IMG/VR virus record: IMGVR_UViG_3300045988_001093
Coordinates: 1 to 6,345 of that record
Source of the DNA: a virus
Reading direction: 5' to 3' (one strand)
Length of the DNA stretch: 6,345 nt
Notes under the pieces: model-generated
What the model was told of the DNA's origin: nothing
Seen by the model: only the letters and a program-made list of their open reading frames with translations
The model's database searches: none
Made by a program: the position numbers and the translations under genes
In this document: positions 1-6,345 of the stretch, piece after piece
Numbering within the stretch: the first letter of the stretch is position 1
Layout of the letters: every line of letters starts with the position of its first letter

Positions 1-55
1 CCAACATCATCAAAAGAATCCGAAGCCTGAGCAAGAGCAAGAGCATTAGATATGA
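1..55. repeat. Terminal direct repeat, copy 1 (circular-contig assembly overlap)
   Basis: Bases 1-55 (ccaacatcatcaaaagaatccgaagcctgagcaagagcaagagcattagatatga) are identical to 6291-6345. The repeat lies inside the capsid reading frame, which stays in frame across the junction. Confidence 0.95.
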
Positions 56-416
56 ACTGCAAAGAAGTATTAGGAACAGAGGTAAGAGACTCAGAATTCT
101 TACTAGCAGAAGCAGCAGAAGTCATATAGTCCGTCATCTGAGTAAATGCTTGCGGAAGCGCACGAGAAATCAAGCGTAACGGCACAGCGTAGAAATCGTA
201 ATACTCTTTAATACGGGTATAAGCAGCTGTATTAACCGGAACAGTACGAGTAAACCAATCAGAAGAAATACGATAACTACTTCCTGGAATAGCAATTTGC
301 CAATAGCAGGGCAAAATCTCACCAACTTTAGCAGTAAAAAGTTTTTTAGAACTCAAATCAAAAGACGAGCGATGAGTATTAATTCGCGCTCGGTCAAGGG
401 GATTAAAATCACTCAT
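1..416 (-). CDS. VP1: Major capsid protein VP1/F, N-terminal part (codons 1-138 plus 2 nt). It continues across the circular junction into 6290..4985.
   Basis: This ORF is absent from the supplied track because it has no in-window stop. Hand translation from the ATG at 416-414 gives MSDFNPLDRARINTHRSSFDLSSKKLFTAKVGEILPCYWQIAIPGSSYRISSDWFTRTVPVNTAAYTRIKEYYDFYAVPLRLISRALPQAFTQMTDYMTSAASASKNSESLTSVPNTSLQFISNALALAQASDSFDDV, with no stop down to base 1. 416 nt + 1306 nt (6290..4985) = 1722 nt = 574 codons, so it joins the 4985..6253 ORF in frame. The FDLS...FTA..G.L.P....PG...R..P....R....F..VP.RL pattern is the familiar N-terminus of Microviridae capsid proteins (recognised from memory). Confidence 0.88.
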   Translation of the reverse strand, partial: MSDFNPLDRARINTHRSSFDLSSKKLFTAKVGEILPCYWQIAIPGSSYRISSDWFTRTVPVNTAAYTRIKEYYDFYAVPLRLISRALPQAFTQMTDYMTSAASASKNSESLTSVPNTSLQFISNALALAQASDSFDDV

Positions 417-432
417 AATCAATTAAATTAAA

Positions 433-2112
433 TTAGACCATACGGTTAAATATATTATTAGAATCATTAAGCTTCTTATGTTTAATCATATCACGACAGA
501 ATGTCGCACTACGGTACCGGAGCTGGTCAAGAAGCTGAATCGTCTCACATGAAACATTCGACAAGACATCCGTCTCGCACCCGCTCTGAGGCAACGCAAA
601 CATACAATCTGATATAAACGGGTTTTTGGCTCGAAGATTGAATGCATCTCGTAGATTTTCATAATCTTTTTTCTTTTCATAATCTATACCTGTTTTAATG
701 ATAAAACTAATGCGACCGGAATAAGCACTAATATCAGAGCCGAAGAGAGGGAGATGCCAATTACGGAAGAATTTATAGACATATAAGAACAACCTATATA
801 ACTTATTAATAAAAGATTCAATATCGACATTACTAGAACAGTTAACAAACCTAGTAAGACACCGAGAAGCATGTAATATAATTTTGTCATCATCAGTAAG
901 AATAGAATTAACCTCGAGATAATTATAATAGGCACGAACAAGACTCAAAATTGAGTCTTGTTTGTAATCAACGAATCCGAACTTAGCAATTCTCTGCGGT
1001 GTTCGGTGAACAGCGAGAAGAATTCGAGCAATCGAAGTAGCATCGTCATTGCGAGCAGACGAGAACCGCGGCAATAAGGTACGGATATACGACAAGGGTG
1101 GAGTGGAGCGAACACTAACGCCAGCGAAGTTGTAGATTCTTCCATTAACGACAGAATCGATTTTTTTTTCAATTTGCGCATAAGGGTCTTCGTCTTCCAC
1201 GAAAGAGCAACCCTTCTCAAAGAATCCGACAGATGCTCTAGATTTGGGTCTAAATGCGCGGCATGTTCTATATAATAAGGGAGCAGAGCACAAGCTATTA
1301 ACGTAGCTCGCAACGTATGAACAAGCTCCACCAGCGGAACGTTGGAAATCTGAACGACCGAGTTTCCAACTCTTATCGTGACAGTGTCGTAAAACTTGGG
1401 CGACTTCGTCCGAGTTTGTGAATAATAAGAGATGATAATGCGGGCGGAAATGTACGGGTCCGTACTCACCCACAGCGTAGAAATGTAACGTTTCATAAGA
1501 ACCTAAACTTTGGAATAAATGTTTACGTAAACGTTTGATATAATTCTGGATATCAACGTAATTTAAGAAGGGAATAAGATTATCACGACCATATTGTGCA
1601 GAAGCGGGATAATCCGTTTTATCAACAGCCTGCGTCTTACTGATAAAACCACGAATAGCATCCATACTAAGAAACCAATTATCCTTAACAGGTACATATT
1701 CCTTAATTTCACGGTCAAACGGCACAGTGCCTTGAACCTGTTCGAAGAATATATGACGCAAGACGGAGTTATCATCACATTGATACTCGGAAACAGGGAT
1801 ATATCGATGATACTCATTGCCAAAATGGATATCTCCCGAAATGCCTAAAGCATCCTCATAATCACTATGGAGAACCTTACAAGACATAAGAGGAATATGG
1901 ACATTGTCATACGTAAGAGTAACAAAATAAGAATACTTGAAAGCACTTCCAGCGGTCTTCACGCGCATGGACGCTTTTTTAGCTTTCTTATGGATACAGT
2001 AATCACATTGACCGCAATCTACAGCAATACGCGCACCAGTGTATTTATTCGTAATAAACGAACGATGTTGACAATGGTCAACAGCTTTAAACAAATCAGG
2101 AGAAAATTTCAT
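433..2112 (-). CDS. VP4: Replication initiation protein VP4 (HUH rolling-circle endonuclease, phiX174 gpA-like), 559 aa
   Basis: The ORF track protein carries all hallmark motifs. These are an N-terminal CGQCDYC zinc-finger-like box, motif I FVTLTY (nt 1909-1926), the KRLRK helix followed by FYAVGEYG, motif II HYHLLLF (HYH = nt 1432-1440), and the tyrosine motif YVASYV (nt 1303-1317). The ATG at 2112 lies 2 nt after the upstream stop. The TAA at 433-435 lies 16 nt before the VP1 ATG. Confidence 0.95.
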   Translation of the reverse strand: MKFSPDLFKAVDHCQHRSFITNKYTGARIAVDCGQCDYCIHKKAKKASMRVKTAGSAFKYSYFVTLTYDNVHIPLMSCKVLHSDYEDALGISGDIHFGNEYHRYIPVSEYQCDDNSVLRHIFFEQVQGTVPFDREIKEYVPVKDNWFLSMDAIRGFISKTQAVDKTDYPASAQYGRDNLIPFLNYVDIQNYIKRLRKHLFQSLGSYETLHFYAVGEYGPVHFRPHYHLLLFTNSDEVAQVLRHCHDKSWKLGRSDFQRSAGGACSYVASYVNSLCSAPLLYRTCRAFRPKSRASVGFFEKGCSFVEDEDPYAQIEKKIDSVVNGRIYNFAGVSVRSTPPLSYIRTLLPRFSSARNDDATSIARILLAVHRTPQRIAKFGFVDYKQDSILSLVRAYYNYLEVNSILTDDDKIILHASRCLTRFVNCSSNVDIESFINKLYRLFLYVYKFFRNWHLPLFGSDISAYSGRISFIIKTGIDYEKKKDYENLRDAFNLRAKNPFISDCMFALPQSGCETDVLSNVSCETIQLLDQLRYRSATFCRDMIKHKKLNDSNNIFNRMV

Positions 2113-2114
2113 AA

Positions 2115-2423
2115 TTACTTGCGTTTATCAATCACTTGGTGACGATTCCGTTTACCAAATGAAATATGAATAAATGCAGGATACAATATCAGTTGGTCAA
2201 ATACATGAACATTATCCGAGTAACTATGAATATGCTCAAGCAACCGACCATAAGTAGTAGAGCCATAAGGCTTAATATCAATAGCCTCTCCAAACAAATG
2301 CTGAGAATTAGGAACACCACCAGCAGCCTTATTGTCAGCAATGGAGCGCTTAGCACTTGTTATCGTAAAATGCAAGTTAAAAGATAACAAATGGTCAAGA
2401 AAACCCATAAGAGCACCATTCAT
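2115..2423 (-). CDS. Zinc D,D- or L,D-peptidase, M15 family (Peptidase_M15_3/4-like); putative cell-wall hydrolase / endolysin, 102 aa
   Basis: ITSAKRSIADNKAAGGVPNSQHLFGEAIDI matches the M15 core SGYRS...N...GG...SxHxxGxAxDI, giving candidate zinc ligands H42 and D49. A C-terminal FIHISF supplies a candidate third ligand, H86. The protein is compact and lacks the usual 30 or so N-terminal residues. Its ATG overlaps the stop of the upstream peptide (ATGA at 2420-2423). Confidence 0.78.
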   Translation of the reverse strand: MNGALMGFLDHLLSFNLHFTITSAKRSIADNKAAGGVPNSQHLFGEAIDIKPYGSTTYGRLLEHIHSYSDNVHVFDQLILYPAFIHISFGKRNRHQVIDKRK

Positions 2424-2503
2424 AATCCAATAGCGTTAAGGATGTAACCAAGAGCGGCAGAAACAGCGCCAATCACAATTTTCCAAATATTATTGTTTTT
2501 CAT
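2420..2503 (-). CDS. 27-aa single-pass membrane peptide (MKNNNIWKIVIGAVSAALGYILNAIGL); holin-like candidate
   Basis: This is the ATG-initiated 3' part of the tracked ORF 2420..2698. It has a polar MKNNN head followed by about 22 hydrophobic or small residues. Its TGA stop overlaps the peptidase ATG. The upstream L-rich part of the tracked ORF is the off-frame reading of the 65-aa ORF and is not believed. Confidence 0.45.
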   Translation of the reverse strand: MKNNNIWKIVIGAVSAALGYILNAIGL

Positions 2504-2687
2504 TGCTTTGAGTTTTAAGTTCAACAAAATTATTTTCTTCTCTAATCGGGTCCACAACAACAATAAGACCCAAAGAAGAAATTCGGTCAGAATAAAGTTC
2601 AAGAACATTAAGAGAATCAACAACAAAAGGCGAAACAGCATCGCGACCAGAAGCTTTTTCTTTAACTGAAATAATAAATTTCTGCAT
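2490..2687 (-). CDS. Hypothetical 65-aa protein (MQKFIISVKEKASGRDAVSPFVVDSLNVLELYSDRISSLGLIVVVDPIREENNFVELKTQSNEKQ)
   Basis: It uses the internal ATG of tracked ORF 2490..2768, whose TTG start at 2768 lies inside the predicted promoter. The codons are strongly T-ending (GCT TCT GGT GAT GTT CCT CTT AAT ATT), as in VP1, which supports this frame over the overlapping L-rich frame. It is the first ORF after promoter P2, with a leader of about 45 nt. I recognise no family. Confidence 0.55.
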   Translation of the reverse strand: MQKFIISVKEKASGRDAVSPFVVDSLNVLELYSDRISSLGLIVVVDPIREENNFVELKTQSNEKQ

Positions 2688-2738
2688 AATTGTAACAAAG
2701 TTTAAAACATTAATAATAATTGTAACTTCTACACGATG

Positions 2739-2769
2739 CAAAGGTATGAGTTTTTTTCGTAGTTCCAAA
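2739..2769 (-). promoter_or_regulatory. Bacteroides-type promoter P2 (TTTG-N19-TACCTTTG)
   Basis: The minus strand reads ATTTGGAACTACGAAAAAAACTCATACCTTTGCATCG. The -33 TTTG sits at 2769->2766, followed by exactly 19 nt, then the -7 TAnnTTTG (TACCTTTG) at 2746->2739. This is a perfect match to the published Bacteroides fragilis sigma-AB consensus. It is positioned to drive ORF65, the TM peptide, the M15 peptidase, VP4 and genes beyond. Confidence 0.6.
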
Positions 2770-2922
2770 TAGTTTCTTTAAAAATTGTGGGGAGAGGACC
2801 ATTTATGATAGAGTGTGAGTTGTGCGTTTATGGACAAGAAGACGGAGAAATTGAGATGATAACTCAATTTTGCTTCGCACACAACTAGGGGCTTCGCTTA
2901 ATTAACAAGTGGATGTATACAG

Positions 2923-3111
2923 GGGTGTATAGGCACGGCAAGGCAGGGACTGACTTGCCTTTGCGCACCTGCGTGCTAAAATACCGGAGCGGGGCGCTCC
3001 TATAAGGAAGTCGCTCCGCTCCGTTTTTCGACCAAGCCCTACGCGGGCGGCGGGTGTATATCGCTCAAACGCCGCGATGGGCTTCTAGTCCTGAAGGATG
3101 CTATTACACCC
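2923..3111. other. GC-rich structured island (candidate ssDNA origin element, structured RNA or foreign insertion)
   Basis: By hand count, 2931-3090 has 98/160 G+C (61%) and 3121-3280 has 50/160 (31%). The helices are nested and do not cross:
- P1: 2923-2932 with 3101-3111 (GGGTGTATAG / CTAtTACACCC, 10 bp with one bulge).
- P2: 2938-2945 with 2956-2964.
- P3: 2965-2968 with 2973-2976.
- P4: 2985-3000 with 3006-3023.
- P5: 3034-3053 with 3061-3084.
No long ORF is present on either strand. Confidence 0.6.
2985..3028. terminator. Long GC hairpin with flanking A/T tracts; candidate bidirectional intrinsic terminator (helix P4 of the island)
   Basis: CGGAGCGGGGCGCTCC-TATAA-GGAAGTCGCTCCGCTCCG forms about 16 bp, with 8 contiguous Watson-Crick pairs at the base, one G-T pair and two 1-nt bulges. 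On the plus strand TTTTT follows directly (3024-3028). On the minus strand GTATTTTA follows, and AAAA precedes the hairpin at 2978-2981. The plus orientation is the more canonical one, which is odd because all genes are on the minus strand. Confidence 0.5.
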
Positions 3112-3256
3112 GAGGATAGAGAGAATAACTGTAAGAACAATCCAATAGAGAAGGGGATGTTTGCCATAGATTAATCCATTCAACACAGTTTTCCAATGTT
3201 CCAACCTTTGAAAAAACGACTTTACGTCCAAGTTTGATTCTTAATTCGTAATACAT
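3104..3256 (-). CDS. Possible 50-aa ORF (MYYELRIKLGRKVVFSKVGTLENCVEWINLWQTSPSLLDCSYSYSLYPRV)
   Basis: Hand-translated and below the track length cutoff. The ATG at 3256-3254 sits in a TATTATG context like the other genes, about 30 nt downstream of promoter-like P1. The TAA at 3106-3104 lies in the closing stem of the GC island. Composition is not low-complexity, but the T3 codon bias is weaker than in the sure genes. I recognise no family. Confidence 0.3.
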   Translation of the reverse strand: MYYELRIKLGRKVVFSKVGTLENCVEWINLWQTSPSLLDCSYSYSLYPRV

Positions 3257-3288
3257 AATATATAAGTTTTTGGTTCTTTTCTGTATTA

Positions 3289-3322
3289 CAAAGATACGAA
3301 ATAGTTTGCAAAGTACAACAAA
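3289..3322 (-). promoter_or_regulatory. Bacteroides-type promoter candidate P1 (TTTG-N22-TATCTTTG)
   Basis: The minus strand has a perfect -7 octamer TATCTTTG (3296->3289). The nearest suitably placed TTTG (3322->3319) is 22 nt upstream, one more than the 19-21 consensus spacing. It lies just downstream of the VP2 terminator and upstream of the 50-aa ORF. Confidence 0.4.
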
Positions 3323-3363
3323 GTTGGAGTTAAAGAGTGTTTAGTAAATGTTAATAAATGTAC

Positions 3364-3395
3364 AAAAAAATTTTCCCCCACTTCGTGGGGGAAAG
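3364..3395 (-). terminator. Rho-independent terminator after VP2
   Basis: The minus strand reads C-TTTCCCCCAC-GAA-GTGGGGGAAA-A-TTTTTTT, a perfect 10-bp stem with a 3-nt loop followed by a T7 run. It begins 24 nt after the VP2 stop codon. There is no T-run in the plus orientation, so it is unidirectional. Confidence 0.8.
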
Positions 3396-3418
3396 AGAAT
3401 AGATTTAGAATCCTGAAT

Positions 3419-4534
3419 CTATTTACGACCAATAGAATTACCAATACCTTGAAATATACGAGTGCCATAATCTACAGCATTCCGTAATTCATAAGAATCA
3501 ACGTCCTTCTGTTTATGCTTAGAAGACCATTTATAATAATCACGAAGAGCCTTATCCTTAGAATACTCAATATTCTTAAGGACATTGGTATTTTTCGAAT
3601 CCCATAATGAAGATAGACCTCGGGCACGGTTAGACTGAATATTTGCATAAATCAAAGAATCAGCGGTCTGAGAAGCAATCCTATTGTTAATTCGAATACC
3701 ATTGGTTTCAGCGGCAGTCTTAACAGCCTTAGCCATTTCAGATTTATATTGGGCTTCCGTAAGAGAACCTTGCGAGTACAGATTAGCAAGTGTCTGACCC
3801 TTAATAAATAGATCAGCTTGTTGTTGTTCATCCAGATATTTATTAAGTACCTGTTGGGCTTCAGAGTCAAGCAGAATCTGTGCCTCTTGAGCCGACGTAA
3901 GACGACCTGCAAATTCCATATTCCTAAGCTCCTGATATTCTTTAGACTGGTCCAATAGAGCAGAACGTCTACCAGTAGAAGCGTTCCAATAACCAGACTG
4001 ACCAACACCGATATTACGATAATTGGTATCACCAAGAATCTGGTTGATACGGTAGGGGGTAAGAGCAGCATTCTGTTCCGCGTTAATCATCGAAGCACGA
4101 GCCTGAGCCATAGAAGCGAGAGCAGAACCAACATCAGAGAAATCAGGACGGAATGCCTGCAAACTAGGAGGAGAACCAGCAGAAGCAGCAGCACCACCAG
4201 AAGCAGGAGATTTAGAAACACCAGCACCAGTAGAAGAACCGATAAATGGATTAAGACCTCGGGAAATCATAGCCTGAGGAGAATTATACTCATTATTCTT
4301 ATTCCACATCTGTTCTTGCCAATCACGCTGAAGTTGAGCCTGTTCAGCATTAAACTTATTATTCATCTCAGCAATCTCCTTGGAAGTCTCATTGGTTTTA
4401 TTCTGAGACGAAGCACCAATAGCATTACCAGCCAAAGAAGCACCAGCAGCAATAATACCACCAAGGACAAGCGGAGCAATATGCTTTTCGGAATGCCCCA
4501 TTAAGGGGCTTTCTCCAATATCATAAAACCTCAT
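3419..4534 (-). CDS. VP2: Minor capsid / DNA pilot protein VP2 (phiX174 gpH-like), 371 aa
   Basis: It has a Gly/Ala-rich hydrophobic N-terminus (IAPLVLGGIIAAGASLAGNAIGA). Next comes NNKFNAEQAQLQRDWQEQMWNKNNEYNSPQAMISRGLNP, which matches the FNA.EAQ..RDWQE.M.N......Q......GLNP signature I associate with microvirus VP2 proteins. After that comes a G/A/S/P-rich linker and a Q/A-rich, probably coiled-coil, C-terminal half. The ATG at 4534 overlaps the upstream TGA (ATGA). An alternative ATG at 4501 (MGHSEK...) follows a GGAGAA. Confidence 0.8.
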   Translation of the reverse strand: MRFYDIGESPLMGHSEKHIAPLVLGGIIAAGASLAGNAIGASSQNKTNETSKEIAEMNNKFNAEQAQLQRDWQEQMWNKNNEYNSPQAMISRGLNPFIGSSTGAGVSKSPASGGAAASAGSPPSLQAFRPDFSDVGSALASMAQARASMINAEQNAALTPYRINQILGDTNYRNIGVGQSGYWNASTGRRSALLDQSKEYQELRNMEFAGRLTSAQEAQILLDSEAQQVLNKYLDEQQQADLFIKGQTLANLYSQGSLTEAQYKSEMAKAVKTAAETNGIRINNRIASQTADSLIYANIQSNRARGLSSLWDSKNTNVLKNIEYSKDKALRDYYKWSSKHKQKDVDSYELRNAVDYGTRIFQGIGNSIGRK

Positions 4535-4974
4535 TGAGCAGAAGCGTCAGGGGCGGGCGACGAATCGGGCGCTGACTTTTGCTCGGCCAACATAGCTTCG
4601 GCATAAGCCGTCAATTCAGATTTTTCACTAGCCAATTGCTGAAGAACAGCCTGACGTTCAGACATTGTCTGACAATGCCGTGAAATAACACATTTAAACC
4701 GCTCCTCATCAGTCATACCATCCATAACAGTAGACTGAGTAGGATGCATCTGTGCAATAATATTCTGAACATTCATATCACCAAGTAAATTACGGTATTT
4801 TTCCTGATTCAGTAAGATTTGAGTCATATCAGCCTGAATCAAATCACCATCAGGAGTTTCGTCATACATAACCGAATCATAAACAGAAGGACTATAACAC
4901 GGATTGTCCTCAACACTAACAGGAACATATTCATCCTGAATAAAATCAAGGTTTTTATAAGCAAAATCTCTCAT
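4531..4974 (-). CDS. Hypothetical 147-aa acidic protein between VP1 and VP2 (possible internal scaffolding protein, judged by size and position only)
   Basis: Tracked ORF 4531..4980 begins TTG-ATT-ATG, so I place the start at the ATG at 4974 (MRDFAYKNLDF...). That is 10 nt after the VP1 TAA, and the upstream context is nearly identical to that of VP1. Codons are T3-biased and the stop overlaps the VP2 start. The function is a guess. Confidence 0.75.
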   Translation of the reverse strand: MRDFAYKNLDFIQDEYVPVSVEDNPCYSPSVYDSVMYDETPDGDLIQADMTQILLNQEKYRNLLGDMNVQNIIAQMHPTQSTVMDGMTDEERFKCVISRHCQTMSERQAVLQQLASEKSELTAYAEAMLAEQKSAPDSSPAPDASAQ

Positions 4975-4984
4975 AATCAATCAA

Positions 4985-6345
4985 TTAAAAAGGTAAACCA
5001 TTTCTATCCAAATTTTGAACAGCATATACTTGAAAATTAACATTACACAACAACTGGTCATAAGAAACACCTGAGTTAGTGCCAGAGACCTGAGGCAGAA
5101 ATATAGGGTTCAATTGTTGAGGGCGAACTTTCATAGACTGATAAGTAAAAGTACCAGAAGAAGTCAGCACATCCCAACCATCAAGAGGAGCAGACCACGA
5201 ATGATAGGAAAGACCTTTACGGAAACCAGCGTGAACGGTATCAATAGAAGACTTCCACTGCCAATAGCGAAGATTATATCCTAAAGAACCATTAGCGACA
5301 CGGGATTTATCATTAATAAGATTAAGAGCAGGAACAGGTTGCATACCAAGTTGGTCAAATGCAGGCTGCGGAAAATCAGAAACGGAAGTAACAGTTAACT
5401 GAGGAGCTTGACCAGACACATCCCAGTCAAGCATAGGTACAGCATGATAAACGCACATAATTACCTGATGTTCTGCGCCACAAGAATAGGTAATAGTATG
5501 ACCTGAATTAGAGCCAATACCTTTACCAGCAATACTAGCCTGTGATTCTTGCGTATCAAGATTAGTATTAACCACTTCATTAATATTAATAACATTGGAC
5601 CAGCCTCCAATATAATGAGAATGATTACCCATATACTCGGGAGCCTTAATACCAAACTGGGCAGCCATCTGGTCTGAATAATCCTTACTACTGAATTGTA
5701 CTACTTCTTTCCAACGCTGGAGATATTCGGTTGCACGAATTGAGAGGGCGGAAAGGTCAGAATTAAGAGTAACAGGAGTAGTAGCAGAAACAGATTCCGT
5801 CATAGAAACATCACCTGAACCTACTTTCTGATATAAATAAGAATTATTACGGGCGTCAGAAACAATACGGTTAGAAATATAAGCAGGAGCAAACGAAGAC
5901 GGCAAAACAGCTACCGAACCATACTGAGAATTAGGAAGCATGCCCATGAAATAATCTTTAGGATAGTTCGCATAACGAAGTTTAAACATATCAGGAGACA
6001 AGGCTAATTGTGACTTACCATCCCAATAATCTACATTATAAGAATAAGCGAGATGTTTTTCCCATTGGGAATTGCTGAAAAAATCATAGTAAATTTTCTG
6101 ATAAGCAAGCAAAGGAAGAAGATTCACAACCTGCGAAACTCTATAAACCAATGGATTCTTATCATCAGTAGAAGGAGAAAAACCTAAATAAGCTTTAGAA
6201 ATCGCGGCTTTAGAAGTATTATCCGATGCAATAAACGAACCATAACTTAACAAATCAAGAATTTTACAAGCACCATAGGAAAACGGAAGTCCAACATCAT
6301 CAAAAGAATCCGAAGCCTGAGCAAGAGCAAGAGCATTAGATATGA
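4985..6345 (-). CDS. VP1: Major capsid protein VP1/F, C-terminal part (unique sequence 4985..6290; 6291..6345 duplicates 1..55)
   Basis: The tracked ORF 4985..6253 begins at a TTG only because the caller needed a start codon. The frame is open all the way to the window edge and continues at 416..1. This is a large protein with a Microviridae capsid-like N-terminus (see feature 1..416). The TAA stop is at 4985-4987. The joined length is 573 aa. Confidence 0.9.
   Translation of the reverse strand, partial: ISNALALAQASDSFDDVGLPFSYGACKILDLLSYGSFIASDNTSKAAISKAYLGFSPSTDDKNPLVYRVSQVVNLLPLLAYQKIYYDFFSNSQWEKHLAYSYNVDYWDGKSQLALSPDMFKLRYANYPKDYFMGMLPNSQYGSVAVLPSSFAPAYISNRIVSDARNNSYLYQKVGSGDVSMTESVSATTPVTLNSDLSALSIRATEYLQRWKEVVQFSSKDYSDQMAAQFGIKAPEYMGNHSHYIGGWSNVININEVVNTNLDTQESQASIAGKGIGSNSGHTITYSCGAEHQVIMCVYHAVPMLDWDVSGQAPQLTVTSVSDFPQPAFDQLGMQPVPALNLINDKSRVANGSLGYNLRYWQWKSSIDTVHAGFRKGLSYHSWSAPLDGWDVLTSSGTFTYQSMKVRPQQLNPIFLPQVSGTNSGVSYDQLLCNVNFQVYAVQNLDRNGLPF
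6291..6345. repeat. Terminal direct repeat, copy 2 (circular-contig assembly overlap)
   Basis: Identical to bases 1-55. Confidence 0.95.

Follow-up and report, generated by a model that had tools for sequence, protein, structure and literature searches.

A Conserved 27-Residue Membrane Peptide Preceding an M15 Peptidase Gene as a Candidate Lysis Determinant in a Group of Gut Microviruses

How microviruses outside the phiX174 group lyse their hosts is not established; in phiX174 itself, the E protein blocks MraY. The locus described here raises the question of whether a very small membrane peptide and an adjoining zinc peptidase serve this purpose and, if so, which of the two is the essential partner. 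The window analyzed, a stretch of 6,345 nucleotides, holds the complete, circular genome of a microvirus (6,290 nt), in which every gene lies on the minus strand. The 27 codons and stop of the peptide gene, pep27 (2420..2503, minus strand; product MKNNNIWKIVIGAVSAALGYILNAIGL), are directly preceded by ORF65 (2490..2687, minus strand), which encodes a 65-aa conserved soluble protein and overlaps the start of pep27 with its last 14 nt. The gene for the 102-aa M15_3 peptidase (2115..2423, minus strand), identified by Pfam and PHROG matches, begins at a four-nucleotide ATGA junction (2420..2423, minus strand), where the stop TGA of pep27 (2422..2420) lies over the peptidase start ATG (2423..2421). 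The replication initiator VP4 (433..2112, minus strand; Pfam and PHROG profile matches) starts 2 nt past the peptidase stop (TAAttATG), and ORF65, pep27, the peptidase gene, and VP4 form a single tightly packed block.

An earlier sequence-only reading of this DNA had assigned the 102-aa protein to the M15 peptidases on the basis of the motifs SAKRS, NSQHLFGEAIDI, and FIHIS, all of which are present, and profile searches bore this out. The protein matched Pfam Peptidase_M15_3 (PF08291) with E = 2.4e-9 and a score of 37.7 bits (gathering cut-off, 23.2), and PHROG 894, annotated as "endolysin," with E = 1.5e-14; PF08291 was carried by 120 of 120 homologues among the matches listed. The predicted zinc ligands H42, D49, and H86 were invariant in an alignment of 24 sequences extending down to 39% identity, as were R26, D76, Q77, and S88, and H42 and D49 aligned with the motif S-x-H-x-x-G-x-A-x-D of 1LBU. 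Structure prediction with AlphaFold2, for which a shallow protein alignment served as input, gave a mean pLDDT of 86.9. A Foldseek search of the PDB with this model placed the Zn DD-peptidase 1lbu (probability 1.00) and the phage T5 L-Ala-D-Glu peptidase 2mxz (0.93) at the top, the fit to the solved structures being moderate (TM about 0.45, E = 3e-3), and BFVD returned 30 matches at E ≤ 1e-3, mostly M15A peptidases. Judged from profiles and the predicted model, the 102-aa protein is hence an M15_3 (MEROPS M15A-like) zinc peptidase with the LAS/M15 fold and ligands. Neither a signal peptide nor a transmembrane or hydrophobic segment was detected in it.

The N-terminus of the peptidase had been suspected to be truncated, and this was found to be the case. 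Only positions 38–107 of the 108 of the Peptidase_M15_3 model are covered, the N-terminal third remaining unmatched, and the protein is about 30–35 residues shorter at this end than most relatives; residue ∼18 aligns onto residue ∼50 of the 125–150-aa forms that make up most representatives of the 50%-identity clusters. The short form is itself conserved (dN/dS 0.22). The sequence "HIS" where "HVD" might be expected after the third ligand was read correctly and is not a defect: the third His lies in the context H-x-S in 90 of 150 cluster representatives, H-x-G in 16, and H-x-D in only 2. As H-x-S is the norm of the subfamily, it was dropped as a mark of a dead enzyme. The motif travels with the invariant pair D76-Q77, and D76 may have taken over the catalytic role of the missing acidic residue. 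The subfamily to which the window protein belongs reads D-Q-h-I-x-Y...F-I-H-I-S against G-G-h-G-x-Y...F-V-H-h-D in the tailed-phage and solved enzymes, while the ligand pattern H-x6-D...H is common to the microvirus peptidase, the phage endolysins, 1LBU (Streptomyces albus Zn DD-peptidase), and 2MXZ (phage T5 L-alanoyl-D-glutamate peptidase). The tailed-phage M15A/M15_3 endolysins, such as those of Stenotrophomonas phage Siara ("endolysin endopeptidase") and Burkholderia phage KS9, share 37–44% identity with it over ∼80 residues, and the microvirus enzyme lacks ∼35 N-terminal residues relative to small M15A endolysins. Tailed-phage relatives are found in canonical lysis cassettes; the Siara homologue is an annotated endolysin in a complete cassette of the order endolysin, holin, holin, i-spanin, and o-spanin.

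The enzyme alone is not new, as had been anticipated. An M15 peptidase in Microviridae, with a proposed role as endolysin, was reported by Roux et al. (2012, PLoS One; PMC3394797), and a microvirus M15 peptidase was also described by Kirchberger et al. (2022, mBio; PMC9239249). Such peptidases appear in these surveys as sporadic accessory genes with a likely role in lysis; they belong to the same PF08291 family, occur in the Alpavirinae-like group of human and animal guts, and are viewed as horizontally acquired endolysins (PMC3394797, PMC9239249). The earlier survey mentions an "unknown" neighbouring ORF for 5 of 11 genomes, without reference to a small membrane peptide (PMC3394797), and the later one omitted overprinted genes (PMC9239249); both describe the enzyme only. 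No membrane partner for microvirus M15 peptidases has been described in the literature. GenBank relatives at 70–81% nucleotide identity are already labelled "peptidase"; the peptidase of Microviridae is known, and the adjoining peptide is the unannotated part. The enzyme described here is a short form of 102 aa, whereas other microvirus lineages encode full-length M15_3 peptidases (138–149 aa) without the peptide, and no small transmembrane ORF adjoined the full-length gene in contigs L041–L047. The enzyme can therefore apparently work with other partners. Scattered hydrophobic off-frame ORFs were seen in L041–L047, whose genomes are AT-rich, and were judged uninformative.

For the 27-residue peptide directly before the peptidase, one transmembrane helix had been predicted, and hydropathy analysis agreed: its best 19-residue Kyte–Doolittle window scores 2.01 and spans residues 9–27. 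The only charges are K2 and K8, both N-terminal, and the C-terminus (...NAIGL) falls inside the hydrophobic segment, without a charged hydrophilic C-terminal tail. The peptide is thus predicted to be a single-pass membrane peptide with its N-terminus inside and a transmembrane segment reaching the C-terminus. Its hydrophobicity is marginal (roughly +1.6 kcal/mol by a Hessa-type scale). No match was obtained in Pfam at E ≤ 1 or in PHROG at E ≤ 0.1, and hence none to a holin or Sgl family. A tblastn search against phage records matched 35 microvirus records only, all of this microvirus group.

Known holins are about 60–220 aa long, and a hydrophilic charged C-terminal domain is typical of them. 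Pep27 resembles the class III holins, which have a single TMD, and the pinholin S21-68 in being a small membrane protein whose gene lies next to and upstream of a muralytic gene, and in having a Gly/Ala-rich helix suited to helix–helix packing. At 27 residues, however, it is far shorter than the known holins, lacks the charged C-terminal domain, and matches no holin family; moreover, it occurs without an endolysin in six relatives, yet is always present where the short peptidase is. Pinholins such as S21-68 work with secreted SAR endolysins, whereas the peptidase here has no export signal.

Synteny in related microviruses had been proposed as a check, and every testable relative with the short peptidase had the small ORF upstream of it; none of them carried the short peptidase without the peptide. 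The main clade comprises 93 distinct peptide-plus-peptidase sequence variants. The end point of the small ORF was identical in 199 of 203 testable related loci, a tally in which some contigs are counted more than once, and lay 3–6 nt upstream in the others. Over the 20 codons free of overlap with other genes, column entropy was 0.223 at the first codon position, 0.016 at the second, and 0.768 at the third. Third positions vary while second positions are frozen, and dN/dS is as low as 0.07, which argues that pep27 is a translated gene. Pairwise dN/dS was 0.07–0.09 for pep27 against 0.22 for the peptidase; on these substitution rates, the constraint on the peptide is about three-fold stronger. 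The 31 distinct nucleotide sequences of pep27 encode 19 peptides, and a serine codon has switched from TCT to AGT in two relatives (L031 and L032). In a second clade, whose peptidase is only 40–47% identical, all 10 genomes have a diverged peptide of 28–29 aa (MKSETKSKIWSAIIAAAVSLLTSIAQIFS) at the corresponding position. Its Trp, the spacing of its small residues, and the amide at W+16 are as in pep27, so that protein properties have been kept and nucleotide sequence has not. As judged from these patterns, both pep27 and the peptidase gene are genuine genes under purifying selection.

In lysis cassettes, the stop of one gene often overlaps the start of the next, and ATGA is a typical arrangement for termination–reinitiation coupling. 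The overlap of the peptide TGA with the peptidase ATG, pointed out from this sequence, proved to be conserved in nearly all main-clade relatives; of the first 34 examined, two (L012 and L022) have GTGA. Second-clade genomes end the peptide with TAA or TAG, 3 nt ahead of the peptidase ATG, except for mar62, in which the two overlap as ATGA. This organization suggests that translation of the peptidase may be coupled to that of pep27. In most genomes, a stop codon in the peptidase frame is located 15 nt upstream of the peptidase ATG, and no slippery heptamer occurs in the four codons left between the two.

The relative importance of the two genes is indicated by six related microvirus contigs in which ORF65, the peptide gene, and VP4 stand in a row and the peptidase is absent anywhere on the contig. 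One of these (L088) carries a 99-nt terminal repeat and represents a complete genome. VP4 follows the peptide gene in them after a spacer of ∼45 nt, which is homologous in all six, and five of the six share C-terminal changes in the peptide; in a neighbour-joining tree of VP4, the six are scattered. Repeated loss of the peptidase and a single origin followed by recombination are equally possible. Since peptide-only relatives exist and the reverse was never seen, the peptide appears to be the conserved core and the peptidase dispensable. Retention of the peptide by some relatives after apparent loss of the peptidase also makes pep27 the better candidate for the lysis gene of the group.

Taken together, we favor, with a probability of roughly 45%, the reading that pep27 and the M15 peptidase constitute a two-gene lysis module with the peptide as its core. 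Pep27 would accordingly most likely be a lysis peptide that acts on the membrane, with an accessory endolysin coupled to it. The locus had been likened to the holin–endolysin logic of tailed phages in miniature; the conserved pair and the type of enzyme agree with this comparison, but the mutual dependence that it implies does not survive the six peptide-only contigs, the three-fold stronger constraint on the peptide, the want of a holin family or charged tail, and the marginal hydrophobicity. Late in infection, the block from ORF65 to VP4 would be translated as a chain, and a ribosome ending pep27 at its TGA would re-initiate on the overlapping ATG, tying peptidase output to peptide output. 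The peptide would enter the cytoplasmic membrane in an N-in orientation and self-associate through a face of small residues (G, A, S, or T at W+5, W+12, and W+19) and a mid-membrane Asn/Gln, and the resulting assembly would compromise the membrane. The peptidase, having no hydrophobic segment and no signal-like N-terminus, would need help in crossing the membrane; on reaching the murein, this signal-less 12-kDa zinc enzyme would cut peptide stems or cross-links and speed lysis. As peptidase-less relatives keep the peptide, the latter must work without the enzyme, and the peptidase would be a dispensable accelerator acquired by horizontal transfer. Membrane insertion and oligomerization of pep27, and the lytic activity of either protein, are expectations drawn from sequence features. 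We know of no 27-residue peptide that opens lesions big enough for a 12-kDa enzyme. Against a lysis module also stand the failure of pep27 to match any holin or lysis family, its uncharged C-terminus, its marginal hydrophobicity, and the absence from the 6.3-kb genome of a spanin-like gene for disruption of the outer membrane. Adjacency in a genome of 6.3 kb that is nearly free of spacers is weak evidence of a functional link.

The peptide-only genomes are equally compatible with a role outside lysis, and pep27 could be a small membrane protein that acts as a burst-size modulator like phiX174 K, in superinfection exclusion, as a modulator of host membrane proteins, or as a factor in DNA delivery or assembly. 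Many bacterial peptides of <50 aa with one transmembrane helix regulate larger membrane proteins. On such an account, adjacency would follow from the compact genome and from insertion of a peptidase gene before VP4; pep27 persists without the peptidase, the peptidase fills exactly the gap between peptide and VP4, as an insertion would, and no lysis-family signature was found for pep27 in Pfam or PHROG. We nevertheless regard this as rather unlikely, because the ATGA overlap with the peptidase start is kept in 199 of the 203 testable loci, the diverged second clade holds the pair together in all 10 of its genomes, and a signal-less enzyme needs a membrane-acting partner, for which no other candidate was identified in the 6.3-kb genome, nor was any further lysis gene. 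That pep27 is instead a "protein antibiotic," a single-gene lysis protein whose helix blocks a membrane enzyme supplying lipid II so that growing cells burst at the septum, the peptidase only helping to dissolve the wall after rupture, is in our estimate unlikely. To our knowledge, no Sgl protein is paired with a muralytic enzyme, and pep27 is in most genomes apparently coupled to one. Like phiX174 E and LysM, it is a small membrane protein with one helix, encoded by a phage of minimal genome, and in six relatives it stands alone, as Sgls do as sole lysis genes, though the present genome encodes a peptidase. The extreme constraint on its helix, with near-invariant second codon positions, would fit a specific helix–helix interface. 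In size and topology it comes near LysM of levivirus M, a 37-residue inhibitor of MurJ (PMC12506998). Of the three features by which Sgl genes have been sought in ssRNA phages, it shows two, a length of 25 codons or more and a transmembrane domain (PMC7693330). Known Sgl targets are MurA, MraY, and MurJ (bioRxiv 10.1101/2023.10.16.562596), but the target of pep27 cannot be inferred from its sequence, Pfam and PHROG revealed no similarity to E or LysM, and pep27 is not embedded in or overprinted on another gene, unlike most Sgls.

The remaining explanations concern what is translated from the locus. A frameshift or stop read-through could join pep27 and the peptidase into a SAR-type endolysin with the peptide as export signal; with lysine near its N-terminus and then a weakly hydrophobic N-in helix rich in Gly, Ala, and Ser, ahead of a muralytic domain, pep27 does resemble a signal-anchor or SAR segment, and it takes the position in which the lacking N-terminal portion of the enzyme would be expected. 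However, pep27 is a separate polypeptide whose stop codon is kept in all genomes, and the frame relation varies: in the main clade and mar62 the peptidase is read in the −1 frame, whereas in the second clade it shares the frame of the peptide, one codon beyond TAA or TAG. With frames that differ by clade, both TAA and TAG as stops, the upstream stop in the peptidase frame, no slippery site, and a peptide that persists where there is no enzyme to export, such a fusion is very improbable and was rejected. Still less credible is an untranslated ORF conserved as a nucleic-acid signal, for example as a DNA element or as the site where ribosomes load to translate the peptidase. The ORF is very short and no gene caller or public record annotates it, but the codon-position pattern (entropy 0.768 at position 3 vs. 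0.016 at position 2) effectively refutes this idea, and the reduction of 31 nucleotide sequences to 19 peptides, the serine switch, the dN/dS of 0.07, and the preservation of protein properties rather than nucleotide sequence in the diverged clade speak against it as well.

Returning to the two-gene lysis module, such an arrangement would show a 6-kb ssDNA phage combining a minimal membrane effector with a borrowed endolysin, and pep27 offers a concrete, testable candidate for lysis in microviruses beyond the phiX174 group. A bolder proposal, which we hold only tentatively, is that pep27 fills the place of the lysis gene long missing from a large group of gut microviruses (Alpavirinae-like and probably infecting Bacteroidota). 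The peptide would then suffice alone to kill and lyse the cell, whether by forming pores like a holin, as the smallest such protein known, or by acting as a protein antibiotic on a membrane enzyme that takes part in building the cell wall, and the peptidase would be a later, optional, and translationally coupled add-on. If lytic by itself, pep27 would be among the smallest phage lysis proteins and might lead to a new point of vulnerability in the envelope of Bacteroidota. Whether ORF65 belongs to the module is uncertain. It has 1,030 homologues, none with a name, and its AlphaFold2 model (pLDDT 79) shows a beta-beta-alpha-beta fold with no significant structural match in the PDB; ORF65 was hence dropped as a recognizable lysis regulator. 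The host is probably a member of Bacteroidota. Relatives of VP1 in bacterial genomes were only two and distant (25–26% identity), both in Prevotella MAGs, and are suggestive only as a pointer to the host. The locus also exposes an annotation gap: pep27 was missed by gene callers and is unannotated in every public record examined, and in some records the peptidase CDS is stretched through pep27 in the wrong frame.

The genome bears a direct terminal repeat of 55 nt (window 1-55 repeated at 6291-6345), and on that ground the window, with a G+C content of 39% over 6,345 nt, represents an entire circular genome, 6,290 nt in length, of a microvirus. All genes are carried on the minus strand. The major capsid protein VP1 (573 aa) runs from 416 across the window ends to 4985, and hence only a 422-aa fragment of it appeared in the ORF lists. 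It is followed by a VP3-like protein (4980..4531, 149 aa), the VP2 pilot protein (4534..3419), a gap of ∼650 nt, ORF65 (2687..2490), the 27-codon ORF pep27 (2503..2420), the 102-aa peptidase (2423..2115), and the replication initiator VP4 (2112..433). The label VP3, which denotes the internal scaffolding protein in the naming of Kirchberger et al. (PMC9239249), was given from position alone, and the ORF of similar size that relatives have there is annotated only as "hypothetical protein." The start of pep27 overlaps the last 14 nt of ORF65, and VP4 starts 2 nt from the peptidase stop; owing to the overlaps and this 2-nt spacing, ORF65, pep27, the peptidase, and VP4 form one gap-free chain. The nearest public genomes are gut or faecal microviruses of 70-81% nucleotide identity, from dog faeces (MG945488) and lemur ("Dulem viruses"), with the same gene order. 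ORF65 is conserved as a protein of 64-66 aa, has more than 1,000 homologues, all unnamed, and was found directly upstream of the peptide in every case, including genomes devoid of the peptidase. Its AlphaFold2 model predicted a beta-beta-alpha-beta fold with a disordered acidic tail, for which no structural match was found in the PDB.

The sequence-only reading had proposed a holin-like membrane peptide translationally coupled to an M15 peptidase. The product of pep27, MKNNNIWKIVIGAVSAALGYILNAIGL, is indeed of membrane type (Kyte-Doolittle mean of 2.01 over residues 9-27), and its stop codon overlaps the peptidase start as ATGA. As the only charged residues, K2 and K8, are both N-terminal, an N-in helix reaching the C-terminus is predicted. 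It is the sole membrane-type gene product in the genome; Kyte-Doolittle analysis revealed no comparable hydrophobic segment in the peptidase or ORF65.

The small ORF was present in all of the first 34 relatives (ATGA in 32, GTGA in 2), even where identity of the peptidase fell to 66%. On a wider set, it ended at ATGA in 199 of 203 testable short-peptidase loci, some contigs being counted more than once; three of the exceptions end 6 nt upstream, and in mar56 the peptide is present with a slightly shifted annotated start. The distinct peptide-plus-peptidase nucleotide variants numbered 93. Over the 20 codons overlapping no other gene, column entropy was 0.223 at the first, 0.016 at the second, and 0.768 at the third codon position. 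Nineteen peptides were encoded by 31 distinct nucleotide sequences, two genomes have AGT instead of TCT as the Ser15 codon, and pooled pairwise dN/dS was 0.07-0.09 for the peptide as against 0.22 for the peptidase. Its occurrence and this pattern of substitution mark it as a genuine gene. None of the public records examined annotates it. In Dulem viruses 226 and 238 (L035 and L036; PP511396 and PP511453), a 124-aa "peptidase" CDS (1138-1512) begins at an upstream ATG and runs through the small gene out of frame (METHYWSRLRSS...), which looks like a misannotated start site due to the unrecognised gene.

A second clade, comprising Dulem viruses 236 and 257, bajarodmic virus 1134, Microvirus mar62, and six IMG/VR contigs, encodes a peptidase of only 40-47% identity. 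All 10 of its genomes carry at the same place a diverged peptide of 28-29 aa, MKSETKSKIWSAIIAAAVSLLTSIAQIFS or MKAETKSKLWAAIISALVSLLSNLANIL. Common to all peptide versions are small residues at +5, +12, and +19 from a conserved Trp, where the peptide is long enough, and an amide (N or Q) at Trp +16; the helix ends 18-20 residues past the Trp.

The assignment of the 102-aa protein to M15 was upheld by Pfam Peptidase_M15_3 (37.7 bits against a curated threshold of 23.2) and by PHROG 894, "endolysin." In an alignment of 24 sequences down to 39% identity, H42, D49, and H86 were invariant, as were R26, N31, D76, Q77, and S88. The AlphaFold2 model was confident (mean pLDDT 86.9), and its top solved-structure matches were the Streptomyces albus zinc DD-peptidase (1LBU) and the phage T5 L-alanoyl-D-glutamate peptidase (2MXZ), with TM-scores of only ∼0.45; among predicted viral structures, M15A peptidases were matched with 30 hits at E≤1e-3. 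Two oddities pointed out earlier, the truncated N-terminus and the Ser after the third ligand His, are both genuine. The protein does not cover the initial third of the Pfam model, and most representatives of 50%-identity clusters are 125-150 aa long with ∼30-35 extra N-terminal residues. F-I-H-I-S is the majority state of the subfamily (of 150 representatives, 90 have H-x-S and two H-x-D), and a D-Q-h-I-x-Y motif ten residues upstream is its constant companion. The short N-terminus and the HIS ending are family traits, and D76 may stand in for the usual acidic residue. Homologues in tailed phages (37-44% identity) carry endolysin annotation, and that of Stenotrophomonas phage Siara is the first gene in an endolysin/holin/holin/i-spanin/o-spanin cassette.

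IMG/VR microvirus contigs were also searched with a degenerate DNA pattern of the peptide core. Six contigs (L088, L095, L096, L105, L119, and L140) encode the peptide with no peptidase match anywhere on them, ∼45 nt separating the peptide stop from the start of VP4. VP1, the VP3-like protein, VP2, VP4, and ORF65 were found on all six, and L088 is a complete genome as it has a 99-nt terminal repeat. Five of the six peptides have the ...GYILS... ending and five the ...IGV ending; they differ from one another, indicating continued evolution under constraint. In a VP4 neighbour-joining tree, the six contigs fall at separate places amid genomes that have the peptidase. Since the spacer is homologous across them, one origin with recombination is as likely as repeated peptidase loss. 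Among the short-peptidase loci examined, none lacked the peptide, and no equivalent adjacent peptide was seen beside the full-length M15_3 peptidases of other microvirus lineages. Short hydrophobic ORFs lie elsewhere in such genomes (L043, 317-439; L044, 347-469; L045, 1236-1385), for example an annotated ORF of 40 aa that follows VP2 in bajarodmic virus 66; these could be functional counterparts of pep27 or have nothing to do with it.

The favoured reading of these comparisons is a lysis module in which a membrane-acting peptide is followed by a wall-degrading peptidase. Lacking an export signal, the enzyme would need the help of a membrane-acting partner to gain access to the murein. Coupling by termination and reinitiation is suggested by the conserved overlap, and peptidase output would then follow that of the peptide; the peptide would compromise the cytoplasmic membrane, wall degradation would come after this damage, and the peptidase would serve as an optional accelerator. 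It is unlikely that recoding fuses the two ORFs, as their frame relation varies from clade to clade, the peptidase frame is closed by a stop 15 nt upstream, and a slippery site is absent.

The holin-endolysin logic of the sequence-only reading is only partly supported: the pairing of membrane peptide and short peptidase is conserved, but in the six peptide-only contigs the peptide survives alone, implying an enzyme-independent function. Against a classical holin, pep27 has no holin family match in Pfam or PHROG, no charged C-terminal tail, and only marginal hydrophobicity (∼+1.6 kcal/mol on a Hessa-type scale), and a spanin equivalent for the outer membrane is absent. To our knowledge, its size is also far below that of known holins. 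The peptide could form holes by self-association along its small-residue face, or it could block a host membrane enzyme in the style of phiX174 E or LysM, the latter given as 37 residues in PMC12506998; a role unrelated to lysis is a further candidate.

The microvirus peptidase itself is already known, as the earlier reading had allowed: Roux et al. (2012) reported M15_3 genes in 11 genomes of human-associated Alpavirinae and Gokushovirinae and suggested that they act as endolysins (PMC3394797), and later surveys list peptidases as lysis-associated accessory genes (PMC9239249; PMC11499846). The literature searched, key microvirus papers included, yielded no mention of the peptide, of its invariable pairing with the short enzyme form, of its stronger conservation, or of its survival where the enzyme is missing. 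The predicted functions would make this a lysis cassette whose membrane component is a micro-peptide of no described class. As to the host, VP1 relatives in bacterial genome contigs were only two, both distant (25-26% identity) and in Prevotella MAGs (L225 and L226). For the wider group they hint weakly at hosts within the Bacteroidota, which fits, without proving the host, the Bacteroides and Prevotella hosts of Alpavirinae in the literature (PMC9239249).

Within the gap between VP2 and ORF65 lies a non-coding block of ∼270 nt (window ∼2815-3095), 85-95% identical across 68 distinct relatives and more conserved than the protein genes. Several hairpins are predicted on its coding (minus) strand, 14 of the 56 predicted pairs showing compensatory double changes, and no Rfam match or tRNA was found in it. 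The block may be a complementary-strand (ssDNA) replication origin or a structured RNA. Nearby, a 50-aa ORF (MYYELRIKLGRKVVFSKVG..., 3104-3256, minus strand) resembles a "hypothetical protein" CDS of Dulem virus 254; its status as a gene is doubtful because, in most relatives, the sequence around it has gaps or does not align. Inside the block (alignment columns ∼190-216), an additional ∼25-30 nt are inserted in some relatives; the insert is palindromic in several of them, e.g., CTAGATCCATTACTAATAGATCTAG, and would add another hairpin.

Follow-up and report, generated by a model that had tools for sequence, protein, structure and literature searches.

To our knowledge, microviruses dominate the diversity of single-stranded DNA (ssDNA) phages in animal guts, and the priming of the incoming single strand has, as far as we know, been worked out experimentally for the phiX174/G4 group only. 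The G4 signal comprises three hairpins in ~140 nt. The phiX174 origin sits inside gene A, and the intergenic hairpins of this phage also serve as terminators. "Extraordinarily stable" DNA mini-hairpins (GCGAAAGC) have been described at the primase start of the G4 origin and also in St-1 and alpha3; the mini-hairpin of RSF1010 ssiA is CCGAAGG, and mini-hairpins of the d(GCGNAGC) type bind SSB poorly (PMC13037366). In other uncultured microviruses, conserved ssDNA hairpins located upstream of Rep have been taken for a complementary-strand origin, and in roodoodoo- and reekeekeeviruses such hairpins were seen as the point where minus-strand synthesis starts (PMC9865509). Here, we describe a structured non-coding element in the genome of a gut microvirus (IMG/VR record IMGVR_UViG_3300045988_001093, positions 1 to 6,345; this 6,345-nt stretch is referred to as the window), which represents a concrete candidate priming signal for microviruses beyond the phiX174/G4 group.

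A first-pass annotation of the window had pointed to a GC-rich, structured island at 2923-3111. The compositional anomaly was borne out, as GC content is 0.613 at 2931-3090, 0.312 at 3121-3280, and 0.393 genome-wide. The island itself is real, but its borders had been drawn too narrowly: the conserved non-coding block spans 2811-3098 (~288 nt), with the island as its core or GC-rich half (module B) and an overlooked Rep-proximal part (module A, 98 nt, 41% GC). An nhmmer profile built from alignment A1 matched the window at exactly these positions (E = 3.5e-93) and gave full-length matches in ~131 IMG/VR contigs. The element was present in ~130 distinct IMG/VR microvirus contigs and in 34 GenBank microvirus records, all from one microvirus clade (blastn, query 2760-3290, word size 11, against 50,697 phage records). 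It always occupied the same site, between the pilot gene and the small-ORF/peptidase/Rep operon. We found a stop-free frame across the element in only 5 of 130 homologues, while Rfam cmscan on both strands gave 0 matches at E ≤ 1 and ARAGORN 0 tRNA or tmRNA genes, in agreement with the earlier view that neither an ORF nor a known RNA family or tRNA accounts for it. At least one GenBank record wrongly annotates the region as a hypothetical protein.

The out-of-line GC content, together with a 10/11-nt inverted repeat in the window (2923-2932/3101-3111), had also raised the suspicion of a MITE-like foreign insertion or an assembly chimera. The former was rejected because the terminal inverted repeat is not conserved and every relative has a single copy of the element, at one fixed site; the latter was rejected because more than 130 independent assemblies contain the element. 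The site and orientation were the same in all 34 GenBank and ~130 IMG/VR assemblies, which come from lemur, dog, and human samples. Moreover, scanning genome contigs with GTGTGAGTTNNNCGKTTAT returned 120 bacterial or archaeal loci, all chance matches, none of which holds the element. An insertion or a chimera is extremely improbable.

Next, we evaluated the structure. In the comparison that the first-pass annotation had suggested, 2923-3111 folded far better than dinucleotide shuffles on both strands, with RNA folds of -96.1 kcal/mol (z = -6.4) for the plus and -84.9 kcal/mol (z = -4.85) for the minus strand. The complete element folded as DNA gave z = -5.2 (minus) and -5.5 (plus). RNAalifold on the raw MAFFT alignment produced poor, partly spurious consensus structures on both strands and was set aside, and a permissive helix finder allowing both G.U and A.C returned mostly noise; the structure presented here is based on the per-sequence MFE consensus, mutual information, and explicit pair counts. 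In an alignment of 109 sequences, 11 helices with 48 pairs were 97.9% paired, and 20 pairs showed compensatory changes on both sides (273 cells). None of 500 shuffles reached the observed pairing and compensatory values, and slid controls were 23-43% paired. Conservation and compensatory changes in related genomes, which had been named as a check on the fold, were both found, and the element structure is real and under selection.

Two of the five helices initially proposed were supported, and three had to be corrected. The hairpins at 2938-2964 (P3) and 2965-2976 (P4) carry compensatory changes. The supposed closing stem, formed by the inverted repeat, fell away: relatives differ in its 3' arm, which is not part of the conserved block, and its 5' arm belongs to a set of 9-nt direct repeats. 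The ~16-bp hairpin at 2985-3023 (long P5) was partly retained, with its inner 5 bp (P5a) covarying and its outer stem showing 46-77 A.C oppositions among 130 sequences. The 51-nt hairpin at 3034-3084 resolved into three small covarying helices, namely, the two overlapping ones and P6b (Table 1). Along with the closing stem and the long P5 stem, the alignment contradicted the MFE helix 3042-3046/3072-3076.

Table 1. Features of the element and its flanks, in window coordinates.
Feature	Position	Strand and composition	Basis
Whole conserved non-coding element	2811-3098	minus (presumed functional strand)	nhmmer, blastn, alignments
Module A, Rep-proximal	2811-2908	minus; three-way junction P1 + MH1 + P2, conserved single-stranded segment, then MH2 + TTAATTAA	
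P1, 7 bp, closes module A	2818-2824/2880-2886	minus	compensatory changes, 3 pairs
Single-stranded junction segment	2825-2847	minus; reads CTCCGTCT-TCTTGTCCATAAACG	alignment conservation
P2 hairpin	stem (8 bp) 2848-2855/2863-2870; loop (7 nt) 2856-2862	minus; loop TTATCAT	covariation
MH1 mini-hairpin	2872-2878	minus; d(GCGAAGC)	outer pair covaries
MH2 mini-hairpin	2891-2897	minus; d(GCGAAGC)	motif fit 130/130
Module B, GC-rich half	2909-3098	minus	
Direct repeats GGRTGTATA	2911-2919 and 2923-2931 (adjacent); third copy 3052-3060	minus; TATACAYCC	repeat search
P3 hairpin	2937-2942/2954-2959	minus; plus variable inner part and loop	compensatory changes
P4 hairpin, 4 bp	2965-2976	minus; loops mostly c(GNAG)g or c(GGA)g	compensatory changes
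P5a hairpin, 5 bp	2986-2990/2996-3000	minus; then GGTATTTTAG, weak terminator-like tail	covariation
MH3 mini-hairpin	3013-3019	minus; d(GCGGAGC)	motif fit 130/130
Two overlapping small helices	3036-3039/3045-3048 and 3042-3044/3050-3052	minus	compensatory changes
P6b hairpin, 5 bp	3060-3064/3074-3078	minus	compensatory changes
Conserved tail, pilot-gene side of element	3079-3098	minus; plus strand reads TGGGCTTCTAGTCCTGAAGG	alignments
Bacteroidota-type promoter of small-ORF/peptidase/Rep operon	2739-2769	minus; TTTG-N19-TACCTTTG	consensus match
Strong intrinsic terminator after pilot gene, upstream of element	3372-3394	minus; 10-bp stem with 6 GC pairs, then ATTTTTTTGT	

Within module A, P1 was paired in 99.9% of cells and had three compensatory pairs (GC/CG; UA/AU/CG/GC; GC/AU), and seven of the eight P2 stem pairs showed double-sided changes around a conserved loop (GTTATC). 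The junction segment, with TTGTCYATAAACG conserved in 109 of 109 sequences, consists of a nearly invariant core (2825-2839) and a variable part (2840-2847) that is pyrimidine-rich on the minus strand. We found no covarying partner for this segment in the alignment of 109 sequences, and it is a candidate priming or Rep-nicking template.

In module B, P3 varied at pairs 2941/2955 (AU 67, GC 63) and 2942/2954 (GC 120, AU 7), its lower paired percentage being due to misalignment of the variable loop by MAFFT. P4 and P6b were 100% paired, with exchanges at 2967/2974 (AU 84, GC 25) and 3063/3075 (GC 90, AU 12, CG 5), respectively; P5a changed at 2987/2999 (GC 69, AU 34). The two overlapping helices, both 100% paired and with compensatory changes (CG/GC, CG/UA; CG/GC/UA), lie within a nearly invariant 26-nt stretch, as a possible compact pseudoknot or as alternative hairpins. 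For the conserved tail, we found no supported partner; a G.U-rich long-range pairing of its positions 3079-3088 with 2885-2894 was rejected, as it shows one-sided transitions only and conflicts with MH2. The first copy of the direct repeats sits in a segment absent from 17 of 130 relatives, and one might speculate that the repeats are a putative binding site.

The two modules differ in their distribution. Module A was kept in all 80 closest Rep relatives (sampled at ≥73% identity only), including those without the GC-rich half. In five relatives (L134, L148, L143, L155, and L306), the match is confined to HMM positions 2 to ~100, and unrelated sequence takes the place of module B; the Rep proteins listed for such relatives (L134, L155, and L306) are 82-84% identical to the Rep of the window.

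Subsequently, we asked which strand the structure belongs to. Watson-Crick helices form equally on either DNA strand and in RNA, and wobble pairs were nearly absent (~12 of 5138 cells, G.U ~0.2%). Wobble pairs did not reveal the strand, since both G.U and A.C are rare, to the same degree, in the helices backed by compensatory changes. Some helices can form on one strand only, namely, 2885-2894/3079-3088, 3010-3013/3029-3032, and 2914-2920/2925-2931 on the plus strand and long P5 and 2933-2935/2962-2964 on the minus strand; all of these showed one-sided transitions only and thus were not counted as evidence for either strand.

The mini-hairpins gave a strand-specific signature. The element contains three minus-strand copies of GCGNAGC, and the remainder of the genome contains one. 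The pattern N-CG-N-AG-N' fitted MH1, MH2, and MH3 in 127, 130, and 130 of 130 homologues, with variation confined to the middle loop base and a covarying outer pair. At MH1, the outer pair was GC in 60, CG in 36, and AU in 9 sequences, and the minus-strand classes were GCGAAGC (41), CCGAAGG (30), GCGAAAGC (12), ACGAAGT (9), CCGGAGG (5), CCGAAAGG (2), and CCGTAAGG (2). The outer pair of MH2 was Watson-Crick in 130 of 130, with A or G as the middle loop base and one compensatory ACGAAGT. At MH3, only the middle loop base varied, and GCGAAGC was found in 14 of 130 sequences. Inside the element, the motif reached a density of 10.0 per kb on the coding strand and 0.89 per kb on the opposite one; outside it, the density in 112 genomes was 0.37-0.56 per kb. 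Known loop motifs fitted on the coding strand only. The d(GNA) mini-hairpin motif is under clear natural selection here, and its link with ssDNA replication starts is extended beyond enterobacterial phages.

In known Microviridae, the packaged strand is the coding strand, and because of this rule, we take the window minus strand, the sense of all genes, as the presumed virion and functional strand. T outnumbers A on this strand (35.2% and 25.5%), and the virion strand of phiX174 is likewise T-rich. The first-pass annotation had listed a complementary-strand origin or primosome-type signal among its options. We favor this reading because of the coding-strand-specific d(GNA)/d(GNNA) mini-hairpins, the near-pure Watson-Crick covariation, and the fixed non-coding site upstream of the Rep operon, and consider it fairly probable that the element is a modular ssDNA origin region for complementary-strand priming, folded in the packaged strand. 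When the ssDNA enters the cell, host SSB would coat the genome, and ~11 short, very stable hairpins, including the three d(GCGNAGC), would remain folded and SSB-free. The folded region would mark the site at which a host enzyme synthesizes the RNA primer for the complementary strand; this enzyme is most likely primase, as at the phage G4 origin, and less likely RNA polymerase or a PriA-type primosome. From this primer, the genome would be converted to the double-stranded replicative form. Module A may also carry a Rep recognition or nicking site, and module B would be interchangeable, much like the exchangeable single-strand origin cassettes of rolling-circle plasmids. The element thereby offers defined parts open to test, namely, the three mini-hairpins, the three-way junction, and the swappable GC-rich cassette.

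Like the oric of G4, St-1, and alpha3, the element is a non-coding hairpin cluster on the presumed viral (minus) strand of a microvirus, and it shares with them the GCGAAAGC/GCGNAGC-type mini-hairpins that resist SSB, with three conserved coding-strand copies under the G4-type motif definition GCGNNAGC/GCGNAGC (PMC13037366). It differs from the G4 signal in its size (~288 nt, ~11 helices, and three mini-hairpins), in its location (the gap between genes F and G in G4, and that separating the pilot gene from the Rep operon here), and in its apparent Bacteroidota host in place of E. coli, its priming role being presumptive. The single-strand origins ssoA, ssoT, ssoU, and ssoW of rolling-circle plasmids and RSF1010 ssiA/ssiB are likewise structured, orientation-fixed non-coding cassettes of 150-300 nt beside Rep/dso. 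They are exchangeable among related replicons, as is module B, and the ssiA mini-hairpin matches the second commonest MH1 variant; however, these origins belong to plasmids and share no sequence homology with the element. The phiX174 n'/PriA site and the roodoodoo- and reekeekeevirus hairpins upstream of Rep are, as here, conserved intergenic ssDNA hairpins of microviruses, but comprise one or two hairpins of 13-64 nt as compared to 11 helices with extensive covariation. Similarly to the M13/f1 intergenic region, with its adjacent minus origin, plus origin, and packaging signal, the element is a single structured non-coding region, possibly with both a priming signal and a Rep-proximal module acting in the viral strand, although M13/f1 belongs to a different virus family and its host-type -33/-7 or -35/-10 promoter mimic was not found inside the element.

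Several findings count against a priming origin. Blastn against the 50,697 phage records detected no homology to the oric of G4, St-1, or alpha3 and no similarity to the phiX origin. The ssoA CS-6 motif (TAGCGW) is absent within 2811-3098 on both strands, and no clear host-type promoter was found inside the element: neither TTTG-N17-23-TAnnTTTG nor TAnnTTTG occurs there, two sigma-70-like matches on the plus strand (2831-2860 and 2955-2982) are weak (9/12), and a near-match, TAnnTTAG, is conserved on the minus strand at 2977-2984. With 288 nt, the element is two to five times longer than known microvirus priming signals.

The persistence of module A in all 80 closest Rep relatives, also where the GC-rich half is missing, and the conserved P2 loop on a strongly covarying stem, a pattern of rolling-circle origin hairpins, led us to consider a viral-strand (plus) origin. 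According to this explanation, Rep would bind and nick within the element, the nick site being the P2 loop or the single-stranded TCTTGTCYATAAACG, the three 9-nt TATACAYCC repeats would serve as Rep-binding iterons, and the hairpins would extrude from the supercoiled replicative form. The location of the element just upstream of the Rep operon promoter fits as well. The promoter, defined by the established Bacteroides consensus, lies ~40 nt past the element in the minus-strand direction; the genome has just one other full match, and the TAnnTTTG is conserved in relatives. However, the sole phiX-like origin motif (CAACTAG..TTAATTAAC..GTATAGGCAC) was set aside as probably fortuitous because it is on the non-coding strand, and the phiX174 counterpart lies within a gene. 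Moreover, we know of no nick-site consensus for this microvirus clade, and the sampled Rep relatives are all close (≥73% identity). We regard a plus origin as unlikely for the whole element; it may hold for module A alone, and it would be compatible with priming from the element.

Another explanation places the same helices in the mRNA. In several relatives (MG945488, MG945572, and OP549867), the pilot stop codon is immediately followed by the element, and the window has a Bacteroidota-type promoter at 3322-3289 directed into it. Transcription of the element is probable, and thus an RNA role (3' UTR or terminator) could coexist with or replace the DNA role. A sense-strand RNA element would belong to the pilot/late transcript as its 3' UTR or precede the Rep operon as a read-through leader, acting as a terminator, 3' exonuclease block, processing site, or regulatory switch. 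P5a followed by GGTATTTTAG scores as terminator-like, and the phiX174 intergenic hairpins have a double function; the overlapping helices and the competition between P5a and long P5 could constitute a switch; and C-G-closed GAAA and GUAA loops are, in RNA, classic GNRA tetraloops as well. On the other hand, a triloop on a 2-bp stem is stable as DNA and unstable as RNA, and this is the form of ~85% of MH1 and all MH2 and MH3 copies. The G.U frequency is atypically low for a structured RNA, the Rfam search was empty, termination needs far less than 288 nt with 11 helices, and the next operon is served by a promoter of its own that lies downstream of the element. Taken as the main function, a sense RNA is a doubtful alternative to the priming origin.

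An antisense noncoding RNA transcribed from the plus strand, such as a regulatory or anti-defence RNA, would profit from the ~12 kcal/mol better RNA folding of this strand (mean MFE of -109 compared to -97 kcal/mol for 130 homologues), its A-rich unpaired segments, and the three G.U-rich helices possible on the plus strand only. Those helices show no compensatory change, and one conflicts with MH2. A Bacteroidota-type promoter on the plus strand was not found anywhere in the genome, nor was a plus-strand terminator; the plus-strand UNC triloops match no known motif, and Rfam returned 0 matches. We consider an antisense RNA very unlikely. More broadly, the element might represent a new class of ~290-nt structured noncoding RNA in a gut Bacteroidota-infecting microvirus clade and not a DNA signal, which seems improbable to us. 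Such an RNA could act in the sense orientation in regulation or processing, with a conformational switch at 3036-3052 and 2985-3023, or be an antisense RNA directed at host or defence functions.

Last, we inspected isolated motifs in the region. A hammerhead-like CUGANGA at 3091-3097 was not conserved, and a dif site was dismissed, since only a partial XerC-arm match (GGTGCGCAAA, minus strand) was present and the rest of the site was absent.

All recognisable genes of this complete microvirus genome (~6.3 kb) lie on the minus strand (Table), which is T-rich (T 35.2%, A 25.5%). In all characterised Microviridae, the packaged strand is the coding strand; by this rule, we presumed the same for this phage. 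The first-pass annotation had described a GC-rich island with five helices at 2923-3111, and its GC values were reproduced (0.613 at 2931-3090 and 0.312 at 3121-3280; genome, 0.393). The folding check it had proposed showed that 2923-3111, as RNA, is far more stably folded than its dinucleotide-shuffled controls on either strand (z -6.4 plus, -4.85 minus), and searches gave no Rfam match at E<=1 and no tRNA or tmRNA. Thus, the anomaly is real.

Its extent proved different. A blastn search of 50,697 phage records returned the region from 34 microviruses, with 74-90% identity: 31 from lemur samples (the "Dulem viruses"), two from dog faeces, and one from a human vaginal sample. The aligned stretch spans about 2810 to about 3100 instead of starting at 2923. 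Two exact-motif scans followed by an nhmmer profile recovered the full element (window match 2811-3098) from about 131 microvirus-sized IMG/VR contigs, giving 130 distinct sequences with 67-91% identity to the window. Among the relatives, it always lies between the pilot gene and the small-ORF/peptidase/Rep block, in unchanged orientation. This recurrence at one site and in one orientation excludes an assembly chimera or a sporadic insertion, and we consider a foreign or chimeric origin extremely improbable. In several IMG/VR assemblies (L028, L124/L295, L315, L032, L053, and L122), the element occurs twice or is split over contig ends, with a spacing of ~1 genome length; these assemblies of circular genomes are permuted or exceed unit length, and the element is not truly duplicated in them.

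A stop-free frame crosses the element in only 5 of the 130 copies; the element is therefore non-coding, in agreement with the earlier view that no ORF explains it. In one GenBank record (PP511392.1, Dulem virus 242, our L005), a 108-aa "hypothetical protein" (XCD03858.1) spans the element at L005 589-915. This CDS is very likely spurious, because so few homologues share the open frame and the bases vary in compensating pairs.

In the 130-sequence alignment, the helices marked with compensatory changes in the Table emerged from mutual information and explicit counts of pairs; judged against this alignment, single-sequence minimum free energy folds were right only in part. Pairs were then counted in a separate, independent MAFFT alignment of 109 sequences, for which two more 2-bp hairpins were included. 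Over 11 helices and 48 pairs, 97.9% of 5138 cells were paired, and 20 pairs (273 cells) changed on both sides; none of 500 shuffles reached the observed values, and slid controls were 23-43% paired. Three of the helices proposed earlier were not upheld. For the closing stem (2923-2932/3101-3111), the 3' arm falls outside the conserved block and differs between relatives. Of the hairpin drawn at 2985-3023, the inner P5a is supported, but the outer part meets 46-77 A.C oppositions, while in that at 3034-3084 the middle stem gives way to small covarying helices such as the 3036-3052 pair and P6b. The 26 nt at 3036-3061 (CCCTACGCGGGCGGCGGGTGTATATC, plus strand) are almost invariant in all homologues, yet contain two overlapping covarying mini-helices. 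No other part of the element is so constrained, and none of the readings considered accounts for the constraint.

Coordinates of genes, signals, and helices in the window
Feature	Position	Strand	Remark
Rep	433-2112	minus	
Peptidase	2115-2423	minus	
Small ORF	about 2420-2698	minus	
Promoter	2769-2739	minus	just beyond element; TAnnTTTG conserved in relatives
P1	2818-2824/2880-2886		compensatory changes
P2	2848-2855/2863-2870		compensatory changes
MH1, 2-bp hairpin	2872-2878	minus/coding	GCGAAGC; compensatory changes
MH2	2891-2897	minus/coding	GCGAAGC
P3	2937-2942/2954-2959		compensatory changes
P4	2965-2968/2973-2976		compensatory changes
P5a	2986-2990/2996-3000		compensatory changes
MH3	3013-3019	minus/coding	GCGGAGC
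Overlapping helix pair	3036-3039/3045-3048 + 3042-3044/3050-3052		compact pseudoknot or alternatives; compensatory changes
P6b	3060-3064/3074-3078		compensatory changes
50-aa ORF	3104-3256		in extra DNA; common to Dulem viruses 254 and 255, annotated hypothetical protein
60-aa ORF	3286-3468		in extra DNA
Promoter	3322-3289	minus	precedes 50-aa ORF present in only some relatives
Intrinsic terminator, strong	3394-3372	minus	about 25 nt past pilot-gene stop codon
Pilot protein	3419-4534	minus	
149-aa ORF	4531-4980	minus	
Major capsid protein	4985-6253	minus	

Each Watson-Crick helix has its mirror image on the other strand, and wobble statistics failed to discriminate between the two: G.U and A.C were both very rare in the supported helices (130-sequence pair counts), and G.T/G.U on the minus strand filled only about 12 of 5138 cells (109 sequences). 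Helices possible on one strand only, whichever it was, showed just one-sided transitions, so they were not counted as evidence. The strands are told apart by the loops. Apart from MH1-MH3, both strands of the genome together contain a single GCGNAGC. The pattern N-CG-N-AG-N', its outer pair Watson-Crick, was kept at MH1 in 127 of 130 sequences and at MH2 and MH3 in all 130, with loop variation confined to the middle base. The MH1 outer pair covaries (GC 60, CG 36, AU 9; 109-sequence alignment), its ungapped variants being GCGAAGC (41), CCGAAGG (30), GCGAAAGC (12), ACGAAGT (9), CCGGAGG (5), the rarer CCGAAAGG and CCGTAAGG (2 each), and a few exceptions. P4 loops on the coding strand are c(GNAG)g or c(GGA)g in most sequences. 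Across 112 genomes, motif density inside the element was 10.0/kb on the coding and 0.89/kb on the opposite strand, and 0.37-0.56/kb elsewhere. On the plus strand, these loops become UNC or UUUC and match no known motif. An antisense RNA from the plus strand, the one with the stronger RNA fold, is a very unlikely reading.

Two base pairs that carry a triloop form a stable hairpin in DNA but not in RNA, and having almost no wobble pairs is likewise more typical of DNA. Judged by sequence, MH1-MH3 are the "extraordinarily stable" DNA mini-hairpins GCGNAGC and GCGNNAGC. In a 2026 review (PMC13037366), the discoverer of these hairpins places GCGAAAGC at the primase start site of the G4 complementary-strand origin and GCGTTAGC in St-1 and alpha3, and reports CCGAAGG in RSF1010 ssiA, which the RepB' primase recognises, GGA and GAA loops in the phage N4 ssDNA hairpin promoters, and poor SSB binding by such mini-hairpins. 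The best-supported reading, and in our view the probable one, is that the element is a candidate ssDNA replication-origin region acting in the viral strand; this is also how conserved hairpins ahead of Rep were interpreted in other uncultured microviruses (PMC9865509). The hairpin cluster would resist SSB in the viral strand, and the host would be directed by it to prime complementary-strand synthesis. It is proposed to work as G4-type origins or plasmid single-strand origins do, with homology to neither: among the 50,697 phage records, no Bullavirinae matched the region by blastn, and the ssoA CS-6 motif was not found in the element. By this comparison, it is a large composite form of a known signal type, with a putative function. 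No earlier description of the element emerged from the searches made, and it offers a testable handle on replication start in gut microviruses.

A Rep plus-origin as the primary role would be partly compatible with a complementary-strand origin, and we regard it as unlikely. All 80 closest Rep relatives carry the element (IMG/VR, 73-90% amino-acid identity), and five genomes (L134, L148, L143, L155, and L306) keep only 2811-2908, the Rep-proximal module A, with unrelated sequence in place of the GC-rich half. One hairpin of module A combines a conserved loop with a stem that covaries strongly, and a single-stranded TCTTGTCYATAAACG in the module is invariant; speculatively, in addition to the priming role, module A may be a candidate Rep binding or nicking site. 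A further genome, L129, is a hybrid in which the P5/MH3 part is retained. The replacement sequences of L134, L143, L155, and L129 share a short conserved block, ACGWACTTTCGGAAAAA, with CGAAAG on the coding strand, and those of L134 and L155 also contain a different long hairpin. Relatives carry insertions of 30-140 nt at the junction near 2908. Beyond it, the direct repeat GGRTGTATA (coding strand TATACAYCC) occurs three times (2911-2919, 2923-2931, and 3052-3060; spacings 12 and 129 nt); relatives conserve the copies, except that 17 of 130 lack the segment with the first, and the repeats may be putative protein-binding sites. The plus strand at 2880-2936 also resembles, with gaps (CAACTAG..TTAATTAAC..GTATAGGCAC), the phiX174 origin, CAACTTGATATTAATAACACTATAGACCAC. 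Because a mini-hairpin splits the resembling stretch and its strand is the non-coding one, the likeness is probably fortuitous.

The genome has only two full Bacteroidota-type promoters (TTTG-N17-23-TAnnTTTG), both on the minus/coding strand, and no promoter mimic of this type was found inside the element. The promoter at the Rep side is predicted to drive the Rep operon, and the two matches suggest a Bacteroidota host and a transcription map of two or three operons. The terminator behind the pilot gene reads TTTCCCCCAC-GAA-GTGGGGGAAA, then ATTTTTTTGT (minus strand), and in MG945488, MG945572, and OP549867 the pilot stop codon adjoins the element. Thus, the element is intergenic and stands as a unit upstream of the Rep promoter. 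Some transcription of it, by read-through at least, is probable. A sense-strand RNA element (3' UTR, terminator, or switch) is in our view an improbable explanation. The three genomes with the adjoining stop codon lack the extra DNA that the window carries at ~3100-3370, between the pilot gene and the element, with its own promoter; its small ORFs gave no PHROG matches. On the minus strand, the terminator likewise has a GAA triloop with a C-G closing pair.
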